A stretch of 64,000 bases of DNA, from assembly GCA_018694115.1 (NCBI GenBank), contig JABHNB010000007.1, positions 1,700 to 65,699 of the forward strand. Reading direction: 5' to 3'. How positions within the stretch are numbered: the stretch's first letter is position 1; each line of letters opens with the position of its first letter. Both the position numbers and the translations under genes were made by a program. Below are positions 1 through 64,000 of the stretch, one piece after another. The stretch comes from an archaeon. GTDB lineage: Archaea > Nanobdellota > Nanobdellia > Pacearchaeales > GW2011-AR1. The notes beneath the pieces are model-generated. The model saw only the letters and a list, made by a program, of their open reading frames with translations. It did not search any database and was not told where the DNA came from.

Positions 1-1995
1 AACAGTGATTGTAGCAGCATCTTGCTGAACATCTACTAAACTTCCTCGCTTTGTAGAAACAAGAGAAGTGACAGCACCCATAAACTCGATAGGGGCTTCA
101 ATTTGATGAACCTGAACTGGCTCGAAGATAGTTGGAGAGGCACTTCTAAAGGCTCCCTTAATTGAATCTCTAACCGCAGGGTAAACCTGGGCAGGACCAC
201 GGTGGATTGCATCCTCATGTAATTTCATATCAACAACTGAAATCTTCATCTTATGGCAAGGTTCTCGTGATAATGGGCCCGCATCCATAACTTGCTCAAA
301 GGCATCTAAAAGCAATTCAATAACTTCACCGATCTGAACAATACCCTTAGTCTTATCCAAGAAAACGCAACCCTTGTAAATATTTCGATATTGCTGTGCC
401 TCATCTCGAGAAATTCCTAATTCAACCAAAGTCTCATTCAAAGTCTTGTCCTTTTTCTTGATTCGTCCTTCAGGAAGTTTTGCCTCAGCAATAGCCTCAC
501 TAATTGAATCCTCTAGTGGCTCAACAGTAATAAAGAAACTATTATGTTTATTAGGAGAACGACCTTCTGCAGGGCTAGATGCCTTAACAACAGATTCTCT
601 GAAAACGACAATTGGAGGACCCATTTCAATTTCTAATCCCTTCTCAGTCTTGATTCTATTTTCGATAATTTCTAAATGTAATTCACCCATACCAGACATC
701 AAAGATTCTCCAGTCTCTTCATTAATTTCAATTCTCAAAGAAGGATCTTCCTTTCCAACCTGCCTTAAAACTTCAATCAACTTTGGCAAATCTGCAGTTC
801 TCTTTGCAGAAATAGACTTAGTAACTACAGGCTCAAATAAATGACTGATAGCTTCGAATGGCTCAATTGGATTCTTAGAAACAGTCTCTCCAACAACAAC
901 ATCCCTTAAACCAACAATACCCACAATATTTCCTGCAACAACCTCATCAAGCTGAACCCTCTGTGCACCCTTGTAAATCGAAACCTGTTGAACTCTAACA
1001 GTTTTGTTAGCAATGTTCATATGTAACTCATCACCTTGTTTAATCCTTCCACCAAAAAGTCGTCCAGCTGCAACTTCACCAGCATGAGGATCAATAACAA
1101 TCTTAATTGGAACAAAGGCTACTTCGCCATCAATATTACAAGCCATCAAATCCTTAGCGGCATCACTCTCCAAATCACCATGCCAGATCTTTGGAATTCT
1201 ATATTCCTGAGCATCAACAGGGTTAGGGTGATTATCAACAACCATATTCAAAACAACCTCGTGGATTGGGGCCTTCTTAGCTAACTCTTTGTAAACTTCA
1301 CCACCGGCCTCGTAAGAATCAATAATTTCCTTAAATGAAATATTCTTCTTCTTCATGTAGGGAATAGACAAAGCCCAGTTATGAAAAGCCGAACCAAACG
1401 CAACAGATCCATCTGCAACAGAAACTTGCCATTTCTCACCATATCCTGGTTCCGCAATCTTCATGATCAATTTGTTTACATCATTAATAATATCAATAAA
1501 TCTTTTCTGCATTTCTTCAGGAGTCAATTTAACTTCCCTAATCAATCTATCAACCTTGTTAATAAAAAGGATAGGTTTTACTCTTTCTTTCAAAGCCTGT
1601 CTAAGAACAGTTTCTGTTTGGGGCATAATTCCTTCGGAAGCACAAGTCAAAACAATTGCACCATCAACAGCCCTCATTGCCCGAGTAACATCTCCACCGA
1701 AATCAACGTGTCCAGGAGTATCAATCAAATTAATCAAATAATCTGAGCCCTCAACAGTATGGACCATACTTACCGAAGCAGAATCAATAGTAATCCCTCG
1801 CTCAGTTTCATCTTCATGAAAATCAAGTGTTCTAGCCTTACCTGCAAGAGCCTCACTCATCATTCCGGCACCTGCCAATAAGTTATCCGAAAAAGTAGTC
1901 TTACCGTGGTCGATATGCGCTGCAATAGCTATGTTTCTAATTTGCTTAGGATTCTTTTGTAATTCCTTAACCTTTTCTGTTTGATCTTGTGCCAT
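1..1995 (-). CDS. fusA: Translation elongation factor EF-2 (3' end truncated by window start; absent from the ORF track)
   Basis: Manual translation from ATG at 1995: MAQDQTEKVKELQKNPKQIRNIAIAAHIDHGKTT...ERGITI...LIDTPGHVDF...INKVDR; diphthamide-loop LHEDAIHRGPAQ present; follows rps12-rps7. Confidence 0.97.
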   Translation of the reverse strand, partial: MAQDQTEKVKELQKNPKQIRNIAIAAHIDHGKTTFSDNLLAGAGMMSEALAGKARTLDFHEDETERGITIDSASVSMVHTVEGSDYLINLIDTPGHVDFGGDVTRAMRAVDGAIVLTCASEGIMPQTETVLRQALKERVKPILFINKVDRLIREVKLTPEEMQKRFIDIINDVNKLIMKIAEPGYGEKWQVSVADGSVAFGSAFHNWALSIPYMKKKNISFKEIIDSYEAGGEVYKELAKKAPIHEVVLNMVVDNHPNPVDAQEYRIPKIWHGDLESDAAKDLMACNIDGEVAFVPIKIVIDPHAGEVAAGRLFGGRIKQGDELHMNIANKTVRVQQVSIYKGAQRVQLDEVVAGNIVGIVGLRDVVVGETVSKNPIEPFEAISHLFEPVVTKSISAKRTADLPKLIEVLRQVGKEDPSLRIEINEETGESLMSGMGELHLEIIENRIKTEKGLEIEMGPPIVVFRESVVKASSPAEGRSPNKHNSFFITVEPLEDSISEAIAEAKLPEGRIKKKDKTLNETLVELGISRDEAQQYRNIYKGCVFLDKTKGIVQIGEVIELLLDAFEQVMDAGPLSREPCHKMKISVVDMKLHEDAIHRGPAQVYPAVRDSIKGAFRSASPTIFEPVQVHQIEAPIEFMGAVTSLVSTKRGSLVDVQQDAATITV

Positions 1996-2070
1996 TTTTT
2001 TGTTTTTGAATAAATGGAGTTATGAAAATCTTTGATTTTCTTGTGCCATTTTTTTTGTTTTTGTATAAAT
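1985..2070. repeat. Direct repeat (about 31 bp, 54-bp period) duplicating the EF-2 leader and first codons
   Basis: tcttgtgccat-T6-gtttttg-aataaat at 1985-2015 versus tcttgtgccat-T7-gtttttg-tataaat at 2039-2070. Confidence 0.85.
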
Positions 2071-2101
2071 TTATTATATAATGATTATATAAAACTTGTC
2101 C

Positions 2102-2698
2102 TTAACGTGCAGCATCTGCTTGCTTCTCTGCATCATTTCTCTTAGAGATAGCATAGCTTTCCGAGGAACCTTCCGCAGCAGCCATTATTTCTTTTGCAAG
2201 AGATTCTACAATTGTAGCCTTCTTATTGAAAGCTTTATCATAAGAACCATTAGCGATATATCTTAAAACTAAATTCAATCTTCTTCTTGGAGAAACATCA
2301 ACTGCTTGAGGATATCTTGCACCACCATATTCGATTGCAGTAACTTCATCCCGAGGAGAACCATTCTCAATCGCCTTAACAAAAACCTTCAAGGGATTCT
2401 CACCAGTTTTCTTTTCAATAATCTTAAACGCATCAATCACAATCTTTGTACATCTCGCTTGCTTTCCAGTTATCCAACTAGTAATAATTCTATGCTTCTT
2501 ACCTCGAGATCCAGGAACCTGTAAAAGATTAATCAATCTTTCAACAACATTAACTTTTGTTCTAGCAGGATCCCACTTAATTCGCCCATGAGATTTCAAC
2601 ATTAACTTAGAATTAAGATTTACAACCTTCTTCAATCCGGGATCTTCAACCCTAACTTCCGAAGCATCGAATAAACCAAAGATCTTCATCTGTACCAT
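2102..2698 (-). CDS. rps7: 30S ribosomal protein uS7
   Basis: ENPLKVFVKAIENGSPRDE...YPQAVDVSPRRRLNLVLRYI; S12-S7-EF2 synteny. Confidence 0.96.
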   Translation of the reverse strand: MVQMKIFGLFDASEVRVEDPGLKKVVNLNSKLMLKSHGRIKWDPARTKVNVVERLINLLQVPGSRGKKHRIITSWITGKQARCTKIVIDAFKIIEKKTGENPLKVFVKAIENGSPRDEVTAIEYGGARYPQAVDVSPRRRLNLVLRYIANGSYDKAFNKKATIVESLAKEIMAAAEGSSESYAISKRNDAEKQADAAR

Positions 2699-3120
2699 TA
2701 TCTTCTACCCTTCTCGATCTTACCTGTCCACAATCTTGACAATGGCTGATCATTTACTTTAGTAACATGAAATCGGACACCGGACAAGTCTCCTTTTGTT
2801 CGACCTTGCTTACCACCAATTCTTTCGATTATAACTTCATCATGTTCATCAACAAACTTCTGTGCTAAGTTTCCCGGAATAAAAGCTGTAACTTCTTTAC
2901 CGCTCTTAATTAACTGAACCCTGCAACATTTTCTCATAGCCGAGTTAGGCTGCTTCGCTTCTTTTTGAATTTTCTTTGTAACAATTCCTTTAGCTTGTGC
3001 TGCTCGCCCAAGTGGATCAAACTTCAAACTAATCCCAAGTCGCTTCTTTTTATCAGGCAACTTGCTATCTCTGAATTTCTTTCTTTTATTCTTTAATTTT
3101 CGTGCATTCATTAATCCCAT
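2698..3120 (-). CDS. rps12: 30S ribosomal protein uS12
   Basis: [33 protein letters not shown] archaeal uS12 motifs. Confidence 0.97.
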
Positions 3121-3198
3121 CTTAATATAATCTAGGCGAAAATTCGGTTTATAAACCTTTTCGCCAAAAACTTATTGCAAAATATTCCTCAAATTACC

Positions 3199-3495
3199 CT
3201 ATTTGTCGTCCCGACGATAAAATTCTTCCTTATTCTTATGGGGAACTAAATGTTTAATCTGATCAAAATCCTCGTCACCAATAGGCTTACAATTTTTACA
3301 TGGACGATAACCACAAAGAACTGCTGCCTCCAAGTCTTTGAAGAAAACTCTATTCTCTTTTTTCATACGCATTCCAGATTTACAATCCAGGGTTCCAAAA
3401 ATCTTCATCTTACGGTATCCAGCAAGCTCTCCAGGAACAGAACTTTCAACAATACCTTCTGGAGTCAACAAGTGATATAATTTCCTTTTAGCCAT
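3199..3495 (-). CDS. Ada-like metal-binding (Zn finger) domain protein
   Basis: KIFGTLDCKSG...ENRVFF..LEAAVLCGYRPCKNCKP matches the Ada N-terminal domain pattern (GFRPCKRC). Confidence 0.75.
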   Translation of the reverse strand: MAKRKLYHLLTPEGIVESSVPGELAGYRKMKIFGTLDCKSGMRMKKENRVFFKDLEAAVLCGYRPCKNCKPIGDEDFDQIKHLVPHKNKEEFYRRDDK

Positions 3496-3542
3496 AAAAA
3501 AGAGGAATGTAAGAAGTTTATATTACTTACTAAATAAAAATA

Positions 3543-3968
3543 TTATGCGATCCTCAACCTTGTAATTCCAAAATAATTCTTCAAAACTTCAGATAATTCT
3601 TTCTCACGAGATCTATTTCGTCCAATCAACGCAGCCTTACTCTGTCTACCCGCAGAAATAACCACTGAACTGTCTTTAACTTCAACACCATTAAACTCAA
3701 TTGGGGCAACAACAGCCTCGATAAACTTAGCAATTCCTTCTCTGCTATCCTTTTCTGGCATAGCAACGACCTTGATCCTTTTCCGCAGAATAGTGTTCAA
3801 TTTCTTAACATTGGTTGCATCCTTACCAATCGCTAAAGAAACCTTAGCTTTTGGAACTGCAAAAACAATCACATTATTATAAACAAAACATTTAGTGGTA
3901 GAAACACGCGAAACTTTAGAGAATAAATTCAAGTACCTCATCGACTGCATATCAATAGTTCCAGCCAT
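3543..3968 (-). CDS. nusA: Archaeal NusA (KH domains)
   Basis: SLAIGKDATNVKKL, KAALIGRNRSR KH motifs; position after rpoA-L30e. Confidence 0.9.
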   Translation of the reverse strand: MAGTIDMQSMRYLNLFSKVSRVSTTKCFVYNNVIVFAVPKAKVSLAIGKDATNVKKLNTILRKRIKVVAMPEKDSREGIAKFIEAVVAPIEFNGVEVKDSSVVISAGRQSKAALIGRNRSREKELSEVLKNYFGITRLRIA

Positions 3969-3969
3969 A

Positions 3970-4206
3970 TTACTTCAAGGAAAAAACTTCGCACTCAAAA
4001 TCGAGATTTAATTCTTTAGCCAAATCTTCCTTTGACTTCAAAACACTAAACTCAATCTTTGCAGCCTCTAATTTTTCAACAGTTTCATCTCGAGTATCTC
4101 TACAAATAAAAACACTCTTTAACTTCTTAGGATTCTTCAAGGCTTGCCTAACTCCGAAAAAAACCGTTCCGTTTTCCATAGCGTCTCTTATTTCTTTTAT
4201 ACTCAT
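3970..4206 (-). CDS. rpl30e: 50S ribosomal protein eL30 (short, divergent)
   Basis: GTVFFGVRQALK L7Ae/L30e-type start; canonical position between rpoA'' and nusA. Confidence 0.7.
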   Translation of the reverse strand: MSIKEIRDAMENGTVFFGVRQALKNPKKLKSVFICRDTRDETVEKLEAAKIEFSVLKSKEDLAKELNLDFECEVFSLK

Positions 4207-4238
4207 ATTAACACATCAAAAAGATCTTTATTTAAATC

Positions 4239-7200
4239 TTACTCCTTCTTCTTACTACCTGCTTTACTAGTAGAAATTTCTGCTTTCTTAACTTTCTTAA
4301 CAATTTTTCCGCTAGCATCCTTCTGATCTGCCAGAGGCCCAGTAACCTTAATTAATAGTCCTGGAAGACCAGTACCTACTGGAACAGGTTGATTCAAAAT
4401 AATATTCTCGATCACCGACGCTAAACGGTCCTTCTTACCAGTCTTAGTCGCCTGAACAAACTGAGGAACTGGAGTTTCGAAAGAAGCCCTAGCTAAAATA
4501 GAACTCTTATCGGAAATAATTCCCATTCGAGTAATTCCCTTAACAACACCGGACGCAGTCATTGTATCTGCAATAAGCATAGCATGCTTTCCTGCCACAG
4601 CAAGACCCTGGGAATCAATAACCTTATTGATTTCATTAATTATAGATTGTCGTGCAGCTTCAATACCCAAGACACTTGAAATTTCATGGATATCATTTGT
4701 GAAAACCTTATCAACATTAACACCTTTGAAAGCCAAAATATCCTTTAGGTTAGATCCTGCAGTCAAGATAACATAATCTCTTTCTCGCTTTACAACTAAA
4801 ACTTGGTTGATCTTCTTAATACCTGTCAGAATAACTTCCTTGATCTTCTCCTTAGTCTTATAAATTTCCTTAAAGTCTTCCTTAGACATATCAAGAACTA
4901 ATCCGTCAGATGACTTCTTAACCAAAAAACCCTTATCATTCAGAACATCGACTACCTTATCTATCCCAATATGTGCAGTTTTTAATAATTTAGAATCGAT
5001 ACCAATCTTAACTTTCTTAGAACCAAAATCAATCGCAACATCAGACATAATTTCTTTTAGTTTAACTTCCTTAATCTTTTCTGCGACAACCCTTGCATCC
5101 TTTTCATTATTGTGTGCCTTGTCTAAATAAATTTCCATTGCAGGAGTCTTAGGTAATTTTCTAGCATCCAAAATTTCAATTAGTCGAGGAAGACCTTGCG
5201 TAACCTGCATTTCTGCAACACCTGCCGAATGGAATACATTAAGAACCATCTGAGTTGAAGCTTCACCGAAAGATTGAGCAGTTACAACACCAATTGATTC
5301 TCCGGGAGCAACCTTTTGCTTCTTATGTTCTGCAGAAACATCAAGACCATCAAGACCATAAACAAATTGAACAATGTTATTTGATGCATCTCGGACAGTA
5401 CCATCATAAGCCATGATCAAATCCTGTAAAGCATTAGCCAATCTTCGGTATAAATAACCGGATTTAGGAGTTCTCAAAGCAGTATCCATCAGACCATCTC
5501 GACCAGTCATTGCACCAAAGAATAATTCTTCAGGTTTCATACCTTCTAAAAATGAACTCTCAATAAATCCCCTTGCTTTAGGAGATAAATCGCCCTTCTC
5601 GAAAACCGGTAGTGTTCTTTCAGTATAACCAAAATCGATTCTCTTACCATTCAATACTTGCTGTCCAACAGAACAAGCCATTTGGGTAATATTCAACATA
5701 CTACCTCCGGCACCAGAATTAATCATCTTATTAGCCAAATTATCTTTAGGGAAATTATCCTTTACAACATCTCCAATTTCAGTTCGAGTCTCGTTTAATA
5801 CTTGCAAAATTCTAATTTCTCGGGTCTCTGCGGAATTCTTACCAGGTAACAATTCTAAACTTCCATCGTAGAAGCTCTCAATAATCTTTTGTGTTTTCTT
5901 CTCCGCAACTTCGATAACTTCCTTAGTCTTATCCTTAATCTTTCCGGAAACACCAAGATCATTTGCAGATAATGTAAATCCATTTCTAGATAAGAAAGTC
6001 GTACCCAAAGCAAAAACCTTTCTCAATAATTCCATAGTCTCTTCACGTCCAAGAGCACTATCTGCTTTTCTTAAAATTCCACCCTTACCGGTCTTAAAAT
6101 CAGTAGAATCAATCTTAACTCCCTGTAATTCTTTAGGAATTAGTTTAGCAAAGACATCCTTACCCTCATTTTCCTTAGATAACCCACTAACCTCTGCACC
6201 TGCAGAATACAATAGCTGGCTTGCTTCATCCTTAGGCAAAGTAGACAAACTTAACAGATAATTACCGCTAACAGCGTCTTTAACACAACCCATTAAATTC
6301 ATATTATTCTTAGGCGAGAATAGATTATTATTAACATTCAAAAGCACTTTCGCTTCCGATCTAGCTTCCTCAGTCTGAGGTCCATGAATATTCATTTCGT
6401 CCCCATCAAAATCTGCATTGTAAGGATTACATGCTGCAGGATGAACTCTAAATGTTCTCCCAGGAAGGACTCTAACATAATGTGCCATCAACGAAGCCCT
6501 ATGCAAAGAAGGATGTCGATTGAATAAAACTATATCTCCATCAACAAGGTGTCTTTCTACAATATATCCTGGCTCAAGTTCCTCTGAAAGGTCTTCTTTA
6601 AGATCTGAAGTAATTCTTTTTCGCTTACCGTCGGCTCGAAGAATATAATTAGCTCCAGGGTATCCTTCTGCTAAAACTAAACTTTTCATTCGCTTCATAT
6701 TAAGAGAAGTAACCCTTTCAGCCACAGTCAGAATTCTTGCAACCTCGAAAGGAATACCGACTTCATTAATCTTCAAGTTAGGATCCGGGGAAATAACAGT
6801 TCGGGCAGAGAAATTAACTCTCTTACCTGCCAAGTTCTTTCTAATTCGGCCTTCTTTACCTTTAATTCTTTCAGTAATAGTTTTCAAAGGCTGACCACTT
6901 CTATGTCTCGCAGGCGGAATTCTTGCGATAGAGTTATCAAAGAATGTTGTAACATGATATTGTAATAAATCCCAAAGATCTTCAATAATAACTTCAGGGG
7001 CACCTGCGTTCAAGTTCTCCCAAAGCCTCTGATTAGATCTAATAATATCTGATAACTTATGGGTAAGATCATCTTCCGATCTCTCACCAGATTCTAATGT
7101 AATGGAGGGTCGAACAGTAACTGGGGGAACCATTAATAGAGTCAAAATAGCCCATTCAGGTCTTAGTGTTTTTGCATTAATTCCCAGAACCTTCAAATCT

Positions 7201-7718
7201 TCATCGGGAACCTTAACCAATCTTTCCCTAATCTCCGAAGGAAAAAGTCTCCTACGTCCACTTCTAAATGTAGATGGTTTCTCGATTCTAATTTTTTCTT
7301 GGATAATTCCACAATGAGGGCACTTCTTTCCATCCTTTGCTTTCTTAATTCTTCCCTTCAAGTCCTTACTCAAATCTTTTTCAGCCGCAATTAAAACTTT
7401 TCCACAAGCTTCACAAGTAGATCTTAAAACCAAATCAATAATTGGCAAATACTTAATATGAACTAAAGGTCGAGCTAATTCAATCACACCAGGATGACCA
7501 AGACATTCTTTTAATCGTCCACCACAAGTTCTACATCGAACCCCTGGATCAATAGCTCCAAGACGCAAGTCCATCAAACCACCATCTACAGGATATCCAT
7601 CAACATCATAAAGTTCAGGAGTTACAATCTTTGCAACGCTTAACTTCTTAACTTGTTCAGGACTAAGTAAATGAAAAGTCATTTCCTTAATCTGTTTTTT
7701 TACCGGTCCGTTTACCAT
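4239..7718 (-). CDS. rpoA1: RNA polymerase subunit A, fused A'/A'' (Rpo1)
   Basis: Catalytic YNADFDGDEMN, Zn motifs CRTC..C..H; the A''-type segment PGESIGVVTAQSFGEASTQMVLNVFH is in the same ORF. Confidence 0.97.
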   Translation of the reverse strand: MVNGPVKKQIKEMTFHLLSPEQVKKLSVAKIVTPELYDVDGYPVDGGLMDLRLGAIDPGVRCRTCGGRLKECLGHPGVIELARPLVHIKYLPIIDLVLRSTCEACGKVLIAAEKDLSKDLKGRIKKAKDGKKCPHCGIIQEKIRIEKPSTFRSGRRRLFPSEIRERLVKVPDEDLKVLGINAKTLRPEWAILTLLMVPPVTVRPSITLESGERSEDDLTHKLSDIIRSNQRLWENLNAGAPEVIIEDLWDLLQYHVTTFFDNSIARIPPARHRSGQPLKTITERIKGKEGRIRKNLAGKRVNFSARTVISPDPNLKINEVGIPFEVARILTVAERVTSLNMKRMKSLVLAEGYPGANYILRADGKRKRITSDLKEDLSEELEPGYIVERHLVDGDIVLFNRHPSLHRASLMAHYVRVLPGRTFRVHPAACNPYNADFDGDEMNIHGPQTEEARSEAKVLLNVNNNLFSPKNNMNLMGCVKDAVSGNYLLSLSTLPKDEASQLLYSAGAEVSGLSKENEGKDVFAKLIPKELQGVKIDSTDFKTGKGGILRKADSALGREETMELLRKVFALGTTFLSRNGFTLSANDLGVSGKIKDKTKEVIEVAEKKTQKIIESFYDGSLELLPGKNSAETREIRILQVLNETRTEIGDVVKDNFPKDNLANKMINSGAGGSMLNITQMACSVGQQVLNGKRIDFGYTERTLPVFEKGDLSPKARGFIESSFLEGMKPEELFFGAMTGRDGLMDTALRTPKSGYLYRRLANALQDLIMAYDGTVRDASNNIVQFVYGLDGLDVSAEHKKQKVAPGESIGVVTAQSFGEASTQMVLNVFHSAGVAEMQVTQGLPRLIEILDARKLPKTPAMEIYLDKAHNNEKDARVVAEKIKEVKLKEIMSDVAIDFGSKKVKIGIDSKLLKTAHIGIDKVVDVLNDKGFLVKKSSDGLVLDMSKEDFKEIYKTKEKIKEVILTGIKKINQVLVVKRERDYVILTAGSNLKDILAFKGVNVDKVFTNDIHEISSVLGIEAARQSIINEINKVIDSQGLAVAGKHAMLIADTMTASGVVKGITRMGIISDKSSILARASFETPVPQFVQATKTGKKDRLASVIENIILNQPVPVGTGLPGLLIKVTGPLADQKDASGKIVKKVKKAEISTSKAGSKKKE

Positions 7719-7719
7719 T

Positions 7720-10700
7720 TTATCTATCGTATTTATTCTTTAGTTCAAATTTAGTTAATAAGTGTAATCCCTGTAATTCTTCAATCAATAACTTGAATGC
7801 ATAAGAAACCTCGACAGGCTCAACTTGATTAGAATGGCAAAGCGAACAAACTTTCTTGTTATGAATTTGGTCGTCAATAACAAGACTTCCACACTTAGAA
7901 CAAATATTAACCACAACCTTATCAGAATCATATCGCTCCTTCAATAATAATGACGCACCATGACCTACCAAAGCTTGCTGCTCCATTTCACCAAGTCTCA
8001 AAGCACCACCACGTGAACGACCTTCAACCGGTTGTCGAGTTAATAATGCAATCTTACCAGATGCTCGTGCGTGCACCTTATCTGCAACCATATACTTCAA
8101 TTTCAAATAGAACATGCTTCCAATAAAGATCTTTATTGGCATCTTCTTTCCAGTCACACCATGGTACATAATTTCCTTACCACTTTCCCTAAATCCTAAT
8201 TCCTTCAACTGATTTTCTAAGCTATCAACGGTCTCTCCAGAGAATGGGGAGGCATCTACTACCTTTCCAGATAATGAAGCAACCTTTCCAGCTAAGACAT
8301 CCATCAAATATGCAACAGTCATACGGGATGGAAGACCATGAGGGTTGAAAATCATATCTGGCCGAACACCATTAGCTGTAAATGGAATATCTTCTTCATT
8401 TGCAAGAAGTCCAACAACTCCCTTTTGACCATGAGGACAAGAAAACTTATCTCCTAATTCTGGAATTCTTAATTCTCTAGTTCTAACCTGAATAATCTTA
8501 TTTCCTTCTTTGTCCTGAGTAACAAAAACAGCGTCGATAGTTCCATGTTCCTCTTGCTTAATCGCAGAAGAATTTTCTTTCTTAGTTTGAATTGAAATTT
8601 CCCTAGCTTCTGAAAGAAACTTTGGAGGTGAGATCTTACCAATAACTACTTCCCCTTCAATTACTTCAGCTTCAGGATAAATAATACCATCATCTTCTAA
8701 AAATCTATAACTTTCTTCAGTTCTATATCCAGAAACATCCTTCTCAGGAATCATAATCTCATCCTTTAATCCACCAGCATAATTCAACTCAACAGAAACA
8801 TAAGGCCTAAACCGAGAACTTCTAGCGAACCCCATGTCAACAGAAGCTTTATTCAAAACAATTGCATCCTCAACATTGTAACCTTCATGAGGCATAACAG
8901 CAAGAACAACATTCTGTCCAACAGGATGAACGTTTAATGTATCATAAACAAAACTTCGAACCAATGGCCTTTGGGGATAATGTAAAATAGAAACGTCTGT
9001 ATCAACTCTTACTGGGAAATTACCTGCATAGATACCAAGACCCTGTCTATATGCTCTTGAACCACCCTTAACCATACGTGCAGGAGGATTATGATTAGCA
9101 TAAGGAATCATAGATACGCTAACTCCCAAAATATCAATTTGATCAATTTCCAAATGTGTATGTTCTGGAGTTAATGATTCATCATCTAATGCAATATAAC
9201 AATCATCCTCTTCAGAAGCATCAAGATATTCAATAAGGCCTTCCTTAATCAAATCATTCCAATCTAGAGAACCATCTGCAACTAATTTCAAATGTTCTTC
9301 CTTCAATCTAGGAACTCCACTATCAACAATAATTAAAGGTCTTAGAACTCTTCCAATTTCTGAAGTTAAGAAAACAGTATCTAAAAAGCTTTCATACTTT
9401 ACAGACATTTCCATAGGTAACTTGCTTGTTCTTCGTGCTTCCTTAACCTGATTAACAAAAGATTCTGGATCATCAATAACACCAATAAATCGTCCATTGT
9501 AAAAAATATCAATCTTTCCTTCACCCTGACTTAATCCCGCTTCCTCCAAAACAGCAAGAACTTCCTGGTGCTCAATTGAAACTCTAGTTGAAATTCTAGC
9601 TAACAAAGCCAAATTCTTCCTCAAACCAATTTCAGTACCTTCAGGAGTTTCAATAGGACAGAATCTTCCAAAATGTGTTGGATGAACAGTTCTAGCTGCA
9701 AAATTTTCCTGCTCTCCAGGAAGAGTAGAGGAAACCCTCTGCAGTTGGGACATAATTGCAAAAGAATTATTCTTATCCATATTCTGAGTCACACCAGTTC
9801 GCTCACCAATCCAAGAACCAGTAGCAATTGCGGACTCAATACGATGAGTAAATAGTGTAGACTTCGCAATAGTCTTAATAGAATAAAATTTTCGCCTCTT
9901 TACAGTCTTCTGAAGAGTATGCTGAATCTCCCTCAAAAGAATATTAATATTAACCCTAAATAAATCAGCAAGCAAATCACCAGACAATCTAACTCTCTTG
10001 TTTGCATAATGATCTTTATCAGTCATAGAATCTTCAGGGTGTTCCTTAGCAACATAAAATTGTTTGATAAATTTACACAGAGTCTTAGCCTTCTCAAGAC
10101 GAGAGGCCTTATCCAAACCAATGTGAGGCAAGAAATAAGAATCAATTCTTTGCTTTACTCGATCAAGCATTTCCTTGTTTGTACCTTGCAAAGAACTTCG
10201 CTCAGCAATATCCATCAAAGCATCATTCACATTTGCAATTCCCGCAAACTCGAAAAGATTAACAATTAAACTGTCAGTCTGCTTCCCAATCAACTTAGAG
10301 ATCTCTGCATCAGAAGTCAAGCCAAGAGCCTTCAAAAGAATAATCGCAGGAATATCTCTGAATCGAGAAAATGTAATTTCTAAAATACCTGTAGGATTCT
10401 CAACAAGTGAAACCGGAATCTTGTAAGCTCCCCTCTGAGAAAATAATCTTAAAAATAATCTATTCTTGACCTTCTGACGCTCAATGAATGTCTGATTAGA
10501 TGCAAGATCCTCTGCCATAACCATAACTCTCTCATTACCATTAATCAAGAAGTATCCCCCTTGATCCTTTGGATCAATATAATTCTTGATCAATTCTTCC
10601 TCATTCAAATCTGCAAGATTACAAGAATTACTTTTAATCATTATTGGGATTCGTCCAAGTTGAACATCCTCAGTTTCAACCTGTCCTGCATAATTGATTG

Positions 10701-10986
10701 TCATTTCCATTTTAACTGGAGCAGAATAAGTCAATTTTCTAAGTCGTGCTTCTGCAGGACTAATTGGTTTGGAGGAACCATCAGCTTCAACAATATTTGG
10801 CTTACCAACAGTAATCTTTCCTAAATTAATTTCAAAGTCTTCGTTCGGCAAAGCATCTGAAAGTTCAGTAACAATCTCTTGCATTCGCTTTCCAACGAAA
10901 TTATTAAACGATCGAATATTAGATTCCACAAGAGAGTGGTTATTCAAATACTCCTTAACTAAAACGTGATTTTTGTCTTTTGCCAT
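7720..10986 (-). CDS. rpoB: RNA polymerase subunit B (Rpo2, unsplit)
   Basis: GDKFSCPHGQKG, RLGEMEQQAL, C-terminal CSKC..CSLC. Confidence 0.98.
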   Translation of the reverse strand: MAKDKNHVLVKEYLNNHSLVESNIRSFNNFVGKRMQEIVTELSDALPNEDFEINLGKITVGKPNIVEADGSSKPISPAEARLRKLTYSAPVKMEMTINYAGQVETEDVQLGRIPIMIKSNSCNLADLNEEELIKNYIDPKDQGGYFLINGNERVMVMAEDLASNQTFIERQKVKNRLFLRLFSQRGAYKIPVSLVENPTGILEITFSRFRDIPAIILLKALGLTSDAEISKLIGKQTDSLIVNLFEFAGIANVNDALMDIAERSSLQGTNKEMLDRVKQRIDSYFLPHIGLDKASRLEKAKTLCKFIKQFYVAKEHPEDSMTDKDHYANKRVRLSGDLLADLFRVNINILLREIQHTLQKTVKRRKFYSIKTIAKSTLFTHRIESAIATGSWIGERTGVTQNMDKNNSFAIMSQLQRVSSTLPGEQENFAARTVHPTHFGRFCPIETPEGTEIGLRKNLALLARISTRVSIEHQEVLAVLEEAGLSQGEGKIDIFYNGRFIGVIDDPESFVNQVKEARRTSKLPMEMSVKYESFLDTVFLTSEIGRVLRPLIIVDSGVPRLKEEHLKLVADGSLDWNDLIKEGLIEYLDASEEDDCYIALDDESLTPEHTHLEIDQIDILGVSVSMIPYANHNPPARMVKGGSRAYRQGLGIYAGNFPVRVDTDVSILHYPQRPLVRSFVYDTLNVHPVGQNVVLAVMPHEGYNVEDAIVLNKASVDMGFARSSRFRPYVSVELNYAGGLKDEIMIPEKDVSGYRTEESYRFLEDDGIIYPEAEVIEGEVVIGKISPPKFLSEAREISIQTKKENSSAIKQEEHGTIDAVFVTQDKEGNKIIQVRTRELRIPELGDKFSCPHGQKGVVGLLANEEDIPFTANGVRPDMIFNPHGLPSRMTVAYLMDVLAGKVASLSGKVVDASPFSGETVDSLENQLKELGFRESGKEIMYHGVTGKKMPIKIFIGSMFYLKLKYMVADKVHARASGKIALLTRQPVEGRSRGGALRLGEMEQQALVGHGASLLLKERYDSDKVVVNICSKCGSLVIDDQIHNKKVCSLCHSNQVEPVEVSYAFKLLIEELQGLHLLTKFELKNKYDR

Positions 10987-11180
10987 TAAATAACAACACG
11001 GTGATAAACCTCGTCCTCCCTTTCTATTTTAACAATATCGCCTTTTTCACAACCTTCTGGCAATGAAGAATCCTTTTTAGAAACCTTAGGTAACTGTACC
11101 AGAGCTATGTTGAATTTCTTCAGAAGTTTTTCTACCTCTTCAGGTTTTAATTTTGTGTGTTTTGGTTGGAGGACGTGCAT
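10986..11180 (-). CDS. rpoH: RNA polymerase subunit H (Rpo5)
   Basis: HVLQPKHTKL...QLPKVSKKD...GDIVKIER; first gene of the rpoHBA operon. Confidence 0.93.
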   Translation of the reverse strand: MHVLQPKHTKLKPEEVEKLLKKFNIALVQLPKVSKKDSSLPEGCEKGDIVKIEREDEVYHRVVI

Positions 11181-11356
11181 TTTTACCTTTAGAATATTAA
11201 CTCTTTAGATATTCAAAACACAAAAAATGCCTTTAAAAACCTTTTGATTTTTGCCATTTTGTAGTAGTTCGGGTTAAAAATGCGACTAAAATCGCCCAAA
11301 ACTTAACTGGCGGGATTCCGAAGGGATTTGAACCCATTCACCCCCTGTTTCTTCAA

Positions 11357-11431
11357 TGGCCCCGAGGGGATTTGAACCCCCGACACCTGGATTAAAAGTC
11401 CAGTGCTCTAACCAGGCTGAGCTACGGAGCC
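11357..11431 (-). tRNA. tRNA-Lys(UUU)
   Basis: GGCTCCG TA GCTC..GAGC A CTGGA CT-TTT-AA TCCAG GTGTC GGGGG TTCAAAT CCCCT CGGGGCC A cloverleaf. Confidence 0.95.
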
Positions 11432-11562
11432 ATGATTTAATTATCAAAAGGCGATTTAAAAAAGTTTGTACCGGCAAAAACTCCCAAATATATACTACAT
11501 CTCCACAATAATTATAAACTCAAACTCCAAAGAACTATAGAAAAGAGGAGAAAAAGAGGAAA

Positions 11563-12414
11563 ATGAAATCAATCCACATTGTTGAAAAGACATTACCCGA
11601 AGCTTGGGAGCGTGCAGTTTTAGAAACCTGGGAAACTGGGGAAAGTTTCTCAACAGAGTATGATAAACCGGGGGACCCAAAAAGCAGAGATGTGGCCGCA
11701 ATGATTCACGTAAAACAACCTTTCTCTGAACCACGAATTCACCGAGCATTTCCTGGAGAGTTAAGCGACTTAGAGAAATATCGGCAAGAGGTACTTCATG
11801 GAGTTCATAATCACTGGGTAGATCCTGCCGCAGGAAAATGGGAATATACCTACCACGAAAGACTTTTCGAATATAATGTGCCCCAAGAAGGTCTTTTCGA
11901 TCAAGTTCAAGCAGTAATTAAAAAATTAAAGGAAGTCCCATTTACAAGGAGGGCACAGGCAGTTACTTGGAAAGTCTGGGAAGATATGGGAATTGATGAT
12001 CCTGCATGCCTACAAAGGATGTGGTTTAGAATTTCAGATGACAAATTAAACATGAACGTTCATATGCGTTCTAACGACGCCTACAAGGCGGGTTTCATGA
12101 ACATGCACGCCTTTACCGAACTCCAAAAAATGGTGGCAGAAGAAATCGGAGTAGAACCAGGAGAATATATCCACATCTCCGATTCATTTCATATTTATGG
12201 ATCCTACTTCAAGGATTTCGAAGGGTTCCTAAAAGAAGTCAAAAGCAGAAGTTTAGAAGACAAAACATATCACTCAGAGGATGTTGAATATTTCTTCGAT
12301 CAAGGGAGACTTGCCCTTCTAAAAGAATCAGACCTTCCAGAAAAACACAGAATAAGAATCTATAAAGAACTTCCCCAAGATCTTCAAGATCAATATAAGG
12401 AACTCGCAAGTTAA
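11563..12414 (+). CDS. thyA: Thymidylate synthase ThyA
   Basis: RRAQAVTW, DPACLQRMWF (catalytic Cys), MRSND, SDSFHIYG. Confidence 0.92.
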   Translation: MKSIHIVEKTLPEAWERAVLETWETGESFSTEYDKPGDPKSRDVAAMIHVKQPFSEPRIHRAFPGELSDLEKYRQEVLHGVHNHWVDPAAGKWEYTYHERLFEYNVPQEGLFDQVQAVIKKLKEVPFTRRAQAVTWKVWEDMGIDDPACLQRMWFRISDDKLNMNVHMRSNDAYKAGFMNMHAFTELQKMVAEEIGVEPGEYIHISDSFHIYGSYFKDFEGFLKEVKSRSLEDKTYHSEDVEYFFDQGRLALLKESDLPEKHRIRIYKELPQDLQDQYKELAS

Positions 12415-12431
12415 ATATCTCTCATCAAAAA

Positions 12432-13466
12432 TCACTGATTACTATATTGTTGAATCTCATCAAATAAAGTTTCAAATTTAACACCCGCTTTTGCCAACAT
12501 CTCTTCAGATTCAGAACCCGAATGATAATGTCGCTCACAGACAACTCTCTTTATTCCAGCATTAATAATCATCATTGCACAAACAGTACACGGAGTCATA
12601 CGACAATAAAGTGTAGCTCCATCAATTGGAACCCCAAACTTTGCAGCCTGACAAATTGCGTTTTGTTCTGCATGAGTTGTTCGGACACAATGCTTAGACT
12701 CTCGACCGTCTTCATGAATAACACTTTTCATCTGGTGCCCTATCTCGTCACAATGGGGTAAGCCTTTTGGAGATCCAACATATCCGGTGACTAAAATTTG
12801 CTTGTCTCTAACAATCACACACCCACTCCTGCCCCTACCACAAGTCGCCCTACGAGAAACTGCCTGCGCAATTTCAACAAAATATTCATCCCAGCTAGGA
12901 CGAGAAACTTTCATTTCAATATCTGTATAAAGTTTCTCGATTTTTTCCTCGACCTCTTCAAGGGTCCCCTCATTTATCAAAACAAATTTAGCCCTAGACA
13001 TACACTTCCCAACACCCTGCCCAGAACTCTTTTCCCCGACACCCTTGTCCTTACTATCAATCTTATGAAAATCGTCAATCGTCACAGGATCACTCTCACG
13101 GTTTCGACCAACCATTCTCTTAAATCGGATTTCTTCAGAAGCATCAACAGAAACTAAGAAAAAATTCTTCATCTTCTCTAATTCCTTAACCTCTGCAGGA
13201 TTTCTAATTCCGTCAACAATTGCCTTTTTGTATTCCTGATTAATAATTTTATCAATGGCAACCTTCGCTAAAACTGCAGTTCCCCGCTCTTCTCGAAGCT
13301 GATTACCCAGATTTTGCAAATTACTTCGAGTAAGTTCAATCTTCCTCTCCTTTGCTATTTGCCTTAGTTCATCCGATAAAGAAATGTAAACAAACCCCTT
13401 CTTTTTCAAAAAACTTGCAACAACCCCCTTCCCAGAAGCTAAGCTGCCCGTCAACCCCACTATCAT
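12432..13466 (-). CDS. P-loop kinase-like (CoaE/AAA_18-type) domain fused to dCMP deaminase
   Basis: N-terminal GLTGSLASGKG Walker A; C-terminal RPSWDEYF..HAEQNAI..PCTVC deaminase motifs. Start taken at MIVG (13466). Confidence 0.88.
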   Translation of the reverse strand: MIVGLTGSLASGKGVVASFLKKKGFVYISLSDELRQIAKERKIELTRSNLQNLGNQLREERGTAVLAKVAIDKIINQEYKKAIVDGIRNPAEVKELEKMKNFFLVSVDASEEIRFKRMVGRNRESDPVTIDDFHKIDSKDKGVGEKSSGQGVGKCMSRAKFVLINEGTLEEVEEKIEKLYTDIEMKVSRPSWDEYFVEIAQAVSRRATCGRGRSGCVIVRDKQILVTGYVGSPKGLPHCDEIGHQMKSVIHEDGRESKHCVRTTHAEQNAICQAAKFGVPIDGATLYCRMTPCTVCAMMIINAGIKRVVCERHYHSGSESEEMLAKAGVKFETLFDEIQQYSNQ

Positions 13467-13517
13467 GCAACCGAAAATCAAAACCGCTTTATAAAAACTA
13501 TTACACTTCAGAATATA

Positions 13518-13955
13518 TTAGGAGATATTGCTCCCACCAGTGCTCCCAAAAGCACCATCTCCCCGAATACTATCTTCAAGTTCTTCAACTTCTTCAATCT
13601 CTGCCGTAGCGATAGGTTGAATAAGAACTTGAGCAATCTTATCGCCCGCATTAATCACAAAATCCTCTTCTCCAGTGTTCAAAACAATCACCCCATATTC
13701 TCCGCGATAAGTATGTTCAACAACGCCCCCCAAAATACAAATTCCTTTCTTTACTGCTAAACCACTCTTCCCCCGAATTGATGAAAAATAACCTTTAGGA
13801 TATTCCATTGAAATTCCGGTTGAAATCAGCTGCCTTTTTCCTGCAGGAACAATATAATTTTCCACAGAAAAGAGATCCATTCCGGCATCCCCCACGTGAG
13901 CATAAGAAGGAATAATGGCATTCTCTTTCAATTTCTTAATTTTTAATATCACCAT
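13518..13955 (-). CDS. dut: Trimeric dUTPase
   Basis: DAGMDL, RGKSGLA, YRGE, GDKIAQ, RGDGAFGSTG motifs. Confidence 0.96.
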   Translation of the reverse strand: MVILKIKKLKENAIIPSYAHVGDAGMDLFSVENYIVPAGKRQLISTGISMEYPKGYFSSIRGKSGLAVKKGICILGGVVEHTYRGEYGVIVLNTGEEDFVINAGDKIAQVLIQPIATAEIEEVEELEDSIRGDGAFGSTGGSNIS

Positions 13956-14661
13956 CTCTTAACACCATTCTCCGAGCAACATCATCAATCTGATTAATAA
14001 CAATCTTATCCCCACATTCAAGGTTTATCGAATCCCGATTATTATCAGAAACCATAATCCCCACCCCCCGAGTTATCTCGATCTCAATTTCATCCCCCGA
14101 AGATAAAAACAATGGGTCATGGGCCTTAGTGGTATTATTGAAAGCCACCCCAATACCTTCCTCAAAAGATTTTTGAACAATCGAGTAGAAATACGCTCCC
14201 CGAGAGGAACCATAAGCAGTAGAAATCACCAACCCGTCTCCGATTAAAACGTCGCCCCAATCTCCGCCATTGATACGGTACTTAAACCTAATAGCCTCCG
14301 TAGGCAATGAATTTCGAATTACGACATCGTTTAATCCCACTAAAGAACGAAACTCAAACCGCCCCCTACAAACTGCCTTTAATTTATTAATTTCTTGAAC
14401 ATCATACTTTCCTTCAAGATATAACTTCACAATTTGACATGCATCTAAGTCCTGTGCCTTATTCCCAATCTCACTGTCCCGAATTAATATCTTAGGAACT
14501 CCTGGAAAAATCCTTTCAGCAATCAAAAAAATCCCGTCGCCACCATAAGAAATAACCAGGTCTGGATCAGACTCAACATACTCCAATCCATGCTCTGCTA
14601 ACTGGGCACGCATCTTCTCAGCCTTCTCAGGATCTTTTCCCACAATATGAATTTTTTTCAT
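13936..14661 (-). CDS. NAD(+) kinase
   Basis: SYGGDG, LNDVV, GDGLVISTAYGS motifs; overlaps the dut start. Confidence 0.8.
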   Translation of the reverse strand: MKKIHIVGKDPEKAEKMRAQLAEHGLEYVESDPDLVISYGGDGIFLIAERIFPGVPKILIRDSEIGNKAQDLDACQIVKLYLEGKYDVQEINKLKAVCRGRFEFRSLVGLNDVVIRNSLPTEAIRFKYRINGGDWGDVLIGDGLVISTAYGSSRGAYFYSIVQKSFEEGIGVAFNNTTKAHDPLFLSSGDEIEIEITRGVGIMVSDNNRDSINLECGDKIVINQIDDVARRMVLRDGDIKN

Positions 14662-14695
14662 AAAAATAAAGGAGATTTAGGATTTATTAACCTTT

Positions 14696-15400
14696 TCAAA
14701 CCCTCAACCTCACGTCCTCAAAGTAATTATCCGCCACCTTCTTCAAGCCCTTCAAGTAATACTCAGAGATATCTCGTTCCCTTGTAAAACTCTCTTCAAT
14801 CATATCGCCATCACCTACCTTAAATCCCTGGAGAAAAAGCTTCTTGGGCTTTCCACCACAAACCTCCCCAATCCATTCACCCATTCTTTTGATCTCCACA
14901 CTATCATGGACTGGACCAATAATCGTTGTCCTAAATTCATAATTAGGCAATCCCGAAACAATCTTAATCGACTCTTCAATTTTCCCAATATCGACGGCAA
15001 CACCTGCAACACCAGAATAATTTTCTTTTGATGCCTTAATATCCATAGCGACATAATCCACCAATCCCAAATCGATAAGGTTCTTTAGTCGACCAGGAAA
15101 ACTACCATTAGTGTCAATCTTAATTTTATAGCCCATATCTTTGATCTTCCGAATAAAACTAATATCCAAACTCATCAAGGGTTCACCCCCAGAGATACAA
15201 ACAGCATCAAGTTTGCCTTTCCGCTTTTTCAAAAAATCCAAAACCTCTCCGACAGAAAACTCCCCCCCATCATCACGAATAACAAGACCCGGATTATAAC
15301 AAAATCCACAACGGAAGTTACATCCAAATAAAAAAACCGTACAAGCGACTTCGCCGGGATAATCAATCAAAGTCATCTTTTGTAAGCCGGAAATTTTCAT
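14696..15400 (-). CDS. nrdG: Anaerobic ribonucleotide reductase activating enzyme (radical SAM)
   Basis: MKISGLQKMTLIDYPG..GCNFRCGFCYN (CxxxCxxC), SGGEP, DTNGS. Start taken at MKISG (15400). Confidence 0.93.
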   Translation of the reverse strand: MKISGLQKMTLIDYPGEVACTVFLFGCNFRCGFCYNPGLVIRDDGGEFSVGEVLDFLKKRKGKLDAVCISGGEPLMSLDISFIRKIKDMGYKIKIDTNGSFPGRLKNLIDLGLVDYVAMDIKASKENYSGVAGVAVDIGKIEESIKIVSGLPNYEFRTTIIGPVHDSVEIKRMGEWIGEVCGGKPKKLFLQGFKVGDGDMIEESFTRERDISEYYLKGLKKVADNYFEDVRLRV

Positions 15401-15439
15401 ATTAAAAAAATAAAAATGGGGATTAAACCCCAATAAAAA

Positions 15440-15562
15440 CTAGCAATCTCCGGAAAACATTTTCCGATCCCCGAACTCTGCAAGCTTTCCTTCATTCCAT
15501 CGAGCAGTAGGCCTCAAATAGCCACAAACCCGACTCCACACCTCACATTTCGTTCTTCCCAT
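15440..15562 (-). CDS. Stand-alone 40-aa NrdD glycyl-radical peptide (not in the ORF track)
   Basis: MGRTKCEVWSRVCGYLRPTARWNEGKLAEFGDRKMFSGDC*; RVCGY is the class III RNR glycyl-radical motif; SD GGAGGTGA (plus strand 15571-15578) lies 8 nt before the ATG. Confidence 0.88.
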   Translation of the reverse strand: MGRTKCEVWSRVCGYLRPTARWNEGKLAEFGDRKMFSGDC

Positions 15563-17723
15563 TTTCAATATCACCTCCATCATTTAGTTGAGAATCTGAA
15601 ACCTTTGGGACACTTGAGGCAACTAGTAATCCTTCACCAACAACCTCTGGAACTCGACCACCCTCACCACCAAGAGAAATATCATCAGAAACAGAAACCG
15701 GAGAAGAGACGTGAGACTCAGCTTCCGCAATTTCTGCATCACACTTTGGACAGTACTCATGCTCTCCAGCCAGATATCCATGAACCGGACAAATTGAGAA
15801 AGTTGGAGTAATTGTAAAATAGGGCAAATGATAATTATTAGAGATTTTCCGAACCATTGTTTTAACGGCCTCCTTGTCTAGTTTCTCTCCAACAAAAGTA
15901 TGGAACACTGTTCCCCCCGTATATTTACATTGAAGTTCATCTTGTAAATCTAATGCCGCAAAAGCATCTGCAGTAAAATCAACAGGTAATTGCGTGGAAT
16001 TTGTATAGTAGGGTTTAGCTCCATTTTGATACGCGTCTTCATTCGCAACCAAAATTCTTCCAAATCTCTTTTTGTCCACCCTAGCGAACCGATAGGTTGT
16101 ACCTTCCCCAGGAGTAGCTTCTAAATTGTAAATATTTCCGGTTTCAGTCTGATATCCCTCAAGTTTCTCCCTCATAAAATCAAGAACCTTAACACTAAAT
16201 GCTTTTCCCTTAACTGTCGTAATATCTTCTCCGGGAATAAAATTACTGATAGACTCATTCATCCCAAGTAACCCAATCGTAGAAAAATGATTCTTCCAGT
16301 ATTTTTCAAATCTTTGGTGAACTTGTCTAAGATAAAACTTGGTGTACGGATAAAGTCCAACGTCCGTAAACTTTTCAATAGCCTTTCGCTTAATTTCTAA
16401 ACTTTCTTTTGCAAGCTCCATTAATCGGTCAAGCCTAGCAAAAAAATCATGCTCGGTTGTCGAAACAAAACCAAGTCTTGGCATATTGATTGTGACAACC
16501 CCAATTGAACCAGTCTGGGGATTAGAACCAAACAAACCCCCTCCCCGTTTCCTCAACATAGTATTATCTAAACGCAGCCTACAACACATGCTTCGAGCAT
16601 CTTCAGGCTTCATATCTGAATTAACAAAGTTCGAAAAATAAGGAATCCCATACTTGGCAGTCATTTCCCAAATTAAATCAAAGTCCGGATTATTCCAATC
16701 GAAATTCTTTGTTATATTATAGGTTGGAATTGGGAATGTAAAAACTCTTCCAGAAGCATCTCCTTCAAGCATACACTCTGCAAAAGCTTTATTTATCATC
16801 TTCATCTCTTCGGGGAAATCATTATAGGTCTCAGTCTGTGGTTGACCCCCCACAATAACATGTTCCTCCCGCATATAACTAGGAACTTCAAGATCCATGG
16901 TAACATTAGTAAATGGGGTTTGGAAACCGACTCGTGTAGGAACTGCCAAATTAAAAACAAATTCTTGCATCGTCTGTTTTACCTGTTTATAATCAAGATT
17001 ATCATACCTAATGAAAGGGGCCAGCAAGGTATCAAAATTAGAAAATGCCTGAGCACCAGCAGTCTCTCCTTGCAAAGTATAAAAGAAGTTAACAATCTGT
17101 CCTAGGGCAGTTCTAAGATGCTTAGCCGGCTTTGATTGAACCTTACCCTTAACCCCTGTAAAACCTACAGTCAACAGATCCTTCAAATCCCATCCAACAC
17201 AATAAGCTCCCAAAGTTCCAAGATCATGAACATGTAAATCTCCAGCTTCATGAACCTTACGAATAGCTTCGGGATAAATACGACGCATCCAATAATTAGT
17301 AATAATCTTCGTAGCAATATAATTGTTCAATCCCTGCAGCGAAAAACCCATATTCGAATTCTCTTTAACCATCCAATCATTAAGTCCGACATAATCTTCA
17401 ACAGCCTCAATAGTATCAAAAAGTCCCTTAACGCTTCTTAACTCATCATGAGTCTTACGGTACAGAATATATGCCTTAGCAACCTTTGCATGTCCTTCTT
17501 CAATTAAAATCTTCTCAACTAAATCCTGTACTTCTTCAACATCCGGAATCCCATGCTCCCCATGAATCTTATTCAAGGTCTCTAAAACAGAATTAGCCAA
17601 TGCCTCAGTTCTCTCACGATCTCTCCCACCTACGGCCCTCGCCGCATTCCAGATCGCATCAGCAATCTTATCTCTCTGGAAAAGCACAACGCTTCCATCT
17701 CTTTTTCTAACTTTTGTCACCAT
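15543..17723 (-). CDS. nrdD: Class III anaerobic ribonucleotide reductase, large polypeptide (ATP cone; no glycyl-radical loop)
   Basis: N-terminal ATP cone VRKRDGSV, GAYCVGW, RSMCCRLR finger loop, QCKYTGGTV, Zn site ICPVHGY..YCPKC; ends in an acidic low-complexity tail with no RxxGY. Confidence 0.95.
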   Translation of the reverse strand: MVTKVRKRDGSVVLFQRDKIADAIWNAARAVGGRDRERTEALANSVLETLNKIHGEHGIPDVEEVQDLVEKILIEEGHAKVAKAYILYRKTHDELRSVKGLFDTIEAVEDYVGLNDWMVKENSNMGFSLQGLNNYIATKIITNYWMRRIYPEAIRKVHEAGDLHVHDLGTLGAYCVGWDLKDLLTVGFTGVKGKVQSKPAKHLRTALGQIVNFFYTLQGETAGAQAFSNFDTLLAPFIRYDNLDYKQVKQTMQEFVFNLAVPTRVGFQTPFTNVTMDLEVPSYMREEHVIVGGQPQTETYNDFPEEMKMINKAFAECMLEGDASGRVFTFPIPTYNITKNFDWNNPDFDLIWEMTAKYGIPYFSNFVNSDMKPEDARSMCCRLRLDNTMLRKRGGGLFGSNPQTGSIGVVTINMPRLGFVSTTEHDFFARLDRLMELAKESLEIKRKAIEKFTDVGLYPYTKFYLRQVHQRFEKYWKNHFSTIGLLGMNESISNFIPGEDITTVKGKAFSVKVLDFMREKLEGYQTETGNIYNLEATPGEGTTYRFARVDKKRFGRILVANEDAYQNGAKPYYTNSTQLPVDFTADAFAALDLQDELQCKYTGGTVFHTFVGEKLDKEAVKTMVRKISNNYHLPYFTITPTFSICPVHGYLAGEHEYCPKCDAEIAEAESHVSSPVSVSDDISLGGEGGRVPEVVGEGLLVASSVPKVSDSQLNDGGDIENGKNEM

Positions 17724-17740
17724 CTTTTTATTTTAATTTT

Positions 17741-18181
17741 TTATTTTAATTTTTTAAGTTCATCTCTGAACTCGTCAATATCCGCAAAGTCTCTGTAAAC
17801 TGCCGCAAATCGAATATACGCCACCTTGTCAACTTTTTTCAGCTTATCCATGACAATCTGACCAACCTTTGAACTTGGAATATCCTTATCTTTTGCAACC
17901 CGATAGACCCTTGCCGCAATGTCATCAACAATTTGATCGATCTGTTCACTTGTAAACGGCCTCTTTTCAAGATTTTTTGAAACCCCGATATATAACTTCT
18001 CACGATTAAACTTTTCCCGCCTACCATCTTTTTTAGTAAGATTCAAGTCAAGCTCAACTCGCTCATAAGTTGTAAACCGCTTACCACATTTCAAACACTC
18101 ACGCCTTCGCCGAGTAACTGCCTGACTATCTCTCTTATCTGTAACTTTAGTCTCCGCAGCATTGCAATATGGGCATAACAT
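17741..18181 (-). CDS. nrdR: Transcriptional repressor NrdR
   Basis: MLCPYC..RRRRECLKCGKRFTTYE Zn ribbon, ATP cone KKDGRREKFNREKL, DKVAYIRFAAVYRDF. Start at 18181. Confidence 0.95.
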   Translation of the reverse strand: MLCPYCNAAETKVTDKRDSQAVTRRRRECLKCGKRFTTYERVELDLNLTKKDGRREKFNREKLYIGVSKNLEKRPFTSEQIDQIVDDIAARVYRVAKDKDIPSSKVGQIVMDKLKKVDKVAYIRFAAVYRDFADIDEFRDELKKLK

Positions 18182-18203
18182 CTTTTTTGTAATTTTACAA
18201 TGA

Positions 18204-18251
18204 ATACAAGATATTGTATCTCGCACCCCTTTTTTCCACAATTGCTTGTGG
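18204..18251 (-). promoter_or_regulatory. Tandem NrdR boxes
   Basis: ATACAAGATATTGTAT (18204-18219; 13/16 match to acaCwAtATaTwGtgt) and CCACAATTGCTTGTGG (18236-18251; 11/16), 32 bp start to start. Confidence 0.8.
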
Positions 18252-18277
18252 TTGTAAGCTAACATAGAACTGTCGAC

Positions 18278-18285
18278 TATATAAA
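18278..18285 (-). promoter_or_regulatory. Archaeal TATA box of the nrdR-nrdD-peptide-nrdG operon
   Basis: TTTATATA on the minus strand, about 27 bp upstream of the distal NrdR box. Confidence 0.6.
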
Positions 18286-18363
18286 GATTATTATGATAAA
18301 AGCTATAGATCCGTTAACGATTGTTAACAAAGTAAACCGACCGTTACTTTTTCATAATGATTA

Positions 18364-19017
18364 CTAAGCTTTAAGAACCGTATCAATTCTCTTTTTTGAA
18401 ATTTGATAAACCTCGTCGTGAATTTCTTCAACACTTTTAGAGCCATCAACTAGCACACAAACATCAGAATCCCTTTTAGCAATTTGTTTATATCCTTCTC
18501 TCACTCTTTTGTGATAATCTATAGCTCGTGCTTCAATTTTATCTTGAATTTCAGAAGCTCCCCTGGCCCGCCTCACTCCTTCCTCAGAGTCAATATCAAA
18601 AATTATTGCCAAATCAAGTTTCGCCCCAGAAGCAGCTAACAGATTGATATAATTAATATCCCTCCCATTCACATTCCCTCCCGCGCCCTGATATGCCTCA
18701 GTTGAATAAAAATTTCGATCAGATAAAACTAGCTTTCCCTCGCTTAGGGCAGGAGCAACAACGGTTTGGATCGAATACCTTCGAGAAGCCGAAAATAGAA
18801 ATAATTCCGTAACCGCATCCAGGTCTTCATGGGCACTGTCTAATAAAAGTTCCCTAATCTTATTCCCAAATAAGGTACCTCCAGGCTCACGGATTCTCAA
18901 AACATCAAACTCCTTTCTAAGTGCCTCCTCCAATAAATTACATTGGGTGGATTTTCCACAGCCATCAGGACCCTCCATCACCAAATAAAAACCTCCAGGA
19001 ATTATTGTGTTCACCAT
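18364..19017 (-). CDS. tmk: Thymidylate kinase
   Basis: MEGPDGCGKSTQ, REPGGT, ELFLFSASR, LSDRNFYST. Confidence 0.95.
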   Translation of the reverse strand: MVNTIIPGGFYLVMEGPDGCGKSTQCNLLEEALRKEFDVLRIREPGGTLFGNKIRELLLDSAHEDLDAVTELFLFSASRRYSIQTVVAPALSEGKLVLSDRNFYSTEAYQGAGGNVNGRDINYINLLAASGAKLDLAIIFDIDSEEGVRRARGASEIQDKIEARAIDYHKRVREGYKQIAKRDSDVCVLVDGSKSVEEIHDEVYQISKKRIDTVLKA

Positions 19018-19071
19018 ACCTAAAAAAAAAGATCCAGACTTTATAAAAAAATATGAGCTCTAAGATATATA

Positions 19072-19911
19072 TCACAAGCATTCAAAAATTTTGCAAGCAT
19101 TACAAATTTTTCCAGTCGAGGGTTCGCCACAACCTTCACAGATCACCAACTCTCGATTTTGCTGCTTCTTCAATTTGGGAATAATTTTCTGAAAATTCTC
19201 AACAATTTTCTTTTTTGCACCATCTGTTAATCCTAATGAATCCATCCAAGCCCGAGTATCAACCCTATAGGTTCCAAATGCGCAAGGACATCTTTCATAC
19301 ATTATCTCAAATTTTTTCGCTTCAGCATATTTCCTTATCTCCCCTTCTGGAACAAAAAACAGGGGCTTAACTCTCTGAACAAATTTGCCATGATTTCCAT
19401 TAGAATCTTTATTAATTTCTCCCCCTGTAGCTGGCGAGGAATTCGCTCCAAGGATAACATTTCCCTTCAAAAAGTTCATCAAAACATTTTGAGTCTCATC
19501 GTCAAGGTTATGTCCCGTTACCAAAACATCTCCCTTCAACTTCCGAGCCCACTTATTCAAAATCCATCTCTTAACAGTTCCACAAACTGAACATCCGGTC
19601 AATCCTTTCTTCTGTTTAAGCACAGCCTTGATAAAACAGATCCCCTGCCCAAGTTCCTTCTTCAAATCAACAATCATTAATGGCACCCCAATTCCATCAC
19701 AAAACTTCTTCATATTTCTCTTATGAATCTCAGACCATTCTCCAAGATAAAGATCAATCATCAGCCCTTCAACATTATATCCCAATTTGTTAAGTATATA
19801 TAACACAGAAGTAGAATCCTTTCCACCAGAGAGAGCTACAACTACCTTATCCTTCTTTTTAATCAGTTTATATTTCTTAATTGTCTCAGCAATCTTCTTC
19901 TCCATATCCAT
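19072..19911 (-). CDS. TtcA/Ctu1/NcsA-family tRNA thiolation protein (PP-loop)
   Basis: ALSGGKDS, CSVCG, TGHNLDDE, C-terminal CEGC..CNAC. Confidence 0.85.
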   Translation of the reverse strand: MDMEKKIAETIKKYKLIKKKDKVVVALSGGKDSTSVLYILNKLGYNVEGLMIDLYLGEWSEIHKRNMKKFCDGIGVPLMIVDLKKELGQGICFIKAVLKQKKGLTGCSVCGTVKRWILNKWARKLKGDVLVTGHNLDDETQNVLMNFLKGNVILGANSSPATGGEINKDSNGNHGKFVQRVKPLFFVPEGEIRKYAEAKKFEIMYERCPCAFGTYRVDTRAWMDSLGLTDGAKKKIVENFQKIIPKLKKQQNRELVICEGCGEPSTGKICNACKIFECL

Positions 19912-19997
19912 AAGGCAAGAAAGGAAAATTAGTTTTTAAGCTTGAAGGTTAACGCCCTTCCCAAAACATTTATAAAGAATTCATTTCACAATATTAT

Positions 19998-20942
19998 ATG
20001 GCAAAGAAAAAGAGCTGTAAGGCATTCTGTAAAAAAGTAGTTTCTAGTTGTCAAAAGAATTATTGGATCGTAGCAACAATTGTTCTAGCAGTATTATTAG
20101 TCTTATCATATTCATTAACTAGCTCGGGTATCGGCGCTAGTGCGGCAGGAGAAAAAGTTCTTGCATTTGCAAATGACCAGGGTGCGGAAGCAGAGTTAAT
20201 TGAGGTTACAGAAGCAGACGGACTATACCAAGTAGTTCTACAAATTCAAGATCAACCAGTTCCAGTATATGTTACAAAAGATGGGAAAAATTTGATTCCA
20301 AGTCTAATCCCTCTTGATGCTACACAAACTGCACCGTCAACACCGCAGCAACCTACACCTACAAATGTTCCTAAATCTGATAAACCTAAGGTAGAATTAT
20401 TCGTTATGACTCACTGCCCTTACGGAACACAGGCAGAAAAAGGTTACTTACCAACAATTCAGGCATTAGGAGATAAGATTGATTCCTCCATAAAATTCGT
20501 TCACTATTTCCTACACGAGCCAGAAAACGCAGAGACTCCGATCCAGATTTGTATAAGAGAAGAACAACCAGACAAATTAATGAAATACTTATTAGAATTC
20601 CTTAAGGACGGAAATTCCAACGCTGCAATAACTGCTGCAGGAGTAGATAAAGCAAAGCTTGATACATGTATCTCCAGCGGAAAGGCAGATGAATATTATG
20701 CAACAGACTCAGCACTAAGCGAAGGATACGGAGTTAGAGGCTCCCCAACACTTGTAGTAAATGGAGTAATCGCAAATAGTGGAAGAAGCTCAGCAGCATA
20801 CCTTGACTCAATCTGTTCAGCATTCACTGAAGGTTCTAAACCTGCAGAATGTGACTCTTTAAGCCTAGACAGTGCAAGCCCAAGTCCAGGATTTGGTTAC
20901 GGCGCTTCCTCTGGAGCAGCATCCGCAAGTGCACAATGCTAA
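19998..20942 (+). CDS. Membrane-anchored thioredoxin/DsbA-fold protein
   Basis: N-terminal TM segment, FVMTHCPYG, GVRGSPTLVVNG. Confidence 0.7.
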   Translation: MAKKKSCKAFCKKVVSSCQKNYWIVATIVLAVLLVLSYSLTSSGIGASAAGEKVLAFANDQGAEAELIEVTEADGLYQVVLQIQDQPVPVYVTKDGKNLIPSLIPLDATQTAPSTPQQPTPTNVPKSDKPKVELFVMTHCPYGTQAEKGYLPTIQALGDKIDSSIKFVHYFLHEPENAETPIQICIREEQPDKLMKYLLEFLKDGNSNAAITAAGVDKAKLDTCISSGKADEYYATDSALSEGYGVRGSPTLVVNGVIANSGRSSAAYLDSICSAFTEGSKPAECDSLSLDSASPSPGFGYGASSGAASASAQC

Positions 20943-20943
20943 A

Positions 20944-21399
20944 ATGAAAATTTCTGAAATAACCCCAGGCCAAGGAAACATTGACATTACAGCTGAAGTT
21001 GTTTCTATTGATGAACCAAGACAATTTGAGAAGTATGGTAGGCAACTAAGAGTAACTAATGCTACAATCAAAGATGACACTGGAGAAATCAAACTTACTC
21101 TTTGGAATGATGATATAGACAAAATCAAGCCAAACCAAACAGTCCATATATCTGGAGGCTATTGTAACGAATTCCAAGGCAATAAGCAGCTTACAACGGG
21201 TAAGATGGGCAAGCTTGAAGTTCTAGGTGGAGAAGCTCCCGCAGAACCAGTTGAAGTACCTACAGAAACAGCTCCAGAGGCTCCTGTAGAAGTTCCAGCA
21301 GAAGAGCCAGAAGTAGAAGAGACTTCACCAATACCTGAGGAAGTAATCCCCGAAGAAACAGTAACGCCTAAAGAAACTTCAGAAGAAAATTTAATCTAA
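20944..21399 (+). CDS. Single OB-fold ssDNA-binding protein (RPA/SSB) with acidic Pro/Glu tail
   Basis: MKISEITPGQGNIDI..ATIKDDTGEIKLTLWND..GYCNEFQGNKQL. Start at 20944. Confidence 0.88.
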   Translation: MKISEITPGQGNIDITAEVVSIDEPRQFEKYGRQLRVTNATIKDDTGEIKLTLWNDDIDKIKPNQTVHISGGYCNEFQGNKQLTTGKMGKLEVLGGEAPAEPVEVPTETAPEAPVEVPAEEPEVEETSPIPEEVIPEETVTPKETSEENLI

Positions 21400-21432
21400 A
21401 CAGTATCTCAATAATTAGTTATCAGCCAATAA

Positions 21433-22635
21433 TCATGCAGTCAGAGGTTTATCCAAATAAGCAATCTCATCATTGCTTAACTTCAGTTCAGTCCGAATCT
21501 CAGAACCAACAAGAATCTGTTTCAATAACATAAAATCTTTCATTGCAGTTTTAGTAGAGATATGACAATGCTTAGCATATTTTTGGCAAATAGTTTTCTT
21601 CTTAGCTGCTCGCTGGTTTTGCAACCAAATTTTCAAAATTCTAGAAGGTTTCTTGTACCCCGTCCAACCAGTTCGATTATACTTCTTTGAAGCTGCAATA
21701 CCTGCCCCCAATAAAAAATACTCATAAACCATAAATCTCCAATGTCTTTGTCTACGAATTCTCCCACGAAAAACATCTGCCAAACTTAACGCATCATAGG
21801 CCTTAGCTAGCTCTGCACCCTTGTACTCCAGCGGAATATTCTCCTCAATCCAAAGAAAAATATCATCAATGGGCATATTGACCTCATCATAAACTCGGAT
21901 CATTTCGGAATCAATCCGCGCATTCTTAAAGACAAACTGTAATGCCGTAAAAATAGATTGCTCCCGATTCCTTTCTCCAACCTCCTTAACTAACTCCGGA
22001 GATTCCATCTTAGACAAAAGCTGTAAATCATTTAGGGCAGCCCGAATATCTCCCCTTGCCTTAATAGCAATAGAGGTCAAAACTTCTGAAGAAACAACAC
22101 AATTCTCCTTCTCACAAACACCCTTCAAAACATCAAGAACGATCCGGTAATCTACTTCCTTCAATTGGACAAGTTCAGTCTTCCTTCTCAATAAATTAAA
22201 TTTCCTTTGCCAAATATCATTCGCAGTAACAACAATAGGAAAAGCACTCTTCTCAATTAGTCCCAATAACTCTCCAAGCCCTCCCCGATCCTTAGTTGCA
22301 GAAACACCATCAACCTCGTCGATAAGAATGATTTTATTCTTCTTAAACAAACTTCTCTGTTGAGATGCAGGACCAATAATTTCGGAAATCTTCGCCTTAT
22401 TTCTCAAATCAGAAGCATTAAGTTCCAAAATCTCAGCATCCATCTCAAATGCAATCGCATAAGCCAATGAAGTCTTTCCAGTTCCCGGAGTTCCATGTAA
22501 AACAACCGCCTTCTTTTTTGGAAAACTCTTCAAAAAAGTCTTAACCTTATCAATAGCAAGTTCCTGACCTTTCACATCAGCAAAACATCCTGCCCGATAC
22601 TTCTCGCACCAAGGTACATTCTCAACAGATATCAT
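21433..22635 (-). CDS. rfcL: Replication factor C large subunit
   Basis: PWCEKYR, HGTPGTGKT, LELNASD, IDEVDG, GDIRAALNDLQ. Confidence 0.93.
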   Translation of the reverse strand: MISVENVPWCEKYRAGCFADVKGQELAIDKVKTFLKSFPKKKAVVLHGTPGTGKTSLAYAIAFEMDAEILELNASDLRNKAKISEIIGPASQQRSLFKKNKIILIDEVDGVSATKDRGGLGELLGLIEKSAFPIVVTANDIWQRKFNLLRRKTELVQLKEVDYRIVLDVLKGVCEKENCVVSSEVLTSIAIKARGDIRAALNDLQLLSKMESPELVKEVGERNREQSIFTALQFVFKNARIDSEMIRVYDEVNMPIDDIFLWIEENIPLEYKGAELAKAYDALSLADVFRGRIRRQRHWRFMVYEYFLLGAGIAASKKYNRTGWTGYKKPSRILKIWLQNQRAAKKKTICQKYAKHCHISTKTAMKDFMLLKQILVGSEIRTELKLSNDEIAYLDKPLTA

Positions 22636-23312
22636 TCTTTAAATGGATCGTAGCCACTCGCTTTTAGATTTTCAATAGGAGTAAACAACGGATTAGGCAA
22701 ATACTTCCAATCAAACCAATCCCACCTTAAACATTTTTTTGGTTCCTTTATTTCTGGCTCTCCACTAAGATGATCTGCCAAAACATAGGTAGTGACGTAA
22801 TGCTTATTTTCCCTAGGGAAGAAGTCGTTGGTGGCAGGACAAAGTTTATCATAAACTCGGATGTTCTGATGGGTAAATCCTGTCTCCTCAAGAGCTTCTC
22901 TCAAGGTACATCCGCAAAAGCTCTCGCCACCCTCTAAATGTCCACCCGGAAGAGACCAAGTCCTAGCACCATGAGAACCAATCCTTTCGCCCATTAGAAC
23001 TTCCCTACCATTCCTACGAATAATTAATCCGACACCAACCTTCGGATCCCCGTATGAAGCTCCAAAATCTTCGATTAATTTCCTCGCCCTAGGACGAACA
23101 TAGCACAAACCAAATGGAAGAGAAACGACTTGTTCCCTTACCCCTTCCTCAGAAAAAGGTGATGAAAGAAGAATTGTATCCTTTGAACGATCAAATTGCC
23201 CCGTCTGTAAATTACCATGCATAATTGTGGTTGTATCTCCACCACCCACGCTTCCCCTCAAAGCAACACTATAATCATCATAAAAACCCTTAAACTTCCT
23301 TACCCCAAACAT
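22632..23312 (-). CDS. Nudix hydrolase (NUDT15/MTH2-like) with N-terminal extension
   Basis: KVGVG..GSHGARTWSLPGGHLEGGESF..REALEETG Nudix box, EPKKCLRWDWF. Confidence 0.85.
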   Translation of the reverse strand: MFGVRKFKGFYDDYSVALRGSVGGGDTTTIMHGNLQTGQFDRSKDTILLSSPFSEEGVREQVVSLPFGLCYVRPRARKLIEDFGASYGDPKVGVGLIIRRNGREVLMGERIGSHGARTWSLPGGHLEGGESFCGCTLREALEETGFTHQNIRVYDKLCPATNDFFPRENKHYVTTYVLADHLSGEPEIKEPKKCLRWDWFDWKYLPNPLFTPIENLKASGYDPFKE

Positions 23313-23315
23313 CGT

Positions 23316-24320
23316 TTATACGCCCCCCACAACACCTGCACCTTCTCTTACCTGGTTCTCTCCTGCCAAAACAAAACTTGCAATTAGAGCTTCCAGCTGA
23401 ATAAACTCATCACTCCCTTCAACAAGTCTAAATTCCGCCTCACCAGTTTTCTCGGTCAATGCAACCTTTAAAGAATTATCAATAGGCAAGTTCCAAACCT
23501 CTTTCTGAATTGCCTTGATAACATCTTGACCAGAAATGGATTCTTTCAACATGATATCTAAAAGCTTCTCACGAGAATTCTGAAAATCGCCAGACAATGC
23601 ATAATCTAAAACAACCTTAATATCTGATGGCTTTGCCTTTGAAACAATCGTATTAATCAAATCTGGAGTGATATTAGGACTAATTGATGAAGTAGCCTGT
23701 AAAAGGTTAATAACTCGTCGACAATCGCCCTCAGAAGCCTCATATAGTGCATCAAATGCCTCTGCAGTAATACTCAACCCCTCAGTCTCAGCAATCAGAT
23801 CTATTCTCTTCTTAATATCCTTCTTTTCAAGTAATTGGAATCTAAAAACAACACATCTAGATTGAATCGGGTCAAGAATCTTTGAAGAATAATTACATGA
23901 CATAACAAATCTACAAGTTGAAGTATAATTTTCCATTGTTCTTCTAAGGGCTTGCTGAGCTTCCCGAGTCAATGCATCTGCCTCATCTAAAAAGATAACC
24001 TTAAACGGAACATTTCCGATCGCCTTAGTCCTAGCAAAATCCTTAACCTTCTGTCTAACAACATCAATTCCTCGTTCATCAGAAGCATTCAACTCAAGAT
24101 AATTATCTCTCCAAGATTCTCCAAATAATTGCTTGACAACAATCAAAGCAAGAGTAGATTTTCCAGTTCCTGCAGGTCCAGCGAAGAGCAAATGGGGAAT
24201 ATTCATAGAATTCGTAAGAGATTTAACTCGCTTTAGAATTTCCTCCTGTCCCACCATATCCTCAAATTTCTTAGGCCGATACTTCTCAGTCCACACCTCT
24301 GAATTAAATTGATCGCTCAT
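23316..24320 (-). CDS. rfcS: Replication factor C small subunit
   Basis: WTEKYRP, AGPAGTGKST, LELNASDERGIDVVR, LDEADALT, IQSRC. Confidence 0.97.
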   Translation of the reverse strand: MSDQFNSEVWTEKYRPKKFEDMVGQEEILKRVKSLTNSMNIPHLLFAGPAGTGKSTLALIVVKQLFGESWRDNYLELNASDERGIDVVRQKVKDFARTKAIGNVPFKVIFLDEADALTREAQQALRRTMENYTSTCRFVMSCNYSSKILDPIQSRCVVFRFQLLEKKDIKKRIDLIAETEGLSITAEAFDALYEASEGDCRRVINLLQATSSISPNITPDLINTIVSKAKPSDIKVVLDYALSGDFQNSREKLLDIMLKESISGQDVIKAIQKEVWNLPIDNSLKVALTEKTGEAEFRLVEGSDEFIQLEALIASFVLAGENQVREGAGVVGGV

Positions 24321-24380
24321 CCCATATCACATTTAATTTGCTTTATAAGGATTATTGTAGTTAACTATCTAAGAACGAGA

Positions 24381-24491
24381 CTATCTACTTCGTTTCAACT
24401 TTCTTTTCCGCTTTTCCTTCTTAAGTCTCTTACGTTGCCATTTCCATCTCATTTGGCCTTTCTTTTTCCATCTTCTTGAACTTCTTTTCAT
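24381..24491 (-). CDS. rpl41e: Ribosomal protein eL41 (36 aa; not in the ORF track)
   Basis: MKRSSRRWKKKGQMRWKWQRKRLKKEKRKRKLKRSR*, the archaeal L41e-type MRWKW motif. Confidence 0.88.
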   Translation of the reverse strand: MKRSSRRWKKKGQMRWKWQRKRLKKEKRKRKLKRSR

Positions 24492-24597
24492 GTTAACTTA
24501 TCTAAATTTTGCTTTATAAAGTTTCCGCAGAGAATTTATACGTGAAAATGGTCAAAAACCTTTTAAAGGATTTTTATCCTTGTGTATATATCAATTC

Positions 24598-24670
24598 AGC
24601 CCCTTAGTCTAGTGGTCAAGGATGCAAGGTTCTGGGCCTTGCGACCCAGGTTCGAATCCTGGAGGGGCTA
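24598..24670 (+). tRNA. tRNA-Gln(CUG)
   Basis: AGCCCCT..CAAGG TT-CTG-GG CCTTG..CCAGG TTCGAAT CCTGG AGGGGCT A. Confidence 0.93.
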
Positions 24671-24674
24671 TTTA

Positions 24675-25532
24675 CTATTTTTTCTTAAATTCCCCAAGGA
24701 CTTGTTTTTTGAGTTCCTTAGCTAACGCTGCATCTTGAGTAACAACGACACGAATATCAGATTTCTTCTCCAAAACATCCGTTAGAATTCCCATTACATC
24801 TTTTTTCCCAAGTAATTTCTTCATTTCCTTTTTTAGATCTTCTGGAATAAATATCTGGATGAAATAATTTCCAAAGACTAAGGTATCACATACAAAATTA
24901 TTTTTAACAAATTTATAGTTAACATTTAATTTTTTATAAAAATCCTGGCACATTTTTTCAATAACTGAGTTTCCCGAACAAATGAAATAAAATTTATGCC
25001 CCCTTTTCATTAATCTTTTGTAGTAGTTATATTCTGACCGAAGATAATAAATTGGGCGCCATTCATAATTAAGACTAAAACAAATCTTATCCCCCTTAGT
25101 CTTAAACAGTTCGGTTTTCATGAAATAATAAAGATATTTCTCAGTATCAAAAATTGTCTCAAAATTTAAAATCAATAAATCCTTTACTTGTTTAGAGTTT
25201 TTTATCCCAGACAATTGATGCATTTTATTCTGGGCATAATAATTTGTCTCTACGACATCAGTAAACGATTGCAATTTTTTAACCCAATCAACATTGATCT
25301 CATATTTTTTTTCTTTCCTAACTAAGACCTTTTTTGTTTGCAACTCGTTGACGGCCTTGAAAACGGCCTGATAACTAGAACTATAATGATAATTTTTCTT
25401 CAGAGCAAAGAAAATCTGTTTAAGTGAAAGTGGCCACTCCGAGACGAGAATACTTACAATTGCATCCTTAGTATTTTTTGCTTTATTTCCCAGATCAGGA
25501 ACTACTAAATCGAAAACCATTTCATCAAACAA
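24675..25532 (-). CDS. Hypothetical protein with N-terminal winged-helix-like region (putative regulator)
   Basis: TKDAIVSILVSEWPLSLKQIF..SYQAVFKAVNEL..KVLVRKEKKYEIN resembles a wHTH; divergent from a radical SAM gene. Start uncertain. Confidence 0.5.
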   Translation of the reverse strand: MFDEMVFDLVVPDLGNKAKNTKDAIVSILVSEWPLSLKQIFFALKKNYHYSSSYQAVFKAVNELQTKKVLVRKEKKYEINVDWVKKLQSFTDVVETNYYAQNKMHQLSGIKNSKQVKDLLILNFETIFDTEKYLYYFMKTELFKTKGDKICFSLNYEWRPIYYLRSEYNYYKRLMKRGHKFYFICSGNSVIEKMCQDFYKKLNVNYKFVKNNFVCDTLVFGNYFIQIFIPEDLKKEMKKLLGKKDVMGILTDVLEKKSDIRVVVTQDAALAKELKKQVLGEFKKK

Positions 25533-25624
25533 TCAATTAGAATTATAAACTTTTTGGTTTATATTTTATTAAACATTATCTTAATTAATTCTTTTTGGGA
25601 AGTAATAATATTAAGAGGTGAAAA

Positions 25625-26494
25625 ATGAGATTTCCTTGGAATAAATATGAAGAACAAAAATTAGAGAGAAGAAATACACTCCAGATGTTTATCACAAATG
25701 ATTGTGATCTAAGATGTAGGGGCTGTTTTGCACGAAATATAATTGGTGAAGATAAGAAGAATATGAGTTTAGAAGAATATCTTAAGACGATAGAAATATT
25801 CTTGAAAAAGGGAGGGAAACAAATTAACCTTCTTGGAGGAGAACCGCTTTTGCATCCTGAACTAAAGGGGATGATTGGAATAAACCGTAAAAGGGGACTT
25901 AAAACAACAATCTACACTAATGGATCTTTTTTAGGGAGATACGTCCCCACAGACTTTACTGATGCAAAATTAAGAGTTTCCCTTTATTGTAAATCCGGGG
26001 CCGCAAAAAGTGCCGAAAGCCTCCCCACTACGGGCATTCCTTTTGATGCAAATTTTATGGTTTCAGGGAATACTGATCTTGGAGAATTACTCGGATCTGC
26101 AGAATATGTTGAAAAAAATCATGGATGCAAGACCTTCTTTATATCAAGTATTCGGGAGCTAGATAACCCAAGGAAAGAATTTTTCGATGATACCGAAATT
26201 ACGATGCCAGTTTTGAAATATAAGGAGTTGGTTCATCAATTTTTAGAAGAATACACGGGGGACATGGCAATTCATGTCTCAAAAAGAGGAGTTTTTGAGA
26301 GTACGACAACTGCTGCAGATAATAAATGTAGATTTTCAAATTATTTTATCGGAGGGAAAATTATTCAGTGCCCCTATGATGTGGTTAACTTGAAATTCCA
26401 ACCAGATTATGATTTTGGAGAAAGACATTGCCAACAAAACAACTCTTGTTTGATGAGCAAAATAATTTTAAAACCAAAACAGAAGTATTCTTAG
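25625..26494 (+). CDS. Radical SAM protein, substrate unknown
   Basis: ITNDCDLRCRGCF (CxxxCxxC), LLGGEPLLHP, IYTNGS; four additional C-terminal Cys. Confidence 0.85.
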   Translation: MRFPWNKYEEQKLERRNTLQMFITNDCDLRCRGCFARNIIGEDKKNMSLEEYLKTIEIFLKKGGKQINLLGGEPLLHPELKGMIGINRKRGLKTTIYTNGSFLGRYVPTDFTDAKLRVSLYCKSGAAKSAESLPTTGIPFDANFMVSGNTDLGELLGSAEYVEKNHGCKTFFISSIRELDNPRKEFFDDTEITMPVLKYKELVHQFLEEYTGDMAIHVSKRGVFESTTTAADNKCRFSNYFIGGKIIQCPYDVVNLKFQPDYDFGERHCQQNNSCLMSKIILKPKQKYS

Positions 26495-26528
26495 CAAAAA
26501 CTTATAACTAAAGATCCAATATAGTATT

Positions 26529-27047
26529 ATGGCAATTCAGTCAGCATTGATCTCGAATAGGGTAACATCAAACTCAGCGGAAGCTCAAAATCTTTTTGCA
26601 TCTCAAAGATTCGGAGAAAAATTGGGAGAAAAAATTCTCTATTCATTGCCAGAAACCCTATTCCTAGTACAAAAAAAGAAAATGGAAGTCACAGATTTCC
26701 GGGGCAAAAAGATCCCCCAGAAAGAACTCTTAAAAAAATTCCAAAGAATTGATAAAAAATTCAAAACAAAATATCTTGTCTTCAAAGATCTAAGAAAAAG
26801 GGGCTATATTGTAAAAACCGCACTAAAGTTCGGAGCAGAGTTCAGAGTCTATGAACCTGGCAAATCAATCGGAAAAGATCACGCTAAGTGGATCCTCTTC
26901 CCAGTTTCAGAAAGTCAGACAATGACCTGGCAAGATTTCTCCGCAAAGAACAGAGTCGCCCACAGTACAAAAAAGAATCTTCTAATCGCAATCGTAGATG
27001 ATGAAGGCGATGTAATCTATTATGAAGTAGGTTGGAAGAAGTTATAA
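26529..27047 (+). CDS. endA: tRNA-splicing endonuclease
   Basis: KYLVFKDLRKRGYIVKTALKFGAEFRVY, DHAKW, RVAHSTKK, IVDDEGDVIYYEVGW. Confidence 0.93.
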   Translation: MAIQSALISNRVTSNSAEAQNLFASQRFGEKLGEKILYSLPETLFLVQKKKMEVTDFRGKKIPQKELLKKFQRIDKKFKTKYLVFKDLRKRGYIVKTALKFGAEFRVYEPGKSIGKDHAKWILFPVSESQTMTWQDFSAKNRVAHSTKKNLLIAIVDDEGDVIYYEVGWKKL

Positions 27048-27092
27048 CAACAGAATATAAATTTATAAAAAGGAGGAAAATCTTTATTGGAT

Positions 27093-27242
27093 ATGGAAAA
27101 TAGTTATGATATTCCAGAAAGATTCAAAAGTGTGACAGAACCACGCCCTGGTTCAATTCTCTCAGAAAGATTTGTTAGTATAACCGAATCAAAACCTATT
27201 TCCCAGAAAGACAATAGATACTACCCTTCACGAATACAATAA
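27093..27242 (+). CDS. Putative small protein (49 aa)
   Basis: MENSYDIPERFKSVTEPRPGSILSERFVSITESKPISQKDNRYYPSRIQ*; TTTATAAA about 25 bp upstream; fills the intergenic gap. Confidence 0.4.
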   Translation: MENSYDIPERFKSVTEPRPGSILSERFVSITESKPISQKDNRYYPSRIQ

Positions 27243-27273
27243 TCTTTATAATCTCAATCAAACTTCTAAAAAC

Positions 27274-28206
27274 ATGATAAATGTCGAAGATGTAAAAGAA
27301 AAAATTATCAAATTTCTTGAGACAAATGGTCCGTCTCTTCCAGTCAGAATAGCAAAATCAATAGATATGACCCCAATGTTCGCATCAGCAATTATTTCAG
27401 AACTATTAAGTACAAAAAGAGTGATCACAAGTAACATAAGAATCGGAGCTTCTCCCCTCTATCTATTACCTGGACAAGAACAAAAATTAGAAGAACATAC
27501 AGATAATTTGAAATCAGTTGAAAAAGAGGCATTCCTAAAACTCCAAAAAGAAAAAGTCCTAACAGATGAAATTCAATCCCCCGCAATCAGAGTAGCCCTA
27601 AGGAATATCAAGGATTTCGCCGCCCCATTCAAATTCGATGAAAAAATCATTTGGAGATATATCTTCACACCCAAAGAAGAAATTGAAGCAATATTGTCTC
27701 CAAAAAAAGAGCCCGGGAAGTTAATCAAAAAGGAACCAGTAAAGGTTGGAATAACTCAAAAGAAAGAAGAAATAGTTAAGAAAAGGCCTGAAATCCTACG
27801 AATAACCCCGACAAAACCAGAACCAAAAAAAGAAGAACCAAAAAAAGTTGAAAACATCTTTGAAGAAAAACAAATCCCTGTCAAAAAACCTGCAGAACAA
27901 ATATCAACAAAAACATTTCTAAAGGAAGTAGAAGAATTCTTAGAGACACAAAACACGAAGATAATATCAATTGAAGAAGTAAACAAGAAAAACGTAATTG
28001 CAAGGATTGAATCTCCATCACAATCCGCCATGCTATTTGCATTCAAGAAGAAAAGAATTAATGAATTAGAGCTAATGAAATGTTACAAAAAAGCAAAAGA
28101 GTCAAATCTCCCCTATCATATCATCATCCAAGGAGATCTAACAAGAAAAATGAACGAAACTATTGATGCATACAAGAAACTTGCAAAAGTTGACAAGTTA
28201 GACTAA
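27274..28206 (+). CDS. Hypothetical protein (two globular regions joined by a Lys/Pro/Glu linker)
   Basis: 310-aa ORF with typical codon usage; N-terminus resembles an HTH (IIKFLETNGPSLPVRIAK). Confidence 0.55.
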   Translation: MINVEDVKEKIIKFLETNGPSLPVRIAKSIDMTPMFASAIISELLSTKRVITSNIRIGASPLYLLPGQEQKLEEHTDNLKSVEKEAFLKLQKEKVLTDEIQSPAIRVALRNIKDFAAPFKFDEKIIWRYIFTPKEEIEAILSPKKEPGKLIKKEPVKVGITQKKEEIVKKRPEILRITPTKPEPKKEEPKKVENIFEEKQIPVKKPAEQISTKTFLKEVEEFLETQNTKIISIEEVNKKNVIARIESPSQSAMLFAFKKKRINELELMKCYKKAKESNLPYHIIIQGDLTRKMNETIDAYKKLAKVDKLD

Positions 28207-28252
28207 ATTGACAACCATAATCCTTTTAAACCCAAAACCTCACACCTATGAT

Positions 28253-28471
28253 ATGGGAAGAATCAAAACAACACTAATCAAAAGATCTTCAAGACAACTT
28301 ATAGAGAAATCTCCAGAATCCTTTGGAAAGACATTTGAAGAAAACAAAAAGGCACTTGGAAGTACATTACCTAGTAAAAGAATGAGAAATCAGATTGCAG
28401 GTTATATTGCTAGAATAAACAAAAACACAAAAAAGATAATCGACGACGGCGAATCAAATACCGACGACTAA
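28253..28471 (+). CDS. rps17e: 30S ribosomal protein eS17
   Basis: MGRIKTTLIKR..FEENKK..SKRMRNQIAGYI. Start at ATG 28253. Confidence 0.92.
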   Translation: MGRIKTTLIKRSSRQLIEKSPESFGKTFEENKKALGSTLPSKRMRNQIAGYIARINKNTKKIIDDGESNTDD

Positions 28472-28478
28472 AACTACA

Positions 28479-28808
28479 ATGACAATAGAAAACCAAGAAA
28501 TAAAAGAGACTGAAGAAGAACAAAAATCTGGAGAAAATTCAGTTTTTATTGGAGGGAAACCATTTATGAACTATATCACCGGAGTAGTTATGCAATTCTC
28601 AACAATCGGCGTATCTGAAGTTACAATCAAATCTCGAGGAAAGTTTATTTCTAAAGCAGTAGATGTTGCAGAAGTTGCGCGGAGAAAATTCCTTAAAGAA
28701 AAAGAGGTCTATGTTAAAGATGTTAAAATTGCCAGCGAAGAATTTGAGAACAAAGAAGGCAAGGCAGTTAATGTTTCAACAATGGAAATAGTTTTAGCAA
28801 AAAAATAA
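28479..28808 (+). CDS. albA: Alba DNA/RNA-binding protein
   Basis: VFIGGKPFMNY..IKSRGKFISKAVDVAE..VSTMEIVL. Confidence 0.93.
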   Translation: MTIENQEIKETEEEQKSGENSVFIGGKPFMNYITGVVMQFSTIGVSEVTIKSRGKFISKAVDVAEVARRKFLKEKEVYVKDVKIASEEFENKEGKAVNVSTMEIVLAKK

Positions 28809-28813
28809 TTAGA

Positions 28814-29095
28814 TTATTTTTTATGTTTCTTTACCTTTTTCTTCTCATCAAGTAACCTGTCTAACTTCTTATCAATCTCATTAATCTTTTTCTCAATTTT
28901 TCTAAGTCTTCGACGATCCCTAATCCCCATAATCCCCCGATAAATCAAGTAGATTATGTAAATAATCATCACAATTCCAATAGCTTCAAGAACCGTAACT
29001 AGCCATCCTGCCTGCTCAAGCAATGCTGGAACAATCTTTGTTACAACCTCTCCAACAACATCACTAGCATTTACAACTACCTCCCCTACTGCCAT
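28814..29095 (-). CDS. Small membrane protein
   Basis: Single hydrophobic segment followed by a basic coiled tail. Confidence 0.5.
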   Translation of the reverse strand: MAVGEVVVNASDVVGEVVTKIVPALLEQAGWLVTVLEAIGIVMIIYIIYLIYRGIMGIRDRRRLRKIEKKINEIDKKLDRLLDEKKKVKKHKK

Positions 29096-29166
29096 AAGGG
29101 ATCATAGGAATAGGGGTTTTTATTTGTTTTCAATAACCTTTTAAAGTGATTTTATTTTCTAGTTTT

Positions 29167-29238
29167 GGCTCTGTAGCTCAGCGGTAGAGCGCCGCTCTCA
29201 TGAGGCGGAGGTCCCGAGGTCAGCACTCGGCAGAGCCA
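29167..29238 (+). tRNA. tRNA with CAU anticodon (non-initiator Met or Ile2) and a non-canonical T-loop
   Basis: GGCTCTG TA GCTC AGCGGTA GAGC G CCGCT CT-CAT-GA GGCGG AGGTC CCGAG GTCAGCA CTCGG CAGAGCC A; all four stems pair. Confidence 0.75.
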
Positions 29239-29307
29239 TTTGACCCATAAACCAAGTATCTTATCCAGGACGATAATCTTTTTATACTAAATCTCCAAAC
29301 AATTACT

Positions 29308-29472
29308 ATGATTGAAGATCACTTTGCCCAAGGAGGGTATGTCACAGAAAGAGCAAAAGAAATAGTAAATGGGATAATGCATGACTCAGATAGAACAGAT
29401 AGAATGATCGAGGGAGTATTATTCAATTCAGAAATGATTTTATCAAAGTTAACACCAATAACTTGGAACTAA
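29308..29472 (+). CDS. Putative small protein (54 aa)
   Basis: MIEDHFAQGGYVTERAKEIVNGIMHDSDRTDRMIEGVLFNSEMILSKLTPITWN*; TTTTATA upstream. Confidence 0.35.
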   Translation: MIEDHFAQGGYVTERAKEIVNGIMHDSDRTDRMIEGVLFNSEMILSKLTPITWN

Positions 29473-29487
29473 TAAGAAATTCTAAAT

Positions 29488-29817
29488 TCAGATTCTAAAA
29501 CCATCATCCTCTTTTCTGGGCAGAATATGCAAGTGTGCATGATCAATAACTTGCCCAGCAAACTTTCCATTATTCATGATAAGATTAAACTCTTTTACGC
29601 CAATCTTATCAACGGTTTCCCTGGCAGTCATCAACAATTTTTCATATAACTCCGGAGGCATATCCAAAAAATCTCTATAGTGCTTCTTAGGAATCACCAA
29701 CAAATGCCCTTCAACCTTAGGATTTGCGTCCTTAATCACAATAAAATCGTCACTTTCAAAAACTTTCTCGCTAGAGGTCTCCCCCATAGCAATTTTACAA
29801 AAAATACACTCTTCCAT
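29488..29817 (-). CDS. HIT family hydrolase
   Basis: CIFCKI, GHLLVIPKKH, HAHLHILPR histidine triad. Confidence 0.93.
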   Translation of the reverse strand: MEECIFCKIAMGETSSEKVFESDDFIVIKDANPKVEGHLLVIPKKHYRDFLDMPPELYEKLLMTARETVDKIGVKEFNLIMNNGKFAGQVIDHAHLHILPRKEDDGFRI

Positions 29818-29853
29818 AATAACCTAATTCATTCTCCCTTTAATTATGTTTCC

Positions 29854-30318
29854 TTATCTTCCGGGAGTTACAAAAATCTTATCAGATAATCCTTTAGGAA
29901 GATGATTCATTTCTTCTTCCCTTCCATCAGACCAGACAATCCGGACATCATTCTTATGGAATCTTACACCAGGATAAGCATGAGAGTATATGGTTCTTTT
30001 CAAGGAGTGATTTGAATCATATTCAATAACCTTTAGATCATAAGTACTTTCTCCGACCTTATCTCGCTTGATCTCTCTTTCATAGACCTTATCGGAAGGA
30101 TTAGAATAAATCATAGTGTAATGGGTATGATCCGGATCATGAAAAAAAGTCAATGATCTCGCCCTTCTTCCGCCCTTCCCCGGAATCTCGACGGAATTTC
30201 CAGTGACTTTACTAAAAGCAGTTTGCATTGCAATATGTCCACATCCTGCCGCAGTTGAGGCCACAGCTGCAGCCAAGGTAGCTTTTCCAAAACCTTTGAT
30301 AAAATCTCTTCTTCTCAT
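29854..30318 (-). CDS. Putative twin-arginine lipoprotein
   Basis: MRRRDFIK twin-Arg motif, hydrophobic stretch, lipobox-like AAGC. Confidence 0.55.
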   Translation of the reverse strand: MRRRDFIKGFGKATLAAAVASTAAGCGHIAMQTAFSKVTGNSVEIPGKGGRRARSLTFFHDPDHTHYTMIYSNPSDKVYEREIKRDKVGESTYDLKVIEYDSNHSLKRTIYSHAYPGVRFHKNDVRIVWSDGREEEMNHLPKGLSDKIFVTPGR

Positions 30319-30358
30319 AAAAATCCAACAGAATCATCATTTTTAACTATTTCTATAA

Positions 30359-31693
30359 CTAAATAAGAAGATTCTTAATCCAATCCCCAAATCGGGTAAT
30401 CCAAGTCTTTCGCCTGTACGCAACTCGTACAAACTTATCTGAACAAGAAGGGCAACCCCCACCACAATCCACCCCAGTCTCATCGCCATTCCGAATACCA
30501 TCAAAACAATAATCACAATATTGAGAATTCTCATCATCAGAACCTAAATGAATATTTAAATAAGGTTCATCGCCAGTTTTTTTATCAATCCTCGCAATTA
30601 AAGAATTATCCAATCTATCAAAAACTCCCAAATAATCCTTTCCACATTTCTTAACAGTTTTAGTGTAAATGTCGACATTAACTGAACAATTTCTCATCTC
30701 GTTTTCTGCATCTGCACAACCATTTTTATCAATGCAAACTCGAGATTTAGTTCCACTCAATTTATTTATTGCCCTTCCAGTCAAATCCATAAAGGTGTAA
30801 TCTACCCCGCACTCCGTCCACTCACTACATTCAACTTCGGGAACACAACTTAAACGCGCATCTGCCCCACATTTAAGTTTATTAGGTCTAATAAAAGAAG
30901 TCCCACAACGATTAATATCATTACAATCTGGGACAGTATAGCCGTTTGAACACCCGGACCAAGTGCACTCCCAATCTTCAACACAAGTTCCATCACAATA
31001 TCTTGTTGAATCAGGTACGGAAGTAGGAACGAAACAATCTCTCCTATCTTCACAACTCCTCTTTTGAATACCTTCCTCACAGTCCTCCCATGCAGAACAA
31101 GACCATGCAGACTCGCAAATGGAGGTCCAGACCCTTTCCCTATCTACAAGATCTATTGATAAAATATCTGATTTTTCTTCAGATGTTCCAACAGAAACGA
31201 AATCCTCGGCATCCACCCCTGCCAACGGACTGATACCCCCACTAAGATTCTCTTGACTAATTCCTGAAGGACAGTACTTCACATAAAGACCCCGAGGAAC
31301 ATCACAAACAGGGGAAGAAAAATCCTTTACGATATCCAGAACAACATTTAATGTCTGAGGATTTTTCTCTGCAGGAATCTTAAAGGCACGAGAATCATTA
31401 TTATCTGGAACGTCAGAGATATCAAAGGTCTTATCTGAAAAGTCAAAAAAAGAAAATTTAAGATTATTCACATTATAACTATCAAAGCTTCTCCTTACTT
31501 CCATGAATATATTCTTACTATAAGCATCATAACATAGATCATAAATAAAACTCGCCACATTATTTACATCAATACATTCCTCCGCATCTAAAATAGATTC
31601 CTCTCCGGAAAATTCTAACGCAACATAGACTAAAACGAGAAGAATAATAACAATCACAGAGATATTGATCCAAGTCACCCATTTCTTTTGCAT
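30359..31693 (-). CDS. Membrane-anchored Cys-rich surface protein
   Basis: N-terminal TM; repeated WxCxxWxxC motifs; CFDGIRNGDETGVDCGGGC. Confidence 0.7.
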   Translation of the reverse strand: MQKKWVTWINISVIVIILLVLVYVALEFSGEESILDAEECIDVNNVASFIYDLCYDAYSKNIFMEVRRSFDSYNVNNLKFSFFDFSDKTFDISDVPDNNDSRAFKIPAEKNPQTLNVVLDIVKDFSSPVCDVPRGLYVKYCPSGISQENLSGGISPLAGVDAEDFVSVGTSEEKSDILSIDLVDRERVWTSICESAWSCSAWEDCEEGIQKRSCEDRRDCFVPTSVPDSTRYCDGTCVEDWECTWSGCSNGYTVPDCNDINRCGTSFIRPNKLKCGADARLSCVPEVECSEWTECGVDYTFMDLTGRAINKLSGTKSRVCIDKNGCADAENEMRNCSVNVDIYTKTVKKCGKDYLGVFDRLDNSLIARIDKKTGDEPYLNIHLGSDDENSQYCDYCFDGIRNGDETGVDCGGGCPSCSDKFVRVAYRRKTWITRFGDWIKNLLI

Positions 31694-31729
31694 ATAATCT
31701 CTAAAGAAAAAGGGTTTATATTCTTTTCA

Positions 31730-34165
31730 TCATCGCTTGTTCATTGCCTTAAACCATTCCTTACTTCCGATAGTATGATTTTCCTTATTAGCTTTTTCAG
31801 GACTCTTCTTTTTACTTCTTCGTTTTGCCTCAGCCTCTACCGCCTTCAATCTAATCTTAACTTCCCTCTCCCGTTTCTTAGCTGCAATTCTTGATAATCT
31901 GACTCGTGCCTTTTCCTCTTTTGCAATCTTCTTTTCTCGCTTAATCTTCAATCTAGCCCTTATCTTCGTAGCATTCTTAGCCGCCTTTGCATCAATCTTT
32001 GTTTTTCTATTTAGCTCTCTCCCCCTTCTAGAAGCCTCTTTCATTGCCTTCCTGTCTGCTTTTTTCTTATCCCTAGCCATAACCTTAGTTCTCTTAGCCG
32101 ACAGTCTCCTTCGTCTAGTGTTCTCTGCATCGGCCTTAGCCTTAAATTTATCTTCCTCGATCTTTCGTTCTCTAGCTTCCCTAGCCTTTTTAGCCGCAAT
32201 CCCCCGATTCAATTTTGCCCTCTTCTTAGCTTCAACTGCCGCATTCTTCTTAGACTCAATTCCTTGTCTCCGAGATTTCTTTTCTGTAATAATTCTGGAT
32301 CGCTCAGCATCCTTTTCTGCAATTCTCTTAGCCTTTTTAGATTTCTTCGCTGCAATAATCTTTGCCTTCCTATCTATTCTAGCCTTCTTCTTAGAAACTT
32401 TTGCCCTAATCCTCGCATTTTTCTTCTCAGTTCTTTTTGCAATCTTAGCTTTCTTAGCTGCAACCTTAGCCGCCACACGAGCATTTCTCCTTCCATTAAT
32501 TTTAGCAGCCTTAGCTTTCTTAGCTGCAATCTTTTGATTTTCCAGAGAACGTTTATCTTTCAAAATCTTCTCCTTCCTATTCTTTTCAAAAAGTTCTTTC
32601 AGTTTCCTTGCATCTTCTTCCTCTCGTCTCTTATCCAACTTTATTGCCTCTCGGACCTTTTGTACAGACACTGCCTTTGCTTTCCTCTCAGCAATAGCTT
32701 TTTTCTTAAAGGACTCTTCAGCCGCAATCTTTTGCTTCTTAGCCATTTCAATAGCCCGTTTCTCTGCAACTCTCTTGGCTTCCTTCCTTAGTTTAGCCTC
32801 AATTTTCTGTTTCTCAGCATTCTTCTTCGCAATAATTTTCGCCTTTTTCAACATAACCTTAGTTCTCTTAGCTGAAAGTCGATTAGCCACCTTAGTTTTC
32901 CGTTTACCTTCTTTTGCTTTCTTCTTCTGATATTTCTTCTCCATACGAACGACATTGGCCTGAACGATCTTACTCTTCCTCGCCCTTACTAATGCATTTC
33001 GTTTTGCAATCTTTTGGGCAACCTTTCGCTTCTTCATTACAATCTTTTTAGCCTTTCTTGCTGTCTTTGCATCAACAGCTTTTTTCTTTGCTAAACTTAC
33101 AGCCTTTTTACGTGCCGCAGTCTCCTTGATCCTAACCAAACGAGCCCTATCCGCCTTAGTCTTTTTAGCATCAGCAACCTTTTTAGCCTTCAATTCCCTT
33201 ATCTCCTCAATCCGTTTCATTTCAAGTTTCTTAGTAGCCTTTAGTCTCTTTTTAGCCAAAAGATTAGATTTCTTAGTAGCTGCCTTTTTGGCAACTCTAG
33301 TTTGCTTAGCAGCAACTCTCATAGTTTTTCTCTCTGCTCTCTTTCTCTTCCTCATTAAAACTCTTCTTTGTCTCTTAAGTTTTCTATTTACTCGTCTAGC
33401 CTTTCTTGATGCAGCCCGTTTAACAGAAAGATTCTTCCGGACAATCTTTCGCTCATTTTTCTGAGTAATTTTTTCATTTCTCTTAGAAGTCTTTTCAATC
33501 TCTTTCAACTTTATTCTTTTGTTTTTTTCAGCAAGATCCTTCTTAATTAAGGATAACTTAATCGTTTTCCTTTTCTCTAGAATTCTAGACTTTACGATCT
33601 TCCTTACCATTCTAACTTTCATGTTAGCTTTCTTTTTCTTGATAGACACCTTCTTTCTTCGAATAAAGTATCTTTCAACTTTTTCCATAAATGTAGGCAC
33701 CCTGGAAGTCTCCTCAGATCTGTTCTTCCTCCGAATCATAACGATCAAAGAATTCGCAAGAGAATTAACATTTGCTCCAGTTACTTCCTTGGAAAGATAA
33801 TATGTTGAAAACATATTTTTACAAAAAGCTACAGCTTCAGGGTTATGTGCCTTTTCAAAATGAGCAACAAGATCAGAATAGTTAGAATTAAGATGCGTTT
33901 CATACTTCTCCTTAAAGAATTCCTTTGCAGTTCTGCTAACGGAATCAAGTTTTTCCATATCCGGCTTCTCAGATTTCAAAACTTTATTCAATTTATCAGT
34001 CTCGGTTTCTTCAGCAGTCTTCGCCGCCCTTAGATTCTTTCTTCTTTTTATCCTCAACTCAACAATAGTTAAGACGGCAGCTGCAACAATTGCTACTATA
34101 ACAAAGCCTAAAAGAAACGCCACTCGACGATCTGACAATAATGACAACAATGCGTACCACCCCAT
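31730..34165 (-). CDS. Membrane-anchored, very long Lys/Ala/Arg-rich low-complexity protein
   Basis: 811-aa uninterrupted ORF; N-terminal TM, a small helical domain, then about 640 aa dominated by K/A/R. Confidence 0.7.
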   Translation of the reverse strand: MGWYALLSLLSDRRVAFLLGFVIVAIVAAAVLTIVELRIKRRKNLRAAKTAEETETDKLNKVLKSEKPDMEKLDSVSRTAKEFFKEKYETHLNSNYSDLVAHFEKAHNPEAVAFCKNMFSTYYLSKEVTGANVNSLANSLIVMIRRKNRSEETSRVPTFMEKVERYFIRRKKVSIKKKKANMKVRMVRKIVKSRILEKRKTIKLSLIKKDLAEKNKRIKLKEIEKTSKRNEKITQKNERKIVRKNLSVKRAASRKARRVNRKLKRQRRVLMRKRKRAERKTMRVAAKQTRVAKKAATKKSNLLAKKRLKATKKLEMKRIEEIRELKAKKVADAKKTKADRARLVRIKETAARKKAVSLAKKKAVDAKTARKAKKIVMKKRKVAQKIAKRNALVRARKSKIVQANVVRMEKKYQKKKAKEGKRKTKVANRLSAKRTKVMLKKAKIIAKKNAEKQKIEAKLRKEAKRVAEKRAIEMAKKQKIAAEESFKKKAIAERKAKAVSVQKVREAIKLDKRREEEDARKLKELFEKNRKEKILKDKRSLENQKIAAKKAKAAKINGRRNARVAAKVAAKKAKIAKRTEKKNARIRAKVSKKKARIDRKAKIIAAKKSKKAKRIAEKDAERSRIITEKKSRRQGIESKKNAAVEAKKRAKLNRGIAAKKAREARERKIEEDKFKAKADAENTRRRRLSAKRTKVMARDKKKADRKAMKEASRRGRELNRKTKIDAKAAKNATKIRARLKIKREKKIAKEEKARVRLSRIAAKKREREVKIRLKAVEAEAKRRSKKKSPEKANKENHTIGSKEWFKAMNKR

Positions 34166-34267
34166 AGGAATTATAGATAAAAGGTATATAAAAAGGTTAT
34201 CATCAAAAGGGATAATTGAAAAAATCCAACCGGAAACCTTTAAATACCCGAATCATCAAACACAATT

Positions 34268-34513
34268 ATGGTAAACGGAATCGAAAGACCTTTGGATTTG
34301 CTGAATTCAGCAAAAGGTAAAGAGATTTTAGTGCAGCTAAAATCCGGCAAGCAATTTGTTGGAACTCTTTTAGCGTTCGACATCCACATCAATGTGGTTT
34401 TAGACAACGCAAAAGAAATTGAAGGCGGAGAACAGACGAAGAGCTACGGCTTAACGTTCCTTCGAGGAGACACAATTGTCTTCATCTCGCCATCATCTGC
34501 AGCTAAAGCATAA
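34268..34513 (+). CDS. Sm-like archaeal protein (Lsm)
   Basis: GKEILVQLKSGKQFVGTLLAFDIHINVVL (Sm1), FLRGDTIVFISP (Sm2). Confidence 0.93.
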   Translation: MVNGIERPLDLLNSAKGKEILVQLKSGKQFVGTLLAFDIHINVVLDNAKEIEGGEQTKSYGLTFLRGDTIVFISPSSAAKA

Positions 34514-34585
34514 GAATTGAGTGTTTGTCGGATTGATTTCACTACGACACAAATTCTAATAACTTTACAGATAGTGGTAACTGGA

Positions 34586-34786
34586 TTATTTAGTTTTTTT
34601 AGTCTTAAGAGAACGTCCAAATCTAATTTTATTTAGATATCTCTCCGGGATGGGATATCCTAAAAAACCAGCCCCTAGAATAAGAAAAAGTATTCCCTGA
34701 AGAATGGGTAGAAATAAGCCTAAGACCCCCAAGATTATAAAAATAATTCCTAAAAGAATTCTAACTCCGGATAATTCCTTTTCCAT
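34586..34786 (-). CDS. Small membrane protein (DUF454-like)
   Basis: MEKELSGVRILLGIIFIILGVLGLFLPILQGILFLILG. Start taken at 34786. Confidence 0.55.
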   Translation of the reverse strand: MEKELSGVRILLGIIFIILGVLGLFLPILQGILFLILGAGFLGYPIPERYLNKIRFGRSLKTKKTK

Positions 34787-34820
34787 AAAAATTTCAAGAA
34801 GGGGCAACTTATAAATTATC

Positions 34821-35750
34821 CTACAATTCCATCTTATCCAAATCTTCCGGAATACTAACTTCAATTCCACCTTTTCCAGATCCGCCGATTGCCTTCTTAA
34901 CCTCTCCAAGAATAACCTTTGGAATAGCCTCATATCTCTGACTCAAATGCATCAAAGCCAATTTCTTAACTTTAGCCTTCTTAGCAATAGCAGCAGAGTC
35001 CACAGAAGTCAAGTGTGCGTGCTCAAAAGCAATTTCTTTTTCTTCCTTGGAATAAGTAGTCTCACAAATTAATAGTTCGGCATTCTTGGAAATCTTTATA
35101 GCATTTGGAGTCATTCTAGTATCCATCACAAAAGAAATTTTCCTAGAGGGTTCAACATACCGTAGCTTCTTCCCGTCAATCTTTTTATCCCCAATCTTAA
35201 CAGTTTTACCCTTGGTCAATTCTCCAATCAAGGGAGAATTAGGCAACTTCAATTTCGCAAGCTTCTTCTTGTCAATTCTATTTTGTTCCTTAACCACAAA
35301 AGAATATGCATTCGCAGGAGAATCGTGATCCATCGAAAGAGCTTCAACAAAGAATTCTTTCTCATCTATAAAAACGCCTTCTCTCACTTCATGAACTTCT
35401 AAACTCAATTTCTCGCCCTTATGTGCAAACAAATCAAGATAAAGTCTCATCTTTCGTCTTGTTCCTGAAGGCCCATAAATCTTAAGGGTTTTATTATATC
35501 CATTAAGCATCATCGTCTGCAAAAGCCCAGGCAATCCCAGTACATGATCTCCATGCCAATGACTAATCAATATCCTAGTAATCTTACAAGGGTTAAGCTT
35601 CGCTTTCCGAAACTGCCTCTGAGTTCCTTCCCCACAATCCATCAGAATATTTTCATTCTTATACTTCAAAAGCACAGCTGGATGATTCCTCCGAGAAGTC
35701 GGAACAGCACTTCCAGTACCCAAAAAAGTTACGTCAATCTTTTCTGCCAT
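34821..35750 (-). CDS. rnz: Ribonuclease Z
   Basis: FLGTGSAVP, DCGEGTQRQ, SHWHGDH, CETTY, HLSQRY. Confidence 0.96.
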   Translation of the reverse strand: MAEKIDVTFLGTGSAVPTSRRNHPAVLLKYKNENILMDCGEGTQRQFRKAKLNPCKITRILISHWHGDHVLGLPGLLQTMMLNGYNKTLKIYGPSGTRRKMRLYLDLFAHKGEKLSLEVHEVREGVFIDEKEFFVEALSMDHDSPANAYSFVVKEQNRIDKKKLAKLKLPNSPLIGELTKGKTVKIGDKKIDGKKLRYVEPSRKISFVMDTRMTPNAIKISKNAELLICETTYSKEEKEIAFEHAHLTSVDSAAIAKKAKVKKLALMHLSQRYEAIPKVILGEVKKAIGGSGKGGIEVSIPEDLDKMEL

Positions 35751-35774
35751 GAATATACTAGAGAAAGAAGCTTT

Positions 35775-36323
35775 TTATTTCTTTTCAAGTAACCTGCAAG
35801 AATTATCTGCAACAATATGCTCCATATAAGTTTCATCATATAACATATTTTTTAAAACAGAAATAGGATTAAAAATAAAATTAGAAACAGTACCTACAAA
35901 CATTGGGAAAAATGCCCGGGTTCCAGTAGGCCTAACGCCGAGAGAACAATAAGCAAAATAATTGGCTTCATCTTCTCTAATCCGCCTAGCTTCATCCAAA
36001 TGACTCAAAAGAATATGTCCAAATTCATGAGCACGGGCAAATTCAGAAAAAGTTTTAGGCAAAAAAATTGAATAGGGCTGAACCACAACAGTCCTAGAAA
36101 CAGCCTCCGAAAAAGGGATAACTGCTCTTTTATCTTCAAAATAATGGATATTTTCTCCCTCCGAAAGAGCATTCCAATTTATCCCATCAAACCCACAATA
36201 TTTAAACAGCATTTCCCCAGCAACATCTTCAATAATATTTTTTCTACTCCTCCAAACATTTGGATAAATATCCATAATCTCATCTAGAGACATTCTACTA
36301 GCCGATTTTTTATCCATCTTCAA
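35775..36323 (-). CDS. ImmA/IrrE-like HExxH metallopeptidase-domain protein
   Basis: FARAHEFGHILLSH..EDEANYFA. Confidence 0.6.
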   Translation of the reverse strand: MKMDKKSASRMSLDEIMDIYPNVWRSRKNIIEDVAGEMLFKYCGFDGINWNALSEGENIHYFEDKRAVIPFSEAVSRTVVVQPYSIFLPKTFSEFARAHEFGHILLSHLDEARRIREDEANYFAYCSLGVRPTGTRAFFPMFVGTVSNFIFNPISVLKNMLYDETYMEHIVADNSCRLLEKK

Positions 36324-36346
36324 TTTATCAGAACTCTTTTCCCAAA

Positions 36347-36417
36347 AGCAGAGGCCGGGATTTGCACCCAGGATCAGCGGGTTGCAGCCGCTTGCCTTAC
36401 TACTTGGCTACCCCTGC
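36347..36417 (-). tRNA. tRNA-Cys(GCA)
   Basis: GCAGGGG..AGCGG CT-GCA-AC CCGCT GATC CTGGG TGCAAAT CCCGG CCTCTGC T (U73 discriminator). Confidence 0.9.
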
Positions 36418-36465
36418 ACAAAAAAGGGAACTTAACCTTATTTTTAAGGTTTAGGGTATGAAAAA

Positions 36466-36987
36466 TTATAAGCCTCCAAGTAAATTTTCTAAAGCTTTTT
36501 GTTTCTCCCTAAGCTGCTTAGGAGTAAGTTTAGGTTTATTCTTTTCACGAATACACCCCAAGATATAACCCACCTGATTTCGTGTTAATAGGGGAGTTCT
36601 AAGAACTAGATTAACATCTTTTTGAGTTTTTGTTTTAAGAACCTTTACGGCCATCTGCATCATCTGCCATCTTTGTATTGGAGTGCCGGGCATCCCCGGA
36701 AAAGTACGATAACATCCAAAATTTCCGCAGACACTTTCTTTGTGATCTTGGATCTCACAATGTGCTTTTCCCTCATCAACACTTAAATTTTCACACAAGG
36801 TATACTGTCTATCCTTATTCACTTCAGGAATTATGAATTTGTAGCAACAAACGCCACACTGACCACATTCTTCTGTCGCCCACACTGAGCGGCCAAGCCT
36901 AGATAATTGATCTTGTATTTGAACTAGCCTCTCCTCACGAGCAGTTTCAGGAAAGCTTTTGATTTCTTTAGGCAGAGGTCCTTCCAT
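36466..36987 (-). CDS. YkgJ-like Cys-cluster (CxxCxxCC) protein
   Basis: ECGQCGVCC..LCENL..HCEI..VCGNFGC. Confidence 0.6.
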   Translation of the reverse strand: MEGPLPKEIKSFPETAREERLVQIQDQLSRLGRSVWATEECGQCGVCCYKFIIPEVNKDRQYTLCENLSVDEGKAHCEIQDHKESVCGNFGCYRTFPGMPGTPIQRWQMMQMAVKVLKTKTQKDVNLVLRTPLLTRNQVGYILGCIREKNKPKLTPKQLREKQKALENLLGGL

Positions 36988-37031
36988 TTTATTTCTTCAG
37001 AATTCTAAGGCGATTCCTTACCATCACCTTA

Positions 37032-37106
37032 CGGCCCTGACAGGATTCGAACCTGCGACTTCTAGCTTAGAAGGCTAGCACTCTATCCAGGCTGAGTTAC
37101 AGGGCC
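37032..37106 (-). tRNA. tRNA-Arg(UCU)
   Basis: GGCCCTG..CTAGC CT-TCT-AA GCTAG..GCAGG TTCGAAT CCTGT CAGGGCC G. Confidence 0.95.
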
Positions 37107-37209
37107 TTAATTAATTTCCGGCAAATTTGTATTTAAAGTTATTGAATCCAGATAAATTTCATGTAGTGCCTAACAAAACATTTATATACCTAATTGTAGT
37201 ACCTAACTT

Positions 37210-38880
37210 ATGTTCATTGTAAAGAAAGAAATTAAAGGTAGAGACTACTATTATCTTAGGCAAAGCATCCGGGAGGGAGGGAAAGTCAAGGCCAAAACAA
37301 TTGCCTACCTCGGAAAAACTAGGAAAGAAGCCGAGAAAAAGAAAAAGGAGATTATAGCCAATCTAAATCAAGACAATAAAATTAATAAACCCAAAGAGAA
37401 ACCAGTTATTATGGAAGAGAAAAAAGAAATGAAACCGCTAACAATCGATGAGATGGCAAACTTTTGTAAGAGAAAGGGATTCATTTACCCTTCTGCAGAA
37501 CTATACGGCGGGCTTGCAGGATTCTGGGACTATGGACCAATCGGATCCGAATTAAAAAACAATCTTAAAACACAATGGTGGAAGCATCACGTGCATTGCC
37601 GGGAAGATGTTGTCGGAATCGACGGTTCAATAATCACAAACCCAAAAGTTTGGGAAGCTTCAGGACACGTAGAAAACTTCACAGACATCGCAGTAGTTTG
37701 TAAAAAATGTAAAAATAAATTCAAGGTAGACGAGCAAGAACTAGCAACGGCAAAATGTGATAAGTGTGGAAGCGACGTAGAATCAAAAGGAAAGTTCGTC
37801 CCAATGTTCACAACCCAAGTCGGACCAATCGAAGAAGACTCAACACTAGCTTACTTAAGACCCGAAACAGCCCAACTAATTTTCACAAACTTCAAACTAG
37901 TCCAAGATAACGCTCGATTGAAACTCCCATTCGGAATCGCTCAAATTGGAAAAGCATTCAGAAACGAAATAGCCCCACGAAATTTCATCTTCAGAGTAAG
38001 GGAACTAGAACAAATGGAAATTGAATATTTCATTGATCCAGAAAAGAAAGAAGAATGCCCGTATGAAATCGAAGACATTGAGATAAAACTCTTTTCAGAA
38101 GAGATGCAAGAGAAAAACGAAGAACCAGTTCCAATGAAAATCAAGACCGCATTAAAAGAAAAAATAATCCAATTACCTTGGCACGCATACTGGCTTTCCT
38201 CAAGTCTAAACTGGTTCAAGTCCCTCGGAGCAAACATGGAAAACTTCAGAATCAGACAACATACCAAAGATGAAAAATCGCATTACTCAACGGACACATG
38301 GGATCTAGAATATAATTTTCCATTCGGATGGAAGGAACTACAAGGTATCGCAGACAGGGGAACATACGATCTTTCCGCACATCAAGAGAAATCAAAAAAA
38401 TCTATGGAAATAATGGACGACGCATCAGGCAGAAAAATCCTACCAATGGTAGTAGCCGAGCCATCATTCGGAGTAGAAAGAGCATTCCTTGTTTTCATGA
38501 ACGAAGCTTACACCGTCGGAGAAAAAGACAATGTAATCTTAAAACTTAATCCAAAACTAGCCCCAATAAAAGTTGCAATCTTCCCCCTTGTAAAGAAAGA
38601 TGAGGCCCTTGTAAAAATCTCAAAAGAAATATACAAAAATCTTAGAGAAGAATGGAACGTCCTCTATGATGACTCTGGATCCGTAGGAAGAAGATACGCG
38701 CGAAACGATGAAATCGGAACACCGTTTTGCATAACTGTAGACAGCGACAGCATAAAACAAAAAGACGTAACAATCAGAAATCGAGATGACGGAAAACAAG
38801 TTCGAATCAAAATCCCAGAGCTAAAAGATACTTTAAGAAAATTAATTTCTGGAGAGATTGAATTTGAAGATTTAAAGTAA
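37210..38880 (+). CDS. glyS: Glycyl-tRNA synthetase (alpha2 type) with an extra N-terminal domain
   Basis: YGGLAGFWDYGPIG, YLRPETAQ, GKAFRNEI, EPSFGVER, C-terminal anticodon-binding domain. Confidence 0.96.
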   Translation: MFIVKKEIKGRDYYYLRQSIREGGKVKAKTIAYLGKTRKEAEKKKKEIIANLNQDNKINKPKEKPVIMEEKKEMKPLTIDEMANFCKRKGFIYPSAELYGGLAGFWDYGPIGSELKNNLKTQWWKHHVHCREDVVGIDGSIITNPKVWEASGHVENFTDIAVVCKKCKNKFKVDEQELATAKCDKCGSDVESKGKFVPMFTTQVGPIEEDSTLAYLRPETAQLIFTNFKLVQDNARLKLPFGIAQIGKAFRNEIAPRNFIFRVRELEQMEIEYFIDPEKKEECPYEIEDIEIKLFSEEMQEKNEEPVPMKIKTALKEKIIQLPWHAYWLSSSLNWFKSLGANMENFRIRQHTKDEKSHYSTDTWDLEYNFPFGWKELQGIADRGTYDLSAHQEKSKKSMEIMDDASGRKILPMVVAEPSFGVERAFLVFMNEAYTVGEKDNVILKLNPKLAPIKVAIFPLVKKDEALVKISKEIYKNLREEWNVLYDDSGSVGRRYARNDEIGTPFCITVDSDSIKQKDVTIRNRDDGKQVRIKIPELKDTLRKLISGEIEFEDLK

Positions 38881-38883
38881 ATC

Positions 38884-39108
38884 ATGGAAGTAAAACTCGG
38901 AAGATATGAACATTTTAAGGGAAAGCAATATGAAGTTATCGGGGTAGCTAGACATAGCGAGACCTTGCAAGAATTAGTTATCTACAAATCACTTTATGAT
39001 TCTGAAGAATTCGGTAACAATGCCATTTGGGCAAGACCAAAAGACAGTTTTCTAGAAACAGTTAACGTCGATGGAAAAGAAATTCCACGTTTCATGTTTA
39101 TCGGATAA
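38884..39108 (+). CDS. DUF1653 domain protein
   Basis: GRYEHFKGKQYEVIGVARHSETLQELVIYKSLY..WARP. Confidence 0.85.
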   Translation: MEVKLGRYEHFKGKQYEVIGVARHSETLQELVIYKSLYDSEEFGNNAIWARPKDSFLETVNVDGKEIPRFMFIG

Positions 39109-39157
39109 AAAAGTTTCAGAATCCCATTCCCAAACACATATTCTTTCACCAGCTATA

Positions 39158-40192
39158 TTAACAACTCACCCCAACAAGACTTCCATGTTTAGAATAATGA
39201 AATAATCTGCCACCAATACTCGCACGTTCCCTAGTACTAAGATTATCTCCCCCATTAACTATTTCGGCAACCAGCCCTGCATAAAATTTAGCAGCACCTT
39301 GTTTAGATTCAATAAATCTTGCAGCCCTTCTCTGACTATCGGCTAGTTCGCCTTCAGGAACTTCTCTTAAAACTTCATCTGCAAGACCTTCTCCATTCAC
39401 CATTTTTAGTAATCCGCTATTTTGTAGTCCTCGATAAGCAACACCATTATTAGTGAAGCTCTTTCCAGATACAATTCTCTTGCCATAGAACGCAGGTTCA
39501 AGGGGGTTTTGTCCCCACCCTTGAAGAAGAGTATCTCCCATTACTGCAACATCGCAGATAGAGTATAACCTATCTAAAACACCCATTTCGGTTACAAGGG
39601 TGTAATTAAGATCTTTTCCAGAAGGGGCCCCATTCATAGCATAATTAACTCCCAAGTTATCCAATTTAACTTTATCCGTAGGATTTCTTAAAACAGTCAT
39701 AATTTTTATATCTGGATTCTGCCGGATTACCTTATTTGCTTGAGCAACAAAATCTTCCATCTCCACCCCGTGTATGGACCCTCCCAAGACAACCTTCCGA
39801 TCACCGAGGAAGTATTTATCTCGAAGTTTAGCGATCTCTTCAGCATCTAGTAGTCTTCGTGGTTCGAATTTTAAGGGATCTATATGGAACCCAATATTCC
39901 CCCTCTTCCCAAAAACAACAGAATTAGGAGCACACACGAAAGAAACGCTAGCATCGGCATTTCCTCCATCGGGACAGTCAATAAGTACTCCCGAATCAGC
40001 CAATTCCTCAAAAGCTAGATCTTCCCTCAAGGTTCGACTCGTATTTGTCTCCCTATCAAGATTGACATAATCATTTGTTTCAATATCAATTATAGCCTCC
40101 GGTAGGGCTGTTCTCAGCTCTCGAATAAATGGTGGAAGTTGCTTAATTGCCCCCAAATAATCTGCCATAACCTGAATTCTTTTCTTAGCCAT
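39158..40192 (-). CDS. WaaA/KdtA-like GT-B glycosyltransferase, paralog 3
   Basis: VLGGSIH, TEMGVLDRLYSICDVAVMGDT..GWGQNPLEPAFYGK. Start MAKKR at 40192. Confidence 0.75.
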   Translation of the reverse strand: MAKKRIQVMADYLGAIKQLPPFIRELRTALPEAIIDIETNDYVNLDRETNTSRTLREDLAFEELADSGVLIDCPDGGNADASVSFVCAPNSVVFGKRGNIGFHIDPLKFEPRRLLDAEEIAKLRDKYFLGDRKVVLGGSIHGVEMEDFVAQANKVIRQNPDIKIMTVLRNPTDKVKLDNLGVNYAMNGAPSGKDLNYTLVTEMGVLDRLYSICDVAVMGDTLLQGWGQNPLEPAFYGKRIVSGKSFTNNGVAYRGLQNSGLLKMVNGEGLADEVLREVPEGELADSQRRAARFIESKQGAAKFYAGLVAEIVNGGDNLSTRERASIGGRLFHYSKHGSLVGVSC

Positions 40193-40193
40193 A

Positions 40194-41216
40194 TTAACAA
40201 CTCCCCCCCGCAGGACCATTAGTAGCATAATCCCTAACTCTTGCTTCTAGTTCCCGACATTTTTCACGAGTAAGATTATCTCCCCGTTCAACAACTTCTG
40301 CAACCACTTCCGCATAGAACTTTGCAGCACCCTGCCTAGATCCTATAAACTCTGCAGCCTTTTTCCTTTGAGCATCTAATTTTCTATCAGAGACATTTCT
40401 CCCAGCCTCTCTTGCAATTTTCTTCCACCGAACTCTCTTAAGTAACCCGCTATTTTTCAAGCCATCATAAGCCGCCATATTATTTTTATTATAATGTCCC
40501 GAAATAATTCTCTTACCATAGACTGCAGGTTCTAGAGGGTTTTGTCCGCCACTTCCAGTAAAGAATGTATCTCCAAGCACTGCAACGTCACAAAGAGAAT
40601 ATAGCCCATCTAAGATTCCCATTTCAGTTATCAGAGTGTAATTAGTATCTCTTCCGGCAGGGTCTGCATTCATAGAATAATTAACTCCACAACCATTCAT
40701 CGTAGACCTGGCAGAATCTGGATTCCTAGGAACAACTATAACTTTTGTGTTCTTATTCTTCGCTATAGCCTTTTTTGACTGGCCCATAAACTCGTCCATC
40801 TCATATGTACGAATAGAGCCTCCCAAGATAACCTTTTGATCACCAATAAAATATTTAGCTTTTAATTTGGCGATCTCATCAGCATCGAGTAATTTCCTAG
40901 ATTCAAATTTTAAAGGATCTATTGGAAGATTCATCGTCCCCCATAGTGAAGTATCCTCAGCCCTACAAACAAAACGAATTTTAGGTTCATCCCTCTGCGG
41001 AACTTGATTAATAGAAATCCCAGAATCCCTTATCCCTTCTCGAGCCAAATCTGCCATTAATGTTCCGCCCGTAGTGTTATCCGCAAAAATATAATCCTTA
41101 GTTTCAATATCAATCGTAACCTTTGGTAAGGCGGTTCTCAGTTCCCTAACTAGGAAAGGAAGTTGCTTTACAGCCCCCAAAAATTCCGCATTAATGTGTA
41201 TTCTCTTCTTTTCCAT
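40194..41216 (-). CDS. WaaA/KdtA-like GT-B glycosyltransferase, paralog 2
   Basis: VIVVPR, TEMGILDGLYSLCDVAVLGDT..GGQNPLEPAVYGK. Start MEKKR at 41216. Confidence 0.75.
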   Translation of the reverse strand: MEKKRIHINAEFLGAVKQLPFLVRELRTALPKVTIDIETKDYIFADNTTGGTLMADLAREGIRDSGISINQVPQRDEPKIRFVCRAEDTSLWGTMNLPIDPLKFESRKLLDADEIAKLKAKYFIGDQKVILGGSIRTYEMDEFMGQSKKAIAKNKNTKVIVVPRNPDSARSTMNGCGVNYSMNADPAGRDTNYTLITEMGILDGLYSLCDVAVLGDTFFTGSGGQNPLEPAVYGKRIISGHYNKNNMAAYDGLKNSGLLKRVRWKKIAREAGRNVSDRKLDAQRKKAAEFIGSRQGAAKFYAEVVAEVVERGDNLTREKCRELEARVRDYATNGPAGGSC

Positions 41217-41217
41217 T

Positions 41218-42246
41218 TTAATATCCCCACTCCCCAAAATTTCCAGAGTCATAAGCTGCAATTTTAGAGACAAGTTCTGAATGCCGTTCAGTAGGATATT
41301 CTCCCCGAACAACTCCTGCAACCAATCCCGCATAAGCTTTTGCAGCGCCTTGTTTGGATTTGATAAACTCTGCAGCTTTCTTTTGGCTAGTGGCTAATCC
41401 TTCCGGTGAATCATCCATTAAAACCGCGTATGCAATATTTTCCACTTCGACACTCTGAAGTAAACCGCTCTCTTCCAAACCCTCATAGGCAGTCCGGTTA
41501 AGCCGACTATTAGGTCCAGTGACAATCCTCTTCCCATAGAGTGCGGGTTCTAGGGGATTTTGTCCCCACCCATTCCAAGAGAAGGTATCTCCCATGACTG
41601 CGACGTCACAAGCAGAATATAATCTATCCAAAACTCCAACCTCAGTGATAAGGGTGTAATTAGTATCTCTTCCGGCAGAGCTTCTATCAAAAGCACATCC
41701 CACTCCTAGATCTTTTAAGGTTTCTATAGCATCATTAGGACATCTTGGGACAATCATGATTTTAGTATTCCTGTCCTGAGAGAGTATCCTTTCTGATTGA
41801 GCAACAAAATCTTTCAGTTCATCATCTTGGATAGATCCTCCTAAAACAACCTTTTTTGAACCGAGAAAATATTCATCCCGTATCTTAGCAATTTCCCCCC
41901 CAGTTAGTAATCTTCTAGGTTCGAATTTTAAAGGATCTATGAAAAAATGGAACCCGGTCGCAGGGGAATAACCTGCCATACCCGGATGGTATTCAAATGA
42001 AACATGCGCATCAGGCTTCTTATTCTTGCGACCATTAATATGTATCCTTGAGGCTCTAATTCCTTCAAGGGCCAGGTCATTTCTTAGTGTTCTGGCAGTA
42101 TGCTTACTAGCTATTGTGTGATCTCCAGTTTCAATGTCAATTATAGCCTCCGGCAGAACCGCTTTCAGTTCTCGAATAAATGGGGGAAGTTGCTTTACAG
42201 CACCCAAATATTCTGCTTTTATTCGCACTATTCCCTTCTTTTCCAT
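41218..42246 (-). CDS. WaaA/KdtA-like GT-B glycosyltransferase, paralog 1
   Basis: MIVPRCP, TEVGVLDRLYSACDVAVMGDT..GWGQNPLEPALYGK. Start MEKKG at 42246. Confidence 0.75.
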   Translation of the reverse strand: MEKKGIVRIKAEYLGAVKQLPPFIRELKAVLPEAIIDIETGDHTIASKHTARTLRNDLALEGIRASRIHINGRKNKKPDAHVSFEYHPGMAGYSPATGFHFFIDPLKFEPRRLLTGGEIAKIRDEYFLGSKKVVLGGSIQDDELKDFVAQSERILSQDRNTKIMIVPRCPNDAIETLKDLGVGCAFDRSSAGRDTNYTLITEVGVLDRLYSACDVAVMGDTFSWNGWGQNPLEPALYGKRIVTGPNSRLNRTAYEGLEESGLLQSVEVENIAYAVLMDDSPEGLATSQKKAAEFIKSKQGAAKAYAGLVAGVVRGEYPTERHSELVSKIAAYDSGNFGEWGY

Positions 42247-42398
42247 GCTGAACAAAGGGGAAAATCCTATTTAAACCTTTCTATTTGTCGTAACTGGAGA
42301 GTAGTTATTAAATAGAGAAAACCCCAAAAACGCCCCCCACACCCACCAACAATTTTATATACCATTCTAACTTAATGTTATCAATTGAGGGTGATAAA

Positions 42399-43202
42399 AT
42401 GACTAATACGCTAGCGTTTGTTTCTATAAAGGGGGGTGTCGGTAAGACAACCTTAGCACTTGAAACAGCTTCAGCCCTAGTAAATGATTTTGGTAAAAAG
42501 GTCCTTCTTGTAGATGCAAACTTTTCTGCCCCAAATATAGGACTATATCTCGATTTGACAAATGAAGTCACACTTCATGACGCACTATTCGGGGTCGGAC
42601 TTCATAATGCAATCTATGAATCTCACGGAATAGACATTGTCCCTGCATCAATGGACTATCAGGATGAAGTAGACGTCTTTAAACTTAAAAAAATCCTGAA
42701 TAAATTCAAACCACGTTATGATTTCATAATAATAGATTCTTCTCCAAACTATGAAGAATTAAAACCAGTAATTGCTGCGGCAGACAAGATCTTCATTGTA
42801 ACTTCCCCAGACCACGTTACACTAACAACTTCCCTTAAGGCTGCAAAACTAGCAAGAGAACAAGAAACCCCGGTTGAGGGAATGATAGTCAATAAAATAA
42901 GAAGTCCGAGACATGAATTCAACCTTAATGAAATAGAAAATATCTCAGAAGTTCCGGTAATGGCAAGGATAAGGGATCATAAAAACATGGCGATTGCATT
43001 ACATCACAAAACTCCCATAACAGTACACGACAGAGAAAATATAGTCTCAAAAGAAATAAGAAAATTTGCATCAGCAATATGTGGGGAGCCAGAAAAACCT
43101 AGTGGATTCTTTCAGAGGTTTCTTCCGTTTAGGGGATTCGTTCACAAAGATGAAGTTAATAGGGAAATGCTAAGAAAGAAATTCTATGAATCCCAATTAT
43201 AA
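42399..43202 (+). CDS. minD: MinD/ParA-family ATPase
   Basis: Deviant Walker A SIKGGVGKTT, LLVDAN, IIIDSSP; RBS-like GAGGGTGA before ATG 42399. Confidence 0.82.
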   Translation: MTNTLAFVSIKGGVGKTTLALETASALVNDFGKKVLLVDANFSAPNIGLYLDLTNEVTLHDALFGVGLHNAIYESHGIDIVPASMDYQDEVDVFKLKKILNKFKPRYDFIIIDSSPNYEELKPVIAAADKIFIVTSPDHVTLTTSLKAAKLAREQETPVEGMIVNKIRSPRHEFNLNEIENISEVPVMARIRDHKNMAIALHHKTPITVHDRENIVSKEIRKFASAICGEPEKPSGFFQRFLPFRGFVHKDEVNREMLRKKFYESQL

Positions 43203-43226
43203 ATTCTAATTAACAGCTTTGTCAAA

Positions 43227-44153
43227 TTAAGGAATCACTTTAAATCTAAGATTATGCATAATCCAGGTGAGTGCAAAAAGGATCACAACAGCAAATAAGG
43301 AATAAAGAGTGATGTCAATTGTAACTTGCTCATTAGTCTCTCGGATTAATGCGCTAAATGAATTTTCTAACTCATTAACATCTGTTGCTCTAAAAAACTT
43401 CCCTCCAGAATTAAATGCCAAAGCCTTCAAGAATTCCTCGTCCACAGTAGAAAGAGTATTCAACTCGGTCAAACCACCCTTCTCAGTTCCAACCGCGATA
43501 GTATTAACTATCAGATTATTTCGGTTCGCATAACGAGTAATCTGGGGAGCATCCCCAACATTCAACTGACCGTCACTAATTAGCACAATAGACTTCATAT
43601 TACGACCCTCAAACAATTTATTAGCAGCGATCAAAGCATTATAGATATTAGTTCCCTGAATTTGTCCAATTCCCATACTATCAATCGCCATTTTAGCCCG
43701 GATTTTAGAATTATCTAAAACCTGGAGGACTTCGGCATCTCCAGAAAAACCAATAATTCCAATCTCCACCCCAATTGGAAGGGATTCAATAAAATTTTTA
43801 GCAGAAATTTTTGCAGCACCCAAACGAGTTGGAAAAATATCCGAGGTAGTCATACTTCCCGAACCATCAATTGCAATTACATATGAAAAGGCACTAGTAT
43901 CTACCGAAAAAGAAACCGCAGTTCCGGCAATTGTAAAAATAAGTAATATCAGTATTGCAAGATTTAAGTAAAGTGCGAGAAAATTCTTTGAGAAAAATTC
44001 AATATCATAAAATCTCTCCATTGCCTCAAAGTTAGAAAAAACAATTGCTTTCTTTTTATTATACACTACGCTAAAGAAATATACAAATACAAAAAAAGGA
44101 ACAAGTAACAGCAAAAATAAAAATTTAGGATATAAAAAAGAAACTGCAACCAT
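43227..44153 (-). CDS. vWA domain membrane protein (BatA-like)
   Basis: MIDAS AIDGSGSM, TRLGAAK, GTNIYNAL, ISDG; N- and C-terminal TMs. Confidence 0.88.
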   Translation of the reverse strand: MVAVSFLYPKFLFLLLLVPFFVFVYFFSVVYNKKKAIVFSNFEAMERFYDIEFFSKNFLALYLNLAILILLIFTIAGTAVSFSVDTSAFSYVIAIDGSGSMTTSDIFPTRLGAAKISAKNFIESLPIGVEIGIIGFSGDAEVLQVLDNSKIRAKMAIDSMGIGQIQGTNIYNALIAANKLFEGRNMKSIVLISDGQLNVGDAPQITRYANRNNLIVNTIAVGTEKGGLTELNTLSTVDEEFLKALAFNSGGKFFRATDVNELENSFSALIRETNEQVTIDITLYSLFAVVILFALTWIMHNLRFKVIP

Positions 44154-45106
44154 TAGAAACCTCCTGCCCGCCCTTTCAAAAAGGAGGACACAGAAATCGC
44201 GAAAGGCTTTGTAGTATTTAATTCTAGTAAATCAATATTTGCCCGACGAAAAAGATCCTTTAGCATTCCTTTTTGACGAATAACTTGCTCCCGATATTTC
44301 TCTGCTGCAATAGACGGATCTAAGATCATCTGTCTTCCAGAATACGGATCCTGGACGGCAAATTGGTGTTTGATATTTGGAAGATGTTCATCCATCTGAT
44401 CTCGAATCATCACAGACATAACTTCAAACCGCGAGCCCAACATTCTCAATTTTAAATCAACATTCTTCTTAACCTTAATAAAATCGGAAACCATAATAAA
44501 GACTGTATATTCTGAACGAACAGTCTTTAAAACATGATCAATAGCCATATCTAAATCAAAGCCACCCCCATAAAATTCTGAATCAGAGAGAAATTTTGCA
44601 AAAAGCGCGAATTGATTCTTACTATTAGAAGGATGCAAAATTTTTACAATTTTATCAGAAAACATAATTAGGCCCACCTGATCCCCCGCACCAATAATTA
44701 AATGACTTAAGGCTGCGATTAATTCTGCGGCATATTCTGCCTTTAATTTATTCCCAGAACCAAATAACATGCTATTACTAACATCAACGAGAAAATAAAC
44801 TCCGAGATTTCTCTCCTCAATATATTTCTTAATCAAAAGATTATTGGATCTCAGGCTAGCTTTCCAATCAATCAATTCAGCATTATCCCCTTTTTCAAAT
44901 CCTCGATAAGAATCAAACTCTAATCCCTTTCCCCTAAAGACCGCCCGATACAAAACCTTCTTAACCGGAAATCGATGCATTGCATTCTCAAATTCAGAGA
45001 TAACTTTAGGAATATTAACCATTAGTTTTCCTTTTTTCAAAACAGGAGTAGCTTCAATCGAAACATTAGAAACATCATCTACCATAAATATCTCCCTAAG
45101 GCGCAT
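44153..45106 (-). CDS. DUF58 family protein
   Basis: GLEFDSYRGFEKGD..IDWKAS..YIEER..LVDVSNSM. Confidence 0.9.
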   Translation of the reverse strand: MRLREIFMVDDVSNVSIEATPVLKKGKLMVNIPKVISEFENAMHRFPVKKVLYRAVFRGKGLEFDSYRGFEKGDNAELIDWKASLRSNNLLIKKYIEERNLGVYFLVDVSNSMLFGSGNKLKAEYAAELIAALSHLIIGAGDQVGLIMFSDKIVKILHPSNSKNQFALFAKFLSDSEFYGGGFDLDMAIDHVLKTVRSEYTVFIMVSDFIKVKKNVDLKLRMLGSRFEVMSVMIRDQMDEHLPNIKHQFAVQDPYSGRQMILDPSIAAEKYREQVIRQKGMLKDLFRRANIDLLELNTTKPFAISVSSFLKGRAGGF

Positions 45107-46151
45107 TCACCTTTGTTAGAATATGCTTTATTACCTTATCAGAACTAATCCCCTCTGCTTCTGCCTCATAGTTCAAAATAATTCTATGTCGAAGAACCGG
45201 ATAAACAACCTTTTGAACATCTGCGGGCGTTACAAAATTTCTTCCAGACATCAATGCTTCCGCCTTAGATGCGATATACAGGGCAATAGAGGCCCTAGGA
45301 CTTGCACCATAGGAAATATACTTAGAAAGCTCAAAGCCCTTATCTCGAGTCTCGGAAACAATTCTAACGATATAATCTCGGATAGTATCGGAAGTAAAAA
45401 CTTGCTTAACTCTCCTCTGTAAGTCGATGATTATCTGGGGAGACAATAAAGGTTGCAAACCATAATCCTCAAAATCCCGAATAGTGGTATTTTTTGAAAG
45501 AATGGAACTCTCCTCTTCAATCTTCGGATATTTGATCAACAACTTGAATAGAAACCTATCAATCTGGGCTTCAGGAAGAGAATATACTCCACTAACCTCT
45601 AAAGGATTCTCGGTTGCCATAACAAAAAATGGTTTAGGCAATTCGTAAGTCTTTCTTGCAATAGTTACGCTCTCTTCCTGCATTGCTTCAAGCAAAGCCG
45701 ACTGAGTCTTTGGGGGTGCCCGATTAATTTCATCCGCAAGAATAAAATTCGTAAAAACAGGTCCCTTAATCATTTCAAATCCCCTATCTGGAGAATAACT
45801 CATAATTCCAGTAATATCTGTAGGCAAAAGATCAACAGTGAATTGGATTCTTTTCATGTCGCAACCCATAACCCTGGCCATAGCCTTAACGATTAAAGTT
45901 TTTGCAACACCAGGTACACCTTCAACAAGAACATGACCCCCACACAAAACTGCCCTAAGAATACCTCGAACAATTGCTTTCTGACCAACAACAACTTTCT
46001 CCATCTCTTTTTCAACATCCAATAAAATCTTTCCAACCCCCTTTGAAGAAATTACAGGGTTCTTAACAGCCTTAGGAATGCTTTTCAAATCCTTCTTGGA
46101 CCTCACGGCCCGGATCACCTTTTTTGAATCACCAATTTTTTTTACTGCCAT
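45096..46151 (-). CDS. moxR: MoxR-family AAA+ ATPase
   Basis: EGVPGVAKT, RIQFTVDLLPTD, LADEINRAPPKTQSALLEAMQE, YGASPRA. Confidence 0.95.
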   Translation of the reverse strand: MAVKKIGDSKKVIRAVRSKKDLKSIPKAVKNPVISSKGVGKILLDVEKEMEKVVVGQKAIVRGILRAVLCGGHVLVEGVPGVAKTLIVKAMARVMGCDMKRIQFTVDLLPTDITGIMSYSPDRGFEMIKGPVFTNFILADEINRAPPKTQSALLEAMQEESVTIARKTYELPKPFFVMATENPLEVSGVYSLPEAQIDRFLFKLLIKYPKIEEESSILSKNTTIRDFEDYGLQPLLSPQIIIDLQRRVKQVFTSDTIRDYIVRIVSETRDKGFELSKYISYGASPRASIALYIASKAEALMSGRNFVTPADVQKVVYPVLRHRIILNYEAEAEGISSDKVIKHILTKVNAP

Positions 46152-46156
46152 GTCAC

Positions 46157-49100
46157 TTATATATATTCATTTATTTTCGATTTATTAAACCTTACTCTTT
46201 TATAGATATAGAAAACCAGGCCGATAAAGAAAATCGATAAAGTTGCAAACGAAGCATAATAGAAAGTCTGGCCAACCACCCCGTCTCCATACCTAACCTG
46301 CTCATTCGCTTTAATTGCAGTCTCGCAGGCCCCAACAACATCTTGAGATTTTTGTAAGGACAGAGCAAAATCTCCAGAATTGAATGCCTGTTCTGCGGCC
46401 TTCAGAAGTTCAGTTAATTCTAAACATTCAGAATTTTCAGCGATAAGTTTCTCAGTAAAAATCAAAATCTGCTCCGCTTCAGTTTCATTCGTCTCCCTCA
46501 AATCAATGATAAACTCTGCCCAATCAGAAAACATTGGAGATTCCACATCTGCCTGGATAGTTGCCCGGTACTTTCCAGAACGCTGAGTATTCGCATAAAT
46601 CCTCATAGAAAAATTCTCCGATTGATTGATCTTTAGTTCTTCAATATATCCATCCTCAAAAGTAATAGACAGGTCATCAGAGAAAACATTCTCAAAACTA
46701 ACCGTACTACTAAGATTAATGCCCACCAAATCTACCTGTCCGTTATTATCTACAGAAAAAGGAACGTCAATGTAGTTTTGCTCAGAAATAATAACATCCT
46801 GAGGAACAATCAACTTCAGAGAGTAGTGTTTGAGTTTACTAGTACCTCCCCCGCCACCCGTTCGAGTAACGGTAGTCGTAGTAGCCGGAACTACCTCCAC
46901 TTGAAAATCATTACTACTCGCATTACCAATGCTGATATTTGAAGAATTGTACTCGTATGCGGTAATCCTTATAACTTCTATAGTAGCTACAGGAGAGCTA
47001 AGACTAAGAATCCAATCCGAAAATGAAGAATCTGCAGCAACATAACTTCCCCCAGAAACCGCCGTTAAAGTGAAATTAACCGTTTGATTGAGAGTCTTAT
47101 CAAAATAATCTGCATCACTAAAATACTCACTTAAATTGATCTCAATTGCTGCCCCCGCACTGATAGGGCCCTGATCACTGATATAACCAGAAAAACTCAC
47201 ATTCTCATTAGTGTGACTAATATTTACCTTCCAGTTAATCGAATCGTTCAATTCAGGATAATCAGGATTATAAACCATTAATGTCAAATTCTTTAACATC
47301 CCATAAGTCTCATCAGAATAAGTTGGAGTAAAATTCCAACTAAAATTAGACTCCCGAACCCATGTCCAATTTGTCTCATTCCTTAAATTATCCGAAGAAA
47401 TTAAAGTCAAATTTGTATAATTAAAATGAGTAAAATTAGAGTAAACGATATTATCTAAATAAAACAAATAAGTTAAATTAGTGTCATTTACACCATAACT
47501 AACATTGAAATCTAAATCTCCCGTACTATTTCCTTCTGTCCAATTAAAAACATATCCTGTAATCGGAGAGGTTATATCCGGCATTCCATAAACGTAGAGC
47601 CTAAACTCTTGAGAATCGTTCAATCCCGTAGAATCATTTACAGTAACATTAATATGATATTCTCCGGCATGAGAGGAATTAAAGGTAAAATTAAGAATTC
47701 CAGTAGTGGTATTAAATATTGTTTCATTAGTTCCGACAAAGTCTGTTCCAGAAGTAAAATTTAAACTATATGTCAAATTACCGCTCGAGTCATCACCATC
47801 CTCCTCATCAGTCGAATTAATATCAAGTAAAAGGATATCATTCACGGTCAAAGAATGATTTTCAATAGATCCCAAAATTGGAGCATCTCCTGTAGCAGTA
47901 ATGTTCAAGATAAAGCTTGAAGAAGTGTAATTTCCTCCAGCGTCGGTGATATTTATTGTCACATTGTAATCCCCTACATTAACTCCATCAGGAGTAAAAT
48001 TAGTTTTGAAAGTTGAAATATTAGTTCCATTAGCAGGCCCATCAAACAAACTAAAATCAAATGATATCGCACTAGTAACTGCTGTTAAATTTGTAATATT
48101 CGTATCAACAGTCAAACTCTCATCATAATAGTTTGCTCGCTGATAGTAAGGAATAAGAAAGTCATCATCATAAACATAAAATAAAATTTCCTTAAGAGAA
48201 TCCTCGTCCGCATTAGTTGCAGAAAAAACTGTATCAATAACCGGAGTATCTTCAACATTCTCAATACTAAAATTAAATTCCTTAGAACGATTAATCATAC
48301 CATCACTAGCAATAATTGTAACATTGTGATATCCCACATCACAATCGGTGGGAGTAAAACTAATCATCCCACTAGTAGAATTAAACGTACTGGAATTTAA
48401 AGAACAAAATTCTGCAGAATTATTGACATAGTAAAAAGTTATCGTATCATTATCTACATCGCTAACATTAACGCTAACATTATAATTAAACGCCGTATCC
48501 TCTGTAAGACTCAATTGAACAATATCGTCTAAAGAAGTATTCCAAACAGGAGGGTAATCGGTGTTTATCTCAATAATAAAGGTTTGATTGTCAGTATTCC
48601 CTGCAGTATCTGTAACATTCACAATAACTGAATAATTAAATGTCCCATTATTTTCAACATAGTCATAATTAATGTCTAAAGTCGCGATAGTGTAATTTGT
48701 CCCACTAGTAATTAAACTACCCACAGTAACCCAACTTTCATTGGTAGCAAAAGTCAAACTCTCATTATAATAATTTGCCCTCTGAGCCGAAGTAATCAAT
48801 AAATCATCATCATAACCAGTCACATTAAGGGTAATATTTTCATAAACTGTCTGATTATCAATATTTCCCATAACGGGACTATCTGCAGTATTATTAATAG
48901 AAAACCAAAAAACAGTGGAGGTAGATTGGGGATTATCCGCATCAGAATCTGTAACCGAAATATTAATGGACCAATTACCCACCATACTATCATTGGCAGT
49001 AAAAGAAATATTTGCAGAAGAATTAAATCCTGTATCATTGTCACAATTTACAGAAATTTCTGAGAGAGAATTATTAAAAATAAATCCCCCGGGGGCCTGA

Positions 49101-50035
49101 TTAATCGTAAAGTTTAACTCACTTGTTTCATCCTCATCAGTTGCATTAATCAGACAATTAAATAGTATATCTTCAGTTGCATTTCTTTCACTATCACAAG
49201 TATATGTAAAAGATGGAGCCACATTAACATTCCGAACCGTAAAATTAACCAATGTCCAATTTGTCTGATTCACAGAGGAACTATTATCAGTAACCGAAAC
49301 ATTAAGTGTATAATTTCCAACATCATTTTTTGCAGGGGTAAAAGTCAAATTCCATGTCCCAGTAATATTATCAAAATCCCAATAAGATGAATTGAAAAGC
49401 TCTCGCCCAGAAGCAGTATCACAATCCCGATCAGACCATTCTGCAACACTACAGGAAGTAAAATTTAGGGTTAGATTATAGGGAGTATTATTCTCCTCAT
49501 CATTAACATTAAACTCATAAGTATTTTCACTTAAGGAATTAAATATCTGGTTTGAAAGACCCACAAAATAAGGAGCATCATTAACTGCAGAGATGTTGAA
49601 TTCAAAATTAGTAATTGCACCCTCTCCCCCATTAGTATCATTAACTGCCTGAATTGGAATTATAAAATAACCAGTCTGATTATCATTGGTAGCATTAATA
49701 GTCAAATTCCCGGTAGTAGAATTTGTAATCGAAATCCACTCCGACACTTCACTCGGAAAAACAAGAAAAGAGCCGGTGGAATTAGTCCAATTAATCTTAT
49801 TATCTATCGCAGTATCAATCGAAAAAGTTATATCATTATTAAACCCACTAATATTAGCACTAAGATCATGGTAATAGTAGGTATCCTCACTAACATTATA
49901 ATTAACATCGCTTCCATCCCAAGTAACAGCCCCAACCAAAAACATCCCTAAAATCCCAAAAACAAATATTGCTATAACTCCAATAATCTTCATATCTCCT
50001 CGAGTATTCATTCCTTCAAAAGATTCAATTTCCAT
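46157..50035 (-). CDS. Large secreted surface glycoprotein with tandem cadherin/Ig-like repeats and a C-terminal TM
   Basis: Signal peptide; repeated NDAP/NVAP/DTPV linkers and D-x-D-x-D motifs; very dense N-x-S/T sequons; C-terminal TM. Confidence 0.8.
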   Translation of the reverse strand: MEIESFEGMNTRGDMKIIGVIAIFVFGILGMFLVGAVTWDGSDVNYNVSEDTYYYHDLSANISGFNNDITFSIDTAIDNKINWTNSTGSFLVFPSEVSEWISITNSTTGNLTINATNDNQTGYFIIPIQAVNDTNGGEGAITNFEFNISAVNDAPYFVGLSNQIFNSLSENTYEFNVNDEENNTPYNLTLNFTSCSVAEWSDRDCDTASGRELFNSSYWDFDNITGTWNLTFTPAKNDVGNYTLNVSVTDNSSSVNQTNWTLVNFTVRNVNVAPSFTYTCDSERNATEDILFNCLINATDEDETSELNFTINQAPGGFIFNNSLSEISVNCDNDTGFNSSANISFTANDSMVGNWSINISVTDSDADNPQSTSTVFWFSINNTADSPVMGNIDNQTVYENITLNVTGYDDDLLITSAQRANYYNESLTFATNESWVTVGSLITSGTNYTIATLDINYDYVENNGTFNYSVIVNVTDTAGNTDNQTFIIEINTDYPPVWNTSLDDIVQLSLTEDTAFNYNVSVNVSDVDNDTITFYYVNNSAEFCSLNSSTFNSTSGMISFTPTDCDVGYHNVTIIASDGMINRSKEFNFSIENVEDTPVIDTVFSATNADEDSLKEILFYVYDDDFLIPYYQRANYYDESLTVDTNITNLTAVTSAISFDFSLFDGPANGTNISTFKTNFTPDGVNVGDYNVTINITDAGGNYTSSSFILNITATGDAPILGSIENHSLTVNDILLLDINSTDEEDGDDSSGNLTYSLNFTSGTDFVGTNETIFNTTTGILNFTFNSSHAGEYHINVTVNDSTGLNDSQEFRLYVYGMPDITSPITGYVFNWTEGNSTGDLDFNVSYGVNDTNLTYLFYLDNIVYSNFTHFNYTNLTLISSDNLRNETNWTWVRESNFSWNFTPTYSDETYGMLKNLTLMVYNPDYPELNDSINWKVNISHTNENVSFSGYISDQGPISAGAAIEINLSEYFSDADYFDKTLNQTVNFTLTAVSGGSYVAADSSFSDWILSLSSPVATIEVIRITAYEYNSSNISIGNASSNDFQVEVVPATTTTVTRTGGGGGTSKLKHYSLKLIVPQDVIISEQNYIDVPFSVDNNGQVDLVGINLSSTVSFENVFSDDLSITFEDGYIEELKINQSENFSMRIYANTQRSGKYRATIQADVESPMFSDWAEFIIDLRETNETEAEQILIFTEKLIAENSECLELTELLKAAEQAFNSGDFALSLQKSQDVVGACETAIKANEQVRYGDGVVGQTFYYASFATLSIFFIGLVFYIYKRVRFNKSKINEYI

Positions 50036-50192
50036 TTTTATCCTCCTCTAGAATCATCAATTTTTTATTAACATCGAATCTGATTAGGATCTTCTGGCCT
50101 TCATCTAGTTCCAGAGTATCCACAATCGCCTTTGGAATCTTTATCCTATAACCCTTCTGAATATGATTATCTTTAAAAATTATTTCTGCCAT
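50025..50192 (-). CDS. AbrB/MazE/SpoVT-like small DNA-binding protein (55 aa; not in the ORF track)
   Basis: MAEIIFKDNHIQKGYRIKIPKAIVDTLELDEGQKILIRFDVNKKLMILEEDKNGN*; fits the (R/Q)IxIPkxixxxLxlxxGxxl swapped-hairpin pattern; overlaps the start of the next gene. Confidence 0.78.
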   Translation of the reverse strand: MAEIIFKDNHIQKGYRIKIPKAIVDTLELDEGQKILIRFDVNKKLMILEEDKNGN

Positions 50193-50311
50193 AAGTACTT
50201 TTAATATCCTTTTTTTATCCTTTAATTTAACAAGTTTAATACCATTAATATCCCTTTTAAAGTATTTAAAACTATCTGAAATATTATGATAGAATAACTC
50301 TTAATAAAATT

Positions 50312-52375
50312 CTAAGATTTACGGAATTTATATCTCACAATATTAAATCCCTTTACAATAATAAATGCAATAGCAATCAGAGAAACTGCAAGAAGGCCCA
50401 GAATCGCAAACATGGAAGTCCTTAGCGGTTGTTCTTCTGCACAAGCATAAGGGCAAGGTCCGCCACAATCTATACCTGATTCTCCCTGATTCTTTTTTCC
50501 ATCTGAACAAGTTGCACAAGGTTCACAAGGTCCGCCACAATCTACCAATAGCTCACAACCCTTCCCATGACAGTTTGTTATACCATCTTCACAACTTGGA
50601 TCTTCAGTAAAATAACAAACCTGCATTTCAGAAGGCTTAGTAACCCTTGGAACAGTATTGTTATTACAAAGATTCAAATCCTTACAAGAAGTAAGTTGAA
50701 ATCCGCAAAATCTTTCATCATATTTATTCTGAGAGCATATTTCTTGAACCGAAAAGTGATCTTCTAGAGATAAACTTCTAGCGTCAAAAGATCTCTTAGC
50801 ATTCTGACAAACACCCCAACCTTCACAAACCCATTCTTCAGAACAGTACGCACCAATAGTGCCTCCACCGCCGCCTCCACCGCCGCCTCCACCGCCGCCT
50901 CCACCGCCAACCGGACAGGCCACAGAACTATAATCAATAATCCAACTATTTGATGCGTTCAATAGACCATCACTAACCACCACAGTTACGTTAACCTCTC
51001 CCGAGCGTCCACAACCAAGAGAATAAGCATAATCATCTGAAGACAACAACTCATTATGTTCTTTTAAAACACCATCAACATACCAGTCAATATCTGGAAT
51101 GTTTGCATCAGGGTCTCTAACACTTACACTAAATGTAGTTGAAGTAGTTCCCCCAATACTAAAATTAGATTCCGCAGGAAGATAACTCGAGATTTCAGGA
51201 GCCCGATTATCATCCGTAACTGTCAATGTAAAATCATCACAAATACTCTTTATAGAACCATCCTCCGCAACTCCACATGCATCACTAATATTTACATGAG
51301 GATTAGCAATTCCAGTATCATTCGCACAAACAGTTATGCTAAAGGTCCGATTAACATGATTTATAGTGGGAGTAAAATTAACGATCCCGTAGGTCTCATT
51401 GATACTAAATAATTCTTCACCAACAAAAGAAATATTAAAGGTAAAATTCCCCGAACTTGAAGTCCCATCCTCAAGATCAGATATAAGAAATTGATAATTA
51501 AACTCGGAATCATCCCCTTCAAGATATAGCGTTCTAGAACCAAGCCCCGAACCAACCCAATTAGGAGCATTATTCATTTCGATAACAGTAATATTAATAT
51601 CTGCAGTATCTACACAACAACTAAAATTAAAATCATCATCCGCGGTAACTCTAGTTAAATAAGACTTGAATCCTGCATCAACTCCTCCCGCAGAATCCTT
51701 GCTCAAAGTTGCGGAAATAATCCTTGAAGTAAAATTTGTATATTCAACAGTATTAATTGGAGAAAGGATATAAAATAAGTCATGTGAATCGTTTAACTGA
51801 ATTCCCAAGGTATCCTCATCAGCATCATAAGTATCAAATTCATATCCCGCATTAGGTGCCCCAATTTTTTGGTTCTCACAAACAAAAATCTCTTCATCAA
51901 TAGTTCCAATAAGAGGTGCAGAATTTGGAACCTCGACATAAAAGACCACACTCTCATTAGTCCATTCTCCACCAGTCTGCTTAGCAGAAACCGTTAACAA
52001 ATTAGACCACCGAGTAGCATTAATCGTAGTATCCGGACTAAATGAGACAGTATCATTAAGTGAAACATTATGTCTAAGATCAAAAAGAGAATATGCCCAG
52101 TCATCGGGATTAAAGTTAGAAGAAGCATTAAGAATAATTTCATAAGTGGCTCCAATCGCAAAATTATAAGTATCATTAATTGGGCTAGTTATATTCAAAT
52201 CCCTAGTCCCTCCAGAAACAAAAAGACTAATTGCACCATTAAGACTTTGTCCAGTAATCATCTGGCCGAGATTTGGTAGTGGATATTCGAAGTTAGAACT
52301 AATCATATAATTCCCCACAATAATTGCTGCAAAAACCAATAGCAAAGCAAATACTACAACCCCTTTCTTCTTCAT
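50312..52375 (-). CDS. Secreted surface protein: cadherin-like repeats, poly-Gly hinge, Cys-rich region, C-terminal TM
   Basis: NSAP/NNAP/NRAP linkers, G16, CSEEWVCEGWGVC, CSDGKKNQGESGIDCGGPC. Start MKKKG at 52375. Confidence 0.78.
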   Translation of the reverse strand: MKKKGVVVFALLLVFAAIIVGNYMISSNFEYPLPNLGQMITGQSLNGAISLFVSGGTRDLNITSPINDTYNFAIGATYEIILNASSNFNPDDWAYSLFDLRHNVSLNDTVSFSPDTTINATRWSNLLTVSAKQTGGEWTNESVVFYVEVPNSAPLIGTIDEEIFVCENQKIGAPNAGYEFDTYDADEDTLGIQLNDSHDLFYILSPINTVEYTNFTSRIISATLSKDSAGGVDAGFKSYLTRVTADDDFNFSCCVDTADINITVIEMNNAPNWVGSGLGSRTLYLEGDDSEFNYQFLISDLEDGTSSSGNFTFNISFVGEELFSINETYGIVNFTPTINHVNRTFSITVCANDTGIANPHVNISDACGVAEDGSIKSICDDFTLTVTDDNRAPEISSYLPAESNFSIGGTTSTTFSVSVRDPDANIPDIDWYVDGVLKEHNELLSSDDYAYSLGCGRSGEVNVTVVVSDGLLNASNSWIIDYSSVACPVGGGGGGGGGGGGGGGGTIGAYCSEEWVCEGWGVCQNAKRSFDARSLSLEDHFSVQEICSQNKYDERFCGFQLTSCKDLNLCNNNTVPRVTKPSEMQVCYFTEDPSCEDGITNCHGKGCELLVDCGGPCEPCATCSDGKKNQGESGIDCGGPCPYACAEEQPLRTSMFAILGLLAVSLIAIAFIIVKGFNIVRYKFRKS
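50861..50908. repeat. Perfect 12-bp tandem repeat x4 encoding Gly16
   Basis: (gcctccaccgcc)4. Confidence 0.95.
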
Positions 52376-52406
52376 TAAATAATCAACATTTCCGTATATA
52401 AAAACA

Positions 52407-52826
52407 TTACTCCTTAATCTCTTCAAGCTCAAATCTTATCTGTCCAGAATATTCTCCCCCTAGGGCTTCCTCAGGAACTCTAAGCTCAACTGGAATTATT
52501 ACACTTTCTCCAGGGAATACTACCCTAGAAGACTCAGAAAAAACAAAATCTAGAAGATCCTGACTAATTAAAATATCAATCCGAATGGGAAATGTATAAT
52601 CGCTCTCCAAAGTAACCACCTTAGAAACAGTCATACCCGGAAGAATCCTCCCAAAATCCAAAAGACCTGAACTTGAAGTAATCCCCAAACTATTCCCAAC
52701 TTCAAACTTTATATCTAAAGTCTCCACCTCAAGAGGGCTAGTCCACAAATAAAAAATAAATAAAATTCCGACTAAAAATACTCCTCCGTAAAAACATATC
52801 TGCCTACCTAATTTTTTTTTCTCCAT
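52407..52826 (-). CDS. Membrane-anchored hypothetical protein (single beta-rich domain)
   Basis: N-terminal TM; LDFGRILPG motif. Start MEKKK at 52826. Confidence 0.55.
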   Translation of the reverse strand: MEKKKLGRQICFYGGVFLVGILFIFYLWTSPLEVETLDIKFEVGNSLGITSSSGLLDFGRILPGMTVSKVVTLESDYTFPIRIDILISQDLLDFVFSESSRVVFPGESVIIPVELRVPEEALGGEYSGQIRFELEEIKE

Positions 52827-53914
52827 CTTCTCCAAAAGTATATTGCTGCCCCACCAAAAAAAGCAAGAACTGCACCAAAAACAAAATACCAATAAGGCTC
52901 AATCTCTCCAGCAAATTTTAATTTTACAATCTTACTTGTAGTCATATTTCCATAGTGCAAGATAACATTCACCTTAAAACTAACAGATTCAACCTCAGAG
53001 CTATCAAAAAATCCCTCTAAATATCCAAATTCCCAAGCATCCAAATCAATAGTTGGCGTAATAAAATCTAAATTCAAATCTTCGTCAAGAAAAGTAACTT
53101 CAGCATAAGATCCTTCAAGGTTATTATTCCAATAATTTTTCACACCAATCTTCATTCGATTTATTTTATCCCTCTCAATTTCCCTTGTATAATTAACAAT
53201 CTCTAAAATTAAATCACCGAGACTAAAGAAACCCTCTGCTTCTGCAAAGTCCCCATTATCATAATAAACAAAAGCTCTGGCAGAATAATCTCCAAAGAAA
53301 TATTCAGAAGTATCAATAACACCTACAAACTCTTCGGCAGCCCCTACTTCCAAAAATTTCCCATCTAATTCGAAAGAACTCAATTTATCATCAAAATCAT
53401 AAATCTCAATAATCGGGAGGATCTCAAAACTCTCCTCACCCAAATTAGTAACTTTCAAGGAAAAATTTGTGTCTTCCCCCACATTTGCATTTTTAATATC
53501 AAGATCCACTTCAACATAACTTCCAGGATAAGGAACATTGATCTTTATTATCCCTCGAACGTCTGAAGCAATAGCAACTCCCCCATTATCTCTCGCAACC
53601 TCACGAGCCCCAATTCGAATACGTTTCTGCCCAGGACTAACTTCAATATCCGAAGGAAGATCTAAAGAAGCGGTAACAATCCCACTCCCATTTATATTAT
53701 TCTTATCTAAAGTAACATATTCTGCAAAATCTCCAGAAACATAAAGCTCAGAAAAGCTTTCCTCATCAAAGATAAAGTTAAACTCAAAATTCCCGCTAAG
53801 GCCCTGTTCAAAATCAAGAGTATAGCTTGAAGGGGAAACCCCAGATATAGCACCAACAAAAGACACTAAAAAGATTCCCATAAGAACCGGAATGTAAAAT
53901 AATAACCTTTTCAT
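52808..53914 (-). CDS. Secreted Ig/CARDB-like surface protein with C-terminal TM
   Basis: Signal peptide, GVSPSS, INVPYPGSYVE; paralog of 57138..58355. Confidence 0.65.
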   Translation of the reverse strand: MKRLLFYIPVLMGIFLVSFVGAISGVSPSSYTLDFEQGLSGNFEFNFIFDEESFSELYVSGDFAEYVTLDKNNINGSGIVTASLDLPSDIEVSPGQKRIRIGAREVARDNGGVAIASDVRGIIKINVPYPGSYVEVDLDIKNANVGEDTNFSLKVTNLGEESFEILPIIEIYDFDDKLSSFELDGKFLEVGAAEEFVGVIDTSEYFFGDYSARAFVYYDNGDFAEAEGFFSLGDLILEIVNYTREIERDKINRMKIGVKNYWNNNLEGSYAEVTFLDEDLNLDFITPTIDLDAWEFGYLEGFFDSSEVESVSFKVNVILHYGNMTTSKIVKLKFAGEIEPYWYFVFGAVLAFFGGAAIYFWRRWRKKN

Positions 53915-54534
53915 TATACTTCCTCGATCGTCGCAGTCATCGTATCGCCACGAGTATCGATATAAGAGTCAGACGGAATTTGCAATTTAAAATCAATACG
54001 AATAGAATCACTAGAAGGACTATAACTTAAATTGCTACAAACCGCAATTTGTCCAGAACTAACTTCATTCCAAGCACCCAAAGTAAATCCAGATGCAGCA
54101 GTACAACTCGAAGCCTCCGAATTAGTAACATTAAACTTATACTCTGGACTAGTTCCTCCAAGAAAAGTAGCAGCAGTTTTTCCAAAAGAGAGATTAAAGA
54201 TTACATCCACATTCCCGATATTCTCAACAACGAATCCATTAGAAACCGCAGTCCAATTTCCATCAGTAACATTTCCTGCAGCAGTATCTAAAATCGCATA
54301 GGAAGCACTATCATCCACCTGCCCAGAACTCCAATTAATAGTACTTGTAGTAAAATTAATGATAGTATAGTTAGAAACAGTTAGATTAATCGACCCCGAA
54401 GCACTAGCATAGCCAGTAATTACATTTCCAATACCTCCGGCAAAATCTCCCAGAAATTCATAATTCCCTGCAATGATTATCAAAAGAACTACTGCAGTCA
54501 CGATTATCAACGTTCTAACCTCTTTTTTCTCCAT
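53914..54534 (-). CDS. Secreted or membrane-anchored beta-rich protein
   Basis: TM, ITGYA linker, VVENIGNVD; resembles the C-terminal domain of the giant protein (IFQNDGTV). Start MEKKE at 54534. Confidence 0.6.
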   Translation of the reverse strand: MEKKEVRTLIIVTAVVLLIIIAGNYEFLGDFAGGIGNVITGYASASGSINLTVSNYTIINFTTSTINWSSGQVDDSASYAILDTAAGNVTDGNWTAVSNGFVVENIGNVDVIFNLSFGKTAATFLGGTSPEYKFNVTNSEASSCTAASGFTLGAWNEVSSGQIAVCSNLSYSPSSDSIRIDFKLQIPSDSYIDTRGDTMTATIEEV

Positions 54535-54608
54535 CAATAAAAGACGCAATCCGGATATAAAAATGTTACCACAACAATTCTTATAAATCCTCCAAAAAGA
54601 TCATTATT

Positions 54609-55301
54609 ATGGGTAATAAACCAACTCTTTCAATCATTCTTCCAGTATATAACGAACAAACAACAATCAGAAAAATTATTGAGATAATTCAGGAACAAAA
54701 AATCCCAAAAGAGATAATTATAGTAGATGATGGTTCAACCGATAAAACAAGGGAAATTATCAATACAATAAGCAGTCCTGAAGTTAAAAAAGTATTTTTA
54801 AAAAGAAACTATGGAAAGGGTGCGGCAATAAGATGTGGAATAAAGAGGGCAGAAGGAAAAATAGTTATTATCCAAGATGCAGATCTAGAATATTCTCCAG
54901 AAGATTATGCCAAACTAATAGGCCCAATACTCCAAGATAGATCAAAGATTGTTTATGGAACCCGTTTCCCAAAAAACAGAAAACAAAAAAATATTTCTCT
55001 GTTCTACTTAGGAAATAAACTCCTAACACTAATTGCCAACATCCTATATGGAACAAAACTTACTGATGAAGCTACCTGCTACAAAGTTTTCGATACAGAG
55101 CTCCTAAAAAAAATAAAACTCAAATCAAGAAGATTTGAATTCTGCCCCGAAATCACCGCAAAACTCTCAAAGAAAGGCCACAAAATAATAGAAATCCCCG
55201 TTTCCTATAATCCTAGAACAAAAAACCATGGAAAAAAGATTAGGTATCGGGATGGGATCACTGCAATCGCCACCTTAATAAAATATAGATTCTTCAACTA
55301 A
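54609..55301 (+). CDS. GT2 polyprenol-phosphate glycosyltransferase (DPM1/GtrB-like)
   Basis: IILPVYNE, IVDDGSTD, NYGKGAA, IQDADLEY. Confidence 0.9.
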   Translation: MGNKPTLSIILPVYNEQTTIRKIIEIIQEQKIPKEIIIVDDGSTDKTREIINTISSPEVKKVFLKRNYGKGAAIRCGIKRAEGKIVIIQDADLEYSPEDYAKLIGPILQDRSKIVYGTRFPKNRKQKNISLFYLGNKLLTLIANILYGTKLTDEATCYKVFDTELLKKIKLKSRRFEFCPEITAKLSKKGHKIIEIPVSYNPRTKNHGKKIRYRDGITAIATLIKYRFFN

Positions 55302-55303
55302 TT

Positions 55304-56749
55304 ATGAAAAAAACAAAAATCCTCCTAATCGGGGCAATCCTTATCGCAACATTCTTCTTAGTCTATTCTCCGCACCTCAACTACAAATTCCCAATCCACA
55401 TTGATGAGTGGCACCACATAGCTGAAACCACAAAACTAGGAAGTGGAGAGTATCAAATCAGAGGAACAGATGGGATAAGAACAATGGGATTTGAATTGGG
55501 ATTTCATGTACTACTTCTCCCCATATCTAAAATAGCAAATCTGGTACCAATCTATCAATATTTCCCCGCAATATGGATGATGATTTCTGCACTCACTCTC
55601 TTCTTTGTCGTCTATAAAAAAACAAACAAATTTCTCATAGGAATTCTCGCAATGATTTTCTTCGTCTCGATAAAAACCAATACGAATCTTGCAGGACCGT
55701 GGTTCTTCACCCCCCTAACATTCTCAATTCCGTTCATTTTCCTATATCTATATTTATTCACAGAAGGAATAGAAAAAGAAAAGAAGAAATTTATCATAAC
55801 AAGCATTATAATCATGGCATTCCTTTTACCAATCCATGCGATCGCAGTTCTTTTCGCAGCACCATTCCTAATAATATATTCCCTTTTCTACTTAGATTAC
55901 ATAAAAAAGGAAAAGAAATTTTTCCTAGCATTTCTATTAATCCCAATCATAGGAATAATTTTCTATAGCATCATGACCAATACCGGCATCTTAGCCTCCA
56001 TAATCTCAATCTTAAAAGATCTTCAATTCAAACGGGGATGGGGGGTAGTTGAAATACATAACTCATTCCTAGAGCTTTATAGTCTAATAGGATATGCTCT
56101 TGCAATATTCGGGGCAATCGGGATTTTTCTTTTCCAGACTAAACCTAAGAAATTTCTCCCTTACGTTCTCCTTCCACTCACAATCTTAATCTCAATATTT
56201 ATTTACAGAATAACCGGAACATCATTTCTTTCCCCATATCAAAGGAATATGTTTTATCTAGCGATCAGCATGCCAATACTTAGTGCCCTTGGAACATTCT
56301 ATCTAATTGAGCTAGCCTCACTAAAACTAGAAATAAGTAAAGAAACATCAAAAAAGATACTAACCATAGTCATAATCGCAATAATCGTAGCATTCGCTTT
56401 CCTATCCTATTTCACCGTCCCCAATAGGTTTAGATTATACCATGCAATTGAAGACGAAGATATTCCCACCCTAGAATTTATCAAAACCCTTCCCAAAGAT
56501 TCCATAATCATGGCCCCAGTCTTCATTTCCACAACCCTGTACCCCGTTACCCAAAGAAATGCTGTCGCTACAATATTCTTCTATGGAGATCGTTCAAAAA
56601 TAAACGAATTCTTCAAAACGCCTGATTGTAATAGAAAAGAAGAAATCCTGAAAGATCAAAATGCCACATATGTTATTTCAAAAAACCAGATCCCATGTAA
56701 CTGGAATTTAATATACTTAGATAAAAACCTCATTTACCAAGTAACTTAA
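55304..56749 (+). CDS. Multi-pass membrane protein, probable GT-C glycosyltransferase
   Basis: First loop PIHIDEWHH (acidic DE motif), about 10-12 TMs, soluble C-terminal domain; follows GT2. Confidence 0.6.
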   Translation: MKKTKILLIGAILIATFFLVYSPHLNYKFPIHIDEWHHIAETTKLGSGEYQIRGTDGIRTMGFELGFHVLLLPISKIANLVPIYQYFPAIWMMISALTLFFVVYKKTNKFLIGILAMIFFVSIKTNTNLAGPWFFTPLTFSIPFIFLYLYLFTEGIEKEKKKFIITSIIIMAFLLPIHAIAVLFAAPFLIIYSLFYLDYIKKEKKFFLAFLLIPIIGIIFYSIMTNTGILASIISILKDLQFKRGWGVVEIHNSFLELYSLIGYALAIFGAIGIFLFQTKPKKFLPYVLLPLTILISIFIYRITGTSFLSPYQRNMFYLAISMPILSALGTFYLIELASLKLEISKETSKKILTIVIIAIIVAFAFLSYFTVPNRFRLYHAIEDEDIPTLEFIKTLPKDSIIMAPVFISTTLYPVTQRNAVATIFFYGDRSKINEFFKTPDCNRKEEILKDQNATYVISKNQIPCNWNLIYLDKNLIYQVT

Positions 56750-56751
56750 AT

Positions 56752-57141
56752 TTAATTCTTCTTAAAGGCCCATAAAAGTAATCCGAAATAACTAAATGGT
56801 ATAGCCGCCGCAATTCCAATCACCGAAGCTATATTCGCCTGAATCGTCCCAGAGCCCAACAACGTAACCGCAACAAAACCCCCAACAACATTAACTGTTG
56901 AAGAAATTAAATAAACAATCAGATACTTTGGAATCTGGCCCCGAACAGAGCGCCCACGAGCAGAAAACGAAACATTCCGATTCATTGTAAAATTGAAGAT
57001 CATAGAAATTAAAACCCCAAAGATTCTAGAAAGAACAAATCCGGTTCCAATAAAAAAAGCCAAGTTAAAAAAAGCCAAATCTATCAAGGCACTAACTCCC
57101 CCAATAATACAAAATGTCACAAACTTCCAATATCCCTTCAT
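56752..57141 (-). CDS. GtrA-family flippase-like protein
   Basis: FVTFCIIGG..LIDL..FNFTMNRNVSF; four TMs. Confidence 0.85.
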   Translation of the reverse strand: MKGYWKFVTFCIIGGVSALIDLAFFNLAFFIGTGFVLSRIFGVLISMIFNFTMNRNVSFSARGRSVRGQIPKYLIVYLISSTVNVVGGFVAVTLLGSGTIQANIASVIGIAAAIPFSYFGLLLWAFKKN

Positions 57142-58355
57142 GCCGCCCCTCTTCCCTTCAATCTTTTTCTAAACAAGAAGAACCATAGCAAATTAATCAA
57201 AATCAAAACTCCGATTCCAATTATCAGGATTACTATTAGGGTATTACTTCCGCCCTCACCAGAAGAAATAACATAACCAAGTCCAATAACTTCCACATAA
57301 TTCTCAGCAACCTTCAATTGAACCGAGGAGATAACGCTATCATTTTCATGCCTAATCCTTACATTTGTATCATAAGTTCCAACCCTAACTCCCTTAGTGT
57401 CCCAATAGGAAACCAAAACTTCCTTAGCCAAAGCAGCAATATTATAGTTTGGAGACTTCAACTGTGCTACAACTCCACCCTCTGCATTCAGAATCTCTGT
57501 CTCAACATAAACTCCCTCCAATGGAACATCTCCCCCATTCTCGACGAGCATTTCCATCTTAGCAATATCTCCCAAACTAAAATCTCTCACTTCAATATTC
57601 TGTAATTCTAGAACACCATCACCCACATTGAAATTTTTACTGAGCATCTTTGATTCTCCATCATACATCAAAGTCACAACAGCACGATAGACTCCCCGAG
57701 GAACATTCGCATTCCATTTACTGATTAAATCCTCCTTCTGGCCGCTCGGAATAGAAACCTCCGCAGTATTAAAGCTTCCAACACTCTTATTCAAGCTATC
57801 TAATACCTCAATATTCGCACTCACCGAAACAAGATCAAACTTTCCAGCACTAACAACCGGGAGAATAAAGGTTACTTCCTTTCCTTCATTAGCTCCAACA
57901 ACCTTCAAATCAGCACTTGCGTACTTCCCAGGATAAGGAACATAAAGATGAAGTTGTGTTACAACTGCAAGTGTCGCCCTAACATAAGCCCCTGCCTCCT
58001 CCGAAGTTCCAGGTAACTGCAAAACAACAATTTCCGCAGTATGAAGTCCAGGTTCCAAGTCCCCAGGCATATTAATTACATAATTCAGGGCCTTAGAACT
58101 CTCTCCAGAAGACATTGAAATTGCAGGAGTGCTAACACTGATGTAATCCTTCAACTCACCCTGAGCAGCAATTACCAAATTCATGTCTTTTCCTTCTGAA
58201 TTCAAAACACTGAATGAAACAACTTTCGTAATCCCGGCCTCAAAATCCACAGTTGTCCTAGCTGGACTAAGTCCCAAAGCCGAAACGGAGCTAATCACAA
58301 AAAGACCCATCACCAAAACCAAAATACCAACAATAATCCTATTCTTTTTCATCAT
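57138..58355 (-). CDS. Secreted Ig/CARDB-like surface protein with C-terminal TM
   Basis: Signal peptide, GLSPART, LYVPYPGKYAS; paralog of 52808..53914. Confidence 0.65.
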   Translation of the reverse strand: MMKKNRIIVGILVLVMGLFVISSVSALGLSPARTTVDFEAGITKVVSFSVLNSEGKDMNLVIAAQGELKDYISVSTPAISMSSGESSKALNYVINMPGDLEPGLHTAEIVVLQLPGTSEEAGAYVRATLAVVTQLHLYVPYPGKYASADLKVVGANEGKEVTFILPVVSAGKFDLVSVSANIEVLDSLNKSVGSFNTAEVSIPSGQKEDLISKWNANVPRGVYRAVVTLMYDGESKMLSKNFNVGDGVLELQNIEVRDFSLGDIAKMEMLVENGGDVPLEGVYVETEILNAEGGVVAQLKSPNYNIAALAKEVLVSYWDTKGVRVGTYDTNVRIRHENDSVISSVQLKVAENYVEVIGLGYVISSGEGGSNTLIVILIIGIGVLILINLLWFFLFRKRLKGRGAA

Positions 58356-58843
58356 GCCATTCCTCCAATTAATTTAGTCCCTTCAACATTTAACTCTTCC
58401 CCATCACCAATCTCCAAACTCACCTTGTCAACTAACTCACTTCCATTATATACATCAACATTCAATCTAACGTTTCCCGCATTGACAACACCATAACTAT
58501 TTTCCATCTCCTTCAACCTCAAGTCCACGACCGACTTAATCGTTAAAGTTCTAACCTCGCTCTTAACAACACCCACAGCCTTCCAATAATATTCTCCCGG
58601 CTCAAGTGTAATCTTCAAACCATCACTAACCGCAAATTCTTCAGGACTTGTAAACTCCACATTGTCATCAATAAGTAATCTCTCGGCCTTGTCAATTGAA
58701 AATAAAATTTCACTTTCCATAGTCTCATAGTCATCAATTGGAGCAATCACCATCGGACTAACATAACCAACTAAGAAAATCAATAATATCAGAGATCCAA
58801 CTATCAATACCAAATCCAATTTTAAAACATTTTTTGATTCCAT
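58352..58843 (-). CDS. Membrane-anchored hypothetical protein (Fn3/Ig-like fragment)
   Basis: N-terminal TM; IDDNVEFTSP..LEPGEYYWKAV. Confidence 0.55.
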   Translation of the reverse strand: MESKNVLKLDLVLIVGSLILLIFLVGYVSPMVIAPIDDYETMESEILFSIDKAERLLIDDNVEFTSPEEFAVSDGLKITLEPGEYYWKAVGVVKSEVRTLTIKSVVDLRLKEMENSYGVVNAGNVRLNVDVYNGSELVDKVSLEIGDGEELNVEGTKLIGGMA

Positions 58844-61800
58844 TATTCTGCTAAAGTTGATGTAAAGATCATTAATGAGCTTTTGTCTCCAGCCCCCTCG
58901 CTTGGAGGAACCATAACGTAGACATCAATCTCTGCGCTGTCTTTACTAGCACTATAATTTAATTCATTAATCGCAACAACACTGCCAGTTATAGGTACTT
59001 GAGTCCAACTAATTGCAGATTTTAGCCAATTAAACGCCCCTTCCTCACCACTAACATTATCAATCTTAAATCTAAAGTAGTCATTAGCACTAGCATTAGA
59101 ATCCCACAAAGCAGAAGCATTAATACTAACATTCATCGAAACAGTTCCATCATTTTGGAAAATGAAAGGCAATGGGGAGTCATCCGAAGTATCATTTGTA
59201 GACGCTGCGACCATTGTTCCAAAATTAACCTCATTAGTCGTTAAACTAAACGAAATATCTGTCGTAATATTAAGTGCCCTTGTGGCAGTCCAGTCACCAA
59301 AGCCTTCACTGTCATTCGCCCTAACCTTCCAAGTATATCCATAACCATTATCCAACAAACAGATGAGATTTGTTGGAGGAATATAACTTGTGGTAGTTAG
59401 GTTCTCTTCACGATCATCACTACACGAGGCTCCACCATTATAGAGAACCTCATTGATACTTATCTCATAATCAAAGTCATCCCCATCATCATCTACCGCA
59501 GTCCAATTGAATTCAGGAGTCCTATTTGTAGTGGCAGTATTATCATCTGGCTTTGATAATGTAACTACGGGAGGGCTATTCAAAATCGTCAGATTAGAAG
59601 AATTGCTCCAATTGCTATAGAACGAAAGATCATACAATCTCATAGAACAGCTCCAATTCTCTGTCTTAGTAGTATTTCCCGAATCGAAAATATAATTAGC
59701 AATAGATCCACTAGGATAAGATCCAATATATTTATTCGTAATATTTATCACGCCATTTTTATATATATTTACATAAACATAAAGAGTATCAGCATCCAGA
59801 TCACTAACTGTAGCATAACAGTTCAAATTCTGTGCAGTCTTATTTGAACCATCAGACGAATTCAAAATCGGAGTAGGGTCTGTCGGAGCAACATTTTCAT
59901 CCTGAACATCAAAAGTTGTAAAGTGACTAACATTAAAGATTGCAGTAGTACCAGAATAACTCTGATTAGTACAAAGACTCGCTGGACAAGGCGCATACTC
60001 GCCATCATCTTCATAATCTACAATCATCTGAAGGGTGCTAACTGAAACATCTTCTAAGGTGATATTTGCAGAAACATTAAATCCTGATTGATTAGTAGTA
60101 TTCACAAAAGCCCCATATCCCGTAATCTTAATCACCTCTGATAAATTAGGTCCAGATCCATTAATAAGTCCATAGCCGGAATAACTCGCACCATTATTAT
60201 CTAAAAATTTGATCTCTCCATATCCAGTGGCAAATTTTAAATCATCTGTCACATTAAAACTAAATTGTGCCGGACTAGAATCACTGAAATTATAATCCCA
60301 AGCCACATAATTATCATACCCCATATCATTGTTGATAAAATTATTTCCACTAGAGGAATTAATATGAAATCCATCCCCATAGACATAATAATAAGGGCCA
60401 AAGTAATTATTAAAAAAGGTATTCTCATTAGAATTCCCAACATTAAACCCATCCCCATAGATATCACCATTATAATTAAAATTAAGGTACTCGAACCAAT
60501 TATAATTAGAATTATCATAAACACGAACAGCGTCCGCACTTGCATCACCAAGATCAATATCACTAAAATTATTATACTTTGAATTTCCCTGAAGCGTCAC
60601 AATTTCATAATCTGAATCATAATATGTTTCTCCCGTAAAAGTATTATAGTCCGAAGAATAAAGCCCCACACAACCATAACCACTAACAGTACAATCGTAA
60701 ACCTGGGTAGATGTAAAATTATTATTATCTGAACTATAAAGATTAACGCATGCATTATATCCGAAAGATCCATAGCAAGTCCCAAAAGTATTAGAGCTTA
60801 ACGTGTTCCAATTAGAATAATACACATTAATTCCAGAGTCATCCGAATAATAAGCGCTATTTGAATCAATAGTATTATAATCCGCATAACTTAAATAAAT
60901 TCCATAATCATTATAATCCGGCCCATTATTGTAAATAGTATTATACTCACTACCCGATTCTAAAAGAATTCCATAAGTATAACTTCCGCTAATCGAATCA
61001 ATATAGTCAATCGAATCAACACGATTATTATCCCCATAAACAACAATTCCATAACCTGAATTGACGCTATGTCCCCCATAATCAGAAGAAGACCCAGTCA
61101 AATTATTATAGTCCCCATAAACATAAGCCCCATAAACATAAGCAGAACTCGCACTAATACCTGAAGCAACATCATTCGTAGCAGTATTACTATTCCCATA
61201 AATATAAGTCCCATAAACATAACCAGATCCTCCATAAGAAATCCCGGTAGGGTTATAGTTCGACTGAAGAACATTCCCATCCCCATAGACATAGACCCCA
61301 TAACCACTATCCCCACCTGAAATACTGCTCGTAATACTATTTGAAGAAATGGCGTTGTTAGAACCCTCCACAGAATAGAAATAATTATAAGTTGACGAAA
61401 GATCTTCATTCTGCAGAGCATTATTAGTAACATTATTCCCATTCCCTGTGATACGGTAAACATACGAATAGGAGGATCCACCAAGATCATAATCATCCAT
61501 AACATTTGAGTCAATATTATTTTCATCCCCATTAACATATAACGCATAACTATCCGCAGAACCAGTACCATAACCACTTTCCCCCCGATTTCCGGAAACA
61601 TTATTATAACTTCCAATAACAAGCAATCCTCCAGTATAGGACCATCCACTAAAATTATTGTTCGTAATTGTGGAGTTAGAGTTTTCTAAGTAGAAATTAC
61701 TATACCCATAATTACTACCTGAACTATTAATAAAATTATTTGTTACAGTCCAATTCGTTCCAGAATAAGCATATATCCCATATCCACTAGCTGTCCTACC

Positions 61801-64000
61801 AACACTATTATCTGTAAAATTACAACTATCAACGACAACATGGTCCGTCGCAGTATTACCAAACTCAGGATAAAGGCCTGCATGAGTAGTATTAATTATA
61901 CTAACATTTGTAATATTAAAATAATCTGCATTATTAATCTGAACCCCATAATTAAATTTGTGAATTCCTCCATTCTTCACAACAACATTTGAATTTCCCC
62001 CACTATAAACTCCCGTATGATAATCACTCGAAGAAGAAAGTAAGCCAGTGCTATTTCCACTAATATTATATCCCGCAAGATCAACAATAACATTACTTCC
62101 GATAATCTCCAAATGACGAGAGGAAGAAAGGGAGCCACTATTAGGAGTATTAAACGTAGCATTTTCATATAAATAAAGAGTCTTTCCACTACCATTCATC
62201 TGAATATTTGCATAAGTACTACCACTGGCATTGAAATCTCCTCCAACCCGATTATTATCTCCATTAACATAAAGCGGAGTATTCGAACTATCCAAAGTAA
62301 TATTATTCAGATCAGAATCCACATCAACATAAACCGCATAAGTACCCCCACCGTAACCACTATCATATCCAGCCTCATTGTCCAAAGCAAAATTACTATC
62401 CGCATCATCAAACCAAATACACGAAGTCCCACATCCCTTAAGATCATTTTCAGAAACATTATTCCCCGTAGATCCTCCCAAATAAATTCCATAAACACTA
62501 TTCGAAACAACAGCAACCTCAGTAATATTCCCATCATTACTATTTGTATAATTGACTCCAACACCGAATCCAGTAATCGAACCATTCTTCACCCAAGTTC
62601 GGTTATAACCATTAGATAGGACACCATAGTCCGAAGAACCATCATCTCCAGAAATATTATATCCCATAAGATCAATAGTCACATTATCTGCAGTAACATT
62701 AAGACAAGTTCCAGTGGTCGCAAGATCTCCAGTTAATTGATAAACTAAATCAGGGGTATCAAGATCAAAATCACAGTCCCCAACATCTGTTCCACTCACA
62801 ACCACATTATATTCCGAAGTCGCCTGAACATTCCCCGCAATATCCACAGCATATCCCGTAAAGTTGTGCGTTTCCTCAGTCAAACCAGTAAAGTTATGAT
62901 AATAATTTACGGTTGTATTGTAAAGTGCAGCTATCTCAGTAGAATCCAACGAACGACTAAACACCATAACTTCATCAACAGATCCATTAAAATATTTATC
63001 TTGACCTCCGAGATTATCATTAGAACCAATTAACAAATCCCTTGCAGGTTGATCTATAAAATAACTTGGACCTAACTGAGTTTTTTCAAGGACCCCATTC
63101 GCATACAAAGTATAATTATTCCCATTCTTAGTTACCGAAACAAAATTCCATTCATCCTGATTTATAACCGCAGAAGAAGTAACTATTGTCTGATGAGATC
63201 CATTAAAATTATCAAAATACAATTTATAATTACTATAAGTAAAAAACCTAAAGCCCGAAGCAGGATAAGACCCTCTCGCTAAAAAGGCCCCATCATAACC
63301 CGTAACAGTTCTAGGATATATCCACGCAGTCATGGTAAAATTATTTCCAGTCAAATTCAAACTCGCTGACTGACCCAAATTAATATGATCACTAGTCCCA
63401 TCAAAACTAAACCCTTTCCCAAACTTCCCAGCATCAGTTTGCACAGCGTCGGCAACCGCAGTTCCATTATTCCCGTAGCTACTAGAATCAATAGGATCTC
63501 CCGAACCATTCAAGTTATCAAATCTCCACCAACCCAAAAGATCATTATCAAAATCAACAAATGAATAGTGATCATTACTTTCAGTCACACTCAAGTTCAC
63601 AGCAATAGCAGTAGCACTCTGCGAAGAGTCATCAGCAGGAGTCTGATTAACAAATGATGGAACAGGCAACACGCTATCCACAAAGAAATCCTCCTCCGAA
63701 GTTCCAATATTTCCGGACAAGTCTGAAGTATATCCTCTAAACTCATGTGCACCCTGAGCCAGTCCCGTTTCGGTATAAGAAATTCTGCTAGCATTATAAA
63801 GCCCTCTGATCTCATCCGATGACAAACTCTCGTTGAAGATAAGAACCTCGTCCAGAGAACCGTTAAAAAATCCAGACACAACTGCACTATGATCAGCACC
63901 AACTCTAACATCTCCGCCACTCCCAGAAAGGTCTCCATTAAAACTCGTATTCGACCCCTCCAAAACACCATCAACATAAATCCCCATCATAGAACCATTG
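58843..64000 (-). CDS. Giant surface protein (over 1715 aa; 5' end beyond the window) with LamG domains, a right-handed beta-helix and Ig-like domains
   Basis: LamG motifs LLGWWRFD..GKFGKGFSFDG..FNGSVDEVMVF; long (N-N-x-I-x-x-N) beta-helix repeats; the frame stays open to 64000 (NGS-MMGI). Confidence 0.82.
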   Translation of the reverse strand, partial: NGSMMGIYVDGVLEGSNTSFNGDLSGSGGDVRVGADHSAVVSGFFNGSLDEVLIFNESLSSDEIRGLYNASRISYTETGLAQGAHEFRGYTSDLSGNIGTSEEDFFVDSVLPVPSFVNQTPADDSSQSATAIAVNLSVTESNDHYSFVDFDNDLLGWWRFDNLNGSGDPIDSSSYGNNGTAVADAVQTDAGKFGKGFSFDGTSDHINLGQSASLNLTGNNFTMTAWIYPRTVTGYDGAFLARGSYPASGFRFFTYSNYKLYFDNFNGSHQTIVTSSAVINQDEWNFVSVTKNGNNYTLYANGVLEKTQLGPSYFIDQPARDLLIGSNDNLGGQDKYFNGSVDEVMVFSRSLDSTEIAALYNTTVNYYHNFTGLTEETHNFTGYAVDIAGNVQATSEYNVVVSGTDVGDCDFDLDTPDLVYQLTGDLATTGTCLNVTADNVTIDLMGYNISGDDGSSDYGVLSNGYNRTWVKNGSITGFGVGVNYTNSNDGNITEVAVVSNSVYGIYLGGSTGNNVSENDLKGCGTSCIWFDDADSNFALDNEAGYDSGYGGGTYAVYVDVDSDLNNITLDSSNTPLYVNGDNNRVGGDFNASGSTYANIQMNGSGKTLYLYENATFNTPNSGSLSSSRHLEIIGSNVIVDLAGYNISGNSTGLLSSSSDYHTGVYSGGNSNVVVKNGGIHKFNYGVQINNADYFNITNVSIINTTHAGLYPEFGNTATDHVVVDSCNFTDNSVGRTASGYGIYAYSGTNWTVTNNFINSSGSNYGYSNFYLENSNSTITNNNFSGWSYTGGLLVIGSYNNVSGNRGESGYGTGSADSYALYVNGDENNIDSNVMDDYDLGGSSYSYVYRITGNGNNVTNNALQNEDLSSTYNYFYSVEGSNNAISSNSITSSISGGDSGYGVYVYGDGNVLQSNYNPTGISYGGSGYVYGTYIYGNSNTATNDVASGISASSAYVYGAYVYGDYNNLTGSSSDYGGHSVNSGYGIVVYGDNNRVDSIDYIDSISGSYTYGILLESGSEYNTIYNNGPDYNDYGIYLSYADYNTIDSNSAYYSDDSGINVYYSNWNTLSSNTFGTCYGSFGYNACVNLYSSDNNNFTSTQVYDCTVSGYGCVGLYSSDYNTFTGETYYDSDYEIVTLQGNSKYNNFSDIDLGDASADAVRVYDNSNYNWFEYLNFNYNGDIYGDGFNVGNSNENTFFNNYFGPYYYVYGDGFHINSSSGNNFINNDMGYDNYVAWDYNFSDSSPAQFSFNVTDDLKFATGYGEIKFLDNNGASYSGYGLINGSGPNLSEVIKITGYGAFVNTTNQSGFNVSANITLEDVSVSTLQMIVDYEDDGEYAPCPASLCTNQSYSGTTAIFNVSHFTTFDVQDENVAPTDPTPILNSSDGSNKTAQNLNCYATVSDLDADTLYVYVNIYKNGVINITNKYIGSYPSGSIANYIFDSGNTTKTENWSCSMRLYDLSFYSNWSNSSNLTILNSPPVVTLSKPDDNTATTNRTPEFNWTAVDDDGDDFDYEISINEVLYNGGASCSDDREENLTTTSYIPPTNLICLLDNGYGYTWKVRANDSEGFGDWTATRALNITTDISFSLTTNEVNFGTMVAASTNDTSDDSPLPFIFQNDGTVSMNVSINASALWDSNASANDYFRFKIDNVSGEEGAFNWLKSAISWTQVPITGSVVAINELNYSASKDSAEIDVYVMVPPSEGAGDKSSLMIFTSTLAE

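Follow-up and report, generated by a model that had tools for sequence, protein, structure and literature searches.

Organization of the nrd gene cluster

The window, that is, the whole stretch of 64,000 nucleotides of archaeal DNA that was analyzed, contains a cluster of nrd genes on the reverse strand, in which a small ORF for a 40-aa glycyl-radical peptide lies between nrdD and nrdG (Table 1). The first-pass annotation had described an NrdD with an ATP cone, Cys motifs, a Zn site, and an acidic tail of ~65 aa but no RxxGY motif, followed by the separate small ORF with its own Shine-Dalgarno (SD) sequence directly before nrdG. Inspection of the sequence and profile searches agreed with this description for both genes. 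The first gene product, NrdR, additionally matched PF22811 and PF03477 in the profile search. The start of nrdG is probably the ATG at 15400, located 39 nt downstream of the peptide gene, rather than the TTG at 15433 of the listed ORF, as judged from homologues beginning with MKI.GLQK.

Table 1. Features of the nrd gene cluster in the window
Feature	Position	Strand	Remarks
nrdR, first gene of the cluster	17741..18265	-	Repressor with Zn ribbon and ATP cone; TIGR00244, 163.6 bits (cut-off 124.65)
nrdD, large chain, 726 aa	15543..17723	-	ATP cone, catalytic barrel, Zn ribbon, acidic tail; without glycyl-radical loop
ATP-cone domain of nrdD, aa 4-94	17442..17714	-	PF03477, E 4e-22
SMCCR, finger (thiyl-radical) loop motif of nrdD, aa 378-382	16578..16592	-	From sequence
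Zn ribbon CPVH-x9-CPKC of nrdD, aa 645-661	15741..15791	-	From sequence; four canonical ligands all in the large chain
C-terminal tail of nrdD, 65 aa, acidic, Ser-rich	15546..15740	-	Predicted disordered; hypervariable among relatives
Shine-Dalgarno sequence GGAGGTGA of the peptide gene	15571..15578	-	Within nrdD tail codons
Glycyl-radical peptide gene, 40 aa + stop, MGRTKCEVWSRVCGYLRPTARWNEGKLAEFGDRKMFSGDC	15440..15562	-	+1 frame relative to nrdD; PF13597 match
Codon of radical Gly14 in the peptide gene	15521-15523	-	
Hairpin GGGGTTTAATCCCC followed by a T-run	15407..15432	-	Terminator-like; between the peptide gene and nrdG
nrdG, radical-SAM activase	14696..15400	-	TIGR02495 (NrdG2), 191 bits (cut-off 131); PF04055

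NrdD without the glycyl-radical loop

The NrdD sequence contains GAYCVGW, SMCCR, and CPVHGYLAGEHEYCPKC. It scored 1036.6 bits against NCBIfam NF006126 (cut-off, 548) and matched positions 1-529 of the 562 positions of the Pfam family NRDD (PF13597; E = 5e-180, 600 bits), and the structure-database comparison identified NrdDs as its closest relatives in the PDB. The barrel, the finger-loop Cys motif, the Zn ribbon, and a nearby NrdG, by which class III NrdDs are recognized (PF13597, TIGR02487, and NF006126), were all present, but the RVxGY loop expected after the Zn ribbon on the same polypeptide was located on the +1-frame ORF. Among 46 aligned NrdDs, residues S378-M379-C380-C381-R382 and the Zn ligands C645, H648, and C658 were invariant, and C661 was conserved in at least 90%. 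The core was 75-82% identical to that of relatives in the genus and contained no internal stops. No SD sequence was found upstream of the nrdD ATG.

In T. maritima NrdD, Zn is held by a C/H/C/C motif (PMC4493059). The invariant Cys6 of the peptide could also complete the Zn site at this locus, but we rejected it as a required ligand, since a C/H/C/C set like the one holding Zn in the T. maritima enzyme is already complete in the large chain.

The 65-aa tail following CPKC consists of 22% Asp and Glu, carries a net charge of -11, and ends in ...NGKNEM before the stop codon. AF2 prediction of the large chain alone gave a mean pLDDT of 80.3 with a confident core, and values of 28-45 for tail residues 673-726. 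The tails of 14 relatives were 22-102 aa long with net charges of -5 to -13. The first-pass annotation had considered the tail dispensable. The relatives lend this view no support: although predicted to be disordered, the tail is always present and acidic in the relatives, and its reading frame is open up to the peptide start.

A separate gene for the glycyl-radical peptide

The small ORF matched positions 531-562 of the 562 positions of PF13597 (E = 5.6e-10). Since NrdD covers positions 1-529, the boundary between the two genes divides the NRDD profile cleanly, with the Zn ribbon on one side and the Gly loop on the other. The peptide aligned to residues 696-737 of P. copri NrdD, a span containing Gly711. 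Pfam and NCBIfam contained no family for the stand-alone peptide.

The sequence GGAGGTGA is located 8 nt before the peptide ATG, and the nrdD TGA lies 17 nt within the small ORF, resulting in a 20-nt overlap. No other gene of this operon is preceded by an SD sequence. GGAGGTGA occurred twice in the 64 kb, compared with 1.8 expected occurrences; because a single occurrence is not above chance, its evidential weight comes from conservation in relatives. The 16S 3' end that would provide the anti-SD was not found in the assembly by a simple pattern.

Over 136 pairs of peptide genes, pN/pS was 0.195 in the peptide frame, compared with 1.29 and 1.56 in the two alternative frames; the peptide is under purifying selection. 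One peptide gene was found in the assembly, which contained no second copy and no other glycyl-radical motif or enzyme.

Conservation and distribution of the split

The two-gene layout was shared by 17 genomes or loci of the clade to which the window belongs. The peptide gene was offset from nrdD by +1 in 12 of these loci and by +2 in four, and in the remaining locus it was in frame (offset 0) after an in-frame stop. In every frame arrangement, an SD-like core preceded the conserved ATG, mostly by 7-12 nt. Despite tails of 22-102 aa, the nrdD stop was always located between -20 and +68 nt from the peptide ATG. The shared split with offsets of 0, +1, and +2 upholds the proposal of the first-pass annotation that this is not a simple sequencing frameshift, and the recurrence of the split beside an RxxGY-less nrdD, which it had suggested as a check, was found in DPANN and some CPR genomes.

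In the tree of NrdD cores, the window sequence was placed inside a DPANN clade with 100% support, comprising 23 split sequences and one fused sequence (L036). Of 400 genomes sampled evenly across the phylum, 86 had the radical motif, and 41 of these carried it on a short ORF. Of the 38 short-ORF places that were fetched, 34 showed a loop-less nrdD core followed by the small ORF, and a radical-SAM activase came next in 32.

Stand-alone homologues of 37-64 aa formed 81 protein clusters from NCBI, JGI, ENA, and Logan. Stand-alone NrdD-type glycyl radical domain (GRD) proteins of 74-110 aa formed 883 clusters, and the gene for such a protein adjoined an intact fused nrdD at all four CPR loci checked.

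Ribonucleotide reductases in the genomes of the genus

No class I or class II ribonucleotide reductase (RNR) was found in the assembly containing the window; its completeness is 82.7%, so this absence alone is no proof. The combination of a split nrdD with no detected class I/II RNR was shared with 13 other genomes of the genus. Five genus genomes without nrdD carried a class I/II enzyme, and two incomplete ones had neither. Two further genomes carried both types; in one of these there were interrupting stops, and in the other there was only a weak match. Within the genus, the split nrdD and class I/II RNRs mostly exclude each other.

A putative two-chain class III ribonucleotide reductase

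The gene anatomy, its conservation, the selection on the peptide, and the distribution of the split were observed directly, and we consider it probable (roughly 0.8) that the locus encodes a naturally split, obligate two-chain class III (anaerobic) RNR whose radical subunit is translationally coupled. The peptide would be a regular and obligate radical subunit, because the large chain is loop-less, the peptide gene is single, and no other RNR was found.

From the sequences, we infer how such an enzyme would assemble, be activated, and act. The 726-aa chain would provide the ATP cone, the barrel with its Cys finger loop, the full C/H/C/C Zn ribbon, and the disordered acidic tail, and the 40-aa chain would provide the Gly-radical loop together with the C-terminal segment that directly follows the Zn ribbon in one-chain enzymes. 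The peptide would be translated from an SD and ATG of its own, which lie within the final nrdD codons. As the nrdD stop is always close to this ATG, ribosomes ending the first chain would be delivered to the start of the second. NrdG, with S-adenosylmethionine, would take a hydrogen atom from Gly14 of the peptide. The peptide would then sit non-covalently in the barrel at the place of the fused loop and pass the radical to the finger-loop cysteine.

In one-chain NrdD, the GRD is a mobile domain that has to exit the barrel for activation (PMC11226230; PMC4493059). A 40-residue peptide with neither a covalent nor a Zn tether, however, must bind tightly to keep the radical buried. To our knowledge, a tetherless radical peptide has no precedent for NrdD. 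Two further points count against the two-chain enzyme: the single fused clade member shows that a fused enzyme is functional in this lineage too, and deoxynucleoside salvage by DPANN archaea is possible in principle.

Comparison with known systems and alternative explanations

One-chain NrdD-NrdG systems (phage T4, 1H78/1H79; T. maritima, 4COI/4U3E; Prevotella copri, 8P23) have in common with this locus the ATP cone, the barrel, the finger-loop Cys motif, the Zn ribbon, the RVxGY loop, and the adjacent nrdG. In contrast to these systems, the polypeptide break here falls after the Zn ribbon and before the Gly loop, which has a separate SD and ATG; a disordered acidic tail of 22-102 aa has been added to the large chain.

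The spare-part proteins of pyruvate formate-lyase (PFL), GrcA/YfiD of E. coli and Y06I of phage T4, resemble the peptide in being small free-standing proteins with a glycyl-radical loop, here the RVCGY of the 40-aa ORF, that serve a large barrel in trans, presumably after activation by the cognate radical-SAM activase. GrcA, however, is a PFL-type protein of 127 aa that coexists with a loop-bearing PFL and acts only after damage, whereas the peptide is 40 aa long and NrdD-type, and the only NrdD of the genome lacks a loop of its own. The peptide matched PF13597 (NRDD) only, and homology to the PFL C-terminus (Gly_radical, PF01228) was not detected. A 2026 review names formate lyases as the only glycyl radical enzyme class with known spare-part proteins or radical carriers acting in trans (PMC13450708). 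Another likeness is found in the naturally split class II RNR NrdJa/NrdJb of Pseudomonas aeruginosa (Crona et al., 2015, as cited in PMC9669993), which also distributes the catalytic chain over two adjacent genes with a C-terminal functional module on the second; it differs in belonging to the B12-dependent class, and NrdJb is a folded domain with a reducing Cys pair rather than a radical site.

The precedent of GrcA and PFL (PMC13450708) raises the question of whether the peptide is a free, exchangeable cartridge. In this scheme, which we regard as unlikely, a 40-residue cartridge of DPANN would be made in excess from the operon's only strong ribosome-binding site, activated by NrdG off the enzyme, docked reversibly in the loop-less barrel, and replaced after oxygen cleavage at the glycine, thereby sparing the 80-kDa catalyst. 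The acidic tail would then perhaps be a docking guide, and sister lineages in which the Zn site is apparently divided between the chains would represent this device in a tethered form. The terminator-like hairpin downstream of the peptide gene is consistent with such a scheme, and the 74-110-aa GRD genes beside fused nrdD at the four CPR loci look like true spares. Nothing in the sequence bears on exchange, however, and the stop/start overlap suggests roughly 1:1 synthesis. The first-pass annotation had likened the peptide to a spare part in the sense of GrcA; this term does not apply here, because the large chain lacks its own loop, the peptide gene is present only once, and further RNRs were not found in the assembly. 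Exchange is less likely than an obligate subunit.

Programmed ribosomal frameshifting or bypass could join the two frames into one fused NrdD product, and the 20-nt frame overlap of the window lies in an A-rich stretch, GAAAATGGG. In the relatives, however, a fused product would require a +1 shift, a +2 shift, or reading through an in-frame stop, and some loci have gaps of 44-197 nt; this variety cannot be accounted for by any one recoding mechanism. Neither a fixed frame relation nor a conserved slippery or stimulatory element was found among the relatives; conservation is seen in the SD and the ATG instead. The predicted RNA fold of the junction was ordinary (z = -0.12), with nothing to sequester the SD or stimulate recoding. 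We consider recoding very improbable.

It is just as improbable that nrdD is decaying and non-functional in a deoxynucleotide-importing symbiont. DPANN genomes are reduced, and the two incomplete genus genomes without any RNR would fit this idea, but it conflicts with the stop-free, conserved NrdD core, the invariant catalytic residues, the purifying selection on the peptide, the retention of nrdG and nrdR, and the mutual substitution of nrdD and class I/II RNRs within the genus. Finally, an assembly or sequencing indel in the MAG is hardly credible: one base fewer in the A4 run at 15563-15566 would unite the frames of an ordinary fused nrdD, but the same split occurs with differing offsets and tails in independent MAGs of many projects and in the 81 clusters from four sources, and the fused product would have a 60-aa insert not present in fused relatives.

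Implications of the split

Class III RNR is a textbook glycyl radical enzyme with its radical loop in the catalytic chain. Searches of the literature outside subscription journals turned up no account of a split class III RNR. For annotation, the split means that metabolic reconstructions for DPANN and CPR genomes can err either way: the large chain passes equivalog cut-offs without a radical site, and the 40-aa gene easily escapes notice. A widespread natural two-chain NrdD would show that the loop works in trans for ribonucleotide reduction. The 40-residue peptide offers a minimal substrate for studies of NrdG recognition and radical protection, and the split makes it testable whether detaching the fragile part cuts the cost of oxygen damage.

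Organization of the nrd cluster

The window carries a compact nrd cluster, in which nrdR, nrdD, a 40-codon ORF, and nrdG all lie on the minus strand. The large chain encoded by nrdD covered positions 1-529 of the 562-position Pfam NRDD profile (E = 5e-180) and possessed an N-terminal ATP cone; NCBIfam agreed with Pfam on this chain. After CPKC, a tail of 65 residues, 22% of them Asp/Glu and with a net charge of -11, completed the chain. The TGA of nrdD fell 17 nt within the peptide ORF, and the Shine–Dalgarno (SD) sequence of the peptide, GGAGGTGA, was located 8 nt upstream of its ATG. No SD was found before nrdD or nrdG, leaving that of the peptide as the only one in the operon. The first-pass annotation had described a split gene here and was correct in all details (ORFs, motifs, SD, and stop/ATG overlap); the motifs listed, GAYCVGW, SMCCR, CPVH...CPKC, and RVCGY, were all found in the window sequence. 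A hairpin followed by a T-run between the peptide gene and nrdG may reduce read-through into nrdG. The cluster is headed by a bacterial-type NrdR, and relatives of the organism are labelled Nanoarchaeota/DPANN archaea.

Features of the nrd cluster and related loci (L, fetched loci, with positions within the locus; G, related genomes)
Feature	Position	Strand	Description
nrdR	17741-18265	-	NrdR (TIGR00244), 164 bits, NCBIfam
nrdD	15543-17723	-	726 aa; NF006126, 1036 bits (NCBIfam)
Peptide ORF	15440-15562	-	40 codons; Pfam NRDD positions 531-562, E = 5.6e-10
Hairpin and T-run	15407-15432	-	GGGGTTTAATCCCC
nrdG	14696-15400	-	Radical-SAM activase; NrdG2, 191 bits, NCBIfam
92-94-aa Zn-ribbon-plus-loop protein	L059:3637-3912, L097:3650-3931, L102:3613-3927		CPR Minisyncoccales/Paceibacterota
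~117-aa Gly-loop proteins	L086:3255-3608, L037:3261-3611, L099, L040, L049, L051, L090, L101, L106		Desulfobacterales and other Thermodesulfobacteriota
Overlapping Gly-loop frames	L045:3279-3635, L061:3279-3650, L078, L081:3378-3626		Bipolaricaulota, Thermotogota
nrdD with intein-sized insertions	G012:C10:20353-23376, G018:C21:459-4841, G009:C45, L032		Open frames of 1056-1461 aa

Conservation of the two-gene layout

We searched 40 related genomes for NrdD and examined every reading frame of the loci. The same layout occurred at 17 loci of the window's clade, where NrdD cores were 75-82% identical and the C-terminal tails (22-102 aa) were unalignable between genomes. The downstream peptide was strongly conserved as M-[GA]-RTKCEVWSRV[VC]GYLRPT.RWN.GKL.EF.DR. 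Relative to nrdD, it lay in the +1 frame at 12 of the 17 loci, in the +2 frame at four, and at one in the same frame past a TAA. A single indel or a single frameshift mechanism was rejected, as neither could yield all three frame relations. An SD-like core (GGAGGTGA, AGAGGTGA, or AAGGAGGT) was present at all 17 loci, mostly 7-12 nt upstream of the conserved ATG and a few nucleotides farther up in two, and the nrdD stop lay at -20 to +68 nt relative to this ATG irrespective of tail length. The predicted RNA fold at the junction was not unusual (z = -0.12).

The conserved SD and ATG point to separate initiation of the peptide, and because an upstream ATG at 15583 is unconserved, the product is likely to be the 40-aa form. 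These are two genes with separate initiation signals, whose stop and start are held together. The three frame relations and the SD and ATG retained in relatives bear out the earlier argument against a simple sequencing frameshift, and the search of relatives showed that the split and SD recur beside loop-less nrdD in the window's clade.

Distribution and cut positions

The peptide alignment was used to scan prokaryotes (one genome per species). A peptide-only search (NCBI, JGI, ENA, and Logan) returned 81 clusters of 37-64-aa proteins; named homologues, from Nanoarchaeota, Pacearchaeota, and unclassified archaea, were called 'anaerobic ribonucleoside-triphosphate reductase' or 'hypothetical protein'. 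Among 400 high-quality genomes drawn evenly from the phylum, the radical motif (E <= 1e-5; stop-to-stop frames) was detected in 86: a full-length NrdD contained it in 45, and a short open frame of <150 aa in the other 41. A loop-less nrdD core followed by a small ORF was found at 34 of 38 fetched short-frame places, with the radical-SAM activase next in line at 32 of these 34; the others were two lone small ORFs, one unresolved case, and one partial ORF listing. Split NrdD is not confined to this window, and split loci also occurred in Micrarchaeota, Iainarchaeota, Patescibacteria, Bipolaricaulota, Thermotogota, and Chloroflexota. In a quick maximum-likelihood tree built from 80 NrdD cores trimmed after the Zn ribbon, the window fell within a DPANN clade (100% support) of 23 split enzymes and one fused enzyme; the tree as a whole required at least five changes of state.

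Fused relatives contain the sequence C-x2-H-x9-C-x2-C-x3-C-E-V-Y-S-R, and Zn in T. maritima NrdD is held by a C/H/C/C set (PMC4493059). At 16 of the 34 loci, those of the window's type, the cut falls after C-x2-C, so that all four ligands remain on the large chain. The second type (18/34; L113-L119, L126, and L138-L148, all in the window's phylum) leaves C..H..C alone on the large chain. Its peptide starts with M-x-C-x3-[C/T]-E-V in most of the 18 loci and thus bears an equivalent of the fourth ligand, so that in this type the two chains probably share one Zn site. The two cut positions suggest that splitting happened independently at least twice.

Other arrangements were also observed. Extra lone Gly-loop ORFs occurred in two phylum genomes: G120 (L125, L126) has a second, 39-aa peptide gene distant from nrdD, and G253 (L128) has two ORFs in tandem (83 and 103 aa) in addition to fused NrdDs. 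In Bipolaricaulota and Thermotogota, the Gly loop is encoded in a different frame from nrdD, with an overlap of 80-190 nt at the end of nrdD. Upstream of the loop this frame encodes the conserved segment Y[RK]ED..GNL.LEDGTVIP, and it has only GTG/TTG start candidates and no ATG; it may represent either a split gene or recoding. Several relatives' nrdD genes carry in-frame, intein-sized insertions of ~300 aa or more, one of which maps to residue 268-270 in the numbering of the window protein.

Structural prediction

AlphaFold2 prediction of the large chain from an alignment of 46 NrdDs gave a mean pLDDT of 80.3 and a pTM of 0.74, with a confident core. Residues 673-726 had pLDDT below 50, and the acidic tail is thus predicted to be disordered. 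Confidence was also lower in the finger loop around SMCCR, consistent with an absent partner. The peptide aligned with P. copri NrdD at residues 696-737, which include Gly711 and the C-terminal segment. The glycyl radical domain of P. copri NrdD is described as highly mobile and sometimes wholly disordered (PMC11226230), and this domain is thought to exit the barrel to meet the activase (PMC4493059). Since the loop has to swing out in any case, it could plausibly work as a separate chain.

Radical subunit or spare part

No Pfam or NCBIfam family was found for the free peptide, and we found no published description of split NrdD in literature outside subscription journals, although annotation pipelines already predict and name the genes. 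According to a 2026 glycyl radical enzyme review, formate lyases alone have known spare-part proteins (PMC13450708), and the RNR family analyses searched mention split enzymes for class II only (PMC9669993).

The first-pass annotation had likened the peptide to GrcA, an exchangeable spare part. The analogy is apt as far as a carrier that could detach with the radical is concerned. The window's barrel, unlike that served by GrcA, has no loop; with a loop-less barrel and one peptide gene, the peptide is by definition not a spare. An obligate radical subunit therefore stands as the main reading. A candidate for a true NrdD-type spare part lies between intact fused nrdD and nrdG in CPR Minisyncoccales/Paceibacterota: it has 92-94 aa, combining a full Zn ribbon (CHDCG...KCNECF) with the NrdD Gly loop, and 883 homologous clusters (74-110 aa), including cultivated Minisyncoccus archaeiphilus; neither Pfam nor NCBIfam has a dedicated family for it. 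Free-standing ~117-aa proteins bearing the NrdD Gly loop (M..MT[IV].RLHEL...CHDC...KC..C...EVYSRVVGYLRP) occurred in Desulfobacterales and other Thermodesulfobacteriota, with no adjacent nrdD at the four ORF-listed loci (L037, L040, L086, and L099).

For the obligate subunit, we propose that ribosomes finishing nrdD re-initiate at, or pass to, the peptide's SD and ATG, that NrdG and SAM would make the radical on Gly14 of the peptide, and that the peptide would sit non-covalently in the barrel and exchange the radical with the finger-loop Cys. All tails are acidic (-5 to -13), and the peptide has a basic N-terminal half (+2 to +4); more speculatively, the tail may aid capture of the peptide.

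Selection and RNR content

The peptide frame showed pN/pS of 0.195 (32 conserved codons, 136 pairs), against 1.29 and 1.56 for the other two frames of the same nucleotides. The peptide gene, single-copy in the window's assembly, is under purifying selection, and no further glycyl-radical motif was found in that assembly. A search of 31 genus genomes found no class I/II catalytic domain (PF02867) in the window's assembly. In the 25 genomes shared by the nrdD and PF02867 surveys, 14, including the window's own, had nrdD without a class I/II RNR and five the reverse; both kinds were present in two (one stop-interrupted, the other a weak match only) and neither in two, both incomplete. The peptide gene is probably needed: the split enzyme is apparently the sole RNR of this assembly (82.7% complete), in which the search revealed no other.

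Follow-up and report, generated by a model that had tools for sequence, protein, structure and literature searches.

Background

The locus described here raises a simple question: do two short palindromes lying ahead of an archaeal nrdR gene form an operator for NrdR itself, and how would such a repressor act on a promoter of the archaeal type? NrdR has been studied in bacteria only, and some recent papers state that it is absent from archaea or rare there. In bacteria, both the grammar of its operators (16-bp boxes with six key positions, a linker of 15-16 bp, two boxes needed) and its ATP/dATP switch are established (PMC13584703, PMC9110341, PMC12051234, PMC12176259). An original prediction, made from the letters of the DNA, held that NrdR represses an nrdR-nrdD-peptide-nrdG operon of this archaeon by occluding the start region of a TATA promoter, so that a bacterial nucleotide sensor is coupled to TBP/TFB machinery. 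We followed up this prediction in the 64,000-nucleotide stretch that contains the locus (the window), in the rest of the genome and in related genomes.

Results

Architecture of the putative operator

The features found between tmk and nrdR are the following.

18286..18292, minus strand: BRE-like stretch aATAATC, abutting the TATA box on its upstream side
18278..18285, minus strand: TATA box TTTATATA (the plus strand reads tatataaa)
18255, minus strand: predicted start of transcription, on the A of a conserved T-R step, 23rd nt past the TATA box
18236..18251: putative distal NrdR box, CCACAAGCAATTGTGG in gene direction, CCACAATTGCTTGTGG on the plus strand; predicted about +5 to +20; ACAA..TTGT core invariant in 30 orthologues
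18220..18235: linker aaaaaaggggtgcgag, 16 bp, purine-rich, SD-like, semi-conserved within the genus
18204..18219: putative proximal NrdR box, ATACAATATCTTGTAT in gene direction, ATACAAGATATTGTAT on the plus strand; predicted about +37 to +52; 6/6 conserved positions

Read 5' to 3' on the minus strand, the tmk stop (18364) is followed by cataATAATC-TTTATATA, the distal box, the linker, the proximal box and the nrdR ATG (18181..18179). The distal box lies 26 nt from the end of the TATA box and the proximal box 22 nt from the ATG; the boxes start 32 bp apart, which leaves a linker of 16 bp. The two imperfect 16-bp palindromes had thus been read correctly in the original prediction, in their strings and coordinates as well as in their position between the TATA element and the nrdR ATG.

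Six conserved positions have been defined for NrdR boxes, namely C4, A6, A8, T9, T11 and G13 (PMC13584703). All of them are present in the proximal box (6/6). The distal box has C4, A6, T11 and G13 (4/6), its centre being CA instead of the consensus AT, and functional NrdR boxes of bacteria are known to tolerate other central dinucleotides (PMC13584703). In consensus and tandem spacing, the pair fits the published operator grammar that had been invoked for it; linkers longer by one helical turn also belong to this operator type. The linker has its own genus form, aAAAGgGGTGCGAG, which is SD-like; bacterial linkers are reported to be unconserved. AAGAGG-type motifs turn up again in operator linkers of other families.

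Occurrence of box pairs in the genome

Single boxes are uninformative in this AT-rich genome (38% G+C), since a genome search with the single-box consensus, allowing up to 3 mismatches, returned 140 matches against 151 for a reversed-pattern control, that is, no excess. A tandem of the core ACWA-N4-TWGT occurs once in 898,664 bp when all spacings from 10 to 39 are taken together, the expectation being about 0.015 per spacing. This sole tandem has the canonical 16-bp linker and is situated directly before the nrdR-nrdD operon. A graded pair score of at least 27 is reached about 9 times per 0.9 Mb genome, or about 0.003 times per 300 nt.

A looser core of four positions (C4, A6, T11 and G13) had given 40 pair matches, mostly due to chance, and was replaced by the ACWA-N4-TWGT core and the graded score. 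One other pair scores high in this genome (C2:52825, window position 51126, 14-bp linker); it is located inside a 706-aa ORF and was judged to be a chance match.

Conservation and co-occurrence with nrdR

In an alignment of 30 orthologous upstream regions from the genus, the BRE/TATA element AATCTTTAAATAG, both ACAA..TTGT cores and the spacing are invariant, and AATAATC-TTTAWATA is almost so. In the same alignment the flanks vary, with anything from 4 to 99 nt separating the proximal box from the ATG, and it is therefore the TATA box together with the operator that forms the conserved unit. A wider set comprised 99 distinct archaeal nrdR upstream regions from Nanoarchaeota in the wide sense and Aenigmatarchaeota. 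A pair scoring at least 27 is present in 82 of them, with a linker of 15-16 bp in 79 of the 82 operators. The logo of the proximal box (n = 82) retains C4 in 82, A6 in 82, A8 in 78, T9 in 79, T11 in 81 and G13 in 82 cases. The distal box (82 operators) is looser in its centre than the proximal one, and the archaeal logos match the published NrdR-box consensus.

The boxes are tied to the NrdR protein, because no pair scoring 24 or more was found in the RNR upstream regions of seven related genomes without NrdR, and in one further genome of the genus, a second RNR is preceded by the same AATCTTTATATA element and, behind it, a pair that scores 31. As judged from these comparisons, the boxes and their 16-bp spacing are under strong purifying selection and are found only where nrdR occurs. 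The conservation in orthologous promoters on which the original prediction depended is thus seen in 30/30 regions within the genus and in 82/99 at the wider scale.

The promoter and its predicted start site

The host is a Pacearchaeota/Woesearchaeota-type archaeon. It has an archaeal 16S rRNA and encodes TBP and TFB, with Rpb1/Rpb2-type RNAP subunits on the same contig, so that the machinery assumed in the original prediction is present. The tRNA genes of the genome carry BRE/TATA elements of the type aAtAAnCTTTAAATA, which begin 30-33 nt before the mature 5' end. The nrdR promoter, AATAATC-TTTATATA, belongs to the same BRE/TATA type, in agreement with the archaeal TATA promoter proposed for it. 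In the canonical archaeal arrangement, the start site is found about 23 nt after the TATA box. Placed by its TATA distance alone, as calibrated on the tRNA genes of the genome, transcription is predicted to start near A 18255, within a conserved TTAC/TTGC motif, and to produce a leader of 74 nt. This predicted start is upstream of both boxes, not downstream of them.

The position of the operator relative to the TATA box falls into classes. Of the 82 operators, 51 have a gap of 24-28 nt between TATA box and distal box; in smaller classes it measures 4-10 nt (14 operators) or 14-17 nt (7 operators), and in at least 2 the TATA box is inside the linker. When 42 operators outside the near relatives were considered, 18 TATA matches fell into the 24-28 nt class, against 0-3 per 5-nt bin at control offsets. 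The 24-28 nt class occurs in several separate NrdR clades.

Between tmk and nrdD, the TATA box at 18278..18285 is the only conserved TATA-like element. A candidate internal promoter of nrdD, CTTAAAAA at 17758-17751, was rejected, since it has no conserved counterpart in relatives, whose nrdR and nrdD genes adjoin or overlap.

Another repeat, GTTAAC-N4-GTTAAC, is present at 18313-18328, about 28 nt upstream of the BRE/TATA element, and is conserved in about 12 of the 30 genus orthologues. The genome has 3 such sites (about 0.07 expected), one of them immediately adjoining the start of an HTH-like ORF of 121 aa on contig C8, for which Pfam gave no match. The repeat may be the site of a second regulator.

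The RNR operon and its neighbourhood

The genes downstream of the operator are these.

17741..18181, minus strand: nrdR, 147 codons including the stop; Zn ribbon (two CxxC) and ATP-cone; begins MLCPYCNA
15543..17723, minus strand: nrdD body, 726 aa; ATP-cone and class III RNR; 17 nt past nrdR
15440..15583, minus strand: NrdD glycyl-radical tail as a separate ORF; start probably ATG 15562 behind SD GGAGGTGAT
14696..15433, minus strand: nrdG activase, TIGR02495
13518..14661, minus strand: NAD-kinase-like gene and dut, probable further members of the transcript

Each gene of the order nrdR-nrdD-peptide-nrdG, as originally proposed, could be identified on the minus strand; the full series beyond nrdR is nrdD, the glycyl-radical ORF, nrdG, the NAD-kinase-like gene, dut and a kinase-dCMP deaminase fusion. 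The operon junctions are tight or overlapping, and the nrdR-nrdD junction is tight across the genus. The NAD-kinase-like gene and dut are probably co-transcribed with the rest, since the 34-nt gap after nrdG is devoid of any TATA-like element. No class I or class II RNR was found in the genome (0.9 Mb, 83% complete), and NrdD is the only RNR detected; with a genome only 83% complete, the terms "sole RNR" and "sole operator" are provisional.

In all archaeal loci compared, nrdR heads the gene order, with nrdD or class II nrdJ behind it. In some relatives (L008, L009, L023, L026; L041, L043, L052), nrdR is separated from the RNR gene by a further small gene, for a MazG-type NTP pyrophosphohydrolase where nrdD follows, or for a thioredoxin where nrdJ follows. 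The window operon is part of a larger dNTP-supply cluster at 11563-19017, with thyA on the plus strand and the kinase-dCMP deaminase gene, dut, the NAD-kinase-like gene, nrdG, the radical peptide, nrdD, nrdR and tmk on the minus strand. Intergenic DNA of this cluster has TATA-like elements on the minus strand at just three places, namely before tmk, nrdR and the deaminase gene.

The NrdD protein is split. Its 726-aa body ends with EYCPKCD and an acidic low-complexity tail, and the glycyl-radical end (MGRTKCEVWSRVCGYLRP...) is encoded on its own by an ORF of about 40 aa that follows a perfect SD; in the window, the two ORFs overlap in the +1 frame. The same split recurs in 12 species of the genus (L134, L136-L141, L145-L147, L036, L037), in the form of an overlap, a same-frame stop or a 7-nt gap; other families of the order have NrdD in one piece. 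According to a 2026 review, spare-part glycyl-radical proteins are known for formate lyases only (PMC13450708). In the nrdD genes of two genus relatives (L134, L135), residues 175 and 268/269 mark the sites of large in-frame insertions of about 950 nt, and nrdJ (L041, L052) has an insertion after the NPC active-site motif; these insertions are probably inteins.

The NrdR protein, its spread and its origin

The product of the first gene matches the equivalog model TIGR00244 over model positions 1-147 with 164.2 bits (cut-off 124.65). Its Zn ribbon is formed by C3-x2-C6 and C29-x2-C32 (PF22811, 58.9 bits, cut-off 27.2) and is followed by a single ATP-cone at residues 49-134 (PF03477, 65.4 bits). 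The protein aligns over its full length to the structures of E. coli NrdR (9FXK/9FZF/9GEX; E about 1e-37, about 50% identity) and end to end with S. coelicolor NrdR (7P37; E 2e-22). By these sequence features the ORF is a bona fide NrdR, and the naming of the gene in the original prediction stands.

Within the genus, 33 of 36 genomes encode NrdR, and it is also present in many families of the order. It passes the family cut-off in 222/301 genomes of the archaeal phylum (about 74%) and was found in 0 of the 4 model archaea that served as controls. MAGs with the labels Candidatus Pacearchaeota, Woesearchaeota or Nanoarchaeota are the source of the closest NrdR loci. Published statements on its distribution differ: a 2025 preprint calls NrdR absent from archaea (10.1101/2025.03.28.645925), whereas it has been reported from 22% of archaeal genomes (PMC13584703), with the same authors stating that it controls "a few archaeal RNRs". 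The word "bacterial", used for NrdR in the original prediction, is therefore justified historically, but in the sense of a gene foreign to this host it does not hold, given its frequency in the phylum and in archaeal genomes at large. Since NrdR is widespread in the phylum and already published in archaea, its presence on an archaeal promoter is less surprising than it may seem.

A tree of 103 NrdR sequences has archaeal and bacterial rows interleaved and weak deep branches, and neither a donor nor a direction of transfer emerges from it. Several of the "bacterial" rows nested among archaeal NrdRs may stem from mis-binned contigs. NrdR genes from MAGs with bacterial labels (Psychracetigena, Saccharibacteria, Woykebacteria, Paceibacterota; L067, L111, L114, L118, L125) nest in archaeal clades, and in some of these loci TATA-like elements stand at the distances seen in archaea; such loci would result either from mis-binning or from CPR-DPANN exchange. 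Four loci from Woesearchaeota/Aenigmatarchaeota MAGs (L091, L101, L105, L099) encode an in-frame fusion between a complete NrdR and a class III RNR. The fusion ORFs are at least 647 aa long, cut by the locus end, and have NrdR box pairs upstream.

Discussion

Proposed mode of action

The comparisons described above make it very probable that the two palindromes are a genuine NrdR operator, set on a standard archaeal promoter and repressing the RNR operon. Transcription would begin at about 18255, and the boxes would occupy approximately +5 to +20 and +37 to +52 of the 74-nt leader. Upon accumulation of dATP, an NrdR tetramer loaded with ATP and dATP would bind both boxes, as it does in S. coelicolor and E. 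coli. TBP and TFB would still be able to occupy the BRE/TATA element, and RNAP recruitment or promoter clearance would be blocked, because the distal box is within the region that the polymerase covers. With ATP alone bound, NrdR would come off the DNA and the operon would be expressed. As nrdR is the first gene of the operon, the circuit would be autoregulated, and it would govern the only RNR found in the genome.

Repressors acting in this manner are familiar in archaea. MDR1 of Archaeoglobus, Phr and LrpA of Pyrococcus and NrpR of Methanococcus bind just past the TATA box and block the recruitment of RNAP; their operators overlap or directly follow the start site and leave the BRE/TATA element free, which is the logic we propose for the window operator. 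They belong to unrelated families (DtxR, ArsR/HTH, Lrp) and respond to different ligands, and to our knowledge none of the four senses ATP/dATP through an ATP-cone.

Alternative explanations

Because the operator is downstream of the predicted start and not over the TATA box, an initiation block and an elongation roadblock would look alike. NrdR bound at +5 to +52 could act mainly as an obstacle to elongating RNAP, including polymerases that read through from tmk, and leave recruitment unaffected. Such a role would suit the location of both boxes downstream of the predicted start, the lack of any terminator-like site or long T-run seen after tmk and the fact that operators of the genus never overlap the TATA box. 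We nevertheless consider it unlikely. Archaeal pre-initiation complex footprints reach about +18, and the distal box, beginning 1-5 nt past the predicted start, is inside this footprint; moreover, the operators of other families, situated 4-10 nt past the TATA box or flanking it, point to interference with initiation. As all gap classes place NrdR on or beside the region of the pre-initiation complex, hindered recruitment or clearance of RNAP is the most likely mode of repression in the genus. The quantised position of the operator relative to the TATA box would also allow a more elaborate version, in which NrdR docks in a fixed rotational and translational register with respect to TBP, TFB and RNAP, for example by trapping a poised complex, and in which the boxes and the SD-like linker might add an RNA layer; we regard this as a rather speculative proposal with a small chance of being correct.

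It is very unlikely that the palindromes serve as RNA hairpins of the 74-nt leader, affecting stability or translation, instead of a DNA operator, even though several observations would agree with this. The predicted leader has a more stable fold than its shuffles (-21 kcal/mol, z = -3.2), pairing is maintained in 80% of the cells of the genus alignment, a level reached by 1/500 shuffles, and pairing is also possible between the 3' half of the linker and the right half of the proximal box. The pairing-preserving variation, however, consists of transitions opposite invariant box bases, by which pairing is kept automatically. Mid-stem T-T/A-A mismatches occur in 16-25% of operators, exactly at the consensus W positions 5/12, and the "loop" bases A8 and T9, for which a hairpin would have no need, are conserved in 78-79 of the 82 proximal boxes. 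Wobble pairs of the sense strand are no commoner than their antisense counterparts in the proximal box (T-G 12 versus C-A 10), and in several families the boxes would not be transcribed, as they precede the predicted start or lie on either side of the TATA box. The mismatches at W, the conserved A8 and T9, the equal wobble and the untranscribed boxes elsewhere make a DNA operator the preferred reading. Least probable of all is that the palindromes bind another regulator, or are a product of chance or a relic, with NrdR being irrelevant. The conserved GTTAAC-N4-GTTAAC repeat (18313-18328) does indicate that further factors may act on this promoter; the boxes, on the other hand, match NrdR at 6/6 (proximal) and 4/6 (distal) positions with the canonical 16-bp linker, the pair is unique in the genome and tied to the presence of nrdR across genomes, and it is invariant across 30 species while the flanking DNA varies.

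Comparison with known NrdR systems

One of the closest known counterparts of the DNA operator favoured here is that of the nrdRJ operon of S. coelicolor (7P37/7P3F/7P3Q; PMC9110341). In both cases an RNR operon begins with nrdR, which is autoregulated (in the archaeon, by inference), two 16-bp partial palindromes with a 15-16 bp linker are placed over the start region, and the repressor consists of a Zn ribbon and an ATP-cone, with homology over the full length. S. coelicolor differs in using a sigma-70 promoter with -35/-10 elements, where the archaeon has BRE/TATA with TBP/TFB and an archaeal RNAP. Its target is a class II enzyme, in contrast to the class III nrdD/nrdG with a split NrdD, and the boxes of the window are wholly downstream of the predicted start site. 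The nrdDG operator of E. coli (9FXK, 9FZF, 9GEX; PMC12176259) likewise has tandem NrdR boxes before a class III RNR operon, and E. coli NrdR is the closest solved homologue of the window protein. There, nrdR is encoded elsewhere and controls three RNR operons by means of bacterial transcription machinery, whereas one operator and one RNR are present here, served by the archaeal machinery.

In haloarchaea, nrdR-nrdA-nrdB and nrdR-nrdB-nrdA clusters were described in 2010 (PMC3019208), so that an archaeal nrdR adjoining RNR genes has a precedent. Those clusters contain class I RNRs recently transferred from bacteria and are partly located on plasmids (PMC3019208), in contrast to the NrdR of the window, which is common to about three quarters of a whole phylum and precedes nrdD or nrdJ. 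Among the top matches listed, our literature search found no paper on the position of an NrdR operator at an archaeal TATA promoter, nor one dealing with NrdR and DPANN.

Conclusions

The window operator is one more example of a known NrdR system. It overturns nothing, as bacterial-type repressors on archaeal promoters are the rule and archaeal NrdR has already been published. About three quarters of the genomes of this DPANN phylum carry NrdR before RNR genes, and the window presents a clean and minimal case: a well-defined BRE/TATA promoter combined with a single repressor, a single operator and a single RNR operon. Such a locus could be used to ask how a nucleotide sensor of the ATP-cone type acts against eukaryote-like transcription machinery.

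Follow-up and report, generated by a model that had tools for sequence, protein, structure and literature searches.

Three adjacent genes in the genome of a Pacearchaeota-type archaeon encode proteins that, on the evidence of sequence profiles and a predicted structure, are reduced GT-B relatives of GT30/WaaA and descend from the Kdo-transferase lineage. GT30 is otherwise known for WaaA, which transfers Kdo to lipid A. The reading that we favour, with a probability of about 0.5, is that the three proteins (A, B and C) would be soluble, nucleotide-dependent (CMP-type) transferases in which a WaaA-type donor domain is paired with an acceptor domain that is new and diversifying. The family to which they belong is small, previously undescribed and confined to DPANN archaea. 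The genes were studied in a 64,000-nucleotide stretch of DNA, here called the window. Its archaeal origin agrees with the 0.9 Mb size of the source genome, with the identity of a same-genus genome (G014, a Candidatus Pacearchaeota MAG) and with the fact that every named family member is from Nano-, Woese- or Pacearchaeota.

Three tandem paralogs resemble WaaA

A first-pass annotation of the window had described three head-to-tail paralogs of about 340 aa with 1-bp spacers, and this arrangement was confirmed as minus-strand ORFs at 39158-42246:

41218..42246, minus strand: paralog A, 342 aa, the first gene of the operon
40194..41216, minus strand: paralog B, 340 aa
39158..40192, minus strand: paralog C, 344 aa, with motifs as in A and B

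The spacers are the single bases 41217 and 40193, and the proteins share 48-53% pairwise identity. The motifs of paralog A are YLGA (13-16), KQLP (18-21), DPLKFE (104-109), GGSIQDDE (136-143), VPR (166-168), EVGVLDRLYS (202-211) and GQNPLEPALYGK (228-239). The WaaA C-terminal signature that had been noticed was found in A, B and C as LD.LYS..DVAV.GDT...GQNPLEPA.YGK. All three proteins are hydrophilic (GRAVY -0.2 to -0.5) with no hydrophobic N-terminus, in agreement with the reported absence of a membrane anchor, and profile-profile alignment placed their AEYLGA, AEFLGA or ADYLGA element onto the HAxSVGE of WaaA, as had been proposed.

The C-terminal half is homologous to the WaaA donor domain

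Comparison of the family with 39 bacterial WaaA proteins by hhalign gave a probability of 100% (E 3.4e-40, 321 aligned columns), and a sequence match to the WaaA structure 2xci was obtained at E 3e-6. The NCBIfam WaaA models matched A, B and C at E 1e-14 to 3e-19, in the C-terminal half only. A Pfam search of the three proteins returned no family at E <= 1, which includes Glycos_transf_N (PF04413), Glyphos_transf and other GT families. The suggested HMM comparison with GT30/Glycos_transf_N thus gave a divided answer, in which the C-terminal WaaA matches stood and the expected PF04413 match did not appear. Searches with the PADLOC (anti-phage defence) and PHROGs (phage) models gave no significant match, and our literature searches did not find a description of an archaeal WaaA-like family.

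The AF2 model of paralog B (pLDDT 92, pTM 0.90) has a GT-B fold with a five-stranded N-domain of ~100 aa. Its top Foldseek matches were WaaA (2xci, E 5e-12) and the WaaA C-domain (4bfc, E 1.4e-8, TMt 0.75), with generic GT-B enzymes ranking below the WaaA structures; the best structural match was therefore WaaA and not an unrelated GT-B family. A fold search of BFVD returned generic GT-B matches only. Together these comparisons uphold the assignment of the donor domain to GT30: the genes are real homologues of the C-terminal half of WaaA, and the C-terminal Rossmann domain, as predicted from alignment and model, is a complete WaaA-type nucleotide-binding domain.

The predicted donor site is conserved while donor supply is missing in most carriers

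In Aquifex aeolicus WaaA, CMP is contacted by P211-R212, F247/G248/L250, N273 and E276 (PMC6286764). The equivalents of these residues, and those of K162 and E187, were (near-)invariant across 26 family members. Specifically, K103, E139, P163-R164, G200/L202 and N226/E229 of paralog B correspond to K162, E187, P211-R212, G248/L250 and N273/E276 of WaaA. The donor-binding residues are retained in A, B and C rather than lost in all copies, and the only exception noted among the CMP contacts is in paralog C, where VLR replaces VPR and a leucine thus occupies the Pro211 position next to the retained arginine. WaaA reads the cytosine via backbone atoms (PMC6286764), so that base specificity is not deducible from sequence.

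The first-pass annotation had proposed a CMP-ulosonic acid as the donor. Donor supply was examined in the source genome and six other carriers, four of which are 94-100% complete. KdsA (PF00793) and NeuB (PF03102) were absent from all seven, and a KdsB/NeuA-type cytidylyltransferase (CTP_transf_3) was present in one of them, as compared to 114 of the 401 genomes in the phylum. The sole carrier of such an enzyme is the source genome, which has a divergent, PseF-like form on contig 7 (matching the whole of TIGR03584 at E 5.5e-14) that adjoins a Wzx-like gene in a glycan island. A TagD-like cytidylyltransferase ORF, recognized by motif only and not by HMM, lies in the same island. None of the family gene neighbourhoods contains a donor-synthesis gene. 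Since KdsA and NeuB are missing throughout and the cytidylyltransferase is restricted to one carrier, the CMP-ulosonic-acid donor is unsupported, and the six carriers that lack CTP_transf_3 as well are without an obvious CMP-sugar.

The same absences argue for a different nucleotide-activated donor (a UDP- or GDP-sugar, or a CDP-alcohol), in which case the proteins would be generic small GT-B transferases merely descended from GT30. If the donor were a CDP-alcohol, CMP would be released and a phospho-alcohol transferred, by analogy with the TagF-type polymerases of teichoic acid. This reading is favoured further by the backbone mode of base recognition in WaaA (PMC6286764), by the TagD-like ORF on contig 7 and by the GT28-like, GT4 and LPG_synthase_TM-type genes that lie near the family at three loci (L025, L040 and L043), but such glycolipid-type neighbours occur in two lineages only. 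Moreover, the GGxNPLEP, PR and G.L motifs match the single-phosphate CMP site of WaaA nearly letter by letter, and no Pfam match to Glyphos_transf or another GT family was obtained. We therefore consider a different type of donor unlikely.

The triad arose by local triplication at a variable insertion spot

The expansion by duplication that had been suggested could be specified as an in-situ tandem triplication, in an island of 3.5 kb that separates glyS from parA. The other features of this region are:

37210..38880, plus strand: glycine-tRNA ligase gene (glyS), single copy, vertically inherited
38884..39108, plus strand: DUF1653 gene, 74 aa, convergent with the triad
39140..39157, minus strand: 5' vestige of a fourth unit of the repeat family
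42247..42374, minus strand: intergenic region between A and parA, common to the divergent parA gene

At the nucleotide level the units repeat in register every 1018-1039 nt, and A, B and C form one clade (support 100/100). Past the stop codon of C, the vestige reads 'TAA t ATA GCT GGT GAA AGA AT' and resembles the B/C junction, 'TAA t ATG GCT AAG AAA AGA AT'. The repeat analysis of the triad gave no sign of recent gene conversion between the paralogs, whose best-matching repeat blocks share 63-84% identity, and it revealed no inverted repeats. The paralogs are most divergent in segment 40-98 of the N-domain.

A TATA-like TTTAAATA at 42275-42268, 21 nt upstream of the ATG of A, suggests a leaderless A-B-C transcript. 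Further operon signals are the 1-bp spacers and G-rich ribosome-binding stretches located within the stop-proximal codons of the preceding gene.

Close relatives lack the 3.5-kb segment, including its DUF1653 gene, at the glyS-parA junction. Within the genus this junction is a variable insertion spot: G005 and G010 have nothing inserted there, whereas G021 encodes an unrelated HExxH protein at the site. We rejected the idea that glyS and the family were transferred together: the closest same-genus genome has a GlyRS 85% identical to that of the window on the same backbone while lacking the family. The GC content of the triad, 41.2% as compared to 38.0% genome-wide, falls among the highest 6% of 3-kb windows and is weak evidence for a foreign origin.

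Family genes are found next to aminoacyl-tRNA synthetase genes

The family comprises about 35-40 clusters at 50% identity, all from Woese-/Pacearchaeota-type DPANN archaea, and occurs in 5 of the 401 genomes of the phylum. A scan of JGI metagenomes added three further true family loci, the remaining matches being bacterial WaaA. The two groups are separated by a sharp gap in scores, with family members matching over their full length at E <= 1e-26 and bacterial WaaA matching in the C-domain only at E >= 1e-15.

A lipid or S-layer glycan context, as first envisaged, was not borne out; the gene neighbourhoods point to aminoacyl-tRNA synthetase genes instead. GlyRS adjoins family genes in the window and at L005, L009, L010/L011, L014, L035 and L044, ThrRS does so at L170, and at L173 the order is ThrRS-family-GlyRS with gaps of 35-37 bp. 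HisRS (L025, L040) and MetRS (L032) also adjoin family genes, and AsnRS lies 1 kb away at L027. At L043 there is an apparent GatE-PHP-Nudix-family operon, in which the GatE, PHP and Nudix genes overlap successively by 4 bp and the family gene follows after a gap of 23 bp, and at L037 an AMP-forming ligase lies upstream. The adjacency to glyS persists though position and orientation vary between old subfamilies. A rough estimate for synthetase adjacency gave p about 0.01, assuming three independent adjacencies in about ten contexts versus about 5% for a random gene. Other neighbours are enolase, PpsA, GGDEF and TrmB genes. Two small ORFs near the triad were rejected as conserved partners: a 173-aa CxxCxxCC ORF (36466-36987) has no homology to the ORFs of 172-178 aa that flank the family at other loci, and the DUF1653 gene shows no relationship to the small Cys-rich ORFs that occur close to glyS in other neighbourhoods.

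By analogy, these neighbourhoods could mean that the family works with the aminoacyl-tRNA machinery, either by modifying one of its components (a synthetase, tRNA or translation factor) or by using the NMP-activated intermediate of a neighbouring synthetase, with different subfamilies matched to different synthetases. The recurrence of GlyRS, ThrRS, HisRS and MetRS, the proximity of AsnRS and GatE, the persistence of the glyS link and the rough p value speak for this. However, many of the GlyRS and ThrRS cases are common to one syntenic block and are therefore not independent, the other contexts have enolase, PpsA, GGDEF or TrmB as neighbours, and the glyS-parA junction is an insertion spot of variable content. 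In addition, the N-domain alone has no significant structural similarity to tRNA-binding domains, and we know of no chemistry that connects a CMP-type GT-B site with aminoacyl-tRNA. We thus regard a role in the aminoacyl-tRNA machinery as improbable. In a more specific form of this idea, an enzyme derived from WaaA, with NMP as its leaving group, would be functionally coupled to aminoacyl-tRNA synthesis, with subfamilies matched to GlyRS/ThrRS, HisRS, MetRS, AsnRS and GatE and with A, B and C as diversified partners of the glycine system; this we hold to be slightly less probable still.

The N-domain is remodelled and diversifying

The N-domain of the family has ~100 aa, compared to about 165-200 aa in WaaA. 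Glu31 of WaaA is essential by mutagenesis (PMC6286764). In the hhalign alignment the family has an alanine at this position, and its N-domain contains no counterpart of Asp77, the Glu98 region or the NGR elements; catalysis, if any, can therefore not follow the WaaA scheme. The family has invariant N-domain motifs of its own, G-A-x-K-Q-x-P and D-P-L-K-F-E-x-R. Residues 40-98 are hypervariable, with 30-34% identity between the paralogs as opposed to 54-79% in the flanks, and the N-domain pI is 9.7 in A, 5.8 in B and 4.6 in C. When the N-domain (AF2 pLDDT 83) was searched by itself, no fold matched significantly (best E 0.013); the weak similarities were to the Rossmann halves of GT-B enzymes, and WaaA ranked 11th. 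A class-IIa anticodon-binding-like domain was considered for this region and dropped, given the lack of significant structural similarity to tRNA-binding domains.

This remodelling makes a new acceptor plausible. That part of the earlier proposal stands, while the lipid or S-layer glycan clusters that were to provide the acceptor are not indicated by the neighbourhoods. The acceptor would not be lipid A, and a membrane lipid is probably excluded too.

The loss of the essential N-domain residues of WaaA, together with the missing donor pathway in most carriers, would also fit non-catalytic nucleotide-binding proteins (pseudo-glycosyltransferases) that act as sensors or scaffolds and use the CMP pocket for a ligand only. 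This seems rather improbable, as the polar residues K17, Q18, D100, K103, E105 and R107 are invariant and face the expected position of the cleft, the equivalents of Lys162 and Glu187 are kept even though these matter for catalysis and not for CMP binding, and every motif is preserved in all paralogs despite about 50% divergence. Finally, that the proteins are true Kdo transferases (WaaA orthologues) which make a Kdo-containing glycolipid from CMP-Kdo has in its favour that WaaA proteins are the only named homologues, but is already contradicted by NCBIfam scores of 53-69 bits, far under all WaaA equivalog cut-offs (363 and above), by the lack of a PF04413 N-domain, Glu31, Glu98 and an anchor, by the absence of KdsA from seven genomes and by the absence, to our knowledge, of lipid A from archaea.

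Proposed activity and significance

If A, B and C are soluble CMP-type transferases, the C-domain of each protein would bind a nucleoside-monophosphate-linked (CMP-type) donor. The variable N-domain would hold an acceptor in the interdomain cleft, and this acceptor would receive the activated group as CMP leaves. Lys103, Asp100 or Glu105 of the DPLKFE motif may take over the catalytic or phosphate-handling role of Lys162, Glu31 and Glu98 of WaaA. As the N-domains differ in sequence and charge, the three paralogs might act on three different acceptors or in three consecutive steps. Among the gene products of the source genome, only the PseF/KdsB-like cytidylyltransferase of the contig-7 glycan island is a candidate for supplying a CMP-linked donor; in the other carriers the donor would have to be something else.

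The family would represent a compact archaeal offshoot of GT30 that kept the nucleotide pocket almost letter for letter, discarded the acceptor domain and the catalytic residues, and is found in genomes unable to make Kdo or nonulosonic acids. If active, it would provide a new donor/acceptor pair for this fold as well as a minimal GT-B scaffold. Should the synthetase link be functional, glycosyltransferase-like enzymes would be tied to translation in genome-reduced symbionts in an unexplored way, and coupling to aminoacyl-tRNA synthesis in particular would join a glycosyltransferase fold to the archaeal translation apparatus in a new manner. At the least, these 'hypothetical proteins' of Woese-/Pacearchaeota gain a predicted fold, a predicted ligand site and a family boundary.

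Comparison with known systems

EarP (GT104) is a GT-B arginine rhamnosyltransferase of EF-P that uses dTDP-rhamnose as donor. As a small soluble GT-B enzyme that modifies the translation apparatus, and one that is among the Foldseek matches, it invites comparison, but it has no specific sequence or structural kinship to the family beyond the fold, and the analogy derives from gene neighbourhood only.

KdoT, an ELM1-like inverting GT-B Kdo transferase of Acinetobacter baumannii, is likewise soluble or peripheral with about 35 kDa, uses a CMP-linked donor, and has neither transmembrane helices nor an obvious classical catalytic base (PMC12856342), in which it can be likened to the family. It differs in belonging to an unrelated sequence family, annotated as 'ELM1-like mitochondrial fission protein', whereas A, B and C match no Pfam family, and in acting on Kdo2-lipid IVA in Gram-negative bacteria (PMC12856342).

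The closest known system is WaaA/KdtA itself (GT30; Aquifex aeolicus 2xci/2xcu and the Acinetobacter baumannii C-domain 4bfc). Unlike WaaA, the family has a shorter N-domain without a Glycos_transf_N match or a membrane-association region, an extra C-terminal helical tail, and archaeal hosts that lack KdsA and mostly also KdsB-type enzymes. What the two have in common is the GT-B fold with a homologous C-domain, the P-R, G.L and N...E (in GGxNPLEP) elements, the LKF(D/E) lysine at the domain junction, and an alignable first beta-alpha-beta unit of the N-domain that includes the glycine of SVGE.

The triad and its insertion site

Re-derivation from the window gave the same coordinates, sizes, spacers and motifs as the first-pass annotation had for three head-to-tail WaaA-like genes, here A, B and C.

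Features of the glyS-parA region
41218-42246, minus strand: paralog A, ORF of 342 aa
40194-41216, minus strand: paralog B, ORF of 340 aa
39158-40192, minus strand: paralog C, ORF of 344 aa
39140-39157: relic of a fourth unit, directly after the stop codon of C
38884-39108, plus strand: DUF1653 gene, 74 aa (PF07866, E 1.4e-26)
38881-42374: glyS-parA junction
34821-35750: metallo-beta-lactamase-fold protein, tRNase Z-like

One base separates each stop codon from the next ATG (A/B and B/C), and the three proteins share 48-53% identity. A TATA-like element (TTTAAATA) lies 21 nt ahead of the ATG of A, and B and C each have G-rich Shine-Dalgarno-like stretches within the final codons of the preceding gene (A and B, respectively). 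We infer from the sequence that A-B-C form a single operon, the transcript of which would probably be a leaderless mRNA.

At the DNA level, the triad consists of in-register repeat blocks with a period of 1018-1039 nt and 63-84% identity. A, B and C form one clade in the family tree (100/100 support), in which B branches first, and the fourth-unit relic retains, in degenerate form, an inter-gene junction and the five opening codons (ATA GCT GGT GAA AGA), with the start ATG changed to ATA. Unequal crossing-over in place thus built up the array, and triplication in place in the source genome is firmly supported. Tandem or paired family copies were also observed at loci L010/L011, L012/L090, L038 and L005, the last with copies on both sides of glyS.

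The same backbone as in the window (surface protein, MoxR, DUF58, vWA, ParA, GlyRS and metallo-beta-lactamase-fold protein) is present in two genomes of the same genus, G005, whose GlyRS is 85% identical to that of the window, and G010. In both, only ∼40-50 bp lie between glyS and parA (L029 and L031), and in G021 this junction (L030) holds a 291-aa HExxH-motif protein unrelated to the triad. In the window, the junction spans 3.5 kb and comprises the triad and the DUF1653 gene, which begins 3 nt past the glyS stop codon and is part of the segment missing in close relatives. Since the junction is near-empty or otherwise filled in relatives, it is a variable site and the triad is accessory. The triad has a slightly elevated GC content (41.2% versus 38.0%; top 6% of 3-kb windows). 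The GlyRS itself carries a ∼70-aa N-terminal extension (37210-37430) that occurs only in some genomes of the genus (G005, G018, G021, G010 and G038) and does not track the presence of WaaA-like genes.

A rare DPANN family derived from GT30

A Pfam search with A, B and C gave no match. NCBIfam WaaA equivalog models matched only residues ∼120-305, with just the C-terminal half of each model aligned (E 1e-14 to 3e-19); the scores were 53-69 bits, whereas the cut-offs start at 363 bits. The only solved relatives found by sequence were Aquifex aeolicus WaaA (2xci, E 3e-6) and the Acinetobacter baumannii WaaA C-domain (4bfc). A word-indexed search returned 25 full-length relatives (316-382 aa, E 1e-27 to 1e-97), none with Pfam domains and the few named ones from Nanoarchaeota or Pacearchaeota, with bacterial WaaA carrying PF04413 appearing only from E 2.6e-10. 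Likewise, in an exhaustive search of 1.84 billion representatives ∼35-40 clusters matched over their full length (E <= 1e-26), and below the same gap came ordinary ∼420-aa WaaA proteins, matched through their C-domains only. Compared as profiles, the family and 39 bacterial WaaA proteins aligned over 321 columns (probability 100%, E 3.4e-40).

With the family alignment as input, AF2 modelled B at pLDDT 92 and pTM 0.90. The best PDB matches of this model were the three 2xci chains (E 5e-12 to 6.5e-11) followed by 4bfc (E 1.4e-8, TMt 0.75), and generic GT-B enzymes matched only after these, from E 3e-7. The nearest structures are therefore WaaA and not the unrelated GT-B family that the first-pass annotation had named as evidence against its proposal.

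The source genome (0.9 Mb, 83% complete) holds A, B and C as its only copies. The family is present in only 2 of 61 relatives, and its carriers within the genus (37 genomes) are the source genome and G014, a Candidatus Pacearchaeota MAG whose copy contains an in-frame TAG. Across the phylum only 5 of 401 sampled genomes are carriers; GTDB species genomes yielded 13 loci, all in Woese-, Pace- or Nanoarchaeota MAGs, and a JGI metagenome scan only three. It is firmly supported that this is a separate and rare GT-B family, derived from GT30 and restricted to DPANN archaea.

The nucleotide pocket and the donor

In A. aeolicus WaaA, CMP is held by the backbone of Pro211 and Gly248, with Phe247 and Leu250 forming a hydrophobic pocket, Arg212 and Asn273 contacting the phosphate and Glu276 the ribose; alanine mutants confirmed the importance of Gly30, Glu31, Glu98, Lys162 and Arg212 (PMC6286764). 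Native WaaA numbering was transferred to the tagged 2xci chain (offset 21) and from there to the family alignment.

WaaA residues and their equivalents in paralog B
Lys162: K103, within invariant DPLKFE
Glu187: E139
Pro211-Arg212: P163-R164
Phe247 / Gly248 / Leu250: M199 / G200 / L202
Asn273 / Glu276: N226 / E229, within invariant GQNPLEP

These equivalents occur in A, B and C, the sole exception being a Leu at Pro211 in C, so that the loss of donor-binding residues in all three copies, also named beforehand as counter-evidence, was not observed. That the WaaA-type nucleotide site is intact in the family is firmly supported.

The donor proposed in the first-pass annotation, a CMP-ulosonic acid, fared less well. 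KdsA-type (PF00793) and NeuB-type (PF03102) synthases were found neither in the source genome nor in the six other carriers searched (G014, G115, G197, G204, G356 and G456; completeness 94-100% in four of them). A CTP_transf_3 cytidylyltransferase is encoded by 114 of the 401 phylum genomes, among the seven carriers only by the source genome, and by no other sampled genome of the genus. This 298-aa enzyme has PseF as its best model (E 5.5e-14, full-length alignment, far below the cut-off). It is encoded in a surface-glycan island on contig 7 (∼55-77 kb; L004 spans 61-64 kb), next to a 2-hydroxyacid dehydrogenase and a Wzx-like gene. In this island the PseF-like enzyme and the dehydrogenase were checked with HMMs; the Wzx-like flippase, a TagD-like cytidylyltransferase, a radical SAM enzyme, an epimerase, several glycosyltransferases, a DegT-like aminotransferase and an AglB-like protein were assigned by eye. 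With both synthases missing in the seven carriers and the cytidylyltransferase confined to one of them, CMP-Kdo or CMP-nonulosonate is not supported as the general donor. Transfer of Kdo or another ulosonic acid is not supported, nor are lipid A-like acceptors.

The conserved pocket would most simply be explained by a CMP-linked donor of another kind. The nucleotide may nevertheless have changed, since in WaaA the base is recognised by backbone atoms. No hydrophobic anchor was found in A, B or C. Most likely, all three are soluble and catalyse group transfer with a CMP-type leaving group, and the paralogs most likely differ in acceptor.

Genomic neighbourhoods

Among the loci examined, aminoacyl-tRNA synthesis genes border family genes unexpectedly often.

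Aminoacyl-tRNA synthesis and related genes near family genes
GlyRS: window, L010/L011, L044; convergent with the family gene
GlyRS: L009, L014, L035; family gene downstream, same strand
GlyRS: L005; flanked on each side by family genes
ThrRS and GlyRS: L173; order ThrRS-family-GlyRS, 35-37-bp gaps
ThrRS: L170; convergent, 4-bp overlap
HisRS: L025 (G204), L040; upstream, ∼100 bp
MetRS: L032; upstream, 122 bp
MetRS: L006/L012; four to five genes away
AsnRS: L027 (G356); 1 kb away
GatE: L043; apparent operon GatE-PHP-Nudix-family, the first three genes overlapping by 4 bp and the family gene following after 23 bp
AMP-forming ligase: L037; upstream

Other contexts contain enolase, PEP synthase, a GGDEF cyclase or TrmB. 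The GlyRS and ThrRS cases lie largely in one syntenic block and were therefore counted as one event, leaving a synthetase as immediate neighbour in ∼3 of 10 independent contexts (p ∼0.01, a rough estimate made with no formal test and assuming ∼5% for a random gene in a ∼800-gene genome). We regard this linkage as real. Either a functional tie or the tolerance of insertions beside essential genes may account for it; in the family tree, old subfamilies vary in position and orientation around glyS.

Several other features of these loci were observed. The single family gene of G014, with its in-frame TAG, adjoins a GGDEF diguanylate cyclase (L024:10977-11777; TIGR00254, E 5e-53), a domain unusual in an archaeon. 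SLT lytic-transglycosylase domains in Pacearchaeota-type loci (L009:2831-3451, L014:3904-4485 and L171:1-5148), one within a 2346-aa protein, tentatively suggest that bacterial cell walls are a point of interaction. An LPG_synthase_TM-like membrane protein, a GT28-like Glyco_trans_1_3 protein and an unannotated ∼372-380-aa protein recur in the flanks of L025, L040 and L043 (two lineages), joined by a GT4 in L025 only. The Pacearchaeota-type block (L005, L009 and L011) also has, between thrS and glyS, conserved Cys-rich ORFs of 75-82 aa (YYC..C...PYC..C), which are duplicated in some cases and gave no Pfam match.

Comparison with WaaA

The modelled N-domain of B packs five strands and two long helices into ∼100 residues (AF2). 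Folded alone (pLDDT 83), it matched no known structure significantly (best E 0.013). Residues 40-98 are only 30-34% identical among A, B and C, compared with 54-79% in the flanks, and the pI of the N-domain is 9.7 in A, 5.8 in B and 4.6 in C. That this domain is minimal and fast-evolving is firmly supported. Only its first beta-alpha-beta unit aligns with WaaA, where the family motif yLGAvKQlP falls on SVGEv and thereby places an Ala at the invariant Glu31. Asp77, Glu98 (ETE) and the NGR elements of WaaA have no family counterpart. K17, Q18, P20, D100, K103, E105, R107 and Y122 are N-domain invariants of the family's own. By N-domain, catalytic residues and pathway context, A, B and C do not qualify as WaaA proteins and are best classed as a variant within GT30.
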